DNA from: a virus
Taxonomy: Duplodnaviria > Caudoviricetes
Strand: one strand, 5' to 3'
DNA length: 64,000 nt
Virus record (IMG/VR): IMGVR_UViG_3300020331_000002
Shown here: piece after piece, positions 1 to 64,000 of the stretch
How the letters are laid out: every line of letters starts with the position of its first letter
Numbering within the stretch: the stretch's first letter is position 1
Position numbers and translations under genes: made by a program
The notes under the pieces: model-generated
Database searches by the model: none
Seen by the model: only the letters and a program-made list of their open reading frames with translations
What the model was told of the DNA's origin: nothing

Positions 1-230
1 AATCAATCATTCGAAATAATTAATAAGAGTTAAATTATCGATAGATATTATAGACGAAGCAAGTTCCTTGCGAAGTCTACTAATAGCTAGCGAGTAACGG
101 CAACGTAGTTGCAGGAACATTACTATCGTTAATTATTATAAATGATTCATCATATTCTAGGTTGAATATCAGTAAAAATGTCTAGGCGGATCGGATAAAA
201 CATAGGACGGGATTAATAGGAATTCAGGCA
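1..230. other. AT-rich non-coding region with several short perfect hairpins (possible origin or structured element; truncated by the window edge)
   Basis: No ORF. Hairpins: TAGAC-GAA-GCAAG-TTC-CTTGC-GAA-GTCTA (51-79), GCAAC-GTA-GTTGC (100-112), ATATTC-N6-GAATAT (152-169). Confidence 0.45.
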
Positions 231-232
231 AT

Positions 233-262
233 AAAAAAGGGCCAATGCTATGACCCTTCTTT
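233..262. terminator. Probable bidirectional intrinsic terminator
   Basis: AAAAAAGGG-N12-CCCTTCTTT at the end of the minus-strand 248-421 ORF. Confidence 0.55.
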
Positions 263-421
263 GTAGTACTCTTTGAGCTTTTTAACTAATTGCTGACGTT
301 CTCGGGATGACATCATCCAACATGTTTCGTATCCAAAGCCGCCTTGTCCATAAATAGCCAAGTACTGGATTTCATCAGTTAATTTATCTTGATTCTTCTC
401 AAGACCCCGAATCATGGCCAT
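248..421 (-). CDS. 57-aa ORF missed by the ORF track; probable C-terminal (GT-type) part of the tail/baseplate assembly chaperone
   Basis: Translates MAMIRGLEKNQDKLTDEIQYLAIYGQGGFGYETCWMMSSRERQQLVKKLKEYYKEGS*. TAATG overlap with the upstream gene. The -1 frame is open back to a T7 run at 457-463. Confidence 0.75.
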   Translation of the reverse strand: MAMIRGLEKNQDKLTDEIQYLAIYGQGGFGYETCWMMSSRERQQLVKKLKEYYKEGS

Positions 422-1305
422 TACCTGTTGTGGGTCGCCTGATCCGAGGAGCGCGTAAAAAAACTCATTTGATCGAAGTTAACATCAATAATGTGTTCGT
501 GCTGACAGTTCTGGCATTTCGTATCCAATTTACTCTGCACGCCGTGATTATTCATGTCGTCTACCTTTTCCTTTATCTTCGCTGACGATTCCCTGTCAAT
601 TTCCATAAAGAACTCAGTAATAAACTGCGGTTCAGTAACTACGTTGCCCGCAAGAGACACACTCGCAATAGAGCTCATAAGTATGTCGCGGTTCAGTGTA
701 GACATTTCTTTGTACATTTTACTGAATACGGCTAAGCGCTCATCGTCACTTACACCGGAATCAGGAGACAACGCACGTAGACTCTTACTTTCCTTGTAGC
801 CGATATCAAGTATTTTCTTGTATTGACTAAAGTCGTACGGGTGCAACATCACTTCCAGATCACCATCCAGTTCTACAACATTAAAGCCATCGCTAAAACG
901 TCTAACGTTAGACAGCACCATATCTAAATCAAGTGTTTTCTTTTGTACATGGCCGCATTTAGGACACGTTTCGTCTATGTCATGCTCTTTGCCGTACGAG
1001 TTTCGACGGATTTCAGTCATCAACAATCTAATGTCAATGTGTAAAAGTTTAGTTGGGTCACTAATTGTAGGGCAGCAACTCTTAATAACCGAGACAATGC
1101 TTTCGCCATTTAGTAAGCCGTCCGGGTTGTTTAGTAGAGTTTCGTCTGAACCTGTCATGGGTTTAACACCCACCTCAAGTTTCTCGTTATCTGCTGTGAT
1201 GAAGCCTTCAGGATAAGCACCGATGTCAGTGCCTAAAAGACGCACCCAGGATTTAGGCTTCCTGAACGCCCCTGCCAAAGGGTTGTTGGCTGTCATTTGT
1301 GTCAT
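421..1305 (-). CDS. gp26: T4 gp26-like baseplate hub / tail assembly chaperone
   Basis: N-terminal NPL..FRKPK motif, PMTGSDE, two CxxC pairs (CPKC, CQNC); divergent from the tape-measure gene. Confidence 0.75.
   Translation of the reverse strand: MTQMTANNPLAGAFRKPKSWVRLLGTDIGAYPEGFITADNEKLEVGVKPMTGSDETLLNNPDGLLNGESIVSVIKSCCPTISDPTKLLHIDIRLLMTEIRRNSYGKEHDIDETCPKCGHVQKKTLDLDMVLSNVRRFSDGFNVVELDGDLEVMLHPYDFSQYKKILDIGYKESKSLRALSPDSGVSDDERLAVFSKMYKEMSTLNRDILMSSIASVSLAGNVVTEPQFITEFFMEIDRESSAKIKEKVDDMNNHGVQSKLDTKCQNCQHEHIIDVNFDQMSFFTRSSDQATHNR
457..463 (-). promoter_or_regulatory. Candidate -1 ribosomal frameshift slippery heptamer U UUU UUU
   Basis: Minus strand reads AGT TTT TTT ACG; a -1 slip gives an open frame that joins ORF 248-421. 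Confidence 0.6.
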
Positions 1306-1333
1306 TCTGTTACTCCGTATTAAGATATACGTG

Positions 1334-1340
1334 TATTTAG
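1334..1340 (-). promoter_or_regulatory. Late promoter box CTAAATA
   Basis: Intergenic, about 30 bp upstream of the gp26-like gene; similar to T4 late TATAAATA. Confidence 0.65.
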
Positions 1341-1367
1341 TTAAATTCAGGCAGTGTTTTTAAAGTG

Positions 1368-1374
1368 CTAAATA
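1368..1374 (+). promoter_or_regulatory. Late promoter box CTAAATA
   Basis: 30 bp upstream of the tape-measure gene. Confidence 0.65.
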
Positions 1375-1404
1375 TTCATATAGGATAAGGTTTAGTACGG
1401 AATT

Positions 1405-4212
1405 ATGGAAGAAGTAAGCCCGGTAATTATTACCGATATAGACAGTGTCGCCATAAGAACACTAGCTCAAGAAGAGACGTTAAAGTCCCTAATAAAACTC
1501 GTTCAGAAATCCTACAACTTAGACAAAACACACGGTAAAAAAGTAGAAGATCAGTTAAAACGCATTGCCGACAAACTTGATGACCCAACTGGCATGGGAG
1601 AGATAGGCGATGTTGTTGATTCCATAGACGGACTTGACTTTGACGAGTTAAAACAAGAGCTAGCCGATATAGGCGAAACACTCGAAGACAATTACAAAGA
1701 ACAAGTTAAAGAAAACAAGCGCCGACCGTCTACAGGACCGGGCCCTGCCAACTCGCCAACGAACAGTCGTGAACCTGATTTATCCGGGAAATTAGACACC
1801 ATGTTAGGTGGCTTTATAGGCCGTATGGATATGGGTTTCGGCGGTATAATGGCCAAAACAGGCCAAATACTAAGCGCGTTTTCATTAGCTGCACTAATAG
1901 GTAACTTGGCAAACCTAGCCGAGAACTCGCGATCAGCTGGCGCACTCATACAAAGTTTTGGCTCATCTGCAGAAATAGCAGGTAACTTTGTTTCCAACAC
2001 TGCTGATAACATCCTTCGTTTTGGTATGAATGTCGAGGACTTAAATGCCGTTTATAATGAACATTCTATCGCGTTAAACGCGTACCAACGAGCAACTGGT
2101 AGAAGCTTCGCCCAAACGGTTTCGGGTATGGCTGATTTCGGTGATATTGTCGGTGTAACTTCGAGACAAATGCTTGAGTATAGCGCAAGTGAATTCTCCC
2201 GTCAACGTCTTTTAGGGCAAATAGACCAACTCAATCAAAGTCAAATGCAGAACTTAGCACGCCGCGCCATAGAAAATATGACGGAATATAGCGCTAGGTT
2301 GGGTATCGGGATTGAAGAGATAGACAAAGCAGTGAACGGGTTAATGGATGCGCCTGATACTCGTTTTATTATGAGCTCTTTAAGCCTAGCTGGGCAAGAA
2401 GCTGTTAAAGAAATGACAATGGCTTTTGCTGATGCGCCCGAGGTTTCTAAAACATTAAGAGACCAACTTGCTAATTTACAACTTGGCCGTCCAATCGATC
2501 AGGAGCTCGTAAGAGGCCTAGCGTCAAGCGGTTTAGGTGATGTTATACCAACGCTAACTGAAGAACTTAATAGCGTAATGACAGGTGACACGTCTGCCAT
2601 TGAGCGCCTGCGCAACACATTGGCGGTTCGTTTCCAGCAAATGACTGACGACCAACGAAAAGCAACTCTAGCAGTAGCACAGAGCGTCGGTGGAACTTAT
2701 TTGCAGTTTGCGAATGATGCGCTTTCTTTGACTGAAGATATGCGCAGTAGCATGACTGATGAACAGCGAGCCGCTGAACGCAGAATACGAAACCAAGCCG
2801 CGTTTATACGTGAGTTCAACAATCGCTTGACTACAATGTTCCAAGGCTTGCTTACTCAAGTACTAAACTATTTCGTTGGTTTTGATGATGTAAACAAGCT
2901 GTTTAATAAGGAAGGCGAATTCACTGAAGAAGCTGTCAACAAAATGAGTAAATTCTTCAGTGATGTACGTAGTTTTATAGACGGGTTTGTGTCTGGCATG
3001 GGCACCGTATTTGACGTCCTAAAAGTGATAGGATCCGGTCTTTTATGGGTGGCTGACACCATTGGTTCTGTTATGTCTGTATTTGGTGTAGAGACCGAAA
3101 GCGCTGCCAATACGCTCGGATACGTAGCTGGTTTATTAGTAGGCGGCATAATGTTCATCGCTACTCCGGCTAGGTTGTTATTCAGCGCGTTTAAAACGGT
3201 AGGTCAAATACTAATGGCTTTCGATATTGTTGGGCTGTTTAAGACACTACCTTCGATGGTACGCGTGTTTTCCGGTGGTATCATAAAGGCAACGACATCA
3301 GCTTTCAGCACAATATCGGGTGGATTAGCTCGTCTGTTCACAGTGCTAGGACCGCAAATGTTAAACGGTGTATCCACTTTCTTGAACAAGTCATTATTCT
3401 GGTTAGGTGCAGTTGCGCAACGAGCATTGCCGTGGTTACTGTCTAGAATACCTGCTTTATTTGGTCCAGTGGGTATAGCGATTAGCACACTAATAACCGG
3501 GATAATAGACGGTTATATGAACTCAGATTCTGATACTTTTATCGGAAAAGTAATAGACAGCATCATGAGTCTGCCGCGCACGTTTGCAGGCTGGATCTAT
3601 GACATGGTTGACACTGTGGCCGGCTGGCTTGGGTTTGATTCAACGTCATTTACTAACGCCTTACGTGATATTAACTCGCCACTTGGCATACTGTTTGATT
3701 TGTTGTCGTTTGTCGGACAGCAATTATCGGCTGTGGGTGATTGGGTAGCACAGAAATGGGATGCTGCTAAATCGTGGTTCACCGGCGACGACGATAGCGC
3801 AACCGTAATGAAAGACACTGCTAAGCAAGTCAATAACGATGTAATAGAGCACGCGTCCGGTGTCGCTAAAGACTATGCCAATAATGTTAAACGACAAGCC
3901 CCTAGGATGAACAGCGGCAACATACAACGCGATGCGCAATTAATTAGAAATGCTTCGGTTTCCAACATAGTAAATAACACTAGAACAGGTAATGTTAACA
4001 ATTCTACATTTACCGAAGAATTAATCACAGATAAGGCAAGAGCAGATAAAATAGTAGAAACCATGAATATGGTTCAAGAAAGCACTGACCCGGATACCAC
4101 TGCGTTATTGTTGGAAAAACTAGATCAACTAATATCTGCTCAGACAGAGAATAATAGATATTCTCGTGAAATAAGCTCTAACACAAAGGGCGCAATTAAG
4201 GGAATAGGATAA
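1405..4212 (+). CDS. Tail tape-measure protein / baseplate hub
   Basis: 935 aa, helical, Ala/Gly-rich, with long hydrophobic stretches in the C-terminal half; next to the tail chaperone. Confidence 0.7.
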   Translation: MEEVSPVIITDIDSVAIRTLAQEETLKSLIKLVQKSYNLDKTHGKKVEDQLKRIADKLDDPTGMGEIGDVVDSIDGLDFDELKQELADIGETLEDNYKEQVKENKRRPSTGPGPANSPTNSREPDLSGKLDTMLGGFIGRMDMGFGGIMAKTGQILSAFSLAALIGNLANLAENSRSAGALIQSFGSSAEIAGNFVSNTADNILRFGMNVEDLNAVYNEHSIALNAYQRATGRSFAQTVSGMADFGDIVGVTSRQMLEYSASEFSRQRLLGQIDQLNQSQMQNLARRAIENMTEYSARLGIGIEEIDKAVNGLMDAPDTRFIMSSLSLAGQEAVKEMTMAFADAPEVSKTLRDQLANLQLGRPIDQELVRGLASSGLGDVIPTLTEELNSVMTGDTSAIERLRNTLAVRFQQMTDDQRKATLAVAQSVGGTYLQFANDALSLTEDMRSSMTDEQRAAERRIRNQAAFIREFNNRLTTMFQGLLTQVLNYFVGFDDVNKLFNKEGEFTEEAVNKMSKFFSDVRSFIDGFVSGMGTVFDVLKVIGSGLLWVADTIGSVMSVFGVETESAANTLGYVAGLLVGGIMFIATPARLLFSAFKTVGQILMAFDIVGLFKTLPSMVRVFSGGIIKATTSAFSTISGGLARLFTVLGPQMLNGVSTFLNKSLFWLGAVAQRALPWLLSRIPALFGPVGIAISTLITGIIDGYMNSDSDTFIGKVIDSIMSLPRTFAGWIYDMVDTVAGWLGFDSTSFTNALRDINSPLGILFDLLSFVGQQLSAVGDWVAQKWDAAKSWFTGDDDSATVMKDTAKQVNNDVIEHASGVAKDYANNVKRQAPRMNSGNIQRDAQLIRNASVSNIVNNTRTGNVNNSTFTEELITDKARADKIVETMNMVQESTDPDTTALLLEKLDQLISAQTENNRYSREISSNTKGAIKGIG

Positions 4213-4215
4213 TAA

Positions 4216-5820
4216 ATGACTTGGAAAAAGTATTTTAATCAATCGCCGACTAACACGAATCCAGGATCATTCAAATCTTCTGGTGCAAGTCATGGCAGCT
4301 TCGATAAAGATGCAGCATGGCTACCAGAATACTACTCCGGTTCACAAGACAGAATACACCGTTACGCGCAATATGACACAATGGACCTAGATCACGAAGT
4401 CCACTTAGCGCTTAACACTATTGCAGAATTCTGCGTACAAGACGACGAAGACAATAAGCTGCCGTTTGAAGTTAGCTGGGTAGAAGATCCTACCGAGAGC
4501 GAAACTGAAACTATTAATCGTTTATTGCGCCAATGGTGCGAACTAAACGAATGGCGTAGACGCGCGGTTAGTGCATTCCGTGGCACTATAAAGTACGGCG
4601 ACCAGTTCTTCATACGAGACCCTGAAACTTTCAAGCTTCATTGGGTAGATGTTGCTGATGTGAAATACGTAATTGTTAATGAAGCTGATAATAAGCGTAT
4701 TGAGTTTTACGCTATGGCTAATATCTCGTTTAACTTAAAGGACGGTGTTGCTAGTGATTTCGATCCTAATAACACTCACAACGCTAATAACCTGTCAGTG
4801 CAACATTGGTCTAAATCGGCTAAGACTACGGGCGTCTCGTCAGCAAACACTGATGAAGAGATTACTTATATCTCGGCTGATCACGTAGTTCACATAAGCA
4901 TGTCAGAGGGCATGAATATGACGTGGCCTTTTGGCGTTAGTGAGCTAGAAAAAGTATTCAAGATATATAAGCAGAAAGAACTGCTTGAAGACAGTATTTT
5001 GATATACCGTATTCACCGCGCACCTGAACGCCGTGTATTCTTTATTGATACAGGTGACTTACCGCCACACAAGGCAAAAGCTCATTTGGAATCAACTCGT
5101 ATGGAAGTACAGCAAAAGCGTATACCGCAAAAAACAGGTAACGGCGAAAACAACATCATGGACTCGGCGTACAACCCGCTGAGCATGATTGAGGATTACT
5201 TTTTTGCAGTAACAGCAAGCGGCCGAGGCTCCCGAGTTGAGACACTACCGGGCGGCCAAGGTTTAGGTGAAATCGATGACTTGAAATACTTCAACAACAA
5301 ATTAATAAGAGCGTTGAGTATTCCTAGTTCGTATTTGCCTACTGGACCAGAAGACGGCACTGCACCTTACCAAGACGGTAAAGTGTCTAATGCTTTCATC
5401 CAAGAGTTCAGATTTGATAGATATTGTCGTCGTTTACAGAATATTGTTATTGACGAATTAAACCATGAATTCAAGATGTATTGTAAGCATTCTGGAATCC
5501 GTGTAGATACTGGTACTTTTGACATCCAGTTTTGTGAGCCTCAGAACTTCAGCAACTATCGTGAAGTTGAGATGAATATGCAGTTCGCTAGTGCGTATGC
5601 ACAAATGTCGGATTACGAACATATCTCTAAGCGATTTGCTATGAAGAAATACTTAGGCTGGGACGATAACGATATACTAGAAAACGAACGTCTTTGGAAG
5701 CAAGAAAACGGCATCAAAGACGAGGCTGGCGAAGAAATCGCCAGAACTACAGTTGCACGTGAAGCTGGTCTAACTAGCTCTGCAATTAAACAGTACCAAA
5801 ACAAAGCTAGGGAAGAATAA
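4216..5820 (+). CDS. gp20: Portal vertex protein
   Basis: T4 gp20 motifs IYRIHRAPERRVFFID, EDYFF, GRGSRVETLPGGQGLGEIDD. Confidence 0.95.
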   Translation: MTWKKYFNQSPTNTNPGSFKSSGASHGSFDKDAAWLPEYYSGSQDRIHRYAQYDTMDLDHEVHLALNTIAEFCVQDDEDNKLPFEVSWVEDPTESETETINRLLRQWCELNEWRRRAVSAFRGTIKYGDQFFIRDPETFKLHWVDVADVKYVIVNEADNKRIEFYAMANISFNLKDGVASDFDPNNTHNANNLSVQHWSKSAKTTGVSSANTDEEITYISADHVVHISMSEGMNMTWPFGVSELEKVFKIYKQKELLEDSILIYRIHRAPERRVFFIDTGDLPPHKAKAHLESTRMEVQQKRIPQKTGNGENNIMDSAYNPLSMIEDYFFAVTASGRGSRVETLPGGQGLGEIDDLKYFNNKLIRALSIPSSYLPTGPEDGTAPYQDGKVSNAFIQEFRFDRYCRRLQNIVIDELNHEFKMYCKHSGIRVDTGTFDIQFCEPQNFSNYREVEMNMQFASAYAQMSDYEHISKRFAMKKYLGWDDNDILENERLWKQENGIKDEAGEEIARTTVAREAGLTSSAIKQYQNKAREE

Positions 5821-6089
5821 TGCGTATAGATGAAATATACGATCCTGCTAGGGATAGAAGTGTAGTTAGATTATCTACAGACGTTCGCAGACCTCAGCTG
5901 ACACTTAAACACCTACAACAGATGCGCAAGTCTAGGGACTTCAAAAGAATCGAAGAGATTGAGCGTATGAAGCTGATGCAAATAATGTACGGAGGCGATG
6001 TAGGCGGCGGTGGCCCTGGCGGCGGCATGGGCGGCGGATTCGGCGGCGAAATTGATTTTGACGACGGACCAGCTTTAGGCGAAGAATAG
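5820..6089 (+). CDS. Small prohead core protein (gp68-like position), Gly-rich tail
   Basis: Overlaps the portal stop (TAATG); RRPQLTLKHLQQMRK motif; sits between portal and protease. Confidence 0.65.
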   Translation: MRIDEIYDPARDRSVVRLSTDVRRPQLTLKHLQQMRKSRDFKRIEEIERMKLMQIMYGGDVGGGGPGGGMGGGFGGEIDFDDGPALGEE

Positions 6090-6112
6090 TAAAAATAGTT
6101 ATAAGTAGTAAG

Positions 6113-6158
6113 AATGCGCTTTTTGGACCAAAACCAGGCCCCTAGAGCGCATTTTTTT
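6113..6158 (+). terminator. Intrinsic terminator
   Basis: AATGCGCT...AGCGCATT followed by a T-run. Confidence 0.55.
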
Positions 6159-6167
6159 ATGCGCTTC

Positions 6168-6174
6168 ATAAATA
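6168..6174 (+). promoter_or_regulatory. Late promoter box ATAAATA
   Basis: Upstream of the head-gene operon (6217 onward). Confidence 0.6.
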
Positions 6175-6216
6175 GAAAATAGAAAAACTGTGATTTTTCA
6201 ATAGGAGTGTAAGAAC

Positions 6217-6720
6217 ATGAACAAGCTAGAACAAGTATTTGACCTTCTTATTAATGAAGACAATACTGCTGCTTCGAAACTCTTTCACGAAATCGTTGTT
6301 GAGACAGCACGTGACATTTATGCAGATGTTTCAAAGGCTGTTGGTGTTTCTGAATCTTCGTACGAAGAAGACGCAGAGGAAGACGATTCCGAAAAGAAGG
6401 ACAAAGTAGTTAAAGAAGAAGACATGGGTGAATTGTCTGACGAAGTATCTGACGAAGTATCTGATGCTGACGTAGACGACGAAATGTCTGACGACGAAGT
6501 TGAAGTAGACGACGAATTGTCTGACGAAGACTCAGGCGACGTTGAAGACCGCGTTGAAGATCTTGAAGCTGCGTTTGCTGAATTAGCTGCTGAGTTCGAA
6601 GAACTTGCAGGTGATGATGTAGACATGGACGCTGATCCAGAAATGGACGGCGGTGACTTAGACAGCGAAATCGACGATCCAGAAATGGATTCTGACGAAG
6701 AGCTAGCTGGTACACTATAA
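6217..6720 (+). CDS. Highly acidic prohead core protein (gp67-like position)
   Basis: Very D/E-rich; AGGAG SD; immediately before the prohead protease. Confidence 0.65.
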   Translation: MNKLEQVFDLLINEDNTAASKLFHEIVVETARDIYADVSKAVGVSESSYEEDAEEDDSEKKDKVVKEEDMGELSDEVSDEVSDADVDDEMSDDEVEVDDELSDEDSGDVEDRVEDLEAAFAELAAEFEELAGDDVDMDADPEMDGGDLDSEIDDPEMDSDEELAGTL

Positions 6721-6726
6721 GGGATA

Positions 6727-7362
6727 ATGATGAATAAGCTGTATGAATATATGGGTCCTGAACGTTCGCAAATTCGTATTACCGAAGGTGCAGACGATAA
6801 CGGGCGTGCTTTTTATATGGAAGGCATCTTCATACAAGCTGACGTTCGAAATCATAACCAGCGCGTTTATCCAATGGACGAAATCAGCAGTGCTGTCGCT
6901 CAACTTAAAGAGCGTATGGAACGCGGAGAATCTGTCCTAGGTGAGCTGGATCATCCCGATGAACTAACAATTAACTTGGATCGTGTTAGTCATGTTATCA
7001 CCGACATTTACATGAAAGACAATAACGGAATTGGCAAACTCAAAGTGATCGAGAATACCCCTTGTGGTAAAATCGTTCATGGCTTGCTTAGTTCTAATGT
7101 TCGTCTTGGTGTGAGTTCGCGCGGTTCTGGTAACGTAGACAACCAGGGCTATGTGAGTGACTTTGAAATCGTAACGGTTGATATAGTTGCCCAACCTTCT
7201 GCCCCGGAAGCATATCCGCAAACAATTTATGAGAGTCTATTTAACATGCGCGGTGGCGCTGGAATTTATGAAGCTGCTGCGCAGGCTGCGCACGGTGACA
7301 AAGTTGCAGATAAACACCTACCGTCAATGCTAATGGCGCTCATAAAAGAGTTAAAACCTTAA
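6727..7362 (+). CDS. gp21: Prohead core protease
   Basis: GIFIQADVRNHNQRVYP, GELDHP, LGVSSRGSG and DIVAQPSAP motifs. Confidence 0.95.
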   Translation: MMNKLYEYMGPERSQIRITEGADDNGRAFYMEGIFIQADVRNHNQRVYPMDEISSAVAQLKERMERGESVLGELDHPDELTINLDRVSHVITDIYMKDNNGIGKLKVIENTPCGKIVHGLLSSNVRLGVSSRGSGNVDNQGYVSDFEIVTVDIVAQPSAPEAYPQTIYESLFNMRGGAGIYEAAAQAAHGDKVADKHLPSMLMALIKELKP

Positions 7363-7376
7363 AAGGAGAAAGCCGA

Positions 7377-8492
7377 ATGAGTGTTAACAAAGTTTTAAAA
7401 AATGCTCAACTAAGTGAGTCTGATCGTAACATGGTTCAAGAAGCATGGGACAAACAGATCGCTGAGGCTCGTAGTTCAATTGGTGCTGAGCTTCGTCGTG
7501 AGTTTGCTCAAAAATATGAGCACGACAAGTCAACAATCGCAGAAGCTGCTGAAAAATTCGTTAGCGATGAATTACGCGAGGCTATGACTCGTATTGCTAA
7601 TCAAGAAAAAGAGCTAAGCGAAGCCAAAGCGAAGTTACAAAAACAGAATGCTAAGCAACTAAGAGCTATGCAGGAATTTGTGCTTCGTAAGCTTAAAAGC
7701 GAAGTTGGCGAGTTGCATGAAGATCGTAAACGTATGAATGAGTCAGTTAAGAAAGCGAATGAATTCATTAAAGAATCTATCGCTAACGAGTTAACTGAAT
7801 TCGCTCAAGATAAGAAAGCACTTAATGAACAACGCGTCGCGTTGATCAACGAAGGCCGCGCTAAGCTGCGCGAAGCCAAAGCGAAATTTATCGCTCGTGC
7901 GAGTAGCAAGACATCTGAACTAGTAGAATCAACCCTACGTTCTGAATTGACTGCTCTTCGCCAAGACATTGCCGAAGCTCGTGAAAACAAGTTCGGTAGA
8001 AAAATATTCGAGGCATTTGCATCAGAATTTGGTGGCTCTCTACTTGTAGAAGGCACAGAGCTGGGCACTGCTAAGAAGGCAAACGCCAAGGCATCTCAAG
8101 CGATTAAGAAACTGTCTGAAGCTCAAAACAAGCTTAAGACGGAATTAGAAATCACTAAAGATAACCTGGCTCGCACCCGCAAGATGAACGAGATGTTATC
8201 TCCACTTAGCGGGCGACAACAATCGGTGATGGAAGGTTTGTTAGAGAGTGTTCAGACTAAAGATCTGGATAAAGCTTTCAAGCGATATCTACCAACTGTA
8301 TTGGGCGAACAACAACAAAAACCGTCAGAAGGACGTTCTAAACTGTCCGAACGCAGAAACCGCAATTCTACTTTAAGTGCCAGAGATGGCCGTCGTAGAG
8401 GTGCTGAGTCTCGTCGGAAGCAAGTAAACGAATCGAATGATGACGTAGAATTGAAAGAGATTACACGACTAGCTGGTATCAGCAAAGTTTAA
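7377..8492 (+). CDS. gp22: Prohead scaffold protein
   Basis: Coiled-coil, E/K-rich; between the protease and the capsid gene. Confidence 0.85.
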   Translation: MSVNKVLKNAQLSESDRNMVQEAWDKQIAEARSSIGAELRREFAQKYEHDKSTIAEAAEKFVSDELREAMTRIANQEKELSEAKAKLQKQNAKQLRAMQEFVLRKLKSEVGELHEDRKRMNESVKKANEFIKESIANELTEFAQDKKALNEQRVALINEGRAKLREAKAKFIARASSKTSELVESTLRSELTALRQDIAEARENKFGRKIFEAFASEFGGSLLVEGTELGTAKKANAKASQAIKKLSEAQNKLKTELEITKDNLARTRKMNEMLSPLSGRQQSVMEGLLESVQTKDLDKAFKRYLPTVLGEQQQKPSEGRSKLSERRNRNSTLSARDGRRRGAESRRKQVNESNDDVELKEITRLAGISKV

Positions 8493-8529
8493 GTCTCTAC
8501 ACTAATTAAGAATAATCAAGGAGAATAAG

Positions 8530-9714
8530 ATGAGTAAGGTTCTTAATGAGAATTGGGGAGTTACCAAGAACGCTTTGCTGGAAGGCCTTCAGGGTTCTGT
8601 TCGCAAGACTACTGATGTAGTACTGGAAAATGCTCGAAAGCAAGCGCTTAGAGAAAGTGCCACGCATGGTTCAACCGGTACTGGTAATATCGCCACTGTA
8701 AACAAAATTATGCTTCCGTTGCTGCGCCGCGTTATGCCTAGCACGATTGCAAATGAAATCATGGGTGTTCAGCCGATGACTGGTCCGGTAGGCCAAATCC
8801 ATACTCTACGTGTAAACTACGCAGAAGACGGTGCTGGTTTTAAAGCTGGTCAAGAAGCGTTTAACCCGTTTGACATCGCGAAAGCGTACTCAGGTAACAA
8901 CGTAGCGAACTCGTCTACGTCGCCACTACCTGGTCCAAGTTCAACTGCCTCTATGGAAGGTGAACCTGGTCGCCGTATGTCTGTAAACATCTTGAAAGAG
9001 ACTGTTGAAGTTAAATCTCGTAAGCTATCTGCGAGCTGGACTTTCGAAGCTGCACAAGATGCTGAAGCTGTTCATGGCATCGACATCGAAGCAGAAATCA
9101 TGGAAGCTATTGCGCAAGAAATCACAGTTGAAATCGACCAAGAACTACTTGGCCGCTTACGCAACCTAGCTGGCGCACCTGCACAAAGCTACGATCAGAA
9201 CGCTGTTTCTGGTACTGCTACATTCGTAGGTGACGAGCACGCCGCTCTTGCAACTATGATGAACCTTGAAAGTAACTTGATCTCACAACGTACACGTCGT
9301 GGTGTTGCGAACTTTGCGGTAGTAAGCCCTGTGGCACTAACTATCCTACAGTCTGCGACTACTTCTGCGTTCGCACGTACCACTGAAGGTAAGTTCGATG
9401 CACCTCTTAACACTAAGTTAGTTGGTACTCTGAACAACGCTATGAAGATCTACGTAGATCAGTTTGCGTCTTCTGACGAAGCTGTATTACTAGGTTATAA
9501 AGGCAACGAGACTGACGCTGGTGCGTTCTACTGTCCTTATATCCCACTTCAATCAGTTGGTCCAATTATTGATCCTACTACTTTCCAACCAGTAGTAAGC
9601 TTCATGACTCGTTACGGTTACGTTGAGTTAACTAACACTGCAAACTCTTTCGGTAACGCAGGCGACTACTACAGCCGCATCGGTATCAACACTTCTAACT
9701 TGTCATTCTTCTAA
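8530..9714 (+). CDS. gp23: Major capsid protein
   Basis: GVQPMTGPVGQI, SRKLSASWTFEAAQD, AFYCPYIPL and MTRYG motifs of T4 gp23. Confidence 0.97.
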   Translation: MSKVLNENWGVTKNALLEGLQGSVRKTTDVVLENARKQALRESATHGSTGTGNIATVNKIMLPLLRRVMPSTIANEIMGVQPMTGPVGQIHTLRVNYAEDGAGFKAGQEAFNPFDIAKAYSGNNVANSSTSPLPGPSSTASMEGEPGRRMSVNILKETVEVKSRKLSASWTFEAAQDAEAVHGIDIEAEIMEAIAQEITVEIDQELLGRLRNLAGAPAQSYDQNAVSGTATFVGDEHAALATMMNLESNLISQRTRRGVANFAVVSPVALTILQSATTSAFARTTEGKFDAPLNTKLVGTLNNAMKIYVDQFASSDEAVLLGYKGNETDAGAFYCPYIPLQSVGPIIDPTTFQPVVSFMTRYGYVELTNTANSFGNAGDYYSRIGINTSNLSFF

Positions 9715-9732
9715 GAGTGATTTGTTGAAATT

Positions 9733-9760
9733 AAAAAAGCCGCTTTCGAGCGGCTTTTTT
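9733..9760 (+). terminator. Strong bidirectional intrinsic terminator
   Basis: AAAAAAGCCGCT-TTCG-AGCGGCTTTTTT. Confidence 0.9.
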
Positions 9761-9782
9761 GTTGCTCGGAATTCTGTTAGTA

Positions 9783-9790
9783 TATAAATA
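9783..9790 (+). promoter_or_regulatory. Late promoter box TATAAATA (exact T4 consensus)
   Basis: Intergenic; followed by AGGAGG-ATG-TAA. Confidence 0.65.
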
Positions 9791-9867
9791 ACTATAAAGG
9801 AGGACGTATGTAAATCGTAGAAGATAGAAAACTAGGAAACCCAGTTAGAGAACCGTAAGGAATTTTC

Positions 9868-9896
9868 TTGCGGTGATATAAATTGTGCTGTATTGT
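9868..9896 (+). promoter_or_regulatory. Possible sigma70 promoter TTGCGG-17-TATTGT
   Basis: Canonical spacing upstream of ORF 9932 and the tRNA. Confidence 0.45.
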
Positions 9897-9931
9897 GTGT
9901 AACACCTGAAAACTATACATGGATTATTACA

Positions 9932-10270
9932 ATGCAGCCTTATGTGTATTATGGCTACGGTATTAAACTAGGCGAAGTTACTGAAGAAGAGTTTGACCAA
10001 ATAGAAGATGATGACTTTTTTCAAATTGCTTGGTTTAGTGACGGTTGCCGTGAGCAAGATTCCGGCATTGCATTTATAGACAATGCGTATCACTCACCAT
10101 GGGACGAAGACACTACGGAAAAACCTTCCCTGTCTTATGCTGTTGATACCGGTGATATTGACTCAGCGCGTATGAAGTATTTGCCGGAGTTACAAAAAGT
10201 TCTTGACCATCCGATGGTCAAAAAGTATAATAAGCAGATTAAATTTTACGTTTGTTGTACTGAAGTTTAA
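9932..10270 (+). CDS. Hypothetical acidic protein
   Basis: ORF track 9893-10270; ATG at 9932 preferred; PYVYYGYGIKL start typical of small phage accessory proteins. Confidence 0.75.
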   Translation: MQPYVYYGYGIKLGEVTEEEFDQIEDDDFFQIAWFSDGCREQDSGIAFIDNAYHSPWDEDTTEKPSLSYAVDTGDIDSARMKYLPELQKVLDHPMVKKYNKQIKFYVCCTEV

Positions 10271-10280
10271 CAGTAAATGT

Positions 10281-10351
10281 GGCCCTGATTTGGCATAAGT
10301 AGCCGGTCTCTAAAACCGCGAAAGTGGGTTCGAATCCCGCCAGGGTCACCA
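10281..10351 (+). tRNA. Compact 71-nt tRNA with CUA anticodon (amber suppressor type; Pyl-like size)
   Basis: Acceptor GGCCCTG/CAGGGTC, discriminator A, encoded CCA. T-arm GTGGG-TTCGAAT-CCCGC. Anticodon loop CT-CTA-AA closed by CGGT/ACCG. Short D-arm ATTT-GGCAT-AAGT. Confidence 0.85.
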
Positions 10352-10373
10352 ACCTAGTTTACAAGGATATCTA

Positions 10374-10502
10374 ATGGTAATTCCTGTTGTCAATATTTAT
10401 TGCATCAACTCGCCGTTCATTTGCTCGTTCGGTGGGCTATGCCAATATACAACATCGTCTGGTGGCTGCCATTACCCTGGCCCGTGCAAATTTAAAGTAT
10501 AA
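10374..10502 (+). CDS. 42-aa Cys-rich peptide missed by the ORF track
   Basis: SD AAGGA; MVIPVVNIYCINSPFICSFGGLCQYTTSSGGCHYPGPCKFKV*; fills the gap between the tRNA and the oxygenase. Confidence 0.55.
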   Translation: MVIPVVNIYCINSPFICSFGGLCQYTTSSGGCHYPGPCKFKV

Positions 10503-10517
10503 TTAAGGAGAAACGTC

Positions 10518-10895
10518 ATGCGTTAGAACACTCAAAAACCATCACTTAAAATGTGGCGCTGGGGCAACGATAAGTTCGCCACTGGCTATAGAATATTCAC
10601 TTTATTCCATTCCAAAACACTCGGTATCGACTTGTATCTATTCAGGTATCCCGAGGGCTCATTCATTCCTAAGCATAAAGATCCTAAAACAAACGGACCT
10701 ACTACTCGTATAAACTTAGAACTCCGTAAAGCTCAGCAGGGCGGTGTTTTCAAGTGTAAGCGTAAATGGTCGTTGTTTGATAGATTACACGTCTTTAGAG
10801 CAGATAGAGACTATCACTCTGTGTCTAAAATAGAGAAAGGCTCTCGTTGGGTTTTGTCTTTAGGGATAGCAAACGTGTTCAAGAAACCGAGATAA
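10518..10895 (+). CDS. 2OG-Fe(II) oxygenase-family protein with an in-frame amber codon at codon 3
   Basis: HxD (PKHKD), distal H (DYHSV) and R (GSRWVLS) pattern. SD AAGGAG before ATG 10518, then CGT TAG, in frame with ATG 10551, which has no SD. Confidence 0.75.
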
Positions 10896-10899
10896 TCGT

Positions 10900-11241
10900 C
10901 TATTTATTGGAAGTAATAATCAAGAATAAGCCGAGTGTGATGAATAACATACCGGCTACTTCTTGTATGTTGACTATCCTGTCTTTAAAAATCATTGTTT
11001 GGATAATTATTGCGCATAAGAATGAGCATCCTTGCGCTACGAGCGCAAGGGCTGGGTAACTATAATGTGATGATCCCGTACTGTAAAAATAAGTATATAA
11101 CCCGGTAGCAAGCCAAGTTATCGGAACGCATAAAAGTGATATGTAGAGTGAGTCTTGTAAATTGTTACTTCCTCTACTTATCGCCCATATGTTTGGAATC
11201 TGAACGAGTATTGACGCGCATAATATCGTTAACCATATCAT
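10900..11241 (-). CDS. Four-TM small membrane protein, SMR/DMT (EamA-like) superfamily
   Basis: 113 aa, four hydrophobic segments, C-terminal AGMLFITLGLFLI typical of SMR TM4. Confidence 0.6.
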   Translation of the reverse strand: MIWLTILCASILVQIPNIWAISRGSNNLQDSLYISLLCVPITWLATGLYTYFYSTGSSHYSYPALALVAQGCSFLCAIIIQTMIFKDRIVNIQEVAGMLFITLGLFLIITSNK

Positions 11242-11270
11242 TATTATTATATCCTTGATAAACCCCGTTG

Positions 11271-11299
11271 ATTATATAAGGTGCGCGACAATTAGTCAA
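11271..11299 (-). promoter_or_regulatory. sigma70 promoter TTGACT-17-TATAAT
   Basis: Near-consensus, upstream of the SMR-like gene. Confidence 0.85.
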
Positions 11300-11306
11300 T
11301 AAAATG

Positions 11307-11313
11307 CTAAATA
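11307..11313 (+). promoter_or_regulatory. Late promoter box CTAAATA
   Basis: Upstream of 11340. Confidence 0.65.
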
Positions 11314-11339
11314 GACATATATAAAGAATAAGGTACCCT

Positions 11340-11990
11340 TTGATGAGATTCCAAGATATTAAAGAAGCCCGTAGAACTGGAGACGGTATTTCTTATAAAG
11401 AGAAAAAAGTAAAGGGTGAGCTGGACCGTGTTATAGCCGAATTGAGCGGTAAAGAATCACAAATGTTCACCGTTGCTGCTAAATACTATCGTAAGATAGC
11501 TCAAGAAGAAGAAAAAATTAAAAGAGCACGCGATGCTCTAAATGAAAAAATGAAGCAACGGTTCGATACGCTTTTTGATCCAACGGATGTGATCTACACT
11601 CGCGTAATCGAAACGGCTAGCTTAACCGTTTCAATGAGTAAGAAGTCTGAGAAAACCACCCAAACGGTGACAGACGTAGACGGCTTATTCGAAGACCTAT
11701 TAGGCCTTGCTCCTGAATTAGCTGACAAAATCGGCCAGTTACGAGAGCAATACGTGAAAGTTGAGAACAAAGTTACTCAGTCACGTCTAGGCAAACCGAA
11801 GTTACACGATCCCAAGGAATCAGTTGACAACGGCGAAAGTGCACTCGCGGAAGGAGTGCTTGATAGTATCGTCGACTCTATCAAAGCTTACGCTATTAAA
11901 CTGATGAATTGGATTAGTGACTGGGCGCGGGGGTACGACCGCAAGCTTGATTCAATCAAGTCTAGAGCACAGGGCGTCGGAATCCTGTAA
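11340..11990 (+). CDS. Hypothetical late (probably head-internal) protein
   Basis: Late box; N-terminus MRFQDIKE and internal LAEG resemble gp21 cleavage sites. Confidence 0.75.
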   Translation: MMRFQDIKEARRTGDGISYKEKKVKGELDRVIAELSGKESQMFTVAAKYYRKIAQEEEKIKRARDALNEKMKQRFDTLFDPTDVIYTRVIETASLTVSMSKKSEKTTQTVTDVDGLFEDLLGLAPELADKIGQLREQYVKVENKVTQSRLGKPKLHDPKESVDNGESALAEGVLDSIVDSIKAYAIKLMNWISDWARGYDRKLDSIKSRAQGVGIL

Positions 11991-12021
11991 CGTACCGAAT
12001 TTACTCTAATCGGTAATATTT

Positions 12022-12042
12022 AGGCCCCCTTGTGGGGCCTTT
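12022..12042 (+). terminator. Hairpin terminator
   Basis: AGGCCCC-CTTGT-GGGGCCT-TT. Confidence 0.6.
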
Positions 12043-12070
12043 CCGTATCACTTTTCCAGCCTCGCCTTAA

Positions 12071-12077
12071 CTAAATA
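12071..12077 (+). promoter_or_regulatory. Late promoter box CTAAATA
   Basis: Upstream of the fibre gene. Confidence 0.65.
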
Positions 12078-12108
12078 CTATGAAAATATATCAGGGAATG
12101 AATAACTA

Positions 12109-15100
12109 ATGTCCTATGAATTTAATATCAATGGCGGCACGCGTTTTGTACTAACTAACGGTGAGTCATCAGGGATTGAAAACATTCGGTTAGAAGGGTC
12201 TGTTATTATAACAGAAGACTTAACTGTGCTAGGTAATAACACGGTTTTGGAAACTTCAACCGTAACAATTGAAGATACAATTATTACTATAGGCCGCGGC
12301 ACTGCTGAACTAGACCCGAGTGATGCGTTTTTGTCTGGCGGCTTGATTGTAGAAAGGCCGTCAGGTGAGAATCATAAAGGACTTTGGTACACACCTTCGG
12401 CGGCTAGTTTTATATTCGGTGAAACAACAACAGACAGTGAAGGCCAAGTTGCCGAGTTAAGTCCGGACGCGTATACTAATGTTTCCATGGGCCACTTAAC
12501 TGTGCATTATAACGCTGACGGCGCTGCTGATGCGTACATCGGTGATCCTTCAACTAAGTTTACCTCTTCGGGTACAGTGCAATTCGGTAAGCTATCTAAT
12601 GCTGAGTCAACGAACATACAAGGCGAAAATGCTTCTTTTGAAAATCCCAAAGACGTCCGCGTCAAAACAGGCGGCGCTGTACGTGAAGAAGTTCGTGTAG
12701 AGGACTCTAGCTTTGGTGAATGGCGTGTTCGTACTTCGTCGCTAGTTGGCGCAGCTGGATCAGAAATCGTTTATGACCAAGACCTTTATATGGGTAACGG
12801 TGAGTTCACTTACAATGGTGATACTGTACTTACTATGGGTTCTGGCGACTATGTTGTTTCTATTAACGACTTGCAAGGCGTAGTCGAGTTTAGGTTATTT
12901 GACTTACTAGACGTCGAAGGCGATCACCAAGAGTTTGCTGGTGCACCGAGAGAAGACGGTAAGTACTTGAAATTCAACGCTAGTGAAGGTGTTTGGCTGC
13001 CGTCTTTTATTACTCATATAAACGAGATAGAAAACGTTAACGCCAACGAGATTGCAGGCCGTGTGCTACAATATCGACTAGACTCATCTGACGGTGTGTA
13101 TCGTTGGATGGAGTCTACTGTCGCTATGCCTGAGAAACTGTTCCAGCTATTGGATGTAGACATGTCAACTGAGACAGAAGCCGAACCCGGTCAGTCTCTT
13201 ATATGGTTTGAAGAAGACGAAGTATCCGGAGCAGGCTTCTGGCGCCCGTCATTCATCCCTAGTATACACTCAATCATGGATGTAGAAAGCACGCTGCCAG
13301 ACGCCGGAGACGAGGGTAAAGCCTTAATCTGGAATAACACAACAGGAAAGTGGGTTTTAAGCGCTACGAGCTTTGTAGAGGTATTAGACGACCTTGCTGA
13401 CGTTAATGGTGTGCTTAATCTTGACGACAAAGCGTTTCTTAAGTATGACTTGGACAACTCGCAATGGGCGCCTGGTTTTGTAGACGACATCGGCGAGATT
13501 ACTAATGTTAGGGAAATGTCAAACGGGCTGTCGCAGGACAACAATCTTCTTAAATACAACTTCAGTGACCAAGTTTGGGAAGCCGGTATAATCGACGATT
13601 TAGCTGAAATCGGCAACGTCTATATTCCTGATTACGGTACTGTAGAAGAAGGCCATACAATTAAGTGGGACGTGGTAAACGCTCGCTGGGTCACTGGTCC
13701 TTCTCTGTCCAGGCTATTTGATGTGACTGATGTTAAAGAAACTGAAGGCTCAATGGCGGAAGGCCGTTTCCTTGTTTGGCGCGCTAACGGGCCAGACGGT
13801 CCTGGCTGGTATCAGTCTGACATGTCTCAAGTGCAAGTCCTAGATGACCTGAACGACGTTATTATCGATCAAGGCGATTTATCAGACGGTAAAATCCTGC
13901 GATATAACAGCTCTTTGTCCCAATGGGAACCGGGCATTATACAGCAAATTACCGAGATAGGCGACGTTACAATTGATTATGATCAGCAGTCAGTAAACGG
14001 CATTAGAGATCAACACGTATTAAAGTGGAACGGTAGTCGCTTCGTAAACGGGTTTGTCAGTAAAATATCAGACATTGAGAACGTCGACGCTGTTGACAAC
14101 CCGACAGACGGTGACTTTTTACGTTATGTTGAGAGCACAGGCCGTTGGACTAACAGCCCGATTAACTCAATCGACGAAATAGTAAACGTTCAATTAGGCG
14201 GAATAGCCGATGGAAAAGTATTAGAATGGGATTCGTCTGCGAATGCCGGCCAAGGCGCGTTCGTGCCAAGCGCCGGGTCTCGTGTTGAATATTTCGGTGA
14301 CTTGGTTGATGTTACTGTTCCTGAAGACCCATCGCAAATAACGGTTGGGTCTGCGCTTCGCTTTAACGGTAGTAAGTGGACACCGTACGATTATTCATTC
14401 CCTGAGGCTATCGGTGATATGAATAATGTTATTATCACCGGACCTGTTACCGGCGACGCCCTTTTATTCAACGGTACTGACTGGGTTAATGGCAATATAC
14501 CGCATCCTACTCGCTTAGAACAGCTACGTGACGACGTTGATTTGGACACTCCGCTTAACGGCGAAGTATTAATGTACGATGGCACTAATTGGATTAACTC
14601 AACCGCGGTAGTAGTTGACGTATTAGACGATTTAGATGACGTTGAATTGAACTCACCAAGAGACGATCAATTCTTGCGCTACGACATTGCAGAAGCGCGT
14701 TGGAAAAACCAAACTGTAAAAATTCCATTAAACATTTTGGATCTTGAAGACGTTAATCCTAACTATAGATTACCAGACGATAACCCTTATTATGAAGAGC
14801 CACAAACCGGCGAAGTACTTCGTTATAATGGTGTATACTGGGAAGGTGTTACTCTACCTGTTTATGATCAGTTAGATGATCTATTGGATGTGACTATTAG
14901 TGGCGCAGCCGTTGATCATGTGCTGTATTACAACGGCGCTGGCTGGCAAAACCGCAAGCTAGACTTCATATCTAATATGGATGATTTACTCGATGTTAGC
15001 GCTGATTCACCCACCAACGGCTCTATATTGATTTATGACGGCCCTGCGTCTGAATGGGTTGCGAGTAGTGTAGGCGATTTAAACATTGTAATTGACGATT

Positions 15101-18100
15101 TAGATGATGTCGACACGCTTAACGTACAAGCAGGCCACGTGCTAACGGCTGTACCTAACGGCGAAGGATTTTTATGGACTAACCAACCCCCGGCTTATAG
15201 TACTTTGGGTTCACTAGATGACGTTAACGATGGCTCACGCGCACTAGGCAAATACTTGCGTTATGATGGTACTCGCTGGGTTGCTAGTGAGCTAGTTACT
15301 AGTGAAATTTTAGACTCGTTAATTGAAGAATTATCACTAGATGAACTAGGCGATGTCACTATAGACAATACTCTAGACACCGGTCACATGCTTGTTCATG
15401 TAGAGGGCGTATGGGTTAACCAAAACGTAGGCGAAGCTTTCGGGCAATATGCAACGATAGGTGATTTAGGTAACGTTACCGCTGACGCGCCACTAGCAGG
15501 TGACACAATTGTTTATGACGATGTAACTGGCAGATATGTGTCTGTTAACTTGGTTCAAGTAGTTAAAACTGGCCTTAATCTTGCAGAGCTAGCAGGGACT
15601 GAAAACGGTGAGCAGTATGTATGGGATGCAACTGGCGCCGAGTGGGTAGTTAAGCACTTAGGTGATCCGTCAGGAGAACCTGACGCCGGTAAAGTTCTTA
15701 CTTGGGATGGCACCAAATGGACCACCCAAGATTTACCTGAAGACAAGTTCATCAAACTATTAAGTGAATTAGACGACGTTCAAACCGACGATTTGGCTTC
15801 CATACAAAACAACCAAATACTACGCTGGAATGCCGCGAGTCAGTACTGGGAGAACGTTGATTGGCCTAGTATTTCACTGCACATGTTAGAAGACGTTGAC
15901 TTCGTTACGCCTGATTTGAATGATTTGGTCGCATACGACGGTACTAGGTGGGTTAACTTAGACTTGCCGGTAATTGCAGGCAATGTGCTTGAGCTAGATA
16001 ACTTGTCTAACGTAAATGCTTCTGTTCCTAGCGACCAACAAGTATTGGCGTATAGTGCCGCTAATGGTGAGTGGCAGAGTACTGATATTGCTACGGTTGC
16101 AAATAACAACCTAAATTTATCCGACTTGGCTGATGTGTTTGATGGCGTATCGCCAAGTGGCGAAACCAAATATTTGGCTTGGGACTTTGACAACTCTCGA
16201 TGGAGTGTTAGTTCAGTATCATTAAACGCATTCGCAATCAACGAACTAAGCAACGTTACCATATCGTCACCGGCTGCTGGTAATTTCCTTAGATTCGACG
16301 GTGTAGAGTGGATAAACGATAGTGTGATTATCCCGACTACATTGAATAGCTTGTTAGATGTTAGTACAACAAATCCAACAAATGGCGCTTTCTTAGCATA
16401 TGAGGAAGAGTCGAATGAATGGATTGCTAGGAACTATCTAATAGTTGAGTCACTTAGTGATTTATCTGACGTTAACACAACAGGTGTACAGCCAGGCGAC
16501 ACACTAATATATCAAGGCGGGTCGTGGGTTCCTATCCAATTACCGCCTGTAACACTCGAATCACGTGACTTGACTGATATATCGGATACCGCAGCTACTG
16601 ACGGCCAAGTCCTGTTATGGAACGAATCCGCAGGGAAATGGGAACCAAACAACCTACCGGATCCGTTTATTCCTGAGGTTTTAAACGACTTAAGCAATGT
16701 TAACGTTCCTGCACCGTCGGCAAATGACGTACTTGTATTTGACAACGTTAGTGGCGAATGGATAGCTGCTGCTTTCAGTACTTTGGTTAATGTAGAACTC
16801 GGTCAAATCACTAATGTTTCGTTATCAAACGTTGTTGATGCCCATGTATTGGCGTATAACTCTGCTTCGGGTGATTGGGAGAATACACCGATAGGTTCGC
16901 TAGGGGTCGACGTGGGTGACTTAGGCGACGTCACCGGTACAGCGAGTGCTGATAACCGTTTCCTTGTTTACAATGACACTACTGGGAAATGGGATATTAC
17001 TGAATTCCAGACAATCAGTATGATTAAAGATGTCAATGCAGCTGGCGCAGCAAGCGGTGATGCTCTTGTTTGGAATGGCACGCAATTTGTTCCTGGGTCA
17101 CCAGGCAACGTAAATGCCGAATCACTAAATGGCCAGCCAGCGTCGGCATATTTGCGCTCGGATGAAGCTGATGCAGGCGTAGCACTAGAACTCAGTGACG
17201 TAAGGCCTCTTGCTTTTTCTAGTTCATCAGAGGTTAGAATTGGTGCTGACTCTGCTCCGCGACTTGGTGTATATGCCCCGCGTGTTAGTGTGTTAGCTGA
17301 TAGTATATCGTTGAATTATAGTCCGCTAGACGCTGCTGGTGTCAAATTTGTACCTGACACGGCGCCTGCACTTAGTGAAGCTGGCTTCATGTGGTGTGAT
17401 TCAAGTGATAACTCGTTAATGTTTTATAACGGTACTGAGCAGCTTAATATCTCAAATATAGCAACTCAGAATTATATAGTTAATGACACTGACGGCGAGC
17501 TTACTAGTCTAACTATTACGGCAGCCGAAGCGAAGATGTATGTAGAGGGCACGACTAACGAGAATACACGTTTCACGTTCTCTGACAAGGCCACAGACAA
17601 AGCCGCACTTGTTGACATGGGCGCAAGCATACTAACTGATATCGGCGGCACTAACGGTAACGCTGGCGCTCAGACGGTATCGGTTACTGGTAAAACAGTG
17701 TTGTACAGTGACGCAGGTGACGTGTACAGACGTAACGGATCTGGCACTGATCGATTGGCGACGATTGCCGACATACAAGCTGAAATTATAACAGCTAACG
17801 CGAGTTATACGACAGTGAGTGGCAACTCAGTGGCGCTAAGTGAAGGTAATAGTTTAGTTCGCTACGCTATTCCTGATAACACAACAAGTGTAATGAACAT
17901 CTCTGGCCTAGATCAATTAGAAACTGGTAACTCAGTAGTTATAGCGGCAACGGCAAATACCGTTATATCTAATTGGGGTGCTAACTCTAGATTAAGAATG
18001 GAGGTTACTGGCTTAACAGGTATGTACGTAAATGGCGTATATACGTCAGGCACTACACATATTATTGACTTAAGTGCTACGCCTAATATTACGCTTTACT

Positions 18101-18147
18101 TCTACGAAGACGGATCTAATAAGTACTTTATTTGTCAAGCGTCCTAG
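12109..18147 (+). CDS. Long repeat-containing virion fibre protein (2012 aa)
   Basis: About 36 copies of a 35-45 aa repeat LxDLxDV...G..L.(Y/W)D...W; NAESLNG..SAYLRSD motif before the C-terminal domain; late box. Confidence 0.8.
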   Translation: MSYEFNINGGTRFVLTNGESSGIENIRLEGSVIITEDLTVLGNNTVLETSTVTIEDTIITIGRGTAELDPSDAFLSGGLIVERPSGENHKGLWYTPSAASFIFGETTTDSEGQVAELSPDAYTNVSMGHLTVHYNADGAADAYIGDPSTKFTSSGTVQFGKLSNAESTNIQGENASFENPKDVRVKTGGAVREEVRVEDSSFGEWRVRTSSLVGAAGSEIVYDQDLYMGNGEFTYNGDTVLTMGSGDYVVSINDLQGVVEFRLFDLLDVEGDHQEFAGAPREDGKYLKFNASEGVWLPSFITHINEIENVNANEIAGRVLQYRLDSSDGVYRWMESTVAMPEKLFQLLDVDMSTETEAEPGQSLIWFEEDEVSGAGFWRPSFIPSIHSIMDVESTLPDAGDEGKALIWNNTTGKWVLSATSFVEVLDDLADVNGVLNLDDKAFLKYDLDNSQWAPGFVDDIGEITNVREMSNGLSQDNNLLKYNFSDQVWEAGIIDDLAEIGNVYIPDYGTVEEGHTIKWDVVNARWVTGPSLSRLFDVTDVKETEGSMAEGRFLVWRANGPDGPGWYQSDMSQVQVLDDLNDVIIDQGDLSDGKILRYNSSLSQWEPGIIQQITEIGDVTIDYDQQSVNGIRDQHVLKWNGSRFVNGFVSKISDIENVDAVDNPTDGDFLRYVESTGRWTNSPINSIDEIVNVQLGGIADGKVLEWDSSANAGQGAFVPSAGSRVEYFGDLVDVTVPEDPSQITVGSALRFNGSKWTPYDYSFPEAIGDMNNVIITGPVTGDALLFNGTDWVNGNIPHPTRLEQLRDDVDLDTPLNGEVLMYDGTNWINSTAVVVDVLDDLDDVELNSPRDDQFLRYDIAEARWKNQTVKIPLNILDLEDVNPNYRLPDDNPYYEEPQTGEVLRYNGVYWEGVTLPVYDQLDDLLDVTISGAAVDHVLYYNGAGWQNRKLDFISNMDDLLDVSADSPTNGSILIYDGPASEWVASSVGDLNIVIDDLDDVDTLNVQAGHVLTAVPNGEGFLWTNQPPAYSTLGSLDDVNDGSRALGKYLRYDGTRWVASELVTSEILDSLIEELSLDELGDVTIDNTLDTGHMLVHVEGVWVNQNVGEAFGQYATIGDLGNVTADAPLAGDTIVYDDVTGRYVSVNLVQVVKTGLNLAELAGTENGEQYVWDATGAEWVVKHLGDPSGEPDAGKVLTWDGTKWTTQDLPEDKFIKLLSELDDVQTDDLASIQNNQILRWNAASQYWENVDWPSISLHMLEDVDFVTPDLNDLVAYDGTRWVNLDLPVIAGNVLELDNLSNVNASVPSDQQVLAYSAANGEWQSTDIATVANNNLNLSDLADVFDGVSPSGETKYLAWDFDNSRWSVSSVSLNAFAINELSNVTISSPAAGNFLRFDGVEWINDSVIIPTTLNSLLDVSTTNPTNGAFLAYEEESNEWIARNYLIVESLSDLSDVNTTGVQPGDTLIYQGGSWVPIQLPPVTLESRDLTDISDTAATDGQVLLWNESAGKWEPNNLPDPFIPEVLNDLSNVNVPAPSANDVLVFDNVSGEWIAAAFSTLVNVELGQITNVSLSNVVDAHVLAYNSASGDWENTPIGSLGVDVGDLGDVTGTASADNRFLVYNDTTGKWDITEFQTISMIKDVNAAGAASGDALVWNGTQFVPGSPGNVNAESLNGQPASAYLRSDEADAGVALELSDVRPLAFSSSSEVRIGADSAPRLGVYAPRVSVLADSISLNYSPLDAAGVKFVPDTAPALSEAGFMWCDSSDNSLMFYNGTEQLNISNIATQNYIVNDTDGELTSLTITAAEAKMYVEGTTNENTRFTFSDKATDKAALVDMGASILTDIGGTNGNAGAQTVSVTGKTVLYSDAGDVYRRNGSGTDRLATIADIQAEIITANASYTTVSGNSVALSEGNSLVRYAIPDNTTSVMNISGLDQLETGNSVVIAATANTVISNWGANSRLRMEVTGLTGMYVNGVYTSGTTHIIDLSATPNITLYFYEDGSNKYFICQAS
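12890..17110 (+). repeat. Protein-level tandem fibre-shaft repeats
   Basis: Repeats are evident in translation and divergent at the DNA level; counted by eye. Confidence 0.8.
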
Positions 18148-18632
18148 ACGCTTGACTTGTAAAACGTGTTACTTATGCACGGATATGTAGGATATTCGGG
18201 GGCTTCATCAATCATTTGGTGAAGCTTTTTTATATTCTTTTTAGGCCTAAGAGTGTGCGCTACTCCTTTATGTAAAGGCGTAGGCCATTGACCTATATTG
18301 ACCCAGGCATAACTTATATGCTCGTCGTTCAAAATTGGCGTGAATTCGCTTGGTATTATCCAGACGTAAGTGTAATAGAAAAAGTTACTGTCAGCGCCTT
18401 GATAGATGTCAAACGGATGCACTTTTAAGGCAGTGGGTACCTTCCCTATTTCCTCGTGAAGCTCGCGCCTGAGCCCGTCTATTGTAGTTTCGCCGTTTTC
18501 AATCTTGCCGCCCCAAATACCCCATCCGGCTCGTTTGGTATTTGCTTTATTGCGTAGGGCGAAAAGAACACGTCGAGTGTCCTTCGCCACAATAATACAG
18601 CCTGCCGCACTTATTTGATTAGAATTTTCCAT
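18144..18632 (-). CDS. Nudix hydrolase
   Basis: Nudix box GGKIENGETTIDGLRRELHEEIG. Confidence 0.9.
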   Translation of the reverse strand: MENSNQISAAGCIIVAKDTRRVLFALRNKANTKRAGWGIWGGKIENGETTIDGLRRELHEEIGKVPTALKVHPFDIYQGADSNFFYYTYVWIIPSEFTPILNDEHISYAWVNIGQWPTPLHKGVAHTLRPKKNIKKLHQMIDEAPEYPTYPCISNTFYKSSV

Positions 18633-19993
18633 CGTTCCGGTCCGTATTCGTTTAAGTATGTGTAAACCCAGCCGTTTATTTTATCGTATTTAAGGTGCTT
18701 ATTGCTGCTAGAGACATAAACAAAATCAGTTACGTCTTCGTTAGCCCTGTCCTCGGCAATTTTACGATTAAAAACAATAACCCAGCGACCGTCCTTAAAC
18801 TCGATAATATCATCAGCTTCGGGTAAAGTGTGACAATCAAAAAGCCAATTTTCGCTGTGTTGCGTTAAATCCGAAGTCAGTATATAACGCTGACCTTCAG
18901 CAGGCTCTGGCAAGCCGTTTCCTGGTTCTGTTTTATTCGGGTTAACAAGCCTATCAACATTCGGTAACGTGTTGGTAGGCAACGTTGTTTCGTCTAATTC
19001 GATCCCAATAATGTAAGAGTTACTAGGCATTTCTGTAAACTTGAAATAAATGTCGCCTTGTTTATTAGTAGGAAAACTCGCAACGTTCACAACCAAAAAT
19101 GATTCCAGACCAGTCTGGTAGAATGATTCCTTCCAATTTACGGGTTTCCCTTCTCGGTCAAATAGCCCGGCCTGCATGTCATGTAAGCCGTCGACTCCTA
19201 TTTTGATGTAGTAGTCTTCGGCACGTACAATTTGTGTCTTGCGCTCTTCAAACTCCATCACACCGGCGGCTGGATCGTAAAACTTAGACATCTCTTCTTC
19301 TGAAATCTCTTTAGTAACATCCAAGCTCAATACAATATCCTCTATTAAACGCGAGCGCGTAACCTTAGCCGGCGGACTGATTTCAATAGGCACGTTGAAT
19401 GTTAGTGACGCATATTCGCGCTCTTCATCAATTTGGTTACCTATTGAACGGTTAGTCCAGACAATATCATCCAAGCGTATAGAAGTGATATTAGACCAGT
19501 CCAACATATTTGAATTTTGTTGAATTACCACATCTGGGTTAAACACCATAAGTATTTGCTCAATAATTTGCATCTTAGTGGTTGTGGTATTTGTTGAAAT
19601 GTCAAGCTGAATAGTCAAGTTATAAGGCGCTGTCATATGGCGCTCGACATCTATTTTGTTTCCCTTGCCTGACCTGTCGTACCCGTCTTCTGTATGGCGC
19701 TGCTCAACTACAGACACAGTAGACGTGTGAGTTTGATGCTTTCTACGCTCAGGCGCTGGCTTTAGGTCTACAATGTAGTAACTCATAATAACGCCCGGTA
19801 AGATAGAGTTCTCACTATTCTTGTTAAGAATTTGTGCTGCTTGGCGTTGCATGTCGCCGTAAATGATAGGAACCTCGTGTTCGGTGAATATCCCGTCACT
19901 GTTGGGACCTGTCTGATATCTTAGGAAGCTGAACGTCCTCATAAACTGTATCAGATAACGTCTTATTTGCTTATCATAAAAGAATGTGTTCAT
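18611..19993 (-). CDS. gp15: Tail terminator / sheath stabilizer with C-terminal extension
   Basis: FYDKQIRRYLIQFMRTFS, VPIIYG, PYNLTIQL and QIIEQILMVFNP match T4 gp15. Confidence 0.8.
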   Translation of the reverse strand: MNTFFYDKQIRRYLIQFMRTFSFLRYQTGPNSDGIFTEHEVPIIYGDMQRQAAQILNKNSENSILPGVIMSYYIVDLKPAPERRKHQTHTSTVSVVEQRHTEDGYDRSGKGNKIDVERHMTAPYNLTIQLDISTNTTTTKMQIIEQILMVFNPDVVIQQNSNMLDWSNITSIRLDDIVWTNRSIGNQIDEEREYASLTFNVPIEISPPAKVTRSRLIEDIVLSLDVTKEISEEEMSKFYDPAAGVMEFEERKTQIVRAEDYYIKIGVDGLHDMQAGLFDREGKPVNWKESFYQTGLESFLVVNVASFPTNKQGDIYFKFTEMPSNSYIIGIELDETTLPTNTLPNVDRLVNPNKTEPGNGLPEPAEGQRYILTSDLTQHSENWLFDCHTLPEADDIIEFKDGRWVIVFNRKIAEDRANEDVTDFVYVSSSNKHLKYDKINGWVYTYLNEYGPERWKILIK

Positions 19994-21102
19994 TAGTCTT
20001 CCTTGGGTTTAACCACGCTACTCAGAGCCTGACGTTGTTTGATAGTAGTGCCGTCAGTCATCTTGTCTGTTTTGTCGTTATCTATGAAGCTGTCTGTTAC
20101 GCGGTTAGCCGCAGTCCACGGCTTCTTAACATAGTCGATTGTAATTTTCTTAAACTTCTTGCCTTGTTTTTGATACAATGTTGCAGGCGAAAAGTCAGTG
20201 CGCAAAAAGTAGTCACCGTCTTCCATTTCTTCCGGGAACTCGTCGCCCTCGCCAAACACTTCTGTACTATGAGGCGGAGCACCATCACCTGATCCGTAGT
20301 AGAATTTCGGATCGCCGTTATCGTCTTCGAATATATAAAGGTGTTGCGATGTGGTGACAAGTGGATCACTAGGCACGTAGCTTTCTGCTTCTTCAAGACC
20401 AGATTGTTTTATTTCGTCTAACGTTGATTTGCCGCTAATAATACTGGCGAGTGTTAGCCCGCCGTCGTCGACACCTGCCACATCTTGGTGACTACCGTGC
20501 CCGGACTGGTCAACATCAACTGGTATTTTGTTGCCGTCTGCGTCTAGTACAAACGTAATGCCAGACGAACCTATGATGTCGGAGTACAAATCACTAGCTG
20601 AAAGTATTTTAGCTTTTATGCGCCAAATATGTGGCCACCACCTCGGATCGTATCCGGTGTCTGACTTGTACCCGTCTTGCACAACGAAAAATTTGTTGTA
20701 CGCCGGCGCGTCTTCGCCTAAGGCAAAATGCTCTCGTAAGTGTGGCAACTCTAACACGTCACCGTTCATTAGTTTTCTTCCCAGGACGTCAACCATTTGG
20801 TTGATGTGGAAGTCAATTACAATAGTGTCGTTAGACAGCATGAAGCCGAACTGGGTTAAGTCAAACTCAGTATCATTCGGCGTATACGATCCCGGCAATT
20901 CGTAAATCGCATCATCGTACTTCCTGTTTCTGTTTTCCATGAAAACAACGTCTTCAATAGTTGACTCGTCTCCCTGGCTAGTACCTGCGTATTTGTGGAT
21001 AAAGACACCTGTCCCGCCCACTTCAAAGTTTTCTTTTATAACGCGGTCTAGAAAATGGTAATCGCTGGTCTTTTTAGGATTCCATAGCTTGAGTTTCGGC
21101 AT
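19993..21102 (-). CDS. gp14: Neck protein (head closure)
   Basis: Start MPKLKLW at 21102; FMENRNRKYD, FDLTQFG and GDVLELPH motifs; adjacent to gp15. Confidence 0.75.
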   Translation of the reverse strand: MPKLKLWNPKKTSDYHFLDRVIKENFEVGGTGVFIHKYAGTSQGDESTIEDVVFMENRNRKYDDAIYELPGSYTPNDTEFDLTQFGFMLSNDTIVIDFHINQMVDVLGRKLMNGDVLELPHLREHFALGEDAPAYNKFFVVQDGYKSDTGYDPRWWPHIWRIKAKILSASDLYSDIIGSSGITFVLDADGNKIPVDVDQSGHGSHQDVAGVDDGGLTLASIISGKSTLDEIKQSGLEEAESYVPSDPLVTTSQHLYIFEDDNGDPKFYYGSGDGAPPHSTEVFGEGDEFPEEMEDGDYFLRTDFSPATLYQKQGKKFKKITIDYVKKPWTAANRVTDSFIDNDKTDKMTDGTTIKQRQALSSVVKPKED

Positions 21103-21128
21103 TGTAAATTCCTGAATATAATTACAAG

Positions 21129-21135
21129 TATTTAC
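21129..21135 (-). promoter_or_regulatory. Late promoter box GTAAATA
   Basis: 27 bp upstream of the gp14 start. Confidence 0.55.
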
Positions 21136-21145
21136 CAAAAAGGCC

Positions 21146-21173
21146 TTGCACATTGGCGGGTAGATGTTAGAGT
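21146..21173 (+). promoter_or_regulatory. sigma70 promoter TTGCAC-16-(TG)TAGAGT
   Basis: Upstream of 21195 and uvsE. Confidence 0.5.
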
Positions 21174-21194
21174 TAGATTGTAACCAAAAACAAG

Positions 21195-21554
21195 GTGAAA
21201 CTTATGACAAAAGCGACTAATAAAATTGTAATACACGGTATCGACGACGCCGAGATTGTATCCAGACAATTATCTTTAGGGGTAGCACCACGCGAAGAGG
21301 TTGAAAAATTTAAACTCTTCATTAGCGAAAAACTAAAAGACGATCCTGAGTTCCTTTCTATTTGCATCGTGCGTTTTGATCCTGTACTGTACGGTACGTC
21401 GATAACAAGCAAAGAGCACAACGACAAAAATGATGTTGTTATTGATGTGAATGTACTACGTGCGCTTGCCGTTGTTATGGATCGCGCCTATCCTGAAATA
21501 GCCAAGGTCCTACGAGCAGAAGCACAAATTAATTTCTACAGAGTTGGTGACTAA
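21195..21554 (+). CDS. Hypothetical protein
   Basis: AAGGTG SD; coupled (TAATG) to uvsE. Confidence 0.7.
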   Translation: MKLMTKATNKIVIHGIDDAEIVSRQLSLGVAPREEVEKFKLFISEKLKDDPEFLSICIVRFDPVLYGTSITSKEHNDKNDVVIDVNVLRALAVVMDRAYPEIAKVLRAEAQINFYRVGD

Positions 21555-22558
21555 TGACAGTTCAAAGAATTGGCTACGCCTGCAAATATGTTGTGGACGA
21601 CAAAGCCGAATACAAACGTTTAAATCAGCGAGCAACGACTAGGAAAAAACTGATGTCGTTGCCAGTACCTGACGCCCGAGCGCTAGTGCGAGAGATTGTT
21701 GAGCACAACATTAACTCAATGGCGCTACAGTTTAGTAAGTTAGCGACAATGCCGCTTGCCTTGCGTATGTGTCGTATAGGGTCGGAAGTAATCCCGCTTT
21801 ACAGTCACGAGTATTTTAGTGATGTATTGTACCCTGAAAATGACGAAGCAACGGTCGAATTTAACGAATTCCTGTCAGCGGGGCTTTATGCTGTTGGCGA
21901 GTTTGCGCGGGCAAACGACATACGCCTGAGTTTTCATCCAGGCCAATTTACCGTACTCGCAAGTGACCGATCCGACGTCGTTGAAAAGTCTATTATTGAG
22001 TTCGAGTACCACGCGACTGTGGCTCGTTTAATGGGTTACGGCCGTGAGTTTCAAGATTTCAAATGCAATGTCCATTTATCAGGCAAAGGTGGCGTCCCGG
22101 TCTTCCGTGAAACATTCGAGCGCTTGAGTCCCGAAGCCCAACGCATAATTACGATTGAAAACGACGAGTTCACAAGTTCACTTGACCGCTGCCTGGAAAT
22201 AGCCGATCTGTGTCCTGTCGTGCTTGATGTACATCACCATTATATTAACTGCGGCCAGTACATACAGCCAGAAGACCCGCGCATAGAAGAAGTTATAGCG
22301 TCCTGGCGCAGCAAACGACCGGTACTACATTACTCGGTATCGCCTGAAGAATATGTGCCCCAGACTACCGGTTTCCCTTCGCTTTCGGAGTTAGTTGAGT
22401 CCGGTATACCTCGTAGTAAGTTAAGAAAACATAGCGACTTTTACCATAACACATGTATGAATAAATGGATAGCGAAATTCAGAGACAAGTTTGATATAAT
22501 GTGCGAGTCCAAAATGAAGAATGTAGCTTCATTCCAACTTTACGAATCCATAAAATAA
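21554..22558 (+). CDS. uvsE: UV-damage endonuclease (UvdE/UvsE family)
   Basis: RIGYAC, RLSFHPGQF, IENDE, VLDVHHH, HYS, HSD and DIMCESKMKN motifs. Confidence 0.92.
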   Translation: MTVQRIGYACKYVVDDKAEYKRLNQRATTRKKLMSLPVPDARALVREIVEHNINSMALQFSKLATMPLALRMCRIGSEVIPLYSHEYFSDVLYPENDEATVEFNEFLSAGLYAVGEFARANDIRLSFHPGQFTVLASDRSDVVEKSIIEFEYHATVARLMGYGREFQDFKCNVHLSGKGGVPVFRETFERLSPEAQRIITIENDEFTSSLDRCLEIADLCPVVLDVHHHYINCGQYIQPEDPRIEEVIASWRSKRPVLHYSVSPEEYVPQTTGFPSLSELVESGIPRSKLRKHSDFYHNTCMNKWIAKFRDKFDIMCESKMKNVASFQLYESIK

Positions 22559-22570
22559 CACGAATGGATC

Positions 22571-24304
22571 TTGGTAAATATAAACAAAAACCAAGGTCCG
22601 ACAGTGAAATATATTGTAAAAGTTGCACAACCCTATACCATCGATGAGGTGGTATCTGAGTTTGGATTATCCGTTGTTAAAATCCTACAAGCTGTCAGTG
22701 GCTATTTGATTATTGACGAAACGGATAATGAAAAAATAGTTGAAATGCGAAAATCAGGGAAGTTTCGCATTATTGACGCTGAGCGCGAAATATCACGTTT
22801 CCCCGAAGAACACAACCAACCAATTGAAAACATTGAGTCACAGGATTCCACATCTGACTCACAACTACCTGCAGTGAAATATTGGCATCTAAACGCAATC
22901 AGTAATACTGCCGGCGCGACTTCGGTCTATGAAGAATACGACTTTAGACTAGACGGATCCGGTACTGATATATACATAATTGATTCTGGCATTAATCCCG
23001 ATCACCCTGACATAACGGGCCGCGTGTTTTCTGTACCGGGTGTTGATTCAGATGTAGAATACAACTTAACTGATACTGACGGCCACGGGACTACGGTAGC
23101 CATTTTCGCGGCCGGAATTAACGCAGGCATCGCACGCGGTGCGCACGTATGGTCAGCAAAGTGGGAAACCACTAATATCCAAATAGCAATAGCGCTTGAT
23201 GCGGTATTAGCGCACCATCAAAATAAAAGTAACGGTCGCCCAAGTATCGTAAACATGAGTTTCGGCACAAATGTTACGAGTGATAATCCTTATTATCACA
23301 GTGACGAGCCTGATAATATTAAACCTTTTGACGAGTACAGTACTGATATGGCTAAGGCGATGATTGCTGCAGGCATGCATGTTGTAGCGGCTGCCGGTAA
23401 CGGGTTTGAGAATAAAACTAACGGCACCTTTTTGCCGATGTTGGCAGAACTAATCAACCCAGCCCAGGCGAGTATTACCTCAGATGTAATTACCGTAGGC
23501 GCCACAAACACTGGCAGATATACAATTGCCAACCAAAGTCAAGAAAGTCCTAATAACGAAATGTCAGTGTTTTCTAACTACGGCCGTGCTGTTACTATTT
23601 CGGCACCGGGACATCGTTTGCCTCATTTGCGTTACGATCAAACGTATCATTTTGACTTCTCCGAATACGTGGTGTCAAGTGGTACTAGTTTCGCCGCACC
23701 GTTGGTTGCTGGGGTAATTAGTTGTTGGTTGCAAGAAAAACCATCCGAGACCCCTGCTAGTATAAAATCACAATTAGTGAGTATAGCGTCTGACGGGCTT
23801 ATGTCCAATTTAGGCGGCACGCATGAAAACACAGACGGTGTAATTGCATGGGGCGGTGATATAATACAGGTAGAAGACACAAGCGAAACGGACGTTGAGT
23901 ATTCGGTTTACGATTATCAGATTGATCTAACTACACCGAATAAAATTCTATTCAACCCATGGCAAACGTATACCCCTGTTTATAATAACTCTAGTTTAAG
24001 CCAGATCAGCGGGGACACGGACGGGAATATCGCACCAGTGGATCTTGCAGCCGTATTTCAAACGATACTGGGAGAAGAGCCCTACGGTGTCCAGTACAAT
24101 TATGACGGCGGTATACCGGGCGTGACTATTGACTCCGGCGGTACGTTATCTGGTACGGCAGTGCCCGCTGGCGAGCATACGTTAGAGATTGAATTCACCA
24201 ACGGTTACCAAACATTCACCCGTGTATTTGATTTGACTATCCCGTCTATATATGATACGGAGTGGGTAACATTCACTGGACGATTGACTGTGGAGCAAGC
24301 ATAA
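22571..24304 (+). CDS. Subtilisin-like S8 serine protease with C-terminal Ig-like domain
   Basis: Catalytic triad IIDSG / DGHGT / SGTSFAAP, VAAAGN oxyanion site; C-terminal GVTIDSGGTLSGT Ig-like motif. Confidence 0.9.
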   Translation: MVNINKNQGPTVKYIVKVAQPYTIDEVVSEFGLSVVKILQAVSGYLIIDETDNEKIVEMRKSGKFRIIDAEREISRFPEEHNQPIENIESQDSTSDSQLPAVKYWHLNAISNTAGATSVYEEYDFRLDGSGTDIYIIDSGINPDHPDITGRVFSVPGVDSDVEYNLTDTDGHGTTVAIFAAGINAGIARGAHVWSAKWETTNIQIAIALDAVLAHHQNKSNGRPSIVNMSFGTNVTSDNPYYHSDEPDNIKPFDEYSTDMAKAMIAAGMHVVAAAGNGFENKTNGTFLPMLAELINPAQASITSDVITVGATNTGRYTIANQSQESPNNEMSVFSNYGRAVTISAPGHRLPHLRYDQTYHFDFSEYVVSSGTSFAAPLVAGVISCWLQEKPSETPASIKSQLVSIASDGLMSNLGGTHENTDGVIAWGGDIIQVEDTSETDVEYSVYDYQIDLTTPNKILFNPWQTYTPVYNNSSLSQISGDTDGNIAPVDLAAVFQTILGEEPYGVQYNYDGGIPGVTIDSGGTLSGTAVPAGEHTLEIEFTNGYQTFTRVFDLTIPSIYDTEWVTFTGRLTVEQA

Positions 24305-24306
24305 GT

Positions 24307-25365
24307 ATGATAAACAGAATAAAGAACTTTTTTAAGAGTCTTATATCTCCGCCTAAAAAGGAAGGATTAATCCTAAACGCCAAAGCAGAAATTCTGTCTA
24401 ATTGGTCGTTTATTATTAGCGGAGATCGTAACCCTGCTAAGTCGACCAATAATTTTGCGGCAGTTCAGTTCAGGACTTCAACTGGCCAAGTGTATGTAAA
24501 CGATCACACGGATTCGGATATGAGCTCTCAAACCGGGTATGTAAGCCGTGCAACATTCATGAACGTCAACGACACTAGTGATTTCAGTGACTATTATATT
24601 TGGGTTACTACTGAAAATTTCGACACGTTCAGCAACACTGCACCTGAAGAAGAAAAAACAACTCGCTGGCAACCGTTAGTTGATTACACGTTCAGATTTA
24701 GGTACGACCCAGAAGTGCATAACTCAAGTGCGTTTAATAGTGTGTGTAATGTTTATGTGGTCTACTCGCCTTTCGGTGAGCCTACCTCGGTGCCATTTGG
24801 TATGGATTTCAACGGAAGAATAACGTTTAATTACACCGAGGCTAAAACACTAACAGTTAACCCGAACATTCGCGATCACTATATATTATCCTCTTCGGGT
24901 AAGGAGCTACAGCCGCAGTCTTCTTTTTACATTAGTTTGACTGAGCTTAACTTAGCAGCACGCGGCCAGTATGGAGATGAATACGCCAACCAGATCGTTG
25001 CTGATAATACTCTTTTGGCAGGCGCAAACTCTAACCGTAGCTCAGCAACACTAAATGAAGAATGGCAAACAAACGAAAACGCCGGCGTGGTGTATTGTTA
25101 TGTAAAGAAAATTAGCGGTGTAACCACCCATATGTCAGAGGGCTCGACGAGAATCAATAAGTGGTTCACGTTACCGGTATCGGGGTCGCCGTATGAATAT
25201 ACAGTAAAAGGTCATACTAACGGCACTGAATCATATCTCTTGTTTGAAATATACATATCGACATCGTTGCCTAATTTTGTGCCTGGCACGTTACGAGCAC
25301 CGGAAGAAAGTAGCGAGTATTTTAGACTTTGTAACGTGACCCTGTATTCGCTAAAACATACCTAA
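24307..25365 (+). CDS. Hypothetical virion-associated protein, beta-rich, paralogous to 26122
   Basis: ATG 24307 preferred; shares its C-terminal domain with 26122-26709. Confidence 0.7.
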   Translation: MINRIKNFFKSLISPPKKEGLILNAKAEILSNWSFIISGDRNPAKSTNNFAAVQFRTSTGQVYVNDHTDSDMSSQTGYVSRATFMNVNDTSDFSDYYIWVTTENFDTFSNTAPEEEKTTRWQPLVDYTFRFRYDPEVHNSSAFNSVCNVYVVYSPFGEPTSVPFGMDFNGRITFNYTEAKTLTVNPNIRDHYILSSSGKELQPQSSFYISLTELNLAARGQYGDEYANQIVADNTLLAGANSNRSSATLNEEWQTNENAGVVYCYVKKISGVTTHMSEGSTRINKWFTLPVSGSPYEYTVKGHTNGTESYLLFEIYISTSLPNFVPGTLRAPEESSEYFRLCNVTLYSLKHT

Positions 25366-25381
25366 TATAAGTGAGTAACTA

Positions 25382-26119
25382 ATGTCAAATCAAAAAAATA
25401 AATTAATAAAACAACTTAAACTTGAACTCGGTTCACAGATGATTGATGTCGAGTTAGACAAAGAGCACTACGAGCTGGCAATAGAACTCGCTATTGAGAA
25501 AATGCAACAGATTTCCGATGGTGGCGTGGAAGAAAGTATCTTGTTTATAACAGTACAAGAAGACATGGGTCTATACCAGCTACCCGACGAAGTAAAGCAA
25601 GTTCGACACGTACATCGCAGAGGGTTAGGCCACGCTGGGCAAACAATCACCTTCGATCCTTATGAAGCCAGCTTTATGAACATGTATATACTGAATAACA
25701 AGCAAACAGGTGGTCTTGCCACTTGGGAGTTAGCACACCACCATTTAGAAACAATGGGGCGACTGTTAGGTGCCGAGGTTCCGTTTATATTCAACCGTTC
25801 TAATAAGACGATTCACTTTCAGCGCAAGTTTAGGCGCGACGAAGAACTTATGTTGACTGTGGATAATGTTAAACCGGAGATCGCAATTTTGACTGATGGT
25901 GATAGCTTGCCTTTTGTGCGCAAATATGCACTAGGAAAATGCAAGGTAATGTTAGGCGAAGCGCGTGAGAAGTTTGCAACGATAGCAGGCCCCAACGGCG
26001 GAACTCAATTAAACGGCTCTCAGCTGAAAGCAGAAGGAATTCAAATGATGCAAGAAGCGGAGGAAGACCTTAAAAATTTACAAACAGGTAACGCGGGTTT
26101 GCCTGTTATTATAGGGTAA
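25382..26119 (+). CDS. gp13: Neck protein (head-tail adaptor)
   Basis: LELGSQMIDVELDKEHY, YALGKCKVMLGEAREKF and LNGSQLKAEG motifs. Confidence 0.85.
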   Translation: MSNQKNKLIKQLKLELGSQMIDVELDKEHYELAIELAIEKMQQISDGGVEESILFITVQEDMGLYQLPDEVKQVRHVHRRGLGHAGQTITFDPYEASFMNMYILNNKQTGGLATWELAHHHLETMGRLLGAEVPFIFNRSNKTIHFQRKFRRDEELMLTVDNVKPEIAILTDGDSLPFVRKYALGKCKVMLGEAREKFATIAGPNGGTQLNGSQLKAEGIQMMQEAEEDLKNLQTGNAGLPVIIG

Positions 26120-26121
26120 TT

Positions 26122-26709
26122 ATGAAATCAGGTATCATACATAACTCAAAAGACTTGAACAATGACGTAGTTGGTTCCGGTTATGAAGTCTCTACGTATG
26201 TTTTGAGCGGCGACGCTAATAATACTAACTCATATACCATGATGCGATTTTCTATGACTGAGGTGTTATTGGAAGCCGGCGGCATAGGTGAACGTGGCGC
26301 TGAGCAAGTACGCAAAAACGGCACACAAATTGGTACAACCGTTAACGGCTATAGACAAGTATCTGAGATCTGGAACAATAACTCAAACCCAACTAGCACA
26401 TTGTGGTACTATGTGAAGGTCACTAATGAAGACGAACCTGGCTGGCACGCAGGTGAAAACCTAACCGATGCTTGGAACCCGTTAACGACAACAACCGGAT
26501 CTAGATTTATTACCCGGCCTACTAATACAGGCCGAAACGCTAGATCAATAAGCATAGTAGAGCTTGAAGTTTACGTTAGGGCATCTGCGTCTAAACCTAC
26601 GTTTACCCCGGGCACGTCTGGCGAACCGGTGTTTGATGAAAACTATGTGAAAATATGTGACGTTCTCTTGCGTAATACTTGGGAATACGAAGACAGGTGG
26701 CAGTTATAA
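26122..26709 (+). CDS. Hypothetical virion-associated protein
   Basis: In operon with gp13; paralogous domain to 24307. Confidence 0.7.
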   Translation: MKSGIIHNSKDLNNDVVGSGYEVSTYVLSGDANNTNSYTMMRFSMTEVLLEAGGIGERGAEQVRKNGTQIGTTVNGYRQVSEIWNNNSNPTSTLWYYVKVTNEDEPGWHAGENLTDAWNPLTTTTGSRFITRPTNTGRNARSISIVELEVYVRASASKPTFTPGTSGEPVFDENYVKICDVLLRNTWEYEDRWQL

Positions 26710-27212
26710 TGAAAGAAGGATTTACGTTTAATTCTAAAGGACCGGCTTTAGTTATGATGAGCGAGTACTACACCGGCGACGCCATTTTAGGTGTACCAGG
26801 CGACGGTATTATTTTTACAAGCGGTAGAAACTGGGTACCGCAATATCCGGGAGGCGGCGAATGGGAACCAGGCGGGCAATTTATAACTGTGCTGGACAAC
26901 CCCGGTTCTTATCTTATCTCTGAACAAGTCGATGGCGATACTATAGAGTTCGCAGCAACAGGCGGAGTAAACGTAAAAGTATATGACGGCGCGCGACTGA
27001 TCTTTGACGAAGACGGTCCGTTTGTGATGAACCACGAACGCGTATTTGATTCAGGCTCCGGGCAATACACCAACATAAATGAAGAGTTTTACGAGAACTG
27101 GACCGAGACTGCCAATACTGACTTCCCCTACTCAAGAAGGCTTACTTATAACACTGACCATCAAAGTGATGCAACGAATAAACATTGGCAAGTGGTGATT
27201 ACTCATTTATGA
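26709..27212 (+). CDS. Hypothetical protein
   Basis: TAATG coupling; N-terminus MKEGFTFNSK resembles those of its neighbours. Confidence 0.7.
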   Translation: MKEGFTFNSKGPALVMMSEYYTGDAILGVPGDGIIFTSGRNWVPQYPGGGEWEPGGQFITVLDNPGSYLISEQVDGDTIEFAATGGVNVKVYDGARLIFDEDGPFVMNHERVFDSGSGQYTNINEEFYENWTETANTDFPYSRRLTYNTDHQSDATNKHWQVVITHL

Positions 27213-27760
27213 ACACTATAGGAACTAAAACGAAATTGCAATTGGCTTCTGGCGAGTTAATTAATGCGACTGCCCTGCGTGCAGGCGATATGTTACGCAC
27301 TATTAAGATAAAGCACTTGCCTGCTATAGACTCGCCTGAGTTTTTATCATGGCGCACGGACGAACTTGAATTAGAATACACAGAGGCAGAAGTAGTCACG
27401 CTCAAAACAGTGCAAGAAAAAGTTGAGATGATTAACATCAATAACGATGTATGGCTTTCGCCTGTTATGTTGGTGTTGATCAAGCGCGAAGAACAGTGGA
27501 TGTGGTCACTAGCATCTGCCCTAGTGCCAGGAGACATTATTGTAGGTCATGATCGACAAGATATAAATGTCTTATCAGCCCATACTTGCGAAGAAAACTC
27601 TTCCATTAACGTAATGACATCCGTAAATAATAGTGCGATAGTTGGGTGTAATGGCTGTTTTGTGATATTTACACAGGTAGCCGGCGGCAAATTAATGCAG
27701 TTTGGCAACAAAGTATTAGATCAAGACGCTCTTGCAGCAATGGGAATGACTATCGAGTAA
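27209..27760 (+). CDS. Stand-alone degenerate Hint-fold-like protein
   Basis: KTKLQLASG..I.A..LRAGD, W..A..L.PGD and terminal G.NG..V patterns; the Cys1, TxxH His and terminal HN are not conserved. Confidence 0.55.
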   Translation: MNTIGTKTKLQLASGELINATALRAGDMLRTIKIKHLPAIDSPEFLSWRTDELELEYTEAEVVTLKTVQEKVEMININNDVWLSPVMLVLIKREEQWMWSLASALVPGDIIVGHDRQDINVLSAHTCEENSSINVMTSVNNSAIVGCNGCFVIFTQVAGGKLMQFGNKVLDQDALAAMGMTIE

Positions 27761-27781
27761 ACTTACAATTTGGAGTTCGTC

Positions 27782-28153
27782 ATGAAATTTATGAAACGAG
27801 TACGTGTAGACAATACTAATACTGATTATGGTTATATGGTATATGGCGGCGGTACAGTAGTGTACTGTGATGACTTGGACGACTTGAACAGAGATCTTTA
27901 CATGCCTGTTCAGAATGTTAGCTCGTATGATGGCAACGTGCCCTTGGTGACAGACTTGCAGAAGTTTGCAAATCTGAATGACTTAGAGGTGGTACCAAAC
28001 TGCGACCCTCATATGGACACATACGAACTCCATGATCGTAACAGAAACATAAAGTTTGTGTTGACTGATTACGATGATGAAAAGATGTTTATGCACCTGA
28101 TGTTGACTGGTAATCCGTCAGTTAAGCTAGAAATGCCTGCAGAAGTGGATTGA
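27782..28153 (+). CDS. Hypothetical protein
   Basis: GGAG SD before ATG 27782. Confidence 0.7.
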   Translation: MKFMKRVRVDNTNTDYGYMVYGGGTVVYCDDLDDLNRDLYMPVQNVSSYDGNVPLVTDLQKFANLNDLEVVPNCDPHMDTYELHDRNRNIKFVLTDYDDEKMFMHLMLTGNPSVKLEMPAEVD

Positions 28154-28178
28154 CAGCCTTTTTAAAATAATGTATAAT
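28150..28178 (+). promoter_or_regulatory. Consensus sigma70 promoter TTGACA-17-TATAAT
   Basis: Perfect match upstream of the dNMP kinase. Confidence 0.9.
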
Positions 28179-28207
28179 GGGGCCTAGTTAAGCGGAGAAT
28201 AATAATA

Positions 28208-28846
28208 ATGATAATTGCTTTACTAGGCTTCATCGGTTCAGGCAAAGGAACCGTTGGTGAGTGCCTTGTCGAAGAACACGGCTTCGTCCAAGAAAGTTTT
28301 GCCAAACCCCTAAAAGACGCAGTTTCCATCCTATACAGTTGGCCTAGGCATTTACTGGAAGGCGACACAACTGAATCACGCGAATGGCGCGAACAACCTG
28401 ACTCGTATTGGTCCAGTATAATGGGCCGTGAAATAACCCCTCGTTCTGTTTTACAAAGTTTCGGAACCGACGTCATGCGTGAGCATGTGCATACTGACTT
28501 CTGGGTCAAAAGCATGCAAAAACGTATAGCGGACCTCCCTGAAGGCACAGACGTGGTAATTACCGATTGTAGATTCAGAAATGAAATCAAAGCAATTAGG
28601 GATATGGGCGGCAAAGTTGCACACGTCAATGATGGCAAAAAGCGTGACTGGTTTTATATAGCACACCGCGCAGCTCAAGGAAACCGACAAAGTATTAAAG
28701 AAATGGCTGAGTTAGGTATCCACCGTAGCGAGTGGGATTGGATTAATACTGACCCTGATATTATTATTAATAATGTCTTTGAAGAACGTAACGATCGCAG
28801 CTTACAACTCTTTAAACAAGAAATAACCAGAAAGATATTCAATTAG
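28208..28846 (+). CDS. gp1: Deoxynucleoside monophosphate kinase
   Basis: P-loop GFIGSGKGT, SFAKPLKD, TPRSVLQSFGT and VITDCRFRNE motifs. Confidence 0.92.
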   Translation: MIIALLGFIGSGKGTVGECLVEEHGFVQESFAKPLKDAVSILYSWPRHLLEGDTTESREWREQPDSYWSSIMGREITPRSVLQSFGTDVMREHVHTDFWVKSMQKRIADLPEGTDVVITDCRFRNEIKAIRDMGGKVAHVNDGKKRDWFYIAHRAAQGNRQSIKEMAELGIHRSEWDWINTDPDIIINNVFEERNDRSLQLFKQEITRKIFN

Positions 28847-28849
28847 GTC

Positions 28850-28878
28850 TTGTAGATGAGTGGTGCCTGCGCTATATT
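28850..28878 (+). promoter_or_regulatory. sigma70-like promoter TTGTAG-17-TATATT
   Basis: Upstream of 28906. Confidence 0.5.
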
Positions 28879-28905
28879 ACATATGTTAATGAAGTAAAGG
28901 TAACT

Positions 28906-29526
28906 ATGATGAAAGATTTAATTGTTTATGTCCACGGCTATGGCGGCAGTAAAAATTCAAGCACTGCTGCCAAAATTGCCGAGCACATGCAAGAGATAAG
29001 CAACGGCGAAGTCGAAGTAGTGGCACTTGACTATGAGTACATGAACCCGACCAAAGCGTTGAAAAGCTTGCACGATCAAATAGCCGAAATGGCTGACCAA
29101 TACAGCAACATAATCGTGCTTGGTAACTCTTTAGGTGGTTATTACGCTGACTTATTGGCTAAATTTTATCCTGAGTTAGTTGACATATTATTGTTAATCA
29201 ACCCAAGCTTAAATGCCCCTGAAAACTGTGTAAAGTATATCGGTGAAGTAGTGAACTGGAAAAACAACAAGTACACTATTCGCGGTAATTTCGCACAAGA
29301 GTTGGCTGACATTGCGCACGGTGCTCCTGAGAGTTACGCGCCGGAAATGCCAGCTGTGGTGTTCTTGGGAATGGCAGACACCGTCGTTGACCCCAAACAT
29401 ACAGTCGCAGTTATGAAAGAGCGTGCTGAAATTGTGCGATTCAAAGGTGAAGGTCATGTGCTAAATATTGATAGAAAAGTAGTTGAAAGAATCTACAAAG
29501 AAATCAATATAAGTCAGACAGTATGA
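28906..29526 (+). CDS. Alpha/beta hydrolase (YqiA/YcfP-like esterase)
   Basis: YVHGYGGS, nucleophile elbow GNSLGG, LLINP, D-TVV and terminal GEGH. Confidence 0.88.
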   Translation: MMKDLIVYVHGYGGSKNSSTAAKIAEHMQEISNGEVEVVALDYEYMNPTKALKSLHDQIAEMADQYSNIIVLGNSLGGYYADLLAKFYPELVDILLLINPSLNAPENCVKYIGEVVNWKNNKYTIRGNFAQELADIAHGAPESYAPEMPAVVFLGMADTVVDPKHTVAVMKERAEIVRFKGEGHVLNIDRKVVERIYKEINISQTV

Positions 29527-30083
29527 AAATAAACCAAATAATTACCGAAACAACCGATAACCTTTTCAATACAGCGGACGACTTGCCGTCTCGTAAGGCC
29601 ATTGCTAATTACGTTTATGATATGCTCCAAAAAAGTTACCAGCGTATCGGCGGACTGAAAGGGAGCGGTTTCGCCAGCCCTGAAGATATGGTGAACAAAA
29701 TTCCTTTTTGGAAAGTGTTCCGTCGCGGCAGTGATATCAAAGCTGTAATGATGTACAAGGACAAAAACGGTCGTAAACGCGTTGCTACTGGCTCGGACGG
29801 TTCAGACGATGCTAAGGCATGGATAGCTGACCAGTTTTTGCAAGACGCTAATGGCCGCTCCTTCGCTGAAATTAGTGGGCCTAGCTTAGGCTTCCATAAG
29901 AAAACGCTAGGTGATACACTCGATGACATAAGCTTCACACATGATCAGGTTCGTGCGGCGCTACCCGGCGCCGAGATTCGTCCTGTTCCTGGCAGCAAGT
30001 ACGAGTACCAACGTTCAATTAACGGTGAATGGATAACAAAGCGTATGGTAGGCAAGCCCGGTAATAAGCTGTTCCACAAGTAA
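29523..30083 (+). CDS. Conserved-looking hypothetical protein with propeptide-like N-terminus
   Basis: MKINQIITE start; ATGA overlap with the esterase. Confidence 0.75.
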   Translation: MKINQIITETTDNLFNTADDLPSRKAIANYVYDMLQKSYQRIGGLKGSGFASPEDMVNKIPFWKVFRRGSDIKAVMMYKDKNGRKRVATGSDGSDDAKAWIADQFLQDANGRSFAEISGPSLGFHKKTLGDTLDDISFTHDQVRAALPGAEIRPVPGSKYEYQRSINGEWITKRMVGKPGNKLFHK

Positions 30084-30090
30084 AACAGAT

Positions 30091-30097
30091 TATTTAG
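30091..30097 (-). promoter_or_regulatory. Possible antisense late box CTAAATA
   Basis: Intergenic, pointing into the 3' end of 29523-30083. Confidence 0.35.
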
Positions 30098-30116
30098 TCC
30101 AAAACTCCCAAAAAAG

Positions 30117-30148
30117 AAAAAAGCCCGTTTTAAGACGGGCTTTTGTTT
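30117..30148. terminator. Bidirectional intrinsic terminator
   Basis: AAAAAAGCCCGT-TTTAAG-ACGGGCTTTTGTTT. Confidence 0.85.
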
Positions 30149-30157
30149 GCCTGGTAG

Positions 30158-30164
30158 CTAAATA
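30158..30164 (+). promoter_or_regulatory. Late promoter box CTAAATA
   Basis: Upstream of the sheath gene. Confidence 0.7.
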
Positions 30165-30202
30165 CCGGAGTAAAAACAAAACCTAATAGGGAGTAATGAA
30201 TA

Positions 30203-33200
30203 ATGAGTTTGGTTTCACCAGGCGTACAAGTAGACATTATTGATGAATCGGTTGGTTCAGGCGCAAGCAACGGCACCGTGCCTTTAATTGTGTTGGCTAC
30301 CGAAAAAGATAAGCTAACACCGGCTGGCAGTGAAATCGCCGAAGGTACTACTGACGCATATGCAGGTAAACTGCAATTGTTTACATCACAGCGCGAAATT
30401 CTACAAGCAATGGGCAACCCTAAGTTTCATAAACTTGGCGGCACTTCGTTACATGGATACGAGTTAAACGAATACGGCTTACTAGCCGCTCACTCATACC
30501 TTGGTTCTAACAACCGTGTTTATGTTGTGCGTGCGCCAATTGATTTGGCTGAGCTACAACCGCTTGACGAAGCACCTACAGGTGCACCGCAAGCAGGTAC
30601 TCACTGGCTTAATCTAAACGGATCTCGTATCGGTATTAGCATTTATGACGGTAATACTGGTTCTTGGGTTCCGCAAGAAGTTGAGTTTATCGCCGATGCA
30701 AGTTCGCTTGACGCAAATGGCGTTCCGCTTTCATCTATCGAAGGTGATATCGGCCAATACGTTTGTGTTGCTGGCGTAGTAGCCGGCGCAGCCTCAGGCC
30801 GTGAAGAGAACCGTATTTTCCGTAGAACTGCTTCTGGCTGGGAATTACTGGACACTTCTGCAATAAGCGAAAAGCTAATTTTCCGTAGCCATACTAAGCC
30901 TCCGTTTGTTGATGAAATGGCTTCAATGACAGTTTCGGCACAAGGCTCAGGCTACAGTGTCGGTGACCGTATCGGGCTTTCTGAAACTGCTGGTACTGGT
31001 AGATTGTTAATGGTTGACGTAACTGGCGTTGACTCAAGCGGTGCAGTTACCTCGTTTGAAGTTGTGTCTTATGGACGTGACTACTCTGGCACCGGGATTG
31101 TGTCTACCCAAACAAGCGCATTGCAATCTAACGGCAGTCCGTCAGCCGGTACTGGATTTGAGATTACAGGTGATACTCTTGCATCTGGTGATATTTGGAT
31201 TAAGACTAGTGAACCTGACTCTGGCACAAGCTTTGATATGAGTCTTTACGACGGGTCTGTAAGTCAGTGGATTGAACTAAGTGTACCTGTGCACATGTCA
31301 CGTGACGCAGCTACCAAAGCAGGTTCTACTCCGGTAGCGGCTGTATACGACTTTAGAAACGAAGCACCTGGCACTGGTACTCTTGTTGCTGACTTTGCTA
31401 TTATGCGCCACAACGGACAGGGAGAAACAGTAGTTGAAGGCACGGTAACGGCACCTACAATCGGTGCAGGTAGTACATTGACTATTAATGGTTACGATGT
31501 TGTATTAACTGGCACTGACGTGGCGTCTGCCGTAGTAGACATCACTAACGCTAGCATTCCTGATATCAAAGCTAAGCACGAAGGTGGCAAGCTGTATATT
31601 ACGAACAAGAAAGGTTACGACATCAAGTTAGTCAACACAGCCGGTACACCGACTACTGATCTTGGTTTGGAAAACACTTCGTTCTCAGTAACTGGCGGAT
31701 TTGTCCACAGCAACTGGGACTACCTTGACTATGTAGCAAGCGACAACGAAGAACCGTTCCAAAACCCAAGTGACGGTACTCTTTGGTACAGTGAAAACTT
31801 CGGTGCTGACATTCTTGTTAACAATGGCGCAGGCAGCTGGGAAGAATTCCAGGGCACTGTATATATGCAGCCAGCACTGCCGCAAATTGGCATAGTACGC
31901 GGCGACTTATGGATTGATACTGATCAAATTGAAGATTACCCGGTAATGTATCGTTACAATGGTTCATCTTGGGATAAAATCGACCCAACTGATCAGACTA
32001 CATCATCTGGCGTAGTGTTCGCTGATGCGCGTCCAAGCGCAACATTTGGCTCAGCTACTGGCGCAAATAACGGTAACTTAGTTGGCGCACCTGACTTAGA
32101 CGCTGATGCTCCTGATCCGTTACTTTATGCGCGTGATATGCTGTTATTCAACACCCGTGCAAGTTCACATGTGGTAAAAGCTTGGGTGAATGAGCATGAG
32201 CATGACGGCGTTGCTATTGGCGGCAGATGGGTACTAGAGAGCGGCCTGCGCACTGACGGCTCTGCATTCTTTGGCAGACATGCTGTTAAACGTGTGATCA
32301 TCGAAAGCATGGCAAGCGCGATTGTTAGTAACGAAGTTATCCGTGCTGAATCAGTTGAGTTCAACTTAATGGCAGCTCCCGGATTCCCTGAACTGTCTGA
32401 CGAGTTACTTGCGCTTAATGCTGACCGTAAGTATACCGCGTTTATCCCGCAAGACGCACCGTTCCGATTAGCGCCTAAAGGTACTGAAATCGAAGCGTGG
32501 GCGAACAACCGTGCTGGCAGCCCGTCGAACGACGATGCTGGTCTAGTAACGTTCAGCCGTTATATTGGCGTATTCTACCCTGGTTGTGCTTATGCAACTA
32601 ACGTAGACGGCGAAGAAGTAGTTGTTCCGATTACCCACAGTGTGTTGCGTACTTACGCGGAAAACGACTCGGTATCATATCCGTGGTTCGCTGCTGCTTT
32701 CAGTAGACGTGGTGTTATTACTAACGCAACCAGTGTTGGATATATTGATGGTGAAGGTGAGTACTCTACTGTTGAGTTAAGTGAAGGCCTGCGTGACGTG
32801 CTTTATACAAATAAAGTAAACCCGGTTGCGTATATTCCTAACTCTGGCTTAGAGATTTACGGTAACAAGTCACTATACAATCTTGCAAGTTCACTTGACA
32901 GAATTAACGTAGTGCGACTTGAAAACTACCTGCGCCAAAATATGCCTGGTCTAGCTCGTCCGTTCTTGGGTGAACAAAACGACAGACTAACGCGTGATCA
33001 AGTTCTTGATGTATTCGAAAGATATATGGAGACACTAATCACATTGCGTGCCATCGAGGACTATGTTGTGATTTGTGACGAGAGTAATAACACTCCCGCT
33101 AGACGTGATCGTAATGAGCTATGGATTGATGTTGCTGTAATCCCGCTTAAGACTGTGGAATTTATCTACATTCCGGTACGATTCCGTAACTCGGGTGATA

Positions 33201-33217
33201 GCTTAAACATTAACTAA
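30203..33217 (+). CDS. gp18: Tail sheath protein with large insertion domains
   Basis: LVSPGVQVDIIDES start, FNLMAAPGFPE, WFAAAFSRRG, LDRINVVRL and VEFIYIPVR motifs. Confidence 0.95.
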   Translation: MSLVSPGVQVDIIDESVGSGASNGTVPLIVLATEKDKLTPAGSEIAEGTTDAYAGKLQLFTSQREILQAMGNPKFHKLGGTSLHGYELNEYGLLAAHSYLGSNNRVYVVRAPIDLAELQPLDEAPTGAPQAGTHWLNLNGSRIGISIYDGNTGSWVPQEVEFIADASSLDANGVPLSSIEGDIGQYVCVAGVVAGAASGREENRIFRRTASGWELLDTSAISEKLIFRSHTKPPFVDEMASMTVSAQGSGYSVGDRIGLSETAGTGRLLMVDVTGVDSSGAVTSFEVVSYGRDYSGTGIVSTQTSALQSNGSPSAGTGFEITGDTLASGDIWIKTSEPDSGTSFDMSLYDGSVSQWIELSVPVHMSRDAATKAGSTPVAAVYDFRNEAPGTGTLVADFAIMRHNGQGETVVEGTVTAPTIGAGSTLTINGYDVVLTGTDVASAVVDITNASIPDIKAKHEGGKLYITNKKGYDIKLVNTAGTPTTDLGLENTSFSVTGGFVHSNWDYLDYVASDNEEPFQNPSDGTLWYSENFGADILVNNGAGSWEEFQGTVYMQPALPQIGIVRGDLWIDTDQIEDYPVMYRYNGSSWDKIDPTDQTTSSGVVFADARPSATFGSATGANNGNLVGAPDLDADAPDPLLYARDMLLFNTRASSHVVKAWVNEHEHDGVAIGGRWVLESGLRTDGSAFFGRHAVKRVIIESMASAIVSNEVIRAESVEFNLMAAPGFPELSDELLALNADRKYTAFIPQDAPFRLAPKGTEIEAWANNRAGSPSNDDAGLVTFSRYIGVFYPGCAYATNVDGEEVVVPITHSVLRTYAENDSVSYPWFAAAFSRRGVITNATSVGYIDGEGEYSTVELSEGLRDVLYTNKVNPVAYIPNSGLEIYGNKSLYNLASSLDRINVVRLENYLRQNMPGLARPFLGEQNDRLTRDQVLDVFERYMETLITLRAIEDYVVICDESNNTPARRDRNELWIDVAVIPLKTVEFIYIPVRFRNSGDSLNIN

Positions 33218-33233
33218 TTAAAATAGTTAGATA

Positions 33234-33262
33234 AAAAGGGGCGCTATGCCCCTTTTTAGTGC
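33234..33262. terminator. Bidirectional terminator, copy 1 of a 29-bp direct repeat
   Basis: AAAAGGGGCGC-TAT-GCCCCTTTTT-AGTGC. Confidence 0.85.
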
Positions 33263-33272
33263 CCTAAAGGCC

Positions 33273-33279
33273 GTAAATA
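33273..33279 (+). promoter_or_regulatory. Late promoter box GTAAATA
   Basis: Upstream of the 30-aa peptide. Confidence 0.5.
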
Positions 33280-33314
33280 CTTTTGTAATCATTCTGTAAC
33301 ATTGAGGTGTTTTG

Positions 33315-33407
33315 ATGAACATTAGTAATATGGTTGAAGGCGTTAAGGCCGTTGCCGAGTTTGTAACGCCGCTTGTTTTGGTAGCGGCTTGTATTCTACT
33401 TGCTTAA
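33315..33407 (+). CDS. 30-aa hydrophobic membrane peptide missed by the ORF track
   Basis: SD GAGGTG; MNISNMVEGVKAVAEFVTPLVLVAACILLA*; bounded by two terminators. Confidence 0.7.
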   Translation: MNISNMVEGVKAVAEFVTPLVLVAACILLA

Positions 33408-33418
33408 TATGATAGAGG

Positions 33419-33447
33419 AAAAGGGGCGCAAGGCCCCTTTTTAGTGC
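33419..33447. terminator. Bidirectional terminator, copy 2 of the 29-bp direct repeat
   Basis: AAAAGGGGCGC-AAG-GCCCCTTTTT-AGTGC; 27/29 identical to copy 1. Confidence 0.85.
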
Positions 33448-33533
33448 GAGAACTAGATTGGTAGCGACACCTGCGCCCTCGACGTACCATACCTTAACGG
33501 TCCTAAGGCTGGATTCTTTTTAAATTATACTTG

Positions 33534-33540
33534 TATTTAG
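33534..33540 (-). promoter_or_regulatory. Possible leftward late box CTAAATA
   Basis: Intergenic; would give a transcript of about 100 nt ending at terminator copy 2. Confidence 0.35.
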
Positions 33541-33592
33541 TGTCTTCAGTTGTTATAGTTACTTTGAACTTAAAAACGACAAGGTAAATGAT

Positions 33593-33805
33593 ATGTACAC
33601 TCAAGAACAAGAACGAATCAAAGCAAAAACTATTGCGGCAATTAATAGTGCCCGTGAAGTTCTTAAAGCTGCCCGTGAAGGTAAAACTACTCAACGCGAA
33701 GCATTTAACGCTCGGCAAAGTATAACTTCTGCTTTGATTATTTCTGACGCGGCTAACATTAGTCGTGATGAGTACATCGGTTTATACGAGGATTGTTATG
33801 AATAA
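33593..33805 (+). CDS. Hypothetical protein
   Basis: First ORF of a small early-type operon before the ligase. Confidence 0.65.
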   Translation: MYTQEQERIKAKTIAAINSAREVLKAAREGKTTQREAFNARQSITSALIISDAANISRDEYIGLYEDCYE

Positions 33806-34157
33806 TGCAGCAAAAATCGGCGTAATTAAAGAAATATTCGGCAGCGAGTTTAGTATCAACGCTTCTGCGGAATTAGAACCATACGGTGTTGATGGTCTGC
33901 CTGAAGACTATGATCCGTTAATCAAACCCACTTGTACATTTGAGCAGAAAACGTCTGCTACGTATCGTAATGAGCGTCGAACCTTTTTCTTAATTGAACA
34001 CGGCGGCTTTGTGGTCGTTGGTCGGTTATGCACTGCCATGCCCGGGAGCGGCTATGACGAATACGCTGTGATTCATAACTGCGAGCCTGCTGACACCGAA
34101 GACGGTGACATGGCAAAACGCCGGTTTTATTCATGGCAACAAACACTAGGACAGTGA
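33798..34157 (+). CDS. Hypothetical protein
   Basis: ATG 33798 overlaps the end of the previous ORF. Confidence 0.65.
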   Translation: MNNAAKIGVIKEIFGSEFSINASAELEPYGVDGLPEDYDPLIKPTCTFEQKTSATYRNERRTFFLIEHGGFVVVGRLCTAMPGSGYDEYAVIHNCEPADTEDGDMAKRRFYSWQQTLGQ

Positions 34158-34159
34158 GC

Positions 34160-34405
34160 ATGACTACACTCAAAGAGTTTGTTCAAGAAGCAGTAATGCG
34201 CGACGTCTGGGTTTATGAAGAAAAAACTGAATATGACTTTTCGTATGAAAATAAGTACTTTGCTTTAAACCGAGCAGGGCACTTACACGGCATGTATTGC
34301 GGCACAACCAACAAAGCAACGTGGTATACCCGCCCAATGATGCAATTCAGTAAGAGCTATCGTAAATTCCAACGGATTAAATTAAAAGATGTGGAGGCCA
34401 AATGA
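34160..34405 (+). CDS. Hypothetical protein
   Basis: ATG 34160; coupled (ATGA) to the ligase. Confidence 0.7.
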   Translation: MTTLKEFVQEAVMRDVWVYEEKTEYDFSYENKYFALNRAGHLHGMYCGTTNKATWYTRPMMQFSKSYRKFQRIKLKDVEAK

Positions 34406-35727
34406 GCCAAATTTTCCCTATACTTGAACAACTTAGTTCGAGTCGTTCTCGCTTGCATAAAGAAGCTGTCCTAGCCGATAACAAAGAAAACGTACTGTTC
34501 CGTCGCGTGTTGCAATACGCACTAAATGGTTTAATGCCATTTTACATGCGTGCTGCACCTGAGTACACCCCTGCTATATCTGAATCTGACGCTACTGTTA
34601 CTCTTGACGATTTCCTGGATGTATTGGATTTATTATCGGCACGAGTAGTCACCGGCCATGCTGCTCGTGACTTAGTTGTTGAGAACTTAAGTAAAATGGC
34701 GCCTGGTGATGCTGATGTCGGCGCTCGTGTATTGGCCAAAGACCTGCGCTGCGGGATTAGTCATAAAACAGTAAACAAAATACTGGGCAAGGACTTTGTA
34801 TCTGAATACCCGGTATTACTAGCTGAGAAAAAGTCAGACAAGTACATTGCTGAAAATATTACGTGGCCTGCATTTTGTCAAAATAAGTTTGATGGTATGC
34901 GCTCAAATGCTGTGCTGGATACAGATGGTGCAGTATTGTGGTTCACACGTAACGGCAAAACACTGTCATTCCATAACGTGCTAGACTGTTCAGTTACACA
35001 ATTCATTACTCATACAGGCCGCTCTTCAGGTATGCTGGATGGTGAGTTAGTAGTGCTTGACGAAAACGGCAACGTGCTACCTAGAAAAACAGGCAACGGC
35101 ATTTTGAACAAAGCAATTAAAGGCACTATAAGTGAAGAAGAAGCCAGTCGTATCAGATTCCATGTTTGGGACTTTGTTGAACTGAGTGACTACACGATGC
35201 GCCGTGGCGAAACGCCATATGTTGCTCGCTTGAATGAACTTGCCAAAATGGCAGAAGCCGACGTACACGGCATTACGGTGGTAGAGACGAACGAAGTGCA
35301 AGACTTAAGTGAAGTTGAAGAACACTTCAAGAAAGCTACGTCGAACGGTGAAGAAGGTGTAATGCTCAAAAACAAATCGCACTTGTGGAGCTCTACCCGC
35401 TCTAAGGAAATCATCAAATTCAAGATGGAACTTGAAGCCGACTTGTTGTGTGTTGGCTGGGAGTTAGGCACTGGTAAAAACGCAGAGCGTCTAGGAGCGT
35501 TAGTGCTTACCGACGGAACCGGTGAACTTAAAGTAAACGTTGGGTCAGGGTTCAACGACACGCACCGCGACAATATAAAGGCAGAAGATGTGGTAGGCCA
35601 GATAATTGCTGTTAAGTATAACGAGAAAATCCAACGTAACGACGGGTCATGGTCGTTATTCTTACCGATTTTTATTGAGATACGAAGTGACAAATCTGAG
35701 CCAAATACTCTTGATGAGCTGGCATAA
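34402..35727 (+). CDS. gp30: ATP-dependent DNA ligase
   Basis: Motif I QNKFDGMR, LDGEL, FHVWD, EEGVMLK, VNVGSGF and SLFLPIF. Confidence 0.95.
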   Translation: MSQIFPILEQLSSSRSRLHKEAVLADNKENVLFRRVLQYALNGLMPFYMRAAPEYTPAISESDATVTLDDFLDVLDLLSARVVTGHAARDLVVENLSKMAPGDADVGARVLAKDLRCGISHKTVNKILGKDFVSEYPVLLAEKKSDKYIAENITWPAFCQNKFDGMRSNAVLDTDGAVLWFTRNGKTLSFHNVLDCSVTQFITHTGRSSGMLDGELVVLDENGNVLPRKTGNGILNKAIKGTISEEEASRIRFHVWDFVELSDYTMRRGETPYVARLNELAKMAEADVHGITVVETNEVQDLSEVEEHFKKATSNGEEGVMLKNKSHLWSSTRSKEIIKFKMELEADLLCVGWELGTGKNAERLGALVLTDGTGELKVNVGSGFNDTHRDNIKAEDVVGQIIAVKYNEKIQRNDGSWSLFLPIFIEIRSDKSEPNTLDELA

Positions 35728-35732
35728 AATAG

Positions 35733-35760
35733 TTGCAAAAATAAATTAAGGTACTATAAT
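35733..35760 (+). promoter_or_regulatory. sigma70 promoter TTGCAA-16-TATAAT
   Basis: Upstream of the small basic ORF. Confidence 0.65.
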
Positions 35761-35808
35761 AAGTAGTACCTTAAAACACTAACTAAAAATAACAACAAAG
35801 GTGTTACC

Positions 35809-36024
35809 ATGAGAAACAAAACTGCCAAACTAATTCGTAAGAAAGCACGCCAGACAGCACACCAAGCGAGTTGGCCGACCTCTAATCCGGTTGTGCAATT
35901 TACTCGCAAAGTGCAAGTAGGCGGCGGCATTGTTGAACTGCCCGGAACTATCGTTGAAGAGAATTCTGAGCGTGCTTTGTACAAAACTTTTAAGCGCAAA
36001 TATAAAGCGTTTCGACGTGCATGA
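35809..36024 (+). CDS. Small basic hypothetical protein (71 aa)
   Basis: Own promoter, AAGGTG SD and terminator; K/R-rich. Confidence 0.75.
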   Translation: MRNKTAKLIRKKARQTAHQASWPTSNPVVQFTRKVQVGGGIVELPGTIVEENSERALYKTFKRKYKAFRRA

Positions 36025-36077
36025 TTTATTGACGCGCCTCTCCTTTTAGCGCAATGCCCTCCGTAGGGCACCCCCTT

Positions 36078-36103
36078 AACCCGCCTCCCGGCGGGTTTTT
36101 TTT
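36078..36103 (+). terminator. Intrinsic terminator
   Basis: AACCCGCC-TCCC-GGCGGGTT followed by a T-run. Confidence 0.9.
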
Positions 36104-36129
36104 GCTCAAATACAAATACTGCTAGACTG

Positions 36130-36136
36130 CTAAATA
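36130..36136 (+). promoter_or_regulatory. Late promoter box CTAAATA
   Basis: Upstream of the tube gene. Confidence 0.7.
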
Positions 36137-36171
36137 GATATGAAGATCTACTTTTAGGAGTTTTAAAACAT

Positions 36172-36789
36172 ATGGCTGATTATTCAAAATTCGGTGTGCC
36201 GCTAGATGGTAATAAGTTAGGTATGCTTCAGCCGAAGTTCCAGTATAGGTTCCGCGTTGTTTTCAAAAACATCGGGTACTCATCTGACTCAAGGGTTCTT
36301 ACACAGAATATAATTTCTGCCGAGCGTCCTAAGGTTGAATTCGCAACTGTTGAACAGAATGCATACAACTCGAAGGCGTACTTTGCAGGTAGACACACAT
36401 GGCAACCAATCACTATTAGACTATACGATGACATGTCTAACGGTGTTGTATCTCTTATTGGTCAACAAGTACAGAAGCAAATGAACCATAGAGAACAAAC
36501 TTCGGCAACCGCGGGCGCGAACTATAAGTTCACCTGCGAAATCCACACACTAGACGGTACAAATAACGATGAAATCGAGCGTTGGGTATGTGACGGATGT
36601 TGGATCCTGAACTATACTACACCTGACAGTGAGTACACGTCGAACGAGGGTATGAATGAAGTTTCTATCCAACTTCAGTACGACACGGCTACCCAGTTAG
36701 TTGGCCCTAATGACTTAGGTGGCAACGTACGATCTGGCGATCCTATGCCTAATACCCCTAGTCCGGGTGATTCAATTAGCATCGGATAA
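36172..36789 (+). CDS. gp19: Tail tube protein
   Basis: QPKFQYRFRV, YFAGRHTWQPITIRLYDD and W...GCWI patterns of T4-like tube proteins. Confidence 0.88.
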   Translation: MADYSKFGVPLDGNKLGMLQPKFQYRFRVVFKNIGYSSDSRVLTQNIISAERPKVEFATVEQNAYNSKAYFAGRHTWQPITIRLYDDMSNGVVSLIGQQVQKQMNHREQTSATAGANYKFTCEIHTLDGTNNDEIERWVCDGCWILNYTTPDSEYTSNEGMNEVSIQLQYDTATQLVGPNDLGGNVRSGDPMPNTPSPGDSISIG

Positions 36790-36792
36790 TAA

Positions 36793-38136
36793 TTGATGGC
36801 AAGGCCTGATATTAATAGCCCTGGTATTGTGATCCAAGATTCCTGGCATGCCGCCAGGATCTTCGATCCTACTGATTACAACAATCCAAATGCGGTAACC
36901 TCGCTACCCACTTCTAAAGATTTATTCTTAGTTGAATTTAAGTTTAACAACTTAAGTGAAGTAGGAAGAAAGTACGAAGAAGATATCCAGCAATCGTTCC
37001 TTATGAGCATCGTTCGCTCGGTAACAGGCGGCGGCATAAACACTGATGTGGCCTATGCAAAAGATCACCGCAACAAGAAGATAACGTATCATACCGGACT
37101 GTCGTATAATGATTTAAGCCTGACTATCGCTGATAGCGCAGACGGGCGAGCCCGCCACCTATACAACCTTTACCGTCGTTACTATTTTGGATCTGGGTGG
37201 GATTCATACAAAAACGGCGACAAAGAAGAAAAAGAACAAATAGGTTCTGGCTTCCACTTCCATGGATACAAGGTAGACGATGAAGACAACGTGCCTGAGT
37301 ACTTACTCCAGTATGTGCGTATAGTGTCGTTATATGGTGGCCCGCAGGGTCAAGTAATAGAGTATGTGAATCCACTCATTACAACATTCCAGCATGGTGG
37401 TCACAGCTATGATGAAGACGGCTTCAACTCGTTTGATATTACGCTTAAGCCGCAGTCTGTAGCATTAAAGACATTTAACCGTCATGACTTCTTGGCTGTG
37501 ATGCAGGACAACTTGCCGTTCTATGATGATAATATTAGATCAGGCGGCAAGCACTACCATCCGGATGGTAGTCCTACTCGCTACATAGGTAATAGGTTCG
37601 ACCTCGCGTCTGCTGCCCCGACTACTGAAATATTCCTTAATCAGGGCCAGAACACCACTAATGCCGCAGCCCAAGCCGAAAGAAACACGGCAGCTAACGC
37701 CATGTCATCTGCTCAGAAAGCGACTACGACCCCTGCAGGTAGTACATCAGTATTGTCTGGTGCGGTAGGCACAGGTGCAGTAGGCGGCACCGCCGGTAAT
37801 ACGGCAACCACTGCAAAGAAAGCAGTGCAAGAAAAGCAGAAAGAAAAATCGTTTTTGGATAGCTTGCGAGAAAACGTTCCTGGCTTTGACGGATACGTGC
37901 AAATAGTAACCGACGCTCTCCCTGATTTCACTAACATTAATAGTGTGGCTAACTTCAGAGCTAGTGACTTAAAAAATGTACCTGATCGTTTAGGTAACCG
38001 CGCTAAGTGGCAAGGCACCGGTTTTGTAGAAGAAACTGCAAAAGAAGAATGGAAAGGCGCAGCCGAAAGCGTAAAAGACTGGTATAACTCGGAAGACGAG
38101 CCAGAGCAAGAAGATCCGGGCAACACTAATGGCTGA
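36793..38136 (+). CDS. Tube-like baseplate protein (gp48/gp54-like) with a low-complexity C-terminal extension
   Basis: Tube-fold pattern (YNDLSLTIADS, IEYVNPLITTFQHG); follows gp19. Confidence 0.6.
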   Translation: MMARPDINSPGIVIQDSWHAARIFDPTDYNNPNAVTSLPTSKDLFLVEFKFNNLSEVGRKYEEDIQQSFLMSIVRSVTGGGINTDVAYAKDHRNKKITYHTGLSYNDLSLTIADSADGRARHLYNLYRRYYFGSGWDSYKNGDKEEKEQIGSGFHFHGYKVDDEDNVPEYLLQYVRIVSLYGGPQGQVIEYVNPLITTFQHGGHSYDEDGFNSFDITLKPQSVALKTFNRHDFLAVMQDNLPFYDDNIRSGGKHYHPDGSPTRYIGNRFDLASAAPTTEIFLNQGQNTTNAAAQAERNTAANAMSSAQKATTTPAGSTSVLSGAVGTGAVGGTAGNTATTAKKAVQEKQKEKSFLDSLRENVPGFDGYVQIVTDALPDFTNINSVANFRASDLKNVPDRLGNRAKWQGTGFVEETAKEEWKGAAESVKDWYNSEDEPEQEDPGNTNG

Positions 38137-38488
38137 TTTTAATTTTACAAGTGATACGAATAATGCTGCTGAAAAGCGTTTATCGGGCATGCAATATCAA
38201 CGTGAGTCAGTTGATTACCGACGTATATTCCCGTTAGTGAGTATATTCAGAAACGCTGGTGCGAGTAATACGGTTGCTGAGTTCGCTGCCCTGCAAATGT
38301 TTAACTTGTCTGAAACAACCGGTAAAAGCCCGTTCACACTTGCGCAAGAAACGATAGCCACAGGCAGCCTGTCTCTTGCAGATGATATCATTGATACACT
38401 TAATAGGCTAGGGTACCCTGATATGCAATACGGCTCATACAGAGACTCTAGCGACCAAGTAATAGACCGTAACATTAAGAGATTTTGA
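38129..38488 (+). CDS. Hypothetical virion-associated protein
   Basis: Overlaps both neighbours within the late operon. Confidence 0.7.
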   Translation: MADFNFTSDTNNAAEKRLSGMQYQRESVDYRRIFPLVSIFRNAGASNTVAEFAALQMFNLSETTGKSPFTLAQETIATGSLSLADDIIDTLNRLGYPDMQYGSYRDSSDQVIDRNIKRF

Positions 38489-38946
38489 TGAGAAACCGAT
38501 TTAGCCAAGGTATATACGAAGTACAAAATACCGAAAAGTATGTCGGTAACAAGCGCCCTACTTATAGATCTTCATGGGAAAGGGGATTCATGCACACTTT
38601 GGATCATCATCCGTCTGTGCTTGAATGGGCATCCGAGCCTATAAAAATACCTTATGTCAACCCCCAAACTGGTCGTCCGGCTAACTATATCCCTGATTTC
38701 CTAATAAAATATACGAAAGCCGACGGGTCAGTTGTAGTGGATTTGATTGAAATAAAGCCTGCTAGCCAGACACATGAAAGTCGTGCGAAAAGTAAAAACG
38801 ATAAAACACAGCAAGTTATTAATGCGGCAAAATGGGAGGCAGCAAGTAACTTCAGTAAAATGCGCGGCATAACTTTTCGGATATTAACTGAGGATCAGTT
38901 GTTCGGGAAGAAGAGCGGAACGAGAAGAAAAAAACAGGGCCTGTAA
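38485..38946 (+). CDS. gp4: Head completion protein (TnsA-like nuclease fold)
   Basis: YRSSWE, WASEPIKIPY, YIPDF, EIKP and KWEAA match T4 gp4. Confidence 0.88.
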   Translation: MMRNRFSQGIYEVQNTEKYVGNKRPTYRSSWERGFMHTLDHHPSVLEWASEPIKIPYVNPQTGRPANYIPDFLIKYTKADGSVVVDLIEIKPASQTHESRAKSKNDKTQQVINAAKWEAASNFSKMRGITFRILTEDQLFGKKSGTRRKKQGL

Positions 38947-38959
38947 TAAGCCCTGTTTT
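38931..38959. terminator. Bidirectional terminator between convergent genes
   Basis: AAAACAGGGC-N9-GCCCTGTTTT. Confidence 0.8.
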
Positions 38960-38972
38960 CATATGTACGTGA

Positions 38973-39578
38973 TTACGCGTTAGCTGTGTAAACTGAATCA
39001 AACGCTCGTGATTTGCCGGTACCTGTTGAGTTAAGGCGCTGGGCAGTTTGGCCGTTAACTTGTGCGGTAAGCTTGCGAGTTTCAACATTATAAATCATCT
39101 CGTCACCGTCGAAGTTACCCGGAACAGGAACAAAAGTGTTCGGTGAAATTTTCTCAGACTTAATACGGCGCAACTTGATGCCAGTCGGACCCTTTAGTCC
39201 GGTAACTTCGTAAAATGTCGCTGGACCTTCTTCAGCTGTATAGAACACTTCACCTTTAGAAATGCCTAGCGGCTTCATGCGCTTAGCACGAGTTTCAAGC
39301 TTTTTAGCTTCTTTGCGTGCAACACGCTCGGCTAGTGGCTTGACCCAATCATTGATACGTGCGTCACGAACTTCTGCGCTGTCGTATGCAAAAAATGCGT
39401 CAGGCGTTGCACGCTTACCTTGGAACATAGCTGCTTGGTATTTTTTGTTTTCTGGGTCGTCAGAAATATAAACCACAGCGTGGATTGATTCAAGCCCGGC
39501 AATACGAACAGGCGTTTTACCTTCAATATAAGCTGCGCGATCTTTGATCATTTCGTTAATAACGTCACGTTTTGACAT
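38973..39578 (-). CDS. Hypothetical early protein inserted on the opposite strand
   Basis: SD GAGGA before ATG 39578 (ORF track start 39593). Confidence 0.8.
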   Translation of the reverse strand: MSKRDVINEMIKDRAAYIEGKTPVRIAGLESIHAVVYISDDPENKKYQAAMFQGKRATPDAFFAYDSAEVRDARINDWVKPLAERVARKEAKKLETRAKRMKPLGISKGEVFYTAEEGPATFYEVTGLKGPTGIKLRRIKSEKISPNTFVPVPGNFDGDEMIYNVETRKLTAQVNGQTAQRLNSTGTGKSRAFDSVYTANA

Positions 39579-39714
39579 ACTATAGTTCCTCATGGGATTT
39601 GATAAGTTTACAATAAATTATTTTGGCATACGAATCCTAATTCTGTGCCAGTTGCATCCTTCGATGCTCTACAACCACACTCATTACGGTAGTTGGATAA
39701 GTCATTTCAAGCGT

Positions 39715-39743
39715 AGTATTGCACCGGCCGTTCATGTTGTCAA
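39715..39743 (-). promoter_or_regulatory. sigma70-like promoter TTGACA-17-AATACT
   Basis: Perfect -35, weak -10; gives a leader of about 130 nt. Confidence 0.5.
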
Positions 39744-39753
39744 CATATTTTAA

Positions 39754-39760
39754 CTAAATA
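39754..39760 (+). promoter_or_regulatory. Late promoter box CTAAATA
   Basis: Upstream of the terminase operon. Confidence 0.7.
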
Positions 39761-39775
39761 AAAGAAATAAATCTG

Positions 39776-40276
39776 GTGGTAGTAATGCTAAACAAAAAAG
39801 TAGAAGAATCCTTAGACATGATGCCCGCAAGCGATTTACAAGATATTATAGACGATAAAGAAGTTATATCTAATTCAAAAGAAACCAAGCAAGAGTTGGT
39901 TGATCGTTTAAGTGCAATGGAGAAACTCGACGTTAGCTTGCCTAATATAAGCGGGCTAGAAGAACACGAGGAAGAGATGAATCAGATCTCGGCTAAGGCC
40001 ATGCAGTCTTTTAAAGACTTGATGGACCTAGGCTTGCAAGTAAACGACAACGCTGCTGGGCGCATGTTTGAAGTCGCGGCAACTATGCTAAAGATTGCAC
40101 ACGATAGCTCTTCGGCTAAGGCAGACAGAAAGCTTAAAATCTTAGACATGCTGATGAAAAAAGCCAAGCTAGATAATGATGTAGACCCTAGTAAGGGCCA
40201 GGGCGGCGACGGTATTACGTTAGACCGTGAAGAAATATTAAAGCAAATCAGGGATGCTGCGAAGAATGAGTCTTAA
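39776..40276 (+). CDS. gp16: Terminase small subunit (probable)
   Basis: Helical; AGRMFEVAATML and LDREEIL motifs; first gene of the operon containing the large terminase. Confidence 0.6.
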   Translation: MVVMLNKKVEESLDMMPASDLQDIIDDKEVISNSKETKQELVDRLSAMEKLDVSLPNISGLEEHEEEMNQISAKAMQSFKDLMDLGLQVNDNAAGRMFEVAATMLKIAHDSSSAKADRKLKILDMLMKKAKLDNDVDPSKGQGGDGITLDREEILKQIRDAAKNES

Positions 40277-40913
40277 TTTTACACGAAAATTTTCAGATTA
40301 CTTGGGTGAATCTAACAAAACATATGAAGTGCAGATAAAGCTTGCGAACGTGCACATGGAAGACGATATCGAAGAGGTTATCGAATCAATAATCTCTAAG
40401 TTAGATATCGTTGAATCAACTGGGTATAGCGAGACGCCGGTAATCACAAGTCACCCGTCATTCCCTAATCTTGGCCCAACGTTTGTTACGCACTGTAAAT
40501 ATGTGGTGAAGTACCCATCAACTAATGATGAAATTCGTCGTCATCTTAACCATGCACTGCGAATGGACGAGACTAACTTGCACTTAGTAGTAGACGTGCA
40601 CGCACGCGCTACACCGGCAGTTATTCACGAAGAAGACGATAGCGAGTATGTACCCAAAGTGTCGCATGAGATCCAAGACGAAGAAATACCAGAGACTGAT
40701 CCTGAAGTTGTAGAAGTTGCTGAGTACGAACATCCTGAGCATTTCAAACTAAACAAGTATGACATGAACAAGGAAACGTCTGGATTTGAGCGTGATATCG
40801 CAACATACGACGAAGAGCGCGATAGCGTAGAAAGTTCTTATACTGCTCGCCCTAATGCGCCTGAAGGCATAAGCCTGTTTTCAAGTGTAGATAATCCTGA
40901 TCCAGGAGCGTAA
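40266..40913 (+). CDS. Hypothetical late protein
   Basis: ATG 40266; N-terminal KFSDYLGES resembles a capsid-targeting/cleavage sequence. Confidence 0.75.
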   Translation: MSLNFTRKFSDYLGESNKTYEVQIKLANVHMEDDIEEVIESIISKLDIVESTGYSETPVITSHPSFPNLGPTFVTHCKYVVKYPSTNDEIRRHLNHALRMDETNLHLVVDVHARATPAVIHEEDDSEYVPKVSHEIQDEEIPETDPEVVEVAEYEHPEHFKLNKYDMNKETSGFERDIATYDEERDSVESSYTARPNAPEGISLFSSVDNPDPGA

Positions 40914-40915
40914 CC

Positions 40916-41335
40916 GTGCGAATAAGTGAAGTTCTTGATCCGCTATACGAGTTTACCAGCACACCGCCGGACAGACCTATTTCTAAGTCAGAGCTTGATG
41001 AGCTTGAAAAATATCTAGATCAGCTTTATGCGAAGCATGGTCTAGATATTGAGTTCACCCGCCATTTCCTTGATAGAGTAAACGACCAGCGCAACAAAAA
41101 GCAAATAACAACCGGTGAACTTTTTAAAATGTTTGGTAAAGCCCAGCGCGACTACGGGTCAGATTTTTCCACGATCCGCAAAAGCGAACAGGGCGTAATA
41201 CACGACAAAGAAACGGATTTAAACGGTCCGTTTGTAATTGACTTTGACCGCCGCAAGAAGCAATGGACTTTATTCGCTAAGACCGTTATGCGTAAGTCTA
41301 ATTTCAAAACCACATCTAAAAAGTACGAGGTTTAA
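40916..41335 (+). CDS. Hypothetical late protein with FTRHFLDR motif
   Basis: MRISEVLD..YE start; compact alpha/beta domain. Confidence 0.75.
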   Translation: MRISEVLDPLYEFTSTPPDRPISKSELDELEKYLDQLYAKHGLDIEFTRHFLDRVNDQRNKKQITTGELFKMFGKAQRDYGSDFSTIRKSEQGVIHDKETDLNGPFVIDFDRRKKQWTLFAKTVMRKSNFKTTSKKYEV

Positions 41336-42871
41336 ATGTCTGACGCGTTGGTAAAAAACCCGCACACTAAAACGTCTTACACTAAAGCACAGTTGGGTGA
41401 GCTTGTAAAGTGCGGCAACCCGGATAACGGCCATCTTCATTTTATTGAAAACTATTTTCAGATACAACACCCTACTAAAGGGTCAATGAAGCTCAAGCCT
41501 TTTGAATTCCAGTATGGGTTGATTGACAGTTACCACAACTATCGAAGCTCTATAAGTCTCGTATCAAGGCAGATGGGTAAGTCGACGATAGCGGCTGCCT
41601 ATCTTCTTTGGTATGCTATGTTTGTGCCTGACAGTATGATATTGATCGTATCTAACAAGCACGACGGCGCCAAAGAGATTATGCACCGTATAAGATACGG
41701 ATACGAAAACTGCCCCGACTACATACGAAACGGGGTGGTGGAGTACAACAAGCAATCCATAAAATTCGATAACGGCTCTCGTATAGTGGCGCAGGCAACA
41801 ACTGAGAACTCAGGTCGTGGTTTGTCGATATCATTGGTATACATGGATGAATTTGCATTCGTACAACCCCGTATAGCCAAAGAATTCTGGACAGCACTAT
41901 CACCGACGTTATCAACAGGTGGTAAATGTATTATCACATCTACACCAAACAACGACGAAGACCAGTTCTCTGAAATCTGGCGTCAGGCTAACAAGCTAAT
42001 AGACGACCACGGCAACGAGCGCCCAGTCGGTATTAACGGATTCAAACCATACTTTGCTGATTGGCGCGAACACCCTGATCGTGACGAGGAATGGTACAAC
42101 GAAGAATTCAACAAAATCGGCGAAGAGCGATTTAAACGTGAGCACGAGAACCAGTTCATATCGTTTGACGAAACGCTCATTAGTCCTAAGTTCATGTTTG
42201 ACTGGGAGCATATTGATCCGCTTTATAAAGAAGGCACAATACGCTGGTTTAACACACCGGCAGAGGGCATGGATTACGTAGTTGCCTTGGATCCTAGTAT
42301 GGGTACTGGCGGCGACTTCGCTGCTATTCAGGTTATTGAACTACCGAGTATGGAACAAATAGCTGAGTGGCAATCTAAGCGTACCATTATTGAAAAGCAG
42401 GTAGGCATGTTGCGGCACATATGTGAAACACTCGATGAAGCAGGCGCCAACGAGATTTATTGGAGTTTAGAAAACAATACGTTAGGTGAGGCTGGCTTAT
42501 CAGTAATCCGTGCAATGGGTGAAGAAAACATTCCTGGTATTTTTGTATCGGCGCAAGGCGGCAAACGTAAAGGATTTACACTAACGAACCGCAGCAAGTT
42601 AGAGTACTGTGCTAAGATGAAGTCATGGATAGAGAGCGACACACTTCAGGTGTTTAGTAAGTTCCTTATCGGTGAATTTAAAACATTCGTTAGTTCAGGC
42701 GCTACGTACAAAGCCAAAGACGGAAACCACGATGATCTAGTTCTGTCACTTCTTCTGGCTGTGCGTATTATTGACGTAATAAGTAAGTGGGACGACGAGA
42801 TCATGGATGCTGTCACGGGCTATATGGACGAAGAATCGTTTGAAGAACCGATGCCCCTTGGGATCTTATAA
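41336..42871 (+). CDS. gp17: Terminase large subunit
   Basis: Walker A SRQMGKST, Walker B YMDEFAF, ITSTP, nuclease LDPSMG.G.D and DDLV. Confidence 0.97.
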   Translation: MSDALVKNPHTKTSYTKAQLGELVKCGNPDNGHLHFIENYFQIQHPTKGSMKLKPFEFQYGLIDSYHNYRSSISLVSRQMGKSTIAAAYLLWYAMFVPDSMILIVSNKHDGAKEIMHRIRYGYENCPDYIRNGVVEYNKQSIKFDNGSRIVAQATTENSGRGLSISLVYMDEFAFVQPRIAKEFWTALSPTLSTGGKCIITSTPNNDEDQFSEIWRQANKLIDDHGNERPVGINGFKPYFADWREHPDRDEEWYNEEFNKIGEERFKREHENQFISFDETLISPKFMFDWEHIDPLYKEGTIRWFNTPAEGMDYVVALDPSMGTGGDFAAIQVIELPSMEQIAEWQSKRTIIEKQVGMLRHICETLDEAGANEIYWSLENNTLGEAGLSVIRAMGEENIPGIFVSAQGGKRKGFTLTNRSKLEYCAKMKSWIESDTLQVFSKFLIGEFKTFVSSGATYKAKDGNHDDLVLSLLLAVRIIDVISKWDDEIMDAVTGYMDEESFEEPMPLGIL

Positions 42872-42874
42872 ATA
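42867..42874 (+). promoter_or_regulatory. Late promoter box TATAAATA
   Basis: Overlaps the terminase stop; upstream of 42895. Confidence 0.7.
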
Positions 42875-42894
42875 AAGGAAAAACGGCAACAATT

Positions 42895-43998
42895 ATGGTA
42901 CAATCAGAAATCTCACTTAAGGTGTTCAAACTATTACACTCTAAGTACAACAATATATCACTATTTGACCAAGAAGGCAAGCAAGTAATGACAGCCGAAA
43001 CCGCCGCGCGTTTCTTTATAGAAAAGCCTAATATTATGGTCTACGTTAGTGAAGACGCGGTGGAGTTAAACAAGGGTACTGAGGTACAACTTACTGATAT
43101 AGAAGATATCATTGACTCTCTCAAAACACTTGCCCACCAAAATAGAAGGTCATTTAACTTAAAAGTATACGGGAAGAGCATCGTGCCTAAAGACTTCGCA
43201 CAAGAAATTACTGAATCTAAAATGTTCAGTAGCATGTACGGCAAGACCAAAACCAGCTACCAAAAAGTTGGCGAAAACACTGTTATCACTTATCGCCACA
43301 CCAGCGCAGTGAAAGACAATGCTCAATCACGTATGTCTAAGTTACGTGAGATTGAAATAACGTCACATGGCAAGAAGTACATGATGCCGTGGCCGCACGT
43401 AATGGGCGCACGCGCTATCGCTAAACACTTAGAAACGGGCGGCGAGTACAGTGATGATATAGCTGAATCGTTATACGAGGCGTCTGAGCGCATACGTATG
43501 ATAGGCCAGTACAGAAATTTTATCCGCAAAAAGGATCCGGTTGAGTACAACCTCGCAACCAAAGCCGCAAAGGATATAAACGGCCAAATACAAGACTTCT
43601 TAAAAGTAGGTGTAGACGACGAAGTGTCAGATATTATTGCAAACTTGCAAGAAACTATAACCGCGGGCGCAGTTGCCACAGGCGGTGTAGCTGATAGAGC
43701 ACCGTATAGTCGTAAAGTCTCTGGCATCATACGTAGATACAAAACTCCTGAAAACATTATTGCTATGGTTGGCGAGAAAGTTATGAAGGAAAAGAAGGGA
43801 ATCCTTCCTAAGTCGTTTATGTTCGAAGACGCAGGCGACGAGTTCGATTTCGTAATGAAAGAGATGGAAGAATCAAGCGATGTGTTCTATAACTCTGTAC
43901 GCCAAGCTATCGAAGAAGTATGGGACAGCTATGACGAGAAACGACGCAAAGCAATAGTGTCGCTTGCCAAAGGCGAACTATCGGACAACGTAAAGTAA
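42895..43998 (+). CDS. Hypothetical late (probably head-internal) protein
   Basis: Late box; internal LQET/MFED cleavage-like sites; conserved-looking GARAIAKH motif. Confidence 0.8.
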   Translation: MVQSEISLKVFKLLHSKYNNISLFDQEGKQVMTAETAARFFIEKPNIMVYVSEDAVELNKGTEVQLTDIEDIIDSLKTLAHQNRRSFNLKVYGKSIVPKDFAQEITESKMFSSMYGKTKTSYQKVGENTVITYRHTSAVKDNAQSRMSKLREIEITSHGKKYMMPWPHVMGARAIAKHLETGGEYSDDIAESLYEASERIRMIGQYRNFIRKKDPVEYNLATKAAKDINGQIQDFLKVGVDDEVSDIIANLQETITAGAVATGGVADRAPYSRKVSGIIRRYKTPENIIAMVGEKVMKEKKGILPKSFMFEDAGDEFDFVMKEMEESSDVFYNSVRQAIEEVWDSYDEKRRKAIVSLAKGELSDNVK

Positions 43999-44001
43999 TA
44001 C

Positions 44002-44026
44002 AAGGCAGCTATAAGCTGCCTTTCTT
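44002..44026 (+). terminator. Intrinsic terminator
   Basis: AAGGCAGCT-ATA-AGCTGCCTT-TCTT. Confidence 0.75.
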
Positions 44027-44080
44027 CAATCCACCTCCCTGATAGAAAAAAAGTGAAAACTTTTCTAACAAAAATTATCC

Positions 44081-44110
44081 TTGACAACTAAATAAAGACA
44101 GTGCTACAAT
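44081..44110 (+). promoter_or_regulatory. sigma70 promoter TTGACA-18-TACAAT with a nested late box CTAAATA (44088-44094)
   Basis: Both elements are present upstream of gp32. Confidence 0.75.
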
Positions 44111-44141
44111 GAACTTGCTCATTATGGCACTAAATGAAAAT

Positions 44142-44252
44142 GTAAATTTTGAATCGTAAATTTTGAATCGTAAATTTTGAATCGTAAATTTTGTTTCGTA
44201 AATTAGATAGCCGTAAATTATAACAATAAAAATAAATTAAGAGTATCGTAAA
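44142..44252 (+). repeat. 14-bp tandem repeat array GTAAATTTTGAATC in the ssb 5' leader
   Basis: Three perfect copies (44142, 44156, 44170), degenerate copies at 44184, 44198 and 44213, and CGTAAA abutting the ATG. Confidence 0.9.
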
Positions 44253-45296
44253 ATGCCGGATATTAATGAAATTCGTGCACGTCTACAACGTGCTGCCGCT
44301 CAAAAAGACAACCAAGGTTCATCACGTGGACCAAGCCCACTTTATCGTCACTGGGATGCTCCTGACGATTCCCGTATTGAAGTAAGATTCCTTCCTGATG
44401 CAAATGCTGACAACGTCTATTTCTGGCGTGAAAAGCAAATGATCAAGCTTGAGTTTTCTTCGGTTCTTGGTCAACCGGACTTTAACAAGGGTAAACCTTT
44501 TATTGTGCAGGTTCCTTGTGTTGAAATGTACAATGACGGCAGATCTTGTCCTGTTAGTCGTGAAGTATCATCGTGGTTTAACACTGATATGGATAGCCTA
44601 GCACGCAAGTACTGGAAGAAACGTTCTTATATTATGCAGGGTTTTGTTTTACAAGATCCGACTAATGAAGAACAACCGCCCGAGAACCCTATCAGACAAT
44701 TCAATATTAACTCGCAAATATTCAAGAATGTGCGCGAGGGACTACTTGACCCTGATATGCTTCACACGCCAACTGACTATAACAACGGTACAAACTTTGT
44801 TATAAAGAAAACCAAGAACGGCCAATATGCTGACTACACCACGTCAAACTGGTCTCGTAACGAGTCTGCGCTTAGCCAAGAGCACATGGATGCAATTCAG
44901 AAATACGAGCTTAAAGATCTGAATACGTTGCTTCCAAAGGTCCCGTCTGACGAAGACTTGTTAATCATTAAAGACATGTTTGAAGCAAGTGTAAGCGGCG
45001 AACCGTATGACCCTTCTCGTTGGGGTGAACACTTCCGTCCTTATGGATTGAAAACTGAGTCGAACAACTCAGAACAAGGTGCTAAACAGGCTCCGTCTAA
45101 ACCAGCTGACCCAGCTCAGGCAGCCAAAGCTGACGACGCTCCTCCGTTTAGTCCTTCTACTGCTGAACCACGCCAAGAGTCACGCCCAGCACCTGCTGCA
45201 AGCGCTACACCGGCACCTGCTGCCCCAGCTGCGCCGACTAGCTCTGACTCTAACGTAAATGATATTCTGGCTAAGATCCGTTCTCGCCAAAACTAA
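44253..45296 (+). CDS. gp32: Single-stranded DNA-binding protein
   Basis: VRFLP, VQVPCVEM..G..CPV, YWKKRSY, IKKTK.G.YADY..S; Pro/Ala-rich tail ending DILAKIRSRQ. Confidence 0.92.
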   Translation: MPDINEIRARLQRAAAQKDNQGSSRGPSPLYRHWDAPDDSRIEVRFLPDANADNVYFWREKQMIKLEFSSVLGQPDFNKGKPFIVQVPCVEMYNDGRSCPVSREVSSWFNTDMDSLARKYWKKRSYIMQGFVLQDPTNEEQPPENPIRQFNINSQIFKNVREGLLDPDMLHTPTDYNNGTNFVIKKTKNGQYADYTTSNWSRNESALSQEHMDAIQKYELKDLNTLLPKVPSDEDLLIIKDMFEASVSGEPYDPSRWGEHFRPYGLKTESNNSEQGAKQAPSKPADPAQAAKADDAPPFSPSTAEPRQESRPAPAASATPAPAAPAAPTSSDSNVNDILAKIRSRQN

Positions 45297-45303
45297 TATC
45301 ATG

Positions 45304-45327
45304 GGCAGAGGTGTGAAATCCTCTGCC
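45304..45327 (+). promoter_or_regulatory. Intergenic hairpin without a U-tract (mRNA stabiliser or processing site)
   Basis: GGCAGAGG-N8-CCTCTGCC. Confidence 0.45.
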
Positions 45328-45364
45328 GACTTTCATACACACAGGTTACAATAAAAACAATAAT

Positions 45365-46462
45365 ATGAAACCTATCGATATCTCCAAATTCAGTAAGGAC
45401 ATTACTAAAGCTGTACCCGGTATTAATACAGGGTTTCAGGATCCAGTAACGTGGGTATCAACCGGCTGTTATATGTTGAATTATCTGATCTCAGGTAACT
45501 TCAATAAAGGCATCCCGTTTGGTAAAATCACCATGTTGGCTGGCGAGTCAGGTTCCGGTAAGTCGTATATCGCATCCGGTAACCTTGCGCGTAATGCACA
45601 AGCCCAAGGCGCTTTTGTAATCTTGCTAGATTCCGAAAACGCGCTAGATGAAGAGTGGCTTAAAGCAGTAGGCGTTGACACTGATCCTGACAAGCTCTTG
45701 CGTATTGGCGTGGCTATGATCGACGAAGTTGCTAAAATAATCAACGAGTTCGTTGCTGGTTATAAGGCAGAACACGGCGACAAACCTGTCAAAGAACAGC
45801 CACCTGTACTATTCGTTGTGGACAGCTTGGGCATGTTACTTACTCCTACAGACAAAGATCAGTTCCAGAAAGGCGATCTTAAAGGCGACTTAGGTCGTAA
45901 AGCGAAGGCACTAACCGCGCTTATCCGTACTACCACAAACTTGATCGCACCGTATAACGTTGGTGTAGTTTGTACGAACCACGTATACGATTCGCAAGAT
46001 ATGTTTGATCCGGATCCTAAAATTTCCGGCGGTAAAATGGTTGTTTTTGCGAGTTCCATTATTGTTGCAATGAACAAAATGAAACTCAAAGAAGACGCCG
46101 AAGGTAACAAGGTTAGCCAAGTTATGGGTATACGATCCAAGTGTCGTGTAATTAAAACCCGTTACGCCAAGCCTTTCGAAGACGTTACTGTCTACATTCC
46201 TTATGAGACTGGCATGGACCCGTACTCTGGTGTGTTTGAGTTTATGGAAGCTCAACAACTTCTTAAACGTTCTGGTGCTTATTACACTGCTGTTGATATA
46301 GAAACTGGCGAAGAATTTAAACTGCGCCGTAAACAGTGGAAAGAGCCTGCCAATATGGAACACTTGCTTCAGTTGTTCCTTAAAGTGCAAGAACTGGAAG
46401 ACAAAGCTGGCCTGGCCGACGCTGAAGAAAACTTTGGCGCTGACGAAGAAGAGCAAGCTTAA
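45365..46462 (+). CDS. uvsX: RecA-like recombinase
   Basis: Walker A AGESGSGKS, LDSENA, VVDSLGML, NHVY, SGG and KTRYAKPF. Confidence 0.95.
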   Translation: MKPIDISKFSKDITKAVPGINTGFQDPVTWVSTGCYMLNYLISGNFNKGIPFGKITMLAGESGSGKSYIASGNLARNAQAQGAFVILLDSENALDEEWLKAVGVDTDPDKLLRIGVAMIDEVAKIINEFVAGYKAEHGDKPVKEQPPVLFVVDSLGMLLTPTDKDQFQKGDLKGDLGRKAKALTALIRTTTNLIAPYNVGVVCTNHVYDSQDMFDPDPKISGGKMVVFASSIIVAMNKMKLKEDAEGNKVSQVMGIRSKCRVIKTRYAKPFEDVTVYIPYETGMDPYSGVFEFMEAQQLLKRSGAYYTAVDIETGEEFKLRRKQWKEPANMEHLLQLFLKVQELEDKAGLADAEENFGADEEEQA

Positions 46463-46501
46463 TATATAGGGCACGATGTGCCCTATAACCAGAGGTTTAT
46501 T

Positions 46502-46840
46502 ATGACAGAAGAAATCATGCACAGTCCGTTTCCTTCAGATTCGACTGAATTCAAAAAAGCGTATTGTCAATTACTTGCTTATGTAAAGCAAAAAGAATCT
46601 AGAGAAACCGTGATAGCACAGTTGGTGGCTTTAGAAAAAACGTTATTAGTTGATATGAATGCTGCTTTGTGGGCAAAAACACCGACTAACTTCGAGTATA
46701 CCGTTCGTATGTTTGTTGAATACGGCATAGACAGACGGTTTGTGCGACTACGACAGCGGTTCCCTAACCCTAAAAAGTTGGCTATCATGTTATTCCGTAC
46801 CATTAGAGTAGCAGTGGAGCGAATGGATGAGCCTAACTAA
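46502..46840 (+). CDS. Hypothetical protein
   Basis: GAGG SD before ATG 46502; inserted between uvsX and uvsY. Confidence 0.65.
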   Translation: MTEEIMHSPFPSDSTEFKKAYCQLLAYVKQKESRETVIAQLVALEKTLLVDMNAALWAKTPTNFEYTVRMFVEYGIDRRFVRLRQRFPNPKKLAIMLFRTIRVAVERMDEPN

Positions 46841-47291
46841 CTGGTTTTATGTAGTTAGTAGTGACTTGTCACGCATCCCGGACGCGGTTGCATTTTACGA
46901 GAAAGAGTATGAAGAGGGTAGAAAGTTCTTGCCTTTGGAAGGCGCGATATCCCGTAAGTGCGGCCAGCTTGCTACTGTAGTTGACAAGTACTACGCCTAT
47001 TACCAAGAGATAGAGGCAATACTGGAACACTTGAATATAGAACAGAAAAAAGTTCGTGCGCAAGTGTTTAAGAAGTACCTTGAAAATTACCAGCGCTCGT
47101 TAAGCTCCCGTGACTGTGAGAAATACTGTGACGGCGATCCTGCGGTAATTAACGTTGCGATGTTGGTTAACGAATGGTCTCTTGTGCGAAACAAGTACCA
47201 AGGATTGCACAAATCTTTGGAAAACATGAACTGGATGATCGGGCATGTTGTTCGCTTGCGAGCCGCTGGCCTTGACGACGCTCATTTTTAA
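46827..47291 (+). CDS. uvsY: Recombination mediator
   Basis: Helical; RALSSRD.EKY.DG-like motif, terminal GHVVRLRAAG; position next to uvsX/uvsW. Confidence 0.75.
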   Translation: MSLTNWFYVVSSDLSRIPDAVAFYEKEYEEGRKFLPLEGAISRKCGQLATVVDKYYAYYQEIEAILEHLNIEQKKVRAQVFKKYLENYQRSLSSRDCEKYCDGDPAVINVAMLVNEWSLVRNKYQGLHKSLENMNWMIGHVVRLRAAGLDDAHF

Positions 47292-47298
47292 TTTAGGA

Positions 47299-47305
47299 CT
47301 AAATA
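47299..47305 (+). promoter_or_regulatory. Late promoter box CTAAATA
   Basis: Upstream of the 61-aa ORF. Confidence 0.55.
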
Positions 47306-47333
47306 TAAGCGTAGGTATTATAAAGGAAATCAC

Positions 47334-47519
47334 ATGAAAGTTGACCCTCAGATTCGTTGGAGACAAGTAGTGCCTTGGATCGAGTCAAAGAGTCAAAAGC
47401 GTAACGACTTACTCAGAACATCTGGATCGCCATGTGTAGATAATCCAATAGAACAAATTTATAAAAGTAGCTTCAAACCGAAACATCGAAAACCGTCTTA
47501 TATTGACATTTATGTCTAA
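47334..47519 (+). CDS. Small basic late protein (61 aa)
   Basis: AAGGA SD and late box. Confidence 0.6.
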   Translation: MKVDPQIRWRQVVPWIESKSQKRNDLLRTSGSPCVDNPIEQIYKSSFKPKHRKPSYIDIYV

Positions 47520-47587
47520 TTACTAATAGATGCAAACGTAGTTTCAGGTTAACGGGCTTAGATATAATACCTGCGCCGAATTCGATT

Positions 47588-49051
47588 ATGAAAACGGCAA
47601 TTATAAAAATATTAGACGAAGTAAACGTCAAAATAGAAGGCGCTGATCCGCTAGTCAGACGTAAAATGGTAGACGCTTGTCGGTTCTTTGTACCGAATGC
47701 TCGCCATACGCCTGCGTATAAATTAGGCCGATGGGACGGGTATAAAAACCTCTGTACTATCGGTGGTAGAACTTATCTAGCCATGCTGGAAAGAGTTCTG
47801 CCTATTCTAATAGAAGCAGGATACCACGTTGACATAGACGACCAACGCCAAGACTTTAGTTTCATTAAGTTCGATGAGCTTAAGTCAGATTCTTACTCTC
47901 ACTTTATATGGCCTGAAGGCCATCCTTTCGAAGGGCAAGCCCTTTCTCTGTATGACCACCAGCTAGACGTACTCAACGGTTGTGGTCAGAACTTACAAAG
48001 TGTTTATATTGCGCCTACCGCAGCCGGGAAGACGATCGTCACAGCTATACTGAGTGACATGATAGGCAAGTATGGCGGTTCTCTCGTAATAGTTCCAACT
48101 AAAGACCTTGTAGACCAAACATGTGAAGAATACCACAACATGGGTTTGGATTACGGTAAGTTTTACGGGGACGAGAAAAACGTCACAGCGCAACATATAG
48201 TTGGCACATGGCAGTCACTTGAACAGGCGCGTCTTAACACTAAAAAGCAGAACGGTAAGGTAACTATCGATCAAGTATTGGACGGCAAAGTCGGCGTTAT
48301 TGTGGATGAAACACACAAAGCAAAAGGCACTGTATTACTTGATCTACTTTGTAACGAAATGGCGCATATTCCTATTCGCTGGGGTCTAACAGGTACGTTG
48401 CCAGAAGACGAGATTGGTCAGTGTTCGCTAGAGTGTGCGGTGGGTCCTACATCTGGTAAAATAGATAACCGTGACCTACAAGAAAAAGGCATCCTTAGTA
48501 AGTGTCATATAGATGTGTTGCAGACTGTGGAGTTATACGAAAAGATAGGTGACTATCACACTGAGAATAAGTTCTTAACTAGTGATCGCAAGCGTATAGA
48601 GAGTATAGTTGAGAAACTTATCTTGCCTAAGAAGGATGGCCAAAACGCGCTTATCCTTGTTGATAAAATACCGACTGGTAAATTGCTTGAAGAACTAATC
48701 CCAGGAAGTATATTCGTTCACGGCGGTACCCCTAAAGACAAGCGTAAAGAAGCATATGACTTGGCGAAAACCAACGACGACATAACGGTAATTGCTACAA
48801 CCGGGGTAGCGTCAACTGGTATCTCGATTAACCGTATATTCAAATTGTTTATGTTTGAGCTGGGCAAGTCGTATATCAAAATCATTCAGACGATAGGTCG
48901 TGGCTTGCGTATAGCCAAAGACAAAGACTTTGTCAACATCTACGACATATGTGCAAACACCAAGTATTCTAAGAAGCACTTGACTGTGAGAAAGAAACAC
49001 TATCGCACTCATGGCTATCCGCATAAAGTGAACAAGGTGGAAATCTACTGA
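47588..49051 (+). CDS. uvsW: SF2 DNA helicase
   Basis: APTAAGKT, IVDETH, GLTGT, STGISI and QTIGRGLR motifs. Confidence 0.93.
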   Translation: MKTAIIKILDEVNVKIEGADPLVRRKMVDACRFFVPNARHTPAYKLGRWDGYKNLCTIGGRTYLAMLERVLPILIEAGYHVDIDDQRQDFSFIKFDELKSDSYSHFIWPEGHPFEGQALSLYDHQLDVLNGCGQNLQSVYIAPTAAGKTIVTAILSDMIGKYGGSLVIVPTKDLVDQTCEEYHNMGLDYGKFYGDEKNVTAQHIVGTWQSLEQARLNTKKQNGKVTIDQVLDGKVGVIVDETHKAKGTVLLDLLCNEMAHIPIRWGLTGTLPEDEIGQCSLECAVGPTSGKIDNRDLQEKGILSKCHIDVLQTVELYEKIGDYHTENKFLTSDRKRIESIVEKLILPKKDGQNALILVDKIPTGKLLEELIPGSIFVHGGTPKDKRKEAYDLAKTNDDITVIATTGVASTGISINRIFKLFMFELGKSYIKIIQTIGRGLRIAKDKDFVNIYDICANTKYSKKHLTVRKKHYRTHGYPHKVNKVEIY

Positions 49052-49557
49052 TGATAAAAATGATTGCAGCACACGACACCAATAAAGGCATCGGTATTGA
49101 CAATAAGCTGCCGTGGCATTTGCCTGAAGACCTCGCTCATTTTAAACGTGAGACTGAAGGCAAATATGTCCTGATGGGTAGAAAAACTTTCGAAAGTATC
49201 GGAAGGCCCTTGCCGAATAGGCACTCAGTTGTCTTGACACGTGATACCGATTGGCCTTATAATAGTGACTTGGCTAGTAATGATAACTTCGACACTTTGA
49301 ATACGCGTGTAGAGCTGCTAGAGTTCTTAAACTACGCTGAACAACGCGGCGAAGATGTCATAGTTATAGGCGGCAGTGAGATTTACCAAATGCTGATTAA
49401 GTCAGCTGATGAGCTTATTATCACTGTCGTTGAGGGCGATTATAAGGTTGATTCTTATTTCCCTGATTACGAGCAACTTTTCGAAGAATACGAAAGAAGT
49501 CAGCACACAAGTAAAACTGGCTTAGGCTATACAATAATAAGAATGAGAGCCGTATGA
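49051..49557 (+). CDS. folA: Dihydrofolate reductase
   Basis: GIGIDNKLPWHLPEDLAHFK, MGRKTFESIGRPLPNR and VIGG.EIY. Confidence 0.97.
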   Translation: MIKMIAAHDTNKGIGIDNKLPWHLPEDLAHFKRETEGKYVLMGRKTFESIGRPLPNRHSVVLTRDTDWPYNSDLASNDNFDTLNTRVELLEFLNYAEQRGEDVIVIGGSEIYQMLIKSADELIITVVEGDYKVDSYFPDYEQLFEEYERSQHTSKTGLGYTIIRMRAV

Positions 49558-50078
49558 AAATACTCACACCCGATAACACACTGTACGACTTGGATCAAAT
49601 GCCTGACATGGTTGACGATGTCAAGTTCAGCGTGCTTGACTTCAGTAAAGGCCGCCGTAATATAGATGAGCCTGATTTCTATTTCAGTAGCTTAATCTTT
49701 ATGGAGCGCTTTTCTACTCCTGCTGCGCTACTGCAAATAGGTGAATTTGAACTTAAGGTACCACTAAACTGGTCTATCATGATTACCAGTAATGAGTTTG
49801 ATGAAATGTGCATGGTGCCTATTAACTCAATACCCAAGCGCAACTTTACCGCGTTCGTGTATAACCCGTTAAAAGGCGGCCTACCATCAGCACTACCTGT
49901 TGAAATTAAAACGCTGTATCGCAACTATGAATGGCACGCACCTAAGGTGAACCCGGCTAACTTGATTACTATGCCTATTAGTAATACAGAAAACGCTATT
50001 AGAGGTCCACACTGCGTCTATATCGCACGCGAAACAGCAAACGTTCCAAAGACATTCTCACTAGCGGATATACTGTGA
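49554..50078 (+). CDS. Conserved-looking hypothetical protein of the replication module
   Basis: Coupled to DHFR; no recognised motif. Confidence 0.75.
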   Translation: MKILTPDNTLYDLDQMPDMVDDVKFSVLDFSKGRRNIDEPDFYFSSLIFMERFSTPAALLQIGEFELKVPLNWSIMITSNEFDEMCMVPINSIPKRNFTAFVYNPLKGGLPSALPVEIKTLYRNYEWHAPKVNPANLITMPISNTENAIRGPHCVYIARETANVPKTFSLADIL

Positions 50079-50079
50079 T

Positions 50080-50547
50080 ATGAGCACTACGAGCAAGCGC
50101 AAAATTGATCTTAAATCGATGTTGAACGCAGTTGCCATGGCCGACTTTGGATGGTACGATCGTTTAGACGAAGACCAACAAAAAGAGCTCAGCATTTATG
50201 CGCTTAATCGGTTTATTAGTAATTCGTCAAAATACCCTGATATGTCTATTATTATGGTAAATGACTTAGCTAACGTTCATGCGAACGTATTCTATAAGCA
50301 CAAAGCGATGCACTGGAAGCTCGTATGTGCTGCGATCGGCATGGGGCATGCTATGCGATTTGAATACGTGCCGCCGCCGAAACGTAAAAAACTTGATCCT
50401 ATGACTTCTATTGTCATGGAAGCCAATCCTTTATGGAATGAGACTGAAGCCCAAATAGTACTAAGTAGTATGAGCAAGAAAGAAAAACGCTTGTATCTTA
50501 AAGACAGGGGCTATCAGAACGATGAGATTAAAAAGTTGGTTAAGTAA
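50080..50547 (+). CDS. gp62: Sliding-clamp loader small subunit (probable)
   Basis: Size, YALNRFIS and H.AMHWKL motifs; position in the replication cluster. Confidence 0.6.
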   Translation: MSTTSKRKIDLKSMLNAVAMADFGWYDRLDEDQQKELSIYALNRFISNSSKYPDMSIIMVNDLANVHANVFYKHKAMHWKLVCAAIGMGHAMRFEYVPPPKRKKLDPMTSIVMEANPLWNETEAQIVLSSMSKKEKRLYLKDRGYQNDEIKKLVK

Positions 50548-51224
50548 TGGCAGATAAGTTTGAATGTAGATTTTGTAAGAAGAAGTTTTCTAAGGAAAAT
50601 ACTTTACTTGTCCATAAATGCATGAAAAAACAGCGTTACGAAGATCGTGACACTGTTGGCGCTCGCTTAGGGTTAGAGGCCTATAATCTGTTTCTAAAAT
50701 CATGTTCAAACCGCAAGCAAGAAACACAAGAGTCGTTTATACACTCTAAGTATTACAAAGACTTTGTGAAGTTTGGTAGAGCTCTGTGTGACTTAAACCC
50801 GCTCAGTACCGAGGATTATATCAAATACTTGGTGAAGGAAGGCGTAGCACTAAACAAGTGGTGCCGCGCCGAGACTTATGATAAGTACATCATAAATCAC
50901 TTAGAAACTGAACCGGTGCAACGCGGGCTTGAACGTTCTATAACCGTAATGGCCGATTGGGCAGAGCGTAATAATATGACTTACGCTGATTACTTTAATC
51001 ACGTGTCTACGTTTGAAGCAGTTTCTCATATTCAGAGCGGTAAGATAACACCGTGGCTTATGTACTTGAGTGACGGCGGCCAAGCCCTTATGGAACGGTT
51101 TAGCCAAGATCAGATCAAAATAATTCAGGGTATAATTAACCCCGGTGAATGGCAGCTTATTTTTAATCAGCGCCGTAGTGATGTTAACTTTGCTTTAGAG
51201 ATTATAGATTCAGCATCCTTATGA
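50547..51224 (+). CDS. Zinc-finger-containing hypothetical protein
   Basis: N-terminal C-x2-C-x12-H-x-C (CRFC...HKC). Confidence 0.7.
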   Translation: MADKFECRFCKKKFSKENTLLVHKCMKKQRYEDRDTVGARLGLEAYNLFLKSCSNRKQETQESFIHSKYYKDFVKFGRALCDLNPLSTEDYIKYLVKEGVALNKWCRAETYDKYIINHLETEPVQRGLERSITVMADWAERNNMTYADYFNHVSTFEAVSHIQSGKITPWLMYLSDGGQALMERFSQDQIKIIQGIINPGEWQLIFNQRRSDVNFALEIIDSASL

Positions 51225-51853
51225 AAAGACATGGTGATATAGACATCGACGTTTGTGATCGAGACACTCTGTTAAAAGAATTAAATCATATAGACGCCTC
51301 TATGATAGGTCGTAATGGTGCCCTAACCCGACATAACGTTGGTGTGTACGGGCACGCCGTACCTGTAGATCCTTTCAGTAACTTGTGTTCACTTACATAT
51401 ACTGAGGCAGAAGAAGCAGGCTTTAAAAAAGTCGACCTACTTAACCTATCCAGTTTGAGCTTCTTTAAAAATAAACGCCATTTGCGCAATGTCATAGCCA
51501 AAGACCCCGATTGGGATATGTTTCTCGACAAGGGCGTTGTTATGCAGTTGAGTCAGATATCAGGTCACTACGGGCTTTTACGAAAGAAACGTCCGCGTTC
51601 TGTATTGGAGTTGGCTATGTTCATCGCGCTTATACGACCAGGCAAAAGTCACTTAAGAGAAAAGTCTTGGTATGAAATGTCTTCGGAAATATGGCAAAAA
51701 GGCACCGATGGTTATCAATTCAAAAAGAGTCACGCCATCGCTTATGCTTTGAACATCGTTGCTGAAATGAACCTGATCAAGTACGAGAAGGTTAAACTGA
51801 ATCAGTACGTAGATGTAATTACTGATCAAAAAGTTATTATCGACGATCTGTAA
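51221..51853 (+). CDS. dnaE: Miniature DNA polymerase III alpha (DnaE) catalytic core
   Basis: DIDIDV (catalytic DxD), RHNVGVY, KKVDLLNL (third Asp), ALIRPG and FKKSHAIAY, all within 210 aa. Confidence 0.85.
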   Translation: MKRHGDIDIDVCDRDTLLKELNHIDASMIGRNGALTRHNVGVYGHAVPVDPFSNLCSLTYTEAEEAGFKKVDLLNLSSLSFFKNKRHLRNVIAKDPDWDMFLDKGVVMQLSQISGHYGLLRKKRPRSVLELAMFIALIRPGKSHLREKSWYEMSSEIWQKGTDGYQFKKSHAIAYALNIVAEMNLIKYEKVKLNQYVDVITDQKVIIDDL

Positions 51854-51860
51854 ATTCTAC

Positions 51861-51889
51861 TTGAAATAACATTCATGATCTGTTACCTT
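51861..51889 (+). promoter_or_regulatory. sigma70-like promoter TTGAAA-17-TACCTT
   Basis: Upstream of 51906. Confidence 0.5.
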
Positions 51890-51905
51890 ATGTATAAAAT
51901 ACAAG

Positions 51906-52817
51906 GTGAATAATATGAATGTAGAAGAAAGACTAAGTAGAATCAACTCAGTAGTTGAATACTTTCACAACCAATACAGTGAGATAGACAACGCTACTGA
52001 GCGCCATAATATTTCGTATGCCAACAAGCTATCACCTCGACCAGCATATGCGGCCGCCCTGGTGCTTGACCGCAACATTATCCCTACGGGTACTGGCTCG
52101 TTGTTCTCAGATGACCGCTACGAAATCAGCTATCTTATACGCGCTGGGCGCACTACCGGTGAGATACTCGAGATAGATACTCGCCTTCATCAAGAAACTA
52201 TATCTGCAGGCCAAATTGACTCGTGCATGCGCACAGCAAATACAGCAAACGGATCTCGCGACCTGGGCTATCGTTCTTTGAGTGAAGCGGCCGCGAATGT
52301 GTTTATTGCAGGTATGTTAGTCGAAGCACGCAAAACGTCACTCGAGTTCCAACTAATCATTCTTGACAAAGAAAACAAAACTGAATCGGTGTTTGCTGTA
52401 TCATCGACGGAACCGTCACCCGGAGGTAAGCTGGAATCTTTCGACATCCAGTTTACTGACTTCGCACATTTAGGTATACCTGATTCTTGGATAACAATTG
52501 ATCTGATGGCAGAAAATTCAGCGTTTACTAGTGTACAACATAGCAGAACAAACGTACTGGGTGACGACCCAGTCACCTACTATAGTGGCCCAACTAAAGT
52601 GCAAAAAACGTACAGTGGTTTTACCAATGCTAGATCTGGTAACATGATGGTGCCTGATACTGTGCAGGTAATGTGGGTGACTGATGAAGGCGCCACAACT
52701 TATGACAACTTTTTTGTATTCGTGAAAAAGGAGTGTCCGGAAGCAATACCGCACCTTGTCTTGAATTACGGATATCCGGAGGATTTCGATGAACAAAACA
52801 ATATCATTAAACCGTGA
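51906..52817 (+). CDS. Hypothetical protein
   Basis: 303-aa ORF with AAGGTG SD. Confidence 0.75.
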   Translation: MNNMNVEERLSRINSVVEYFHNQYSEIDNATERHNISYANKLSPRPAYAAALVLDRNIIPTGTGSLFSDDRYEISYLIRAGRTTGEILEIDTRLHQETISAGQIDSCMRTANTANGSRDLGYRSLSEAAANVFIAGMLVEARKTSLEFQLIILDKENKTESVFAVSSTEPSPGGKLESFDIQFTDFAHLGIPDSWITIDLMAENSAFTSVQHSRTNVLGDDPVTYYSGPTKVQKTYSGFTNARSGNMMVPDTVQVMWVTDEGATTYDNFFVFVKKECPEAIPHLVLNYGYPEDFDEQNNIIKP

Positions 52818-53376
52818 CAACACGTTCTTCACCTCTGATTGGCATTTTGGCGACAAGAACATCATAAAAAATTGCAATCGTCCCTTTAGTGATATAGACG
52901 AAATGCACGCTGCCTTAATTGATATTTGGAACGCAAAAGTTTCTGATAATAGTACGGTAGTTAATATGGGCGACTTTGCTTTCTGGGGTCCGTCTAAGTT
53001 CGGTGAGCTAGGCAATGTACTTACACAGTTAAAGGGCAATATGCTATTTGTGCCTGGAAATCATGACCGGTTAAATCTATGGTACAATACACTCGACGCG
53101 TTTCCTGAGTTAAAAGATAAAGTGCGTATATTGCCGCCTGTCGCTGATTTTAGAGTCGGTAAACAACATATCGTCGGGTGCCACTACGCAATGATGATAT
53201 GGAATAAGCAACATTATGGCGCCTGGCACTTATACGGACACTCCCATGATATGCACTTAACTGGTATCGGTCTAAGCATGAATGTATGTATTGATGCTCA
53301 CCCTGATTTTGATTTGTTTACGTACGAAGAGATTGAAGAAAAGATATCAAAGTTAGAGATTTTTCGTCCGTTCTAA
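52789..53376 (+). CDS. Calcineurin-like metallophosphoesterase
   Basis: SDWH, MGD, GNHD, H and YGHSH motifs. Confidence 0.92.
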   Translation: MNKTISLNRDNTFFTSDWHFGDKNIIKNCNRPFSDIDEMHAALIDIWNAKVSDNSTVVNMGDFAFWGPSKFGELGNVLTQLKGNMLFVPGNHDRLNLWYNTLDAFPELKDKVRILPPVADFRVGKQHIVGCHYAMMIWNKQHYGAWHLYGHSHDMHLTGIGLSMNVCIDAHPDFDLFTYEEIEEKISKLEIFRPF

Positions 53377-53392
53377 AAAATCAAATTAAATC

Positions 53393-53421
53393 TTGATTTG
53401 GCAGGAAGTAGAAATTATAAT
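53393..53421 (+). promoter_or_regulatory. sigma70 promoter TTGATT-17-TATAAT
   Basis: Upstream of the vWA protein; -35 overlaps the inverted repeat AAATCAA-N8-TTGATTT. Confidence 0.8.
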
Positions 53422-53471
53422 ACTTTAAAATTTGGAACCCTTATAAAGTGTAAGGGTGTAAGGAGTATAAA

Positions 53472-54908
53472 ATGACAACACATTTTAACACGCAACACAC
53501 TCCTGTAGAAGAAGTTACTGAAGTAGAAGCCCGTACAGCAAACGGCGCAGTAACTAACATCACTTCCGGTGAGAAATCACTTGATTTGTTCTTTGTGGCA
53601 GGTGCATCCCGTAACATGGCCGACGACGAGATCATCATAATGTTTGATGAAGCGCACACCGAAAACCCAGATCTGACGTTTCGTGTATTGCAATGGGCTC
53701 GTGATGTGCGAGGCGGAGCAGGCGAACGACGTTTCTTTAAAACAATAATGAAACACTTGGTTGCTAACCAACGCACTTATGGTGCCAAAAATGTCAAGGC
53801 ACTACTAACCAAGTCGTCTGAGATTGGTCGCTGGCGCGACTTGCTTGACTTGTTCAACAAGTGCACCGATGCAAACAAGAAATTCATCGGTCAGTTGTTT
53901 AACGAAGCGCTTGATTCGGGCAACGGCTTGGCTGCTAAATGGCTTCCGCGCAAAGGTAAATTCGCGCGAGCTGTTCGTACGTCTATGGGCTACAAGGACA
54001 CGCCGAAGGAATACCGTCGCAAGATTGTTGACTTGACTAAAGTAGTTGAGACCCAAATGTGCCAAGGCAAGTGGGACGAGATCAATTATTCGCACGTACC
54101 GTCAGTCGCGTTTAAGAAATACCGCAAGGCGTTCCTGCGTCATGACCCTGTACGTTTTGAAGAATTCATCCAATCAGCTATTGAAGGTGAAACAAAGGTT
54201 AACGCCGGCGCAATATTCCCGCATGAAATACTTGCGCCTTTAGGTAAGAGAACAGTAACGTCAAAAACCGAAGTCGACGCCATGCAAGCACAGTGGCAAA
54301 ACTTGGCTGACTCGATGTCAAATGCGCCTGATGTACTGCCTATGATTGACGTTTCTGCGTCAATGAGAGGTGATCCTATGCATATTGCTGTGTCGCTCGG
54401 CATGTACTTGGCTGAACGTAACACTGGTCAATTCAAGAATGCGTACATGACTTTCGAGTCACGACCTCAGTTTGGCTTCGTGAAAGAGGGCGCTAAAATT
54501 GACGCTCGTTACAAGGATATTTTACGCGCAGGTTGGGGCGGCAGCACTGACTTATCGGCAGCGTTCAAGAAAATCCTCGAAGTTGCAGTGAACAACAATG
54601 TTCCGGCTGACCATATGCCTAAGATGTTGCTTGTGTTATCTGACATGGAGTTCAATTCCTGGGGTAACCGCGGTCTTACATCCACTGTAAAAGACTTGTT
54701 TAAAAAGGCAGGCTATGAGTGTCCTACTATTGTGTTCTGGAACTTAGCTGCTCGACCTGGCAACAACCCGGTAAAAGCTACTGATAAAGACATGGTAATG
54801 GTGTCTGGATTTAGCCCGGCCATAGCGAAGACCATTATAGAAGGCAAGGACCTATCACCGATGGGAATAATGCTTGACGCTATTATGAAAGATCGCTATA
54901 CACTGTGA
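53472..54908 (+). CDS. DUF2828-type TROVE-like helical domain plus C-terminal vWA domain
   Basis: RDVRGGAGERRFF, AKWLPRK, MIDAS DVSASM, GGSTD, LSDMEF and VFWN. Confidence 0.8.
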   Translation: MTTHFNTQHTPVEEVTEVEARTANGAVTNITSGEKSLDLFFVAGASRNMADDEIIIMFDEAHTENPDLTFRVLQWARDVRGGAGERRFFKTIMKHLVANQRTYGAKNVKALLTKSSEIGRWRDLLDLFNKCTDANKKFIGQLFNEALDSGNGLAAKWLPRKGKFARAVRTSMGYKDTPKEYRRKIVDLTKVVETQMCQGKWDEINYSHVPSVAFKKYRKAFLRHDPVRFEEFIQSAIEGETKVNAGAIFPHEILAPLGKRTVTSKTEVDAMQAQWQNLADSMSNAPDVLPMIDVSASMRGDPMHIAVSLGMYLAERNTGQFKNAYMTFESRPQFGFVKEGAKIDARYKDILRAGWGGSTDLSAAFKKILEVAVNNNVPADHMPKMLLVLSDMEFNSWGNRGLTSTVKDLFKKAGYECPTIVFWNLAARPGNNPVKATDKDMVMVSGFSPAIAKTIIEGKDLSPMGIMLDAIMKDRYTL

Positions 54909-54930
54909 GGCGTAGTGCGCCCTAGTATTT

Positions 54931-54957
54931 AAAGAAGGGGCTTTTGGTCCCTTCTTT
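54931..54957. terminator. Bidirectional terminator
   Basis: AAAGAAGGG-N9-CCCTTCTTT. Confidence 0.8.
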
Positions 54958-54967
54958 CGCATTGCGA

Positions 54968-54974
54968 ATAAATA
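54968..54974 (+). promoter_or_regulatory. Late promoter box ATAAATA
   Basis: Upstream of 54996. Confidence 0.5.
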
Positions 54975-54995
54975 CATAAAAATACAGGGAGACAC

Positions 54996-55283
54996 ATGTA
55001 CACAAGCTTTCAACTTAAGAGTTGTGCAAAAACTCGATACTATATCAGGACAGTGAACCTAAGTACGCATTGTATGCTGACTGAAGAGTTACTGGTGATA
55101 TATGGTGAAGAGTTGTGCGATGAAAAGTATGAACCGGGCGTTACCTTACCAAAAGGCTTTCGTGTTGAGTTTTATGAACTTGATGATTTCCTCAATACAG
55201 ATATGGCCATAAACATAGACAATAACAAAAAGGAAACAATACGTGAAAGAACGCTATCAGGCATTGATTGCCCCGCTGCTTGA
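54996..55283 (+). CDS. Hypothetical protein
   Basis: GGGAG SD. Confidence 0.6.
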   Translation: MYTSFQLKSCAKTRYYIRTVNLSTHCMLTEELLVIYGEELCDEKYEPGVTLPKGFRVEFYELDDFLNTDMAINIDNNKKETIRERTLSGIDCPAA

Positions 55284-55824
55284 ACTCGATCCCGGATTTC
55301 AAGAGTATTTCGATTTTGCTTATAACGCGCACATTGATCGCAAAAGAATCGGGACAAACGATCTATATATTATCCACCCCATTAACGTAGCGTTAAACGT
55401 CCTGGAAACGGGCTTGACGCACGATGAAAAGGTGATGGCAATCCGTGTAGCTGTAATGCACGATGTCGTGGAAGACGAAGACGTAGAGCTTGTTACGGTA
55501 ATTAATGAATTCGGTACTGAGTTTGCGTATCATCTGTATTACACTTATACAGAGATAACCAAGTCTTCAGGCAACCGCAAGTTTAGGAAAATACTTGAGG
55601 CCAATCACTATGCTGCTGGTACCCGAGTATCACAGACCGTCAAAGTGTGCGATGCTGCCGATAATATAATGACGATTCATTTGAAGTCGGGCCGCAAGTT
55701 TGCATATGATTATATGAATGAAAAGGTTACACTTCATCATAAACTTGCATTGGCCGATCCATTGTCACTCAAGTTATTTGTTAAAAGGATGTCGATTGTT
55801 AAACAAGCACTAAAGGCTATCTAG
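55243..55824 (+). CDS. HD-domain hydrolase, RelA/SpoT-HD (Mesh1/SAH)-like
   Basis: AYNAH..RKR.G...YIIHP..VA, MHDVVED and VKVCD..DN. Confidence 0.85.
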   Translation: MKERYQALIAPLLELDPGFQEYFDFAYNAHIDRKRIGTNDLYIIHPINVALNVLETGLTHDEKVMAIRVAVMHDVVEDEDVELVTVINEFGTEFAYHLYYTYTEITKSSGNRKFRKILEANHYAAGTRVSQTVKVCDAADNIMTIHLKSGRKFAYDYMNEKVTLHHKLALADPLSLKLFVKRMSIVKQALKAI

Positions 55825-56192
55825 CCCATATTAGTTACCAGCTTAACAACGCGCTTCTTGCCGAATTTCTTTTGACACATCTCGTCTAAACTGACGTAGG
55901 GTCCAAACAAGACTTCTACGTCTTTTTCCCTGTACGTTCGTACAGTATGTGAAAACGCTTTCATCTCTTCAAATAAATACACACCAATCGGGATTGATCT
56001 ATTTGTTTCCCACCACCAGTTTGAACCGAGTTTAAGGAATAACACTTTTTCATCGTGGTCCGTAAGTGCTTCGAAATCATAGAAGGTAACGGCCTTACTC
56101 GCTACATTTTCAATAATTCCTAAATATTCGTCATCTCCTATTTTCAAGCCAGTTAGAAAAGGAAATTTTTTAGTTAGTTCGTCTTGGGTCAT
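55821..56192 (-). CDS. Conserved-looking hypothetical protein
   Basis: FPFLT, EYLGIIEN and WWWETNRSIPI motif. Confidence 0.8.
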   Translation of the reverse strand: MTQDELTKKFPFLTGLKIGDDEYLGIIENVASKAVTFYDFEALTDHDEKVLFLKLGSNWWWETNRSIPIGVYLFEEMKAFSHTVRTYREKDVEVLFGPYVSLDEMCQKKFGKKRVVKLVTNMG

Positions 56193-56203
56193 TTTGCTAC
56201 CTG

Positions 56204-56210
56204 CTAAATA
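56204..56210 (+). promoter_or_regulatory. Late promoter box CTAAATA
   Basis: Upstream of 56233. Confidence 0.6.
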
Positions 56211-56232
56211 TCTTTAAAAAGGCATATTTGTT

Positions 56233-57054
56233 GTGTTGTACACCATATATTTATGTAACCATGAAAGTACCGTTTTCGTGGGAATACCGAGGACTTATAG
56301 CATGAATGACAATGATACCATCACCCTCCACCGCGGTGTTGACAATACTCATTATTTTAGAGTCCGTAACCGTGACATGAAACGCCAGAATGTGAGCGGC
56401 CTTGTGGTTATGGCAAAGATCGTGGATCGCATGAATGGCGATAAAGTATTTGAAAAAAGATTAATACAAACTGACGATGATCAGTTTTCGTTAAATGTAC
56501 TCGAAGGTGAGCTACTAGAGGTTGAGCCTGGCTATTACGAGATGGTTCTTGAGTCTATGGAAATGTTCGACACCAACAATTACGAACATAACCCGCGCCA
56601 ACCTCTTTACCGGGACTTGAACGGCGAGATTCGTTTCGAAGTAGAGGTAACAGGCCACGCAGATAGCACACCGCGCCCTAGTAGAGAAGAGATAAAACCG
56701 TTTGAAAAATGGCTTCCTACGTTAAAAGACGGTGTAACGGTGTATAGTAGTTCAGCTATACCATGTAACGCTCTAAGAAACCACAGAAACAGCCTACACA
56801 CGATGTCTATCCAAGCAGATAACTTTAGCGGAACGCTAGAGATATACGGTACTCTGGAACTAGATCCGCCGCCGGATAATAATTCTTGGTTTCCTGTTAC
56901 TGTACAAGATTTGCCTGTAAACGAGATACAGATGGATAAGTTTACCGGCACCCATGCCTTTAACGTAGTGGGTAATCTTTACTGGGTGAAGTTCATCCTC
57001 AAAGGTGATTTGGACAACTTAGGAACTTTCGACAAACTGACTTGGCGATCTTGA
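56233..57054 (+). CDS. Hypothetical beta-rich late (virion) protein
   Basis: RGVDN..F.VRNRD.K motif; late box. Confidence 0.7.
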   Translation: MLYTIYLCNHESTVFVGIPRTYSMNDNDTITLHRGVDNTHYFRVRNRDMKRQNVSGLVVMAKIVDRMNGDKVFEKRLIQTDDDQFSLNVLEGELLEVEPGYYEMVLESMEMFDTNNYEHNPRQPLYRDLNGEIRFEVEVTGHADSTPRPSREEIKPFEKWLPTLKDGVTVYSSSAIPCNALRNHRNSLHTMSIQADNFSGTLEIYGTLELDPPPDNNSWFPVTVQDLPVNEIQMDKFTGTHAFNVVGNLYWVKFILKGDLDNLGTFDKLTWRS

Positions 57055-57079
57055 TTATTTTGGCGGCTGGCATTATACT
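57051..57079 (+). promoter_or_regulatory. sigma70 promoter TTGATT-17-TATACT
   Basis: Upstream of the primase-helicase pair. Confidence 0.7.
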
Positions 57080-57112
57080 ACTGCGCACAAAAGCCAAAAT
57101 AATAAGAAGAAT

Positions 57113-58321
57113 ATGAGCTGGGATCAGAAGTTACTAGATACTATACTAGAGAATTTCGGGCCACATAAAATTTCAAGAAAGGGTTTCAGGACTAGAAATT
57201 GCCCGATGTGTGTTACTAAAGGACACTCGCCTGACACCAAGAAACGTTTCGGTATGAAAGTCGATCATAAAGGCTTCGGCGGGTCATGCTTCAATTGCGG
57301 CTTTAAGTTCAAATACGAATACCACAAGAAACAGATGAGCAAGCCGCTCAAGTCATTTATGCGCCAACTCGGCGTTAAAAAGCAACTCATAGATGAGATT
57401 AAGTACGGGCTATTCGAGGATCTACATAGCGGTGTCATCTCTGATTTGATGCTTGAACCGGAGCCCGAAGAAACTGAAGTTCCGTTCGCTGAATTATTCA
57501 AAGACAAGAAGCCCAAACTCAACGAAGTTGCCCAAAGTCTTATAAAAGACGAGAAACAAATACGTCAGATACTTAGGACTAGGATAACAGATAATGTTAT
57601 GCCTGAGTTCAACGAGTTTAGTACCCGTTACGTGCAAATAACAAAGCGCTGGTCACGTGAGCATAGTTATCCTGGCGATGCAAAACCTATGAGTTATTAC
57701 CTTGATAGAGCTGAACTAGGACATCCTATTCCTGCTGATGTGAATGAGTGTTTGCTTTATATGTATGAACGTGACTTACTTGAGTTTGACGATATATGTT
57801 GGAGTTACGCTGTCACTAAAGAAGCAGGCAATCGTATAATACTTCCGTTTGAATTTGGCGGTAAACGGATCGGTTATACGGCGCGTGCAGTAAACGACCG
57901 TGCTGCTAAGATCAAAAAGTATCATTCAATGATGCCGGACGATGCGATATTCAATTACCACTTATTCCATAACAACTACAAACGAACGTTTGCGGTGTTG
58001 TATGAAGGTGTTATTGACGCGTATGTTATGCAAGGCATGGCATGTGGCGGAAGAAACATTAACGATGATCAGATATACATGATCAAAAATTTAGGCATGC
58101 CTGTAATTGTTGTGCCCGATAACGACAAAGACGGCGACGACTTGATTGACATAGCCATAAGGGAAGGCTGGTCAGTATCGTTTCCGCCATGGAAACATAA
58201 ATTTAAGGACGCGGCAGCCGCTGCTGCTAAGTACGGTAGGATTTATACAATCCAAAGTATACTAGCTAGCGTAGAGACTAATCCACTAACAATAAATCTA
58301 AAAAAGGATATGAATGTCTGA
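57113..58321 (+). CDS. gp61: DNA primase
   Basis: Zn-binding CPMC...CFNC, RIILPF, YTARA, Toprim YEGVIDA and VPDNDKDG. Confidence 0.9.
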   Translation: MSWDQKLLDTILENFGPHKISRKGFRTRNCPMCVTKGHSPDTKKRFGMKVDHKGFGGSCFNCGFKFKYEYHKKQMSKPLKSFMRQLGVKKQLIDEIKYGLFEDLHSGVISDLMLEPEPEETEVPFAELFKDKKPKLNEVAQSLIKDEKQIRQILRTRITDNVMPEFNEFSTRYVQITKRWSREHSYPGDAKPMSYYLDRAELGHPIPADVNECLLYMYERDLLEFDDICWSYAVTKEAGNRIILPFEFGGKRIGYTARAVNDRAAKIKKYHSMMPDDAIFNYHLFHNNYKRTFAVLYEGVIDAYVMQGMACGGRNINDDQIYMIKNLGMPVIVVPDNDKDGDDLIDIAIREGWSVSFPPWKHKFKDAAAAAAKYGRIYTIQSILASVETNPLTINLKKDMNV

Positions 58322-59714
58322 TTACATCCAAGAGTATACTCCGCAGGTCGAGGAGTTATTCATTCAATTTTTCTTAAGCGATCCTGAATTATTTGTGCGC
58401 TGTCGTAATGTGATTAAGCCTGATCACTATGCCTCTGAGACAAATAAAAAGACTGTCGATTTCATGGTAAAATATGCTGATGAATACAGTGCATTGCCTG
58501 ACTTGGATCAATTAAAAGCGGTGGTGGGCAAACAATTCAACGTAACAAAGGACCTGCAAGATGAGCACAAGGAATGGTTCCTTGATAATTACGAAAAGTT
58601 TGCTCGACACAAGGAAATCATCAAAGCTGTTCTTGATGCGCCGCGACTGATTGAAAAGAAAGAATACGGTAGCGTTGAGCAACTAGTTAAAGAAGCAGTT
58701 CAAGTAGGCCTCGTCAAAGACTTGGGTACTGATTACTTCGACGACCCGTTAGGGCGCTTGCAGCGCATGAAAGAGAAGAAACCTCTTGTGTCTACGGGAT
58801 ACCGAGATTTAGACCACGCGTTGTTCGGTGGCGTTGAAGTAGGTTCACTTAACATTTATGCAGGGCAGTCCGGGACTGGTAAGAGTATTTTCCTACAAAA
58901 CTCTGCAAGAAAGTCTGTCATGCGTGGCGAAAATGCGATGTACATATCACTGGAACTGTCAGAGGACTTGTGTGCGTTGCGTCTAGACGCTATGTTTGCG
59001 GGCCTAAGCACACAAAACGTGATGAGGGATAGTGAAGACGCCTCGACTCGTATTGCTATGTTTGCTAAAAAGTATGGCGGCTCACTACAGATAAAACGTT
59101 TTCCGTCCGGAACCACTGCTGCTGAGATTCGTGCTTACGTTAAAGAGTATCAGATCCAGACAGGTCGTAAAGTAAACAAACTGTGCGTTGACTACTTGGA
59201 CTTATGTTCGCCTTACCGTACCAAAGTAAATGCAAGTGATGTATTCACGAAAGACAAATATGTGTCGGAAGAGTTGCGTGACTTAGCTGCTGAATTAGAT
59301 GTTGTATTGGATACAGCCTCGCAGCTTAACCGTGACAGTCACGAAGCTGTTGACTTTGGGCACCAGCACATTGCAGGCGGCGTATCTAAAATCAACACAG
59401 CTGATAACGTGTTTGGAATTTACGTAACTAACACTATGAAAGAGAACGGTCGTTATCAGTTACAACTTTTAAAGACACGTTCTTCAAGTGGTGTAGGTAA
59501 GCGTATTGATTTAAAATACAATCCTGCTACTATGCAGATGGACGATCTCGAAGAAGGCGAACGCGGAAGTATTGAGACACAAACCAGTTCTATTCTAGAT
59601 TCTATAAATAAGAAAGGAACAATGGGCAAAGAGCCGCCCGCACCTACGCAAGATGCGTCTAGTACAGTTGACGCGTTCTCTAAAGTTAGGAATAGTTTGC
59701 GTAGAAGTGATTAA
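58314..59714 (+). CDS. gp41: Replicative DnaB-like helicase
   Basis: GQSGTGKS, YISLELSE, VDYLDL, ASQLNR and LKTR motifs. Confidence 0.95.
   Translation: MSDYIQEYTPQVEELFIQFFLSDPELFVRCRNVIKPDHYASETNKKTVDFMVKYADEYSALPDLDQLKAVVGKQFNVTKDLQDEHKEWFLDNYEKFARHKEIIKAVLDAPRLIEKKEYGSVEQLVKEAVQVGLVKDLGTDYFDDPLGRLQRMKEKKPLVSTGYRDLDHALFGGVEVGSLNIYAGQSGTGKSIFLQNSARKSVMRGENAMYISLELSEDLCALRLDAMFAGLSTQNVMRDSEDASTRIAMFAKKYGGSLQIKRFPSGTTAAEIRAYVKEYQIQTGRKVNKLCVDYLDLCSPYRTKVNASDVFTKDKYVSEELRDLAAELDVVLDTASQLNRDSHEAVDFGHQHIAGGVSKINTADNVFGIYVTNTMKENGRYQLQLLKTRSSSGVGKRIDLKYNPATMQMDDLEEGERGSIETQTSSILDSINKKGTMGKEPPAPTQDASSTVDAFSKVRNSLRRSD
59603..59610 (+). promoter_or_regulatory. Late promoter box TATAAATA inside the 3' end of gp41
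   Basis: Exact T4 consensus about 130 bp upstream of 59739. Confidence 0.45.
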
Positions 59715-59738
59715 CTCTAGGATAAAACAGGCAGGATA

Positions 59739-60032
59739 ATGAAAGTATCTGATTTAGATAATTATGATTCGATACCGGAGAGTCGTAAATCGCTGCAAGA
59801 TATTCTTGGGCAGTTTGCAGACATACCTGTAGATCATATGTCTGACGAGCACACTGAGCGCGGAATCAAGGTGCTCGAAGCCGCTCTGAATTTTTTCAAT
59901 TCACTAGAAGCTAACTACGGTGAAGAAGTTGCAGTAGTTGTGGAACGGAAATTCTGTAACGCAGTAAAAGCGAAAAATACTGACAAGTTTGAGCGTCAGT
60001 TAAAGGAATCGATAAATGGCCAGAAAAAGTAA
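59739..60032 (+). CDS. Hypothetical protein
   Basis: AGGA SD; RKSLQDIL motif. Confidence 0.75.
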   Translation: MKVSDLDNYDSIPESRKSLQDILGQFADIPVDHMSDEHTERGIKVLEAALNFFNSLEANYGEEVAVVVERKFCNAVKAKNTDKFERQLKESINGQKK

Positions 60033-60180
60033 AGTTTGGCTTAACCCGAACGGCTCAGCCGACAAGGAAACGGTAGACCCGAAAGCGGAAGCTGTCTACA
60101 ATAGTCTAAAAAGCACAGAGAAGACCGTTTTTGTAAAGGCATTACACGATGAAAAAAGAAAAAAACGCCTTGGCCGGTAA
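60016..60180 (+). CDS. 54-aa basic ORF missed by the ORF track
   Basis: SD AAGGA; MARKSKVWLNPNGSADKETVDPKAEAVYNSLKSTEKTVFVKALHDEKRKKRLGR*; bridges the gap to 60149. Confidence 0.55.
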   Translation: MARKSKVWLNPNGSADKETVDPKAEAVYNSLKSTEKTVFVKALHDEKRKKRLGR

Positions 60181-62218
60181 GTTTTTGCAGGTTTTAGAAC
60201 CACGTGATACGTCTATATCACGCAAAGCTGGCGAGATTATAGAACAGGCTGTTACTACTAACCTGCAGATGATTAACCAAGTTGCTGCGTCAAGCAACGT
60301 GTCTGTCAAAGATGTGGTGGACCTATGTGTGCAATTATCAGCACAGCCAGAGACTTCTGTCCTCTCAACTCTACGTTATGTATCGTCCTCGTACTTTCTT
60401 AGTAATGAAGCGAACCGAGCTTTCAAGTACGTTATAATGACGGGATTAGACTCAGACGTGATCCGAACACACGACGGCCAACTAGGATTCGGTGATCCCG
60501 ACCTTAACCCAGAACTGGTTCTATCACAACGCGACGAGTGTGCGTTTATTACTATGCTTTCGTTAGCAAATTACCCGTACAAACACGCATCCACCCCGCA
60601 GGTACAAGATTATTGGCAATTATTGTTAGGTGAAATACTTTCGCTTTACGGTAGTTCATTACTACCAACCGCGTATATGGTGTTATCCGAGGCAGTGGGC
60701 GTCGTGACTACTATGTTTGAATCCGCGCCACGTATATACCGTAGCATTATTCGACAAAGTACACTGAGTCCTGAATATAAACATTCACTGATTAATGAAC
60801 ACGCCGCGCCAGTTGAAAAGAAGCGCGGGATCACTCATATAGAAGATTTAGACGATACGTTGTTTTACAGAGCAATTAATGATTTGGAGCTCTGTGTTGT
60901 GACTGAGAAACTAGACGGCAGCAACCTGCGATTTGGCGTAGAAAACGGCCAAATGTATACTGTGTTCGGGAACCTGGATAAAGTTTATGCTGTTGATGAT
61001 CATCCCGAGAACTTCAGCAGCAATTATCGCATATTTGCCCACCGCGCATTGCTAGCTTGCGAAAGCGAGGTATCATTACTGGGCGACTTTGAGATAGAAG
61101 TAGAAGTACTTTACGACGAGATACCCAACGTAATCCGTTACGATGATGCTGTGAATGATATTGTGTTATTAAGACAGTTAAAAGGCGACCCGCATATAAT
61201 GCCTAAAGTAGTGGAGATATACGATTCAAACGGCATCACTAGCGTCGAACATGAATGTTTGGTTAGTAGAGACGGTACTACTGTGATAAAGGAAAAGCGA
61301 ACATCTAAAGTTATGTTTAGTGAAGTACCGCAAATGTCGCAGGAGTTCTTACAAGAGTCCTTAGCGAAAAGTGAAATAAGTACTGCAATCGAGCAATATA
61401 ACGCGATTCTAGGCGAGACAGATGCTGAGACGGGCATGACAGTAAGCGAAGTTGCGAACTTTAAATTGAACAGCAAACGCCCTGAAGATACTGATCAAGA
61501 TACTTGGAATTCTTTGAAGCAGAAAATCAAAGACTCGAGAAACCCGTGCCGTGATAAAATCAAAGAAGCAAAACAAAAAGTAAAGAATCATCTTCTGACT
61601 GCGCTTGTGCATTCTAGTACGAGTAAGTTCTCTGATAGGGAAGATAGCTGGATTGAAGGCATAGTAATTAAGCACCCTGACGGCTTCATGTTTAAGATAG
61701 TCGACAAATCCACATTCTTGGAAGCTAAGAACTTTATATGGCAAAAGCGAGAAGAGATCAAGTCTACTGTATTAAACAGCAAGAACGATTCGATAGTCGG
61801 TAAGACAATGTTAGAACTTGCCTATATACTAGGTGATACTCGTTATGCTACTATTTCGGCCAAACGTGTGATCCGTTCACAAGCAGAAACCTACGAAAAG
61901 TTCCTTAAACTTATCGAGGGTAGCCTTGACGTGGTTTACGTAAAAGAAAAGTTTGCAGACATCCTTACTCGTGCGCTTCGTAGTCATCAAATTATGCTTG
62001 GTGAGTACCTAAATACCTATAAGGATTTGTCGATAACCATTCCAAATGGCGTTGAGATTTCCTACGCTGACGACTGTATACATAGTCGCACTTTGGTCGC
62101 ATTCTGTGAAGCAAAACAAAAGCTTGAAGCCCTGTTACGTATTACTAAGGCAGCAAGTGAATCAGTTCAGCTTTATCGTGTGGTACTGGGCAACAGAATA
62201 GAAACCGCTTTTGGATAA
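60149..62218 (+). CDS. Multi-domain protein with an RNA-ligase-type covalent nucleotidyltransferase domain
   Basis: Motif I VTEKLDGSN, III IEVEVL, IV IEGIVIK and V FKIVDK. Confidence 0.75.
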   Translation: MKKEKNALAGKFLQVLEPRDTSISRKAGEIIEQAVTTNLQMINQVAASSNVSVKDVVDLCVQLSAQPETSVLSTLRYVSSSYFLSNEANRAFKYVIMTGLDSDVIRTHDGQLGFGDPDLNPELVLSQRDECAFITMLSLANYPYKHASTPQVQDYWQLLLGEILSLYGSSLLPTAYMVLSEAVGVVTTMFESAPRIYRSIIRQSTLSPEYKHSLINEHAAPVEKKRGITHIEDLDDTLFYRAINDLELCVVTEKLDGSNLRFGVENGQMYTVFGNLDKVYAVDDHPENFSSNYRIFAHRALLACESEVSLLGDFEIEVEVLYDEIPNVIRYDDAVNDIVLLRQLKGDPHIMPKVVEIYDSNGITSVEHECLVSRDGTTVIKEKRTSKVMFSEVPQMSQEFLQESLAKSEISTAIEQYNAILGETDAETGMTVSEVANFKLNSKRPEDTDQDTWNSLKQKIKDSRNPCRDKIKEAKQKVKNHLLTALVHSSTSKFSDREDSWIEGIVIKHPDGFMFKIVDKSTFLEAKNFIWQKREEIKSTVLNSKNDSIVGKTMLELAYILGDTRYATISAKRVIRSQAETYEKFLKLIEGSLDVVYVKEKFADILTRALRSHQIMLGEYLNTYKDLSITIPNGVEISYADDCIHSRTLVAFCEAKQKLEALLRITKAASESVQLYRVVLGNRIETAFG

Positions 62219-62223
62219 CTTCC

Positions 62224-62230
62224 TTAAATA
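62224..62230 (+). promoter_or_regulatory. Late promoter box TTAAATA
   Basis: Upstream of 62263. Confidence 0.5.
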
Positions 62231-62262
62231 AGGTATAAGAAACCTTATTTTCGGAGTTATAC

Positions 62263-62751
62263 ATGCCAATAAGAAATAGGAAATACAACCGAGCTAAACT
62301 GGCTGAGTTCAATCTAAACCTAGATATGGACTCAAAAGCCACCACTATGTACAATGACCCACAGAAACGCTTTCGTATCGTTAACCGTAACGAGAGACTT
62401 GTTGTTGAGGGAATGGGTGATTTTTCGACCATTCGTCGCCGTACCGGCCACGACATTGAATCGCTAATCAGTCAGGCTGAAAGTGACATAAAATCTGTAT
62501 CTGAAAAAACATACCGCCCAGGATCGGCTATTGTTACTGATAATAACCCTGATGCTGAGTACTTCGTTAAAGAGTACAACCTGGAATATCCGCAAGCCCG
62601 CGCACTTGTAGATGCGCTAGAAAACGACGATTATGACGACGAAATACTAACCCTTATACGATCGTTGCCCGGCAGTCGTGAGTTTGACCTCGACACGTTC
62701 ATAACTATTTTGAAATCTGAATTGCAGTCGTTCAGCGGTAATACAGATTAA
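62263..62751 (+). CDS. Hypothetical late protein
   Basis: GGAG SD; in operon with the NTase. Confidence 0.75.
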   Translation: MPIRNRKYNRAKLAEFNLNLDMDSKATTMYNDPQKRFRIVNRNERLVVEGMGDFSTIRRRTGHDIESLISQAESDIKSVSEKTYRPGSAIVTDNNPDAEYFVKEYNLEYPQARALVDALENDDYDDEILTLIRSLPGSREFDLDTFITILKSELQSFSGNTD

Positions 62752-62760
62752 GGAATACCT

Positions 62761-63669
62761 GTGTTTTTAGAAGATATTTCGGGATTAAAACAGTCGTACA
62801 GCGCTATGCTTCTAACTGAGGGCGGCAACGCCTTCAGTAACGTCGGCGCCATTCATATAAGTGAAATAGAACCTACTATTAACGGGTTGGCTCAAGTCCT
62901 TCAAATACCCGATCTAGGTTCACATGTGCTTGGATCAGTTGGCAAAAAAGAGTACAGTGGTGATGTCGATATTGCACTTAAGCCTAAAAACCCGGAAGAA
63001 CTAGGAAAGTTTATCGAAAGGCTAAAGAAAGTACTAGGTCAAGAAAACGTGCGTCAAGTAGGTGGCTTAATAACAACCGCGGTTAAGATCCAGGGCTACA
63101 ATCCTAAAAAGGACAAGAGGCAGCCCCGCACAGGATATGTGCAGGTGGACTTTATATTCGGTAACCCTGAATGGCTTAAACTTTATTTTCATTCGCCGTC
63201 TTCTAAGGATTCTAAATTGAAAGGAACACATCGCAACTTGGCGATAGCTAGTATAGCCGCGCATGTTGATCGTCAATCAAGTGACGAGATAGATAGCTAT
63301 GGCCGCCCGGTTAAGATTATCCGCTGGAAGTGGAGTCCTAAGGACGGGTTAGTGAAAGTAGAAAGAACCTCCCGTAAAAAGGCCACCGGCGGGGGGGTTA
63401 AAAAGCAGGATGACAAGGTTATTAGTGAACCTGTAACTGACGCCAAAGGGATTGCTGATGTTCTTTTCCAGGGCAAGGCAGATGCTAAGGTACTAGACAG
63501 TGCTGAGAGTCTTATCGCCGCGGTTAAAAAGTACTACACCGCAGATGCGGCCGAGTCGGTGTTTAGGACTATGGCTAGGAACTTTGACACCAAACCTGAT
63601 TTAGCAGGCGGTGACTTCGAATATCCGCCAGAGGTTGCGAAGTATATGGGGACAGGTAATGGCCGATAA
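62761..63669 (+). CDS. Pol-beta-superfamily nucleotidyltransferase
   Basis: LGSVGKKEYSGDVDIAL (hGS...DxD) and third Asp in VQVDFIF; propeptide-like LLTE-GGNAF. Confidence 0.8.
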   Translation: MFLEDISGLKQSYSAMLLTEGGNAFSNVGAIHISEIEPTINGLAQVLQIPDLGSHVLGSVGKKEYSGDVDIALKPKNPEELGKFIERLKKVLGQENVRQVGGLITTAVKIQGYNPKKDKRQPRTGYVQVDFIFGNPEWLKLYFHSPSSKDSKLKGTHRNLAIASIAAHVDRQSSDEIDSYGRPVKIIRWKWSPKDGLVKVERTSRKKATGGGVKKQDDKVISEPVTDAKGIADVLFQGKADAKVLDSAESLIAAVKKYYTADAAESVFRTMARNFDTKPDLAGGDFEYPPEVAKYMGTGNGR

Positions 63670-63730
63670 TTACACCAAGCAGTGGCCCTTCAACGAAACA
63701 AAAAGCGAGTCGTTAGTTTCTGAATTATCA

Positions 63731-63749
63731 GAAGCCCGCGGCTTCTTTT
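63731..63749 (+). terminator. Intrinsic terminator
   Basis: GAAGCC-CGC-GGCTTC-TTTT. Confidence 0.65.
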
Positions 63750-63777
63750 ACACGCTAACTGGATTGAATAAGTATAG

Positions 63778-64000
63778 TTATAAGACGTTGTGTGAGATGT
63801 TGTATTTGACACTGGTGTCTATGGCTATGCTTGTCCAAGAGCGCCAGAGCCACAAGGCAATCGCACAGTACGCTGACGAAGCACTTGTGTATAAAAACTT
63901 CAACAAAGCATACACCCGGTTGAACGACGTTGCTCTTATGTGTGCAACTGTACTGGGCAACAACCCCAAGTACAAGTACAATAACGAAACAACGAAACAT
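63778..64000 (-). CDS. 3' end of a probable hydrophobic/membrane protein running off the window
   Basis: The frame of the 63778-63981 ORF stays open to the window edge; hydrophobic; frame choice uncertain. Confidence 0.35.
   Translation of the reverse strand, partial: CFVVSLLYLYLGLLPSTVAHIRATSFNRVYALLKFLYTSASSAYCAIALWLWRSWTSIAIDTSVKYNISHNVL

Follow-up and report, generated by a model that had tools for sequence, protein, structure and literature searches.

The window, i.e., the whole 64,000-nucleotide stretch of DNA that was analysed (IMG/VR record IMGVR_UViG_3300020331_000002), represents the minus strand of positions 150684–214683 of a complete phage genome of 310,672 bp with direct terminal repeats. 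Judged by its major capsid gene (~67% DNA identity), the phage is distant kin of the Rak2/PBECO4-like jumbo phages; the locus described here gave no match to cultured phages by megablast, and a distant blastn search of it matched the capsid gene alone. Within a block of virion genes, the plus strand of the window carries, in this order, the genes for a head protease, a phrog_10922 protein and the major head protein (8530–9714), a hairpin-plus-T-tract terminator 3′ of the latter (~9733–9760), a 112-aa ORF without an assigned family (9932–10270), a compact tRNA-like element directly downstream of this ORF (10281–10351) and, after a gap of 166 nt, a small gene (10518–10895). Read with translation table 11, the genome has intact ORFs and a high coding density. 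Its 23 ordinary tRNAs, found at 21–44 kb by ARAGORN in bacterial mode, include none with a CUA anticodon, and 19 of their 23 genes encode the CCA end. According to ARAGORN and the covariance model R1, which was built from four 70-nt relatives with the window excluded, the element is the sole CUA tRNA of the whole genome.

The 71-nt element has a CUA anticodon, an A73 discriminator and an encoded CCA, and most of what the initial annotation had read from its letters was borne out. The acceptor stem comprises 7 bp (10281–10287 with 10341–10347), including G1-C72 and G2-U71, and its 3′ strand continues into A73 at 10348 and the encoded CCA at 10349–10351. The T arm (10324–10340) combines a 5-bp GTGGG/CCCGC stem with a canonical 7-nt TTCGAAT loop, and the anticodon arm (10303–10319) presents the loop CTCTAAA at 10308–10314, with the anticodon at 10310–10312, U33 and a purine at position 37. 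The disturbed top of the anticodon stem, also described earlier, was found to be a C-C mismatch (10303/10319) above a 4-bp stem CGGT/ACCG.

A different picture emerged for the 15 nt between acceptor and anticodon arm. This D-replacement region, ATTTGGCATAAGTAG (10288–10302), holds a GG matching C56 of the T loop and admits three alternative pairings. The D-stem ATTT/AAGT proposed in the initial annotation can be drawn at −20.3 kcal/mol, but RNAfold favours a GGC/GCC stem at −24.3 kcal/mol, and a 2-bp hairpin resembling that of the relatives described below evaluates to −18.3 kcal/mol. None of these three competing folds has comparative support in the window copy, the only copies of the same type being near-identical. 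A canonical D arm, i.e., a 3–4-bp stem between positions 10–13 and 22–25 together with a U8/N9 linker, is absent from the element.

The tools differed in whether they detected the element. Over the window, ARAGORN in bacterial mode reported neither a tRNA nor a tmRNA, and Rfam reported nothing at gathering thresholds; the only matches below threshold were to the tRNA-like domain of tmRNA, with 16.8 bits against a gathering score of 47, and to mascRNA, with 22 bits. The ARAGORN run suggested in the initial annotation succeeded in metazoan-mitochondrial mode, which placed a "D-loop" tRNA(cta) of 71 nt exactly on 10281–10351 and assigned it a 15-nt D-replacement loop. Model R1 matched the element at 37.3 bits (E = 8e-9 over 144 kb) and in a scan of the whole genome with E = 1.8e-8. 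Judged from its sequence, the element is a real, tRNA-shaped RNA with a reduced D region that is predicted to read UAG.

Relatives were gathered from viral contigs, metagenome contigs and cultured phages by anchoring on the downstream gene. Nearly all anchored loci contain a tRNA-like gene of 68–71 nt, with wholly different stem sequences and the same plan, and model R1 recovered 23 distinct compact CUA tRNA sequences in jumbo phages. Cultured members occur in Xanthomonas phage XaC1 (OR258281.1, 306200–306269) and in the T4-like Vibrio phage nt-1 of V. natriegens (NC_021529.2, 90462–90529, minus strand), in the genome of which the compact tRNA is unannotated and the downstream gene is annotated in truncated form. 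Members of the family are largely overlooked by standard settings, as ARAGORN in bacterial mode sees 3 of 14, compared with 12 in mitochondrial mode. When viral contigs were scanned for the pattern TCTAAA…T-loop…CCA, the matches listed were mostly ordinary tRNAs of 74–78 nt and included no new compact member beyond the gene-anchored loci.

The common plan of the family starts with a 7-bp acceptor stem and a connector of 7–9 nt, which folds into a 2-bp mini-hairpin whose loop contains GG (AU/AU around UUGGC in the consensus). An extended anticodon helix follows, in which a 1x2 internal loop separates a 4-bp "stem1" from a 3–4-bp "stem2"; the latter closes the loop YU-CUA-A(A/C). The T arm abuts stem1 with no variable loop in between, and the molecule ends with CCA. 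A73 is present in 20 of 23 members and the first base pairs vary, G3:U70 occurring in none of them. In the 23-sequence alignment, which was fitted to the model, 93.2% of cells are paired, as opposed to 35–41% once the partners are slid; both partners have changed in 21 of 22 pairs, and the covariation score was reached by none of 500 shuffles. RNAalifold independently predicted four of the five helices, omitting the 2-bp mini-hairpin. Across the family, pairing reaches 99% in the acceptor stem and 100% in the T stem, the latter with double changes at four of its five pairs. Every stem has diverged, yet the anticodon-loop core TCTAA is invariant in 23 of 23 members. Covariation extends to the elbow of the predicted fold: GG connectors pair off with C56 and GA connectors with U56, and T54:A58 is replaced by A54:U58 in two lineages. 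The window element, with a GG connector and C56, behaves as this rule expects. The covariation of helices and of tertiary contacts together therefore indicates that these RNAs have been selected to fold into a tRNA-like L, with stem1 in place of the D stem.

The sole conserved partner of these tRNAs is the gene on which they were anchored. It encodes a protein of ~115 aa, which in the window (10518–10895, plus strand) corresponds to phrog_13746 and resembles small cupin/2OG-Fe(II) oxygenases with an HxD…H…R motif; the H-x-D, H and R residues are invariant among its homologs. The match to Pfam family PF13640 (2OG-FeII_Oxy_3) amounts to 19.2 bits and lies below the cutoff of 27. An AF2 model (pLDDT 85) shows a minimal double-stranded beta-helix (cupin/DSBH), and a fold search returned generic cupin/DSBH neighbours at TM scores of 0.5–0.6, AspH and prolyl hydroxylases among them. 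In Pseudomonas phage D6, a homolog whose reading frame is free of such a UAG lies between genes for an RlmN-like methyltransferase and RtcB, a neighbourhood that hints at RNA-related work for this homolog.

The start of the gene is unusual. A Shine-Dalgarno sequence AAGGAG (10505–10510) stands 7 nt upstream of an ATG (10518–10520), which is followed by CGT, a TAG (10524–10526) in frame with the whole downstream ORF, and an A. A further in-frame ATG lies at 10551, after the TAG; it has no Shine-Dalgarno sequence, and a UAG-independent start at this codon is possible in the window lineage. The same arrangement recurs in the W(K/R)WG subfamily to which the gated genes belong: in every gene examined, from ~30 lineages, the ATG is followed by 0–8 codons (0–6 in most) and an in-frame stop, which is TAG in all but two lineages. 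The two exceptions are related lineages with TAA in place of TAG, and a search of the sequence available around their genes (up to 10 kb) brought up no ochre-reading (UUA) tRNA. The base after the TAG is A in most lineages and G in four (L006/L198, L190, L199, L200); work in E. coli has established A after UAG as a context of weak termination and good suppression. Behind the TAG, the peptide (T)KP(T/S)L(R/K) stays conserved while its codons differ synonymously, and in at least six lineages no ATG, GTG or TTG occurs between the TAG and the conserved W-x-W-G. Translation of this stretch therefore likely starts at the upstream ATG and passes through the UAG. The UAG itself precedes the folded core, falling into the low-confidence N-terminal part of the model, and its position drifts from codon 2 to codon 8 among the relatives; it most likely serves as a translational gate or sensor, rather than as the site of a special (catalytic) residue.

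Gated gene and CUA tRNA occur together. In all loci of sufficient length, a CUA tRNA is encoded on the same strand as the gated gene, usually ~20 nt upstream of its Shine-Dalgarno sequence or a few nt past its stop codon, and in several phages downstream of the gene or kilobases away. A normal-sized CUA tRNA (74–78 nt) takes the place of the compact one in seven lineages, and two phages without a nearby CUA tRNA have a normal-sized one at a distance of 1.9 kb or 60 kb. Six cultured phages encode a homolog of a distant subfamily without an in-gene TAG, and no CUA or compact tRNA was found in any of their complete genomes. One candidate match in phage D6 proved to be an ordinary tRNA-Trp.

In the genome of the window phage, a Shine-Dalgarno sequence and ATG followed within up to 10 codons by a TAG and a long open frame occur nowhere but at the gated gene. 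Otherwise TAG is an ordinary stop, ending 55 of 397 naive ORFs, and a search for in-frame extensions brought up no convincing TAG-interrupted gene elsewhere in the genome. Three long extensions after TAG stops were rejected, as they represent adjacent genes, antisense or non-coding frames.

With respect to transcription, a candidate sigma-70-type promoter (TTGACC-17 nt-TATAAT, 11 of 12 consensus matches) lies on the plus strand at 10203–10231, ~50 nt ahead of the tRNA and within the 3′-terminal part of the upstream ORF; contig L003, which carries a near-identical copy of the element, has the same promoter sequence. Marine metatranscriptome contigs from two studies cover 9823–11400 at 100% identity, as assembled contigs that could include DNA; they extend from the upstream ORF across the tRNA into the gated gene, with the letters of the TAG unchanged. 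In one run, a contig of the capsid gene stops at the terminator and has ~7x the depth of the downstream contig, a drop that fits RNA rather than contaminating DNA.

The question of how such a tRNA might be charged was approached by a domain search of the complete genome. No domain of the families RF-1, tRNA-synt_1b, 1c, 2, 2b, 2d or PTH2 was found, and the controls were matched in reference genomes. The absence of PylRS, previously stated for the window, is thereby extended to the whole phage (no tRNA-synt_2d domain), and the full-genome search for synthetases and release factors proposed at that time came out negative for the families searched. As no phage synthetase of the searched classes is present, charging by the host is the only option among known enzymes. 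In gamma-proteobacteria, CUA tRNAs are usually charged with Gln or Lys, as in E. coli amber suppressors, and either of these would be the likely residue here.

Taken together, we consider it probable that the element is a host-charged, D-stem-less amber-suppressor tRNA dedicated to the UAG at codon 3 of the neighbouring gene. In the proposed sequence of events, the tRNA would be co-transcribed with this gene, as suggested by the promoter at 10203–10231 and the bridging RNA contigs, and released by host RNase P and 3′ trimming to end at its encoded CCA. It would then adopt an L shape in which the short D-replacement region contacts the T loop through its GG, as the covariation in the family indicates, and be charged by a host aminoacyl-tRNA synthetase. 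The charged tRNA would read the UAG at 10524–10526 in competition with release factor 1, and the protein would be made solely when the tRNA is present and charged. For the window phage, we infer both the read-through and its purpose as a gate.

An alternative option is a tRNA-shaped RNA that does not decode, acting as an RNase P processing or stability element or as a decoy for RF1 or an anticodon nuclease, with the UAG being the stop of a tiny uORF in a termination-reinitiation control. The usual position of the tRNA would suit a processing signal, since it ends ~20 nt before the SD-ATG and its excision would create an mRNA 5′ end; moreover, mascRNA, the best Rfam score, is a tRNA-like processing product, and no charging enzyme of the searched families was identified in the genome. 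A processing signal, however, has no need of an invariant CUA loop, the tRNA lies behind the gene or kilobases off in several phages, and normal-sized CUA tRNAs substitute for it in the seven lineages mentioned above. A decoy, already raised in the initial annotation, would account for neither the constancy of the CUA nor the in-frame UAG that accompanies it. The uORF fits poorly with the codons behind the UAG, which are conserved as protein, and with the at least six lineages that lack a later start codon. We therefore regard a non-decoding role as unlikely.

It could also be argued that the system is a relic in the window lineage, i.e., that the tRNA is decaying or being rebuilt, that the gene is read from ATG 10551, and that ATG-CGT-TAG is a leftover. 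The window copy is indeed a variant. Together with its near-identical counterparts in three contigs (L003, L004, L171) it lacks the 4-bp stem1 of most members, the stem1 columns being unpaired in the window and L003 copies, and has instead a longer connector, an anticodon stem of 4–5 bp and a 4-nt variable region GAAA. Its model score is the lowest but one among the 23 members, and it shares its last 32 nt, 3′ trailer included, letter for letter with the tRNA-Glu(CUC) gene of another phage contig, which suggests a past recombination between tRNA genes. These features, as well as the in-frame ATG after the TAG, would fit a relic. On the other hand, all helices except stem1 are intact, and the same sub-plan is found in one further lineage, L176, with a mini-hairpin, a linker ending in UAG, a 5-bp stem, a CAAA variable region and intact connector-to-T-loop covariation. 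Three independent contigs keep tRNA, Shine-Dalgarno sequence, ATG and TAG. A comparison of the window with L003 shows 7 differences over 149 flanking positions and a single one over the 71 positions of the element, a pattern that is consistent with constraint on the element, though not significant. The one substitution, found in L003 and L004, changes the acceptor pair U6-A67 to U6-G67 and keeps the pairing. Finally, it is ATG 10518, and not ATG 10551, that has an AAGGAG at ideal spacing. We thus give the relic explanation little credence.

An orthogonal pair comparable to tRNA-Pyl or tRNA-Sec, in which the phage would encode an unrecognised enzyme that loads the tRNA with a special amino acid for the UAG, could be supported by the odd tRNA architecture typical of such systems, the enzyme-like metal site of the neighbouring protein and the many genes of the genome (most of them) without known function, but appears highly improbable given a complete genome free of synthetase-like domains of the searched classes, a ~115-aa cupin as the only conserved partner, a UAG that drifts between codons 2 and 8 ahead of the folded core, and ordinary-shaped CUA tRNAs that serve the same role in some phages. 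The resemblance to tRNA-Pyl in CUA anticodon, small size and reduced D region, on which the initial annotation had commented, is likewise superficial. Unlike tRNA-Pyl, the window element has A73 instead of G73, both G18G19 and a TTCGAAT T loop, an anticodon stem of 4–5 instead of 6 bp and a variable region of 4 instead of 3 nt, and neither a PylRS-type domain, other pyl genes nor recoded methylamine genes accompany it.

Further comparisons help to place the host-charged suppressor favoured here. In animal mitochondria, the D-arm-lacking tRNA-Ser(AGY) has a short loop in place of the D stem, and its partner proteins have co-evolved. The phage family shares the replacement of the D stem by a short loop and the normal acceptor and T arms, and most of its members likewise lengthen the anticodon helix by pairs of the former D and variable regions. 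Unlike the mitochondrial tRNA, the phage RNAs are phage-encoded, must serve bacterial ribosomes and EF-Tu, read a stop codon, and keep both the contact of G18G19 to the T loop and a canonical T loop; common descent of the two is not implied. The tRNA-like domain of tmRNA (RF00023), the best match at the level of Rfam clans, is similar in its acceptor and T arm and in a stem-less D loop with GG. It differs from the element, which has G2:U71 rather than G3:U70, a complete anticodon arm, a length of 71 nt and no tag reading frame. On the side of the gene, the autoregulation of prfB (release factor 2) uses an early in-frame UGA and a +1 frameshift. Here as there, an early in-frame stop ties the output to termination versus alternative decoding, but the phage gene would depend on suppression by a dedicated tRNA instead of a +1 frameshift, and its product has a cupin fold and no shown link to termination.

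Eukaryotic 2OG oxygenases act on eRF1 and on ribosomal protein uS12. By analogy, the gate could be part of a closed feedback circuit, in which the oxygenase-like product would report UAG read-through and, as an enzyme, target the suppressor tRNA or the machinery of termination and decoding, allowing the phage to set the level of read-through. We put this forward tentatively and consider it rather doubtful. If true, such a circuit would operate with a class of D-stem-less tRNAs that is not known to work on bacterial ribosomes.

Among phages, suppressor tRNA(CUA) is known from recoded "code 15" gut phages, and many recoded phages are without a detected suppressor, noncanonical ones being so far merely suspected (Borges et al., bioRxiv 10.1101/2021.08.26.457843). 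Two jumbo phages, XacN1 (PMC5852040) and RsoM2USA (PMC8504454), carry an orphan CUA tRNA, and no recoded genes were found in either of them. The system described here resembles the known phage suppressor tRNAs in having a UAG-reading gene, a host with the standard code and no phage synthetase, with charging by the host presumed. Unlike the code 15 phages, the window genome keeps TAG as a stop and has one early-UAG gene, adjacent to the tRNA, and unlike the known phage suppressor tRNAs, the window tRNA is without a D stem and escapes standard finders. In the literature searched, we found no description of D-stem-less phage suppressor tRNAs, or of a single early-UAG gene together with its tRNA.

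The family thus adds to the known D-stem-less tRNAs at least 23 sequences from phages of ordinary bacteria, which apparently read stop codons on bacterial ribosomes. For the orphan suppressors of standard-code jumbo phages, like e.g., XacN1 and RsoM2USA, the gated cupin gene supplies a concrete, conserved target. The blind spot of current tRNA finders for the compact class also bears on those recoded phages in which no suppressor has been detected (Borges et al.). Moreover, the compact tRNA and its single UAG gate would represent a natural, ready-made translational switch.

The window's compact tRNA(CUA) and its gated gene, which is cupin/2OG-oxygenase-like and carries an early in-frame TAG, are separated by 166 nt, mostly taken up by an ORF for a Cys-rich product of 42 amino acids (10374-10502), which has its own AAGGA ribosome-binding site and gave neither a PHROG nor a Pfam match. 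In other lineages, the same gap measures only ~20 nt. Elsewhere in the window, at 9797-9813, shortly 3' of the capsid-gene terminator, the start-stop mini-ORF ATG TAA lies behind a strong Shine-Dalgarno sequence, AAGGAGG.

The acceptor stem, T arm and 3' trailer of the window tRNA (32 identical nt) are shared with a normal 77-nt tRNA-Glu(CUC) on an unrelated 77-kb viral contig (L002:3375-3457), which also encodes an ordinary CUA tRNA (210-281). A normal-sized CUA tRNA serves the gated gene of another phage contig, G002 (L164:1501-1575, minus strand), and features C at position 33, where U is near-universal. Moreover, several ordinary tRNA calls of the window phage are unusually long, namely Asn (92 nt; genome positions 21617-21708), Lys (85 nt; 21874-21958), Glu (85 nt; 23374-23458) and Pro (95 nt; 27697-27791), and these may represent introns or miscalls.

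In Vibrio phage nt-1 (NC_021529.2; locus L009), the compact CUA tRNA (L009:2810-2877) is absent from the annotation, and the gated gene is annotated solely from an internal start (2576-2809), whereby the conserved N-terminus is lost; its real start reads ATG TAG. Upstream, nt-1 encodes two 77-nt tRNAs with the anticodons UAA and CAA, both lacking a long variable arm, which is a feature expected of tRNA-Leu.

In two lineages of the gated gene, the stop codon that forms the gate is TAA rather than TAG (ATG AAA TAA and ATG AAC TAA; L181:~977-990, L182:~1486-1499, and ~1480-1493 in both L187 and L188), and the L187 gene has no start codon downstream of the TAA. Within the available sequence of up to 10 kb, no tRNA with a UUA anticodon was found near the TAA-gated genes. 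Odd tRNAs of 82-84 nt with the anticodon CCA are located near these genes (L206:2507-2590, L181:1723-1806 and L187:2326-2407), two of the three featuring a long variable arm, and their CUCCAAA anticodon loop is one base off the CUCUAAA of the compact CUA family.

A further homolog of the cupin, which is ungated, is encoded by Pseudomonas phage D6 (OQ363659.1; locus L148), with the gene for the RNA ligase RtcB on one side and that for an RlmN-like radical-SAM methyltransferase on the other. Such a position hints at an RNA-related role.

What the first reader, a model, noticed from the sequence alone, without database searches (positions are those of the whole stretch)
10504..10895. Amber-gated 2OG-Fe(II) oxygenase gene next to the phage's own amber tRNA
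Seen: a strong SD (AAGGAG, 10505-10510) sits 7 nt before ATG 10518, followed by CGT-TAG-AAC-ACT-CAA-AAA-CCA-TCA-CTT-AAA-ATG(10551). The TAG at codon 3 is exactly in frame with the oxygenase ORF, and the downstream ATG has no SD. A CUA-anticodon tRNA lies about 170 nt upstream on the same strand with no terminator between them. Established: UAG followed by A is a favourable context for amber suppression in E. coli. Inference: the enzyme is made only when the phage suppressor tRNA is expressed and charged. That would be a single-gene translational switch tied to tRNA integrity or infection stage, in a genome that otherwise uses the standard code. Alternative: a recent nonsense mutation tolerated because of the tRNA.
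Basis: partly seen in the sequence, partly recalled or inferred. Interest (0 to 1): 0.9.

Follow-up and report, generated by a model that had tools for sequence, protein, structure and literature searches.

The report
Amber-gated oxygenase with its suppressor tRNA
A giant marine phage that otherwise uses the normal genetic code keeps a UAG stop at codon 3 of a small oxygenase gene and carries an odd UAG-reading tRNA beside it; the same pairing recurs in dozens of distant giant phages, so it looks like a built-in translational lock and key, not a broken gene.

Summary
The window comes from a 310.7-kb marine jumbo phage that uses the standard code. SD-ATG(10518)-CGT-TAG(10524) is in frame with a 114-codon minimal 2OG-Fe(II)-oxygenase-like ORF. 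A 71-nt tRNA with anticodon CUA lies 166 nt upstream (10281-10351). Default ARAGORN and Rfam miss it because its D arm is reduced.

This is not a recent mutation. I examined 50 loci, about 35 lineages: marine and other metagenome contigs plus cultured Xanthomonas phage XaC1 and Vibrio phage nt-1. Every member of this protein subfamily has SD-ATG followed 1-7 codons later by an in-frame stop. The stop is TAG in 32 lineages. Of 30 assessable TAG lineages, 28 carry a co-oriented CUA tRNA within 2 kb, 26 of them within 250 nt. The stretch after the TAG evolves as coding sequence, and 17 lineages have no start codon there, so read-through is needed. One nested clade without the tRNA has TAA instead. 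The oxygenase is the only such gene in this genome.

Nothing here is experimental. Charging, the inserted residue and the enzyme's substrate are unknown, and ATG 10551 could allow leaky reinitiation in this phage.

This scan earlier noted analogous suppressor-tRNA cassettes with a PTH2-like client on other DNA. I found no publication describing either.

The parts
10203..10231 (+). sigma-70-like promoter (TTGACC-17-TATAAT, 11 of 12 matches), about 50 nt upstream of the tRNA. Candidate start of the tRNA / small ORF / oxygenase transcription unit.
   Evidence: This is a consensus match only; the number of promoter-like sites in the region is not above the shuffled expectation.
10281..10351 (+). 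71-nt tRNA with anticodon CUA, which reads UAG. It has a 7-bp acceptor stem (G2-U71 wobble), a canonical T arm (loop TTCGAAT), discriminator A73 and an encoded CCA. The anticodon loop is CUCUAAA. The D region is reduced (15 nt, no 4-bp D stem), and there is a C-C mismatch at the top of the anticodon stem.
   Evidence: Default ARAGORN and Rfam at gathering threshold miss it. 26 distinct homologous tRNAs from other phages keep the acceptor, T and inner anticodon stems through many compensatory changes.
10374..10502 (+). 42-codon Cys-rich small ORF with its own SD (AAGGA), lying between the tRNA and the oxygenase. It is present only in this phage's close relatives.
   Evidence: Against L013 there are 13 synonymous and 3 non-synonymous codon differences, so it is a real coding gene. 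No Pfam or PHROG match.
10505..10510 (+). Shine-Dalgarno AAGGAG, 7 nt before ATG 10518.
   Evidence: Equivalent SD-like purine runs precede the upstream ATG in most homologous loci.
10518..10895 (+). Full oxygenase reading frame: ATG, CGT, TAG (codon 3), then 122 sense codons and TAA. It gives a 125-residue minimal double-stranded beta-helix protein with an HxD...H triad and an RxxxS motif if the UAG is decoded.
   Evidence: Gene callers that allowed TAG=Q called exactly this 125-aa product on relatives.
10524..10526 (+). In-frame amber codon TAG, followed by A (10527).
   Evidence: TAG sits 1-7 codons after the ATG in 32 homologous lineages, and the next base is A in 28 of them.
10551..10553 (+). 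Internal in-frame ATG without an SD, 24 nt after the TAG. It is a possible reinitiation site giving a 114-aa form. The aligned residue is Leu in most relatives.

Best explanation
The tRNA and the oxygenase gene form a lock-and-key module. One promoter probably drives the CUA tRNA, the 42-aa ORF and the oxygenase together.

Ribosomes load at the strong SD and ATG 10518 and reach UAG at codon 3. There the phage tRNA(CUA) competes with host release factor 1. If the tRNA wins, an unknown residue is inserted into a disordered N-terminal tail and the full 125-aa enzyme is made. If RF1 wins, only fMet-Arg is released. Enzyme output therefore reports how much active suppressor tRNA the infected cell holds.

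What is shown and what is inferred:
- Shown: the anatomy, its deep conservation, the linkage of TAG with a CUA tRNA, coding constraint on the post-TAG segment, and the fact that this is the only such gene in the genome.
- Inferred: that the tRNA is processed, charged and decodes UAG.
- Inferred: that an early position is favoured because termination on very short nascent chains is inefficient and the tail tolerates any residue.

The enzyme is a minimal 2OG-Fe(II)-type oxygenase of unknown substrate.
For: 1. The early stop is family-wide. All members of the W-x-W-G-N-D subfamily examined (50 loci, about 35 lineages) have SD-ATG and then an in-frame stop 1-7 codons later. It is TAG in 32 lineages. 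These include cultured Xanthomonas phage XaC1 (ATG AAA TAG) and Vibrio phage nt-1 (ATG TAG).

2. The subfamily is one clade with 98/96 support. Branch lengths are around or above one change per site, yet the TAG persists. Outgroup relatives (RP31, FLC9, Vp_R1, D6, Phabio) start normally.

3. A co-oriented tRNA with anticodon CUA lies within 2 kb in 28 of 30 assessable TAG lineages, and within 250 nt in 26. It typically ends 19-27 nt before the ATG or starts at the stop codon. One further genome has a canonical tRNA(CUA) 60 kb away.

4. 26 distinct tRNAs keep the 7-bp acceptor, 5-bp T and 3-bp inner anticodon stems, with 3-6 pair types per position. They also keep the loop YUCUAAA, and 24 of 26 end in ACCA.

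5. The segment between the TAG and the conserved core differs between relatives at codon positions 1/2/3 by 60/45/152 changes. L020 and L021 differ at 6 of 33 nt, all synonymous.

6. 17 TAG lineages have no ATG, GTG or TTG in that segment. Translation must therefore come through the TAG.

7. The base after TAG is A in 28 of 32 lineages, although the encoded residue varies (N, K, I, T, S).

8. The only clade with TAA instead of TAG is nested in the TAG clade. It has no CUA, UUA or UCA tRNA nearby: none in the about 30 kb searched in L088/L091 (29 tRNA genes), and none within ±1.5 kb in L059/L060 and L066/67. Three of its four members have an internal ATG.

9. In this genome the oxygenase is the only SD-ATG-early-TAG gene.

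10. The TAG is unchanged in contigs of three metatranscriptome runs and one DNA run.
Against: - There is no experimental evidence that the tRNA is made, processed, aminoacylated or active.
- The tRNA lacks a normal D stem and has a C-C mismatch. It fails default ARAGORN and Rfam thresholds. No bacterial system is known to me that uses such a tRNA.
- TAG ends about 10% of this phage's long ORFs, so an efficient suppressor would extend those proteins.
- In this phage an in-frame ATG lies 24 nt after the TAG, so termination-reinitiation could yield a functional 114-aa protein without suppression.
- The TAA clade shows the enzyme can apparently be expressed without the tRNA.
- L061 has the TAG but no tRNA in its 2.4-kb locus.
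- The TAA change is a single evolutionary event, so the TAG/tRNA association (Fisher p = 0.002) overstates independence.
Confidence: 0.72

Rival explanations
1. Mini upstream ORF with termination-reinitiation. The SD-ATG-(1-7 codons)-TAG unit is a tiny leader ORF. Ribosomes terminate at the TAG and restart at the next start codon (10551 here). The neighbouring tRNA is unrelated to the gene's decoding.
For: - The window has an in-frame ATG 24 nt after the TAG.
- 15 TAG lineages have an ATG or TTG in the equivalent stretch.
- The TAA clade has no suppressor tRNA nearby, and three of its four members have an internal ATG.
- Database annotators called the short form in XaC1.
Against: - 17 TAG lineages have no canonical start between the TAG and the invariant core. 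In nt-1 the next start would delete about 34 conserved residues.
- The stretch immediately after the TAG shows a third-position excess of changes.
- This model does not explain why the stop is TAG in 32 lineages, nor why a CUA tRNA is physically linked in 28 of 30.
Confidence: 0.14
2. The tRNA-like element is not a decoder. It serves as an RNase P/Z processing or stability signal for the adjacent mRNA. The UAG is read through at low level by host near-cognate tRNAs, or it simply throttles expression.
For: - The tRNA is non-canonical and is missed by standard detectors.
- Its position directly abutting the mRNA, 20 nt upstream or overlapping the stop codon, suits a processing role.
Against: - The anticodon loop YUCUAAA, with CUA at positions 34-36, is the most conserved part of the RNA across 26 divergent copies. 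A processing signal would not need it.
- Canonical tRNA(CUA) genes replace the reduced form in L019, L078 and G001.
- In the one nested clade where the tRNA is absent, the TAG is gone too.
Confidence: 0.09
3. Broken gene or assembly error: a recent nonsense mutation, tolerated or not, or a sequencing artefact.
For: A single TAG at codon 3 of an otherwise intact gene is what a fresh nonsense mutation looks like.
Against: - The TAG is identical in many independent assemblies and in DNA and RNA libraries.
- It is conserved across a clade with well under 60% protein identity.
- The catalytic residues are invariant.
Confidence: 0.01
4. Genome-wide TAG reassignment (code 15), with this gene as just one of many recoded genes.
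For: Gene callers chose TAG=Q on short contigs carrying this gene.
Against: - TAG closes 27 of 259 long frames.
- Same-frame junctions across TAG (12) are no more common than across TGA (14) or TAA (38).
- Only one early-TAG gene exists in the genome.
- The genome encodes no release factor.
Confidence: 0.01

Closest known systems
Stop-codon recoding in phages by phage-encoded suppressor tRNAs (TAG read as Gln, 'code 15'; Borges et al., bioRxiv 10.1101/2021.08.26.457843)
   Same: A phage-encoded CUA tRNA is proposed to read in-frame TAG codons in phage genes inside a standard-code host, as a post-transcriptional gate on expression.
   Different: In those phages tens to hundreds of TAGs are spread through late and lysis genes, and TAG is depleted as a terminator. 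Here there is one gene with one TAG, placed at codons 2-8 and physically linked to the tRNA, and TAG still terminates about 10% of genes.
Orphan CUA suppressor tRNAs of standard-code jumbo phages (Xanthomonas phage XacN1, PMC5852040; Ralstonia phage RsoM2USA, PMC8504454)
   Same: These are jumbo phages of Proteobacteria with CUA tRNAs and otherwise standard coding.
   Different: Those authors read through the TAGs at gene ends and stated they could not identify target genes. Here a specific client is identified, and its TAG sits at the start of the gene, where such a search would not look. XacN1 itself gave no homologue of this oxygenase in my search.
prfB (release factor 2) autoregulation through an early in-frame UGA (established knowledge)
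   Same: An in-frame stop early in a gene makes its expression depend on competition between termination and an alternative decoding event.
   Different: prfB needs a +1 frameshift, and its product is the factor that reads the stop. Here the frame is unchanged, a dedicated tRNA does the decoding, and no link between the enzyme and UAG decoding is shown.
Laboratory amber mutants with supE/supF-type suppressors (established knowledge)
   Same: The logic is the same: a UAG in a gene is rescued by a CUA tRNA. UAG followed by A is a favourable context.
   Different: This is a natural, conserved arrangement. The tRNA is not a point mutant of a normal isoacceptor; it belongs to a distinct reduced-D-arm lineage.
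Suppressor tRNA + PTH2-like gene cassettes noted earlier by this scan (e1-3634854, e1-3446603, e1-933198, e1-3954591; AI notes, unpublished)
   Same: A CUA tRNA lies next to a gene with a TAG at about codons 3-4, recurring in large phages.
   Different: The client protein is different: a PTH2 fold there, a minimal 2OG-oxygenase fold here. This genome has no PTH2 homologue.
D-arm-lacking mitochondrial tRNAs of animals (established knowledge)
   Same: The acceptor/T minihelix is intact. The D stem is replaced by a short loop. In most relatives, though not in the window's copy, the anticodon helix is extended.
   Different: Those tRNAs work with specialised mitochondrial factors. Here the setting is a bacterial cell, and a GG dinucleotide is retained in the D region of most copies.

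Membership tests
tRNA (amber suppressor, anticodon CUA) | 7-bp acceptor stem with single-base discriminator and 3' CCA | tested here: met
   GGCCCUG pairs with CAGGGUC, followed by A and CCA. The stem is kept by compensatory changes in 26 distinct relatives.
tRNA (amber suppressor, anticodon CUA) | T arm: 5-bp stem and 7-nt loop of the UUCGAAU type | tested here: met
tRNA (amber suppressor, anticodon CUA) | 7-nt anticodon loop with U33, CUA at 34-36 and a purine at 37 | tested here: met
   The loop is CUCUAAA. It is the most conserved block across relatives.
tRNA (amber suppressor, anticodon CUA) | Canonical D arm (4-bp stem) and detection by standard tRNA models | tested here: not met
   The D region is 15 nt without a 4-bp stem. 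Default ARAGORN finds nothing. The Rfam tRNA-clan hit scores 16.8 bits, below threshold.
tRNA (amber suppressor, anticodon CUA) | Aminoacylation and UAG decoding on the ribosome | not testable with these tools
   Needs tRNA-seq or an acid gel, plus reporter assays.
tRNA-Pyl / pyrrolysine system | PylS (pyrrolysyl-tRNA synthetase) present | tested here: not met
   No TIGR02367 match in the complete phage genome. ARAGORN's 'Pyl' label reflects only the anticodon.
2OG-Fe(II) oxygenase superfamily | Double-stranded beta-helix fold | tested here: met
   AF2 model with pLDDT 84.8, all-beta. Foldseek matches cupins and PHD2, P4H and AspH at TM about 0.5.
2OG-Fe(II) oxygenase superfamily | HxD...H iron triad and a basic residue for 2OG | tested here: met
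   H53, D55, H100, R110 and S114 are invariant in 14 homologues.
2OG-Fe(II) oxygenase superfamily | Pfam PF13640 at gathering score | tested here: not met
   19.2 bits against a cut-off of 27. The best family match is phrog_13746, of unknown function.
2OG-Fe(II) oxygenase superfamily | 2OG-dependent oxidation of a defined substrate | not testable with these tools
   The substrate is unknown.
Code-15 recoded phage | Many genes interrupted by TAG, and TAG rare as a terminator | tested here: not met
Leader mini-ORF with reinitiation | A restart codon shortly after the leader's stop, in every member | tested here: not met
   Met in the window (ATG 10551), but absent in 17 of 32 TAG lineages.

The most novel reading that the evidence does not exclude
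The module is a closed feedback circuit on UAG decoding. In this reading the oxygenase, made only when UAG is read through, hydroxylates a component of that same event: the suppressor tRNA's anticodon loop, release factor 1, or a ribosomal protein. That would tune or latch suppression.

The reduced-D-arm CUA tRNAs would then be a previously unrecognised class of tRNA that works on bacterial ribosomes.

The known links of eukaryotic 2OG oxygenases to termination and tRNA wobble chemistry are recalled from the literature and serve only as leads. The gene's constant residence in tRNA clusters fits this reading. So does a distant homologue that sits between an RlmN-like gene (two genes upstream) and RtcB. 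Neither is a test of it.
Probability: 0.12. Interest if true: 0.93.

Novelty: new variant of a known kind. Interest (0 to 1): 0.8.

Why it matters
Jumbo phages that use the standard code often carry CUA suppressor tRNAs, and their targets have been an explicit open question (XacN1 paper). This work identifies a concrete, conserved client: one gene with one UAG, placed at the very start and physically tied to the tRNA.

Two cultured phage-host pairs carry the module (XaC1 with Xanthomonas, nt-1 with Vibrio natriegens), so it can be tested directly.

It also shows three further things:
- A whole lineage of functional-looking tRNAs escapes standard detectors.
- The gene's N-terminus is mis-annotated in public records, including in XaC1 and nt-1.
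- Natural single-gene amber gating exists outside genome-wide recoding. This may be an early step toward recoding, or a compact regulatory device of use to synthetic biology.

Tried and rejected
- **Sequencing error or recent mutation.** Rejected by independent assemblies, RNA and DNA libraries, and deep conservation.
- **Genome-wide recoding.** Rejected.
- **Pyrrolysine system.** No PylS in the genome.
- **Phage release factor or PTH2-like second client.** None in this genome.
- **Ribosome hopping over the stop.** It would need matching take-off and landing codons. These occur only in L016 (AAA TAG AAA), not in the window or generally.
- **Non-canonical start right after the TAG.** The next codon varies (AAC, AAA, ACC, ATT, AGC, GTA), so there is no common start.
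- **A matching ochre (UUA) tRNA for the TAA clade.** None in about 30 kb with 29 tRNAs.
- **The 'Q' in homologue P0001.** I first took it as a sense codon. It proved to be the gene caller's TAG=Q translation.
- **MAFFT alignment of the tRNAs.** It misaligned the 5' halves, so I counted stems from an anchor-based parse instead.
- **Covariance model R1.** It picks up all tRNAs and does not discriminate by anticodon. I read the anticodons separately.
- **Fold searches.** They gave only generic cupin/2OG matches and no substrate clue.
- **One literature query** failed on syntax.

Full report
**1. What is in the window**

The window is part of a complete 310,672-bp phage genome with direct terminal repeats, 43.6% G+C. 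The stretch is held in marine metagenomes and metatranscriptomes from eight studies.

- AAGGAG at 10505-10510
- ATG at 10518, then CGT, then TAG at 10524-10526, then AAC
- ATG 10551 in frame, 33 nt downstream of ATG 10518, with no purine-rich SD before it
- an open frame to TAA at 10893-10895

At 10281-10351 on the same strand lies a 71-nt tRNA-shaped sequence. It has a 7-bp acceptor stem, a normal T arm, discriminator A, an encoded CCA and the anticodon loop CUCUAAA.

Default ARAGORN reports no tRNA anywhere in the window. Rfam gives only a sub-threshold hit in the tRNA clan. ARAGORN calls the tRNA at a relaxed threshold. The reason is a reduced D region (15 nt, no 4-bp stem) and a C-C mismatch at the top of the anticodon stem.

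The phage's 23 ordinary tRNA genes lie about 170 kb away, and none has a CUA anticodon.

Between the tRNA and the oxygenase lies a 42-codon Cys-rich ORF that is under purifying selection. A promoter-like TTGACC-17-TATAAT precedes the tRNA, and no terminator-like site separates the three genes.

**2. Is the TAG real and unusual?**

The TAG is present in near-identical phages from at least eight independent assemblies. Contigs of three metatranscriptome runs and one DNA run match 10100-11000 or parts of it without a single difference. Contigs in an RNA library do not prove transcription, but the pieces there are short (161-1619 nt), unlike the multi-kb DNA contigs.

The genome uses TAG as a normal terminator. 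It closes 27 of 259 long frames, against 167 for TAA and 65 for TGA. Same-frame ORF junctions across TAG are not enriched.

I scanned the whole genome for SD+ATG, a stop within ten codons, and then at least 80 open codons. The scan returns one TAG case, this gene, plus two weak TAA cases and no TGA case.

**3. The decisive evidence is comparative**

Homologues of 50-65% identity were found in viral contigs, metagenomes and GenBank phages.

Two database proteins seemed to show a sense codon (Q) at the TAG position. The underlying DNA has TAG; the gene caller had simply chosen TAG=Q.

I read the DNA upstream of the invariant W-x-W-G-N-D motif in 50 loci. Every one has an ATG preceded by an SD-like run, followed 1-7 codons later by an in-frame stop.

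By my curation of those tables, 32 lineages have TAG:
- codon 2 (ATG TAG) in eight lineages
- codon 3 in most
- up to codon 8 in the rest

Among them are two cultured phages:
- Xanthomonas phage XaC1 (OR258281): ATG AAA TAG. The record annotates the gene from an internal ATG.
- Vibrio phage nt-1 (HQ317393): ATG TAG. The record annotates only a truncated 77-aa CDS.

Neither record annotates the adjacent CUA tRNA.

More distant relatives with the G-R-Q-x-x-G-Y motif start normally, without any stop. These are Ralstonia RP31, Burkholderia FLC9, Vibrio Vp_R1, and Pseudomonas D6 and Phabio.

A maximum-likelihood tree puts all early-stop genes in one clade (98/96 support), separate from those outgroups. 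The terminal branches are long. A TAG codon is one mutation away from eight other codons, so its retention across such divergence implies selection for the stop itself.

**4. The tRNA travels with the gene**

I used a covariance model built from the window's tRNA, relaxed ARAGORN, and a stem-based scanner of my own.

Of 30 TAG lineages with enough flanking DNA, 28 have a co-oriented tRNA with anticodon CUA within 2 kb, and 26 have it within 250 nt. Usually it ends 19-27 nt before the ATG, or it begins at or overlapping the gene's stop codon.

Three lineages have a canonical cloverleaf tRNA(CUA) instead of the reduced form:
- L019, 1.9 kb upstream
- L078, 20 nt upstream
- the 344-kb genome G001, 60 kb away

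One TAG lineage (L061, a 4-kb contig) shows no tRNA in the 2.4 kb available.

The 26 distinct reduced-D tRNAs have almost no sequence in common outside the T loop, the anticodon loop and ACCA. Yet their acceptor, T and inner anticodon stems pair nearly perfectly, with three to six different pair types at most positions. Most also keep a GG in the D region. In most of them the 3' part of the D region pairs with the variable region, which lengthens the anticodon helix. The window's own copy lacks this extension.

This is strong evidence for a conserved, structured RNA whose anticodon matters.

**5. Translation passes through the stop**

Between related loci, the stretch between the TAG and the conserved core differs at codon positions 1, 2 and 3 by 60, 45 and 152 changes. 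L020 and L021 differ at 6 of 33 nt without any amino-acid change.

In 17 of the 32 TAG lineages this stretch contains no ATG, GTG or TTG. In nt-1 the next start would remove about 34 conserved residues.

The base after the TAG is A in 28 of 32 lineages, although the encoded residue varies. This points to selection on the nucleotide context. The statement that UAG-A favours suppression in E. coli is established knowledge that I did not test.

The AF2 model places residues 1-10 in a disordered tail (pLDDT below 50; whole-protein mean 84.8). Any inserted residue would therefore be tolerated.

**6. The exception**

Four loci have TAA instead of TAG: L059, L060, L088 and L066/67. They form one clade (96/83) nested inside the TAG clade. 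Its sister is L061, the TAG lineage without an adjacent tRNA.

About 30 kb around L088 holds 29 tRNA genes, but none has a CUA, UUA or UCA anticodon.

L088 is at least 85% identical in protein to L058. L058 has TAG and a CUA tRNA overlapping its stop codon. L088 lacks that tRNA, has TAA, has an internal ATG, and has a strong promoter-like site.

This fits a single loss of the tRNA followed by a switch to another mode of expression. It also shows that reinitiation or internal initiation is a viable alternative. L066/67 has no internal start and remains unexplained.

Because this is one evolutionary event, the Fisher test (p = 0.002) overstates the independent support.

**7. The protein**

The protein has 125 residues if read through. 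It is all-beta, with H53-x-D55, H100 and R110-x-x-x-S114 invariant.

Family and fold results:
- Pfam PF13640 matches only weakly (19.2 bits against a cut-off of 27).
- The best family match is phrog_13746, of unknown function.
- The Atlas neighbours are labelled 2OG-Fe(II) oxygenase.
- Foldseek gives generic cupin and prolyl/aspartyl-hydroxylase matches at TM about 0.5.

A profile search finds 745 representatives of the wider family, but only six at E below 1e-30. The amber-bearing subfamily is therefore a small branch of a large phage family.

The substrate is unknown. The gene usually sits inside tRNA clusters. A distant homologue in phage D6 lies between an RlmN-like gene (two genes upstream) and RtcB. 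These are hints of an RNA-related role, not evidence.

**8. How it most likely works**

The tRNA and the gene are probably co-transcribed. Ribosomes start at ATG 10518. At codon 3 the phage tRNA(CUA) competes with host RF1, and read-through yields the full enzyme. I rate this reading at about 0.72.

Rival readings:
- Reinitiation without suppression: about 0.14. It is plausible for this phage's own gene because of ATG 10551, but it cannot explain the family.
- A non-decoding role for the tRNA-like RNA: about 0.09.

Three questions remain open: which residue is inserted, how a reduced-D tRNA would be charged, and why gating is selected for.

The phage encodes no PylS, release factor or PTH2 homologue.

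**9. Relation to what is known**

Genome-wide TAG recoding in gut phages uses the same ingredients but on many genes.

Papers on jumbo phages XacN1 and RsoM2USA report CUA tRNAs in standard-code genomes. The XacN1 authors state they could not find target genes. They looked beyond gene ends, not at gene starts.

My literature searches found no description of a single amber-gated gene paired with its tRNA.

Earlier notes of this scan describe analogous cassettes whose client is a PTH2-like gene. I did not test those. They suggest the oxygenase is a second client family of one general device.

I therefore class the finding as a new variant of a known kind.

Noticed in passing
window 10374-10502 (+): A 42-codon Cys-rich ORF (five Cys, ending ...GPCKFKV) sits between the tRNA and the oxygenase and has its own SD. 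Against L013 there are 13 synonymous and 3 non-synonymous codon differences, so it is a real small gene. It has no family match and occurs only in this phage's close relatives. It could be a peptide substrate of the oxygenase; this is untested.
   Followed up: partly
L028 (Xanthomonas phage XaC1 OR258281, locus 1399-1468 and 1489-1845); L029 (Vibrio phage nt-1 HQ317393, locus 1495-1836 and 1837-1905): Public records of two cultured phages miss the CUA tRNA. They annotate the oxygenase from an internal ATG (XaC1_459) or as a truncated 77-aa CDS (nt-1 ORF180). The nt-1 tRNA is deviant: its acceptor/T register is ambiguous.
   Followed up: partly
L027 2820-2888, L058 1844-1911, L029 1837-1905: In several phages the CUA tRNA starts at or inside the oxygenase stop codon. 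RNase P cleavage would then leave the mRNA without a complete stop codon. The consequence is unknown.
   Followed up: no
L066/L067 (about 1480-1560): A TAA-bearing member (ATG AAC TAA GGC...) has no canonical start before the conserved core and no suppressor tRNA in 3.3 kb. Neither read-through by a CUA tRNA nor reinitiation explains it.
   Followed up: partly
L022 about 2496-2545: This homologue has ATG TAG and an adjacent CUA tRNA, but also a 1-nt deletion in the TGGGG run of the W-G motif. This is either a homopolymer assembly error or a decaying copy.
   Followed up: no
L030 (Pseudomonas phage D6 OQ363659, locus 1-3128): A distant homologue with a normal start lies between a gene annotated as rRNA large subunit methyltransferase N (two genes upstream) and RtcB RNA ligase. 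This hints at an RNA-repair or RNA-modification neighbourhood for the wider family.
   Followed up: no
window 10900-11241 (-): A 113-aa hydrophobic ORF converges on the oxygenase gene. It has weak EamA/TMEM234-like matches (E 0.004-0.01) and its own promoter-like site at 11299-11271.
   Followed up: no
window 8530-9714 and 12109-18147 (+): The module lies between a 394-aa ORF and a 2012-aa protein full of short repeats, which I read as a possible capsid gene and a possible fibre (neither checked against any family). If so, in this phage the module sits in what looks like a structural-gene region, away from the main tRNA cluster.
   Followed up: no
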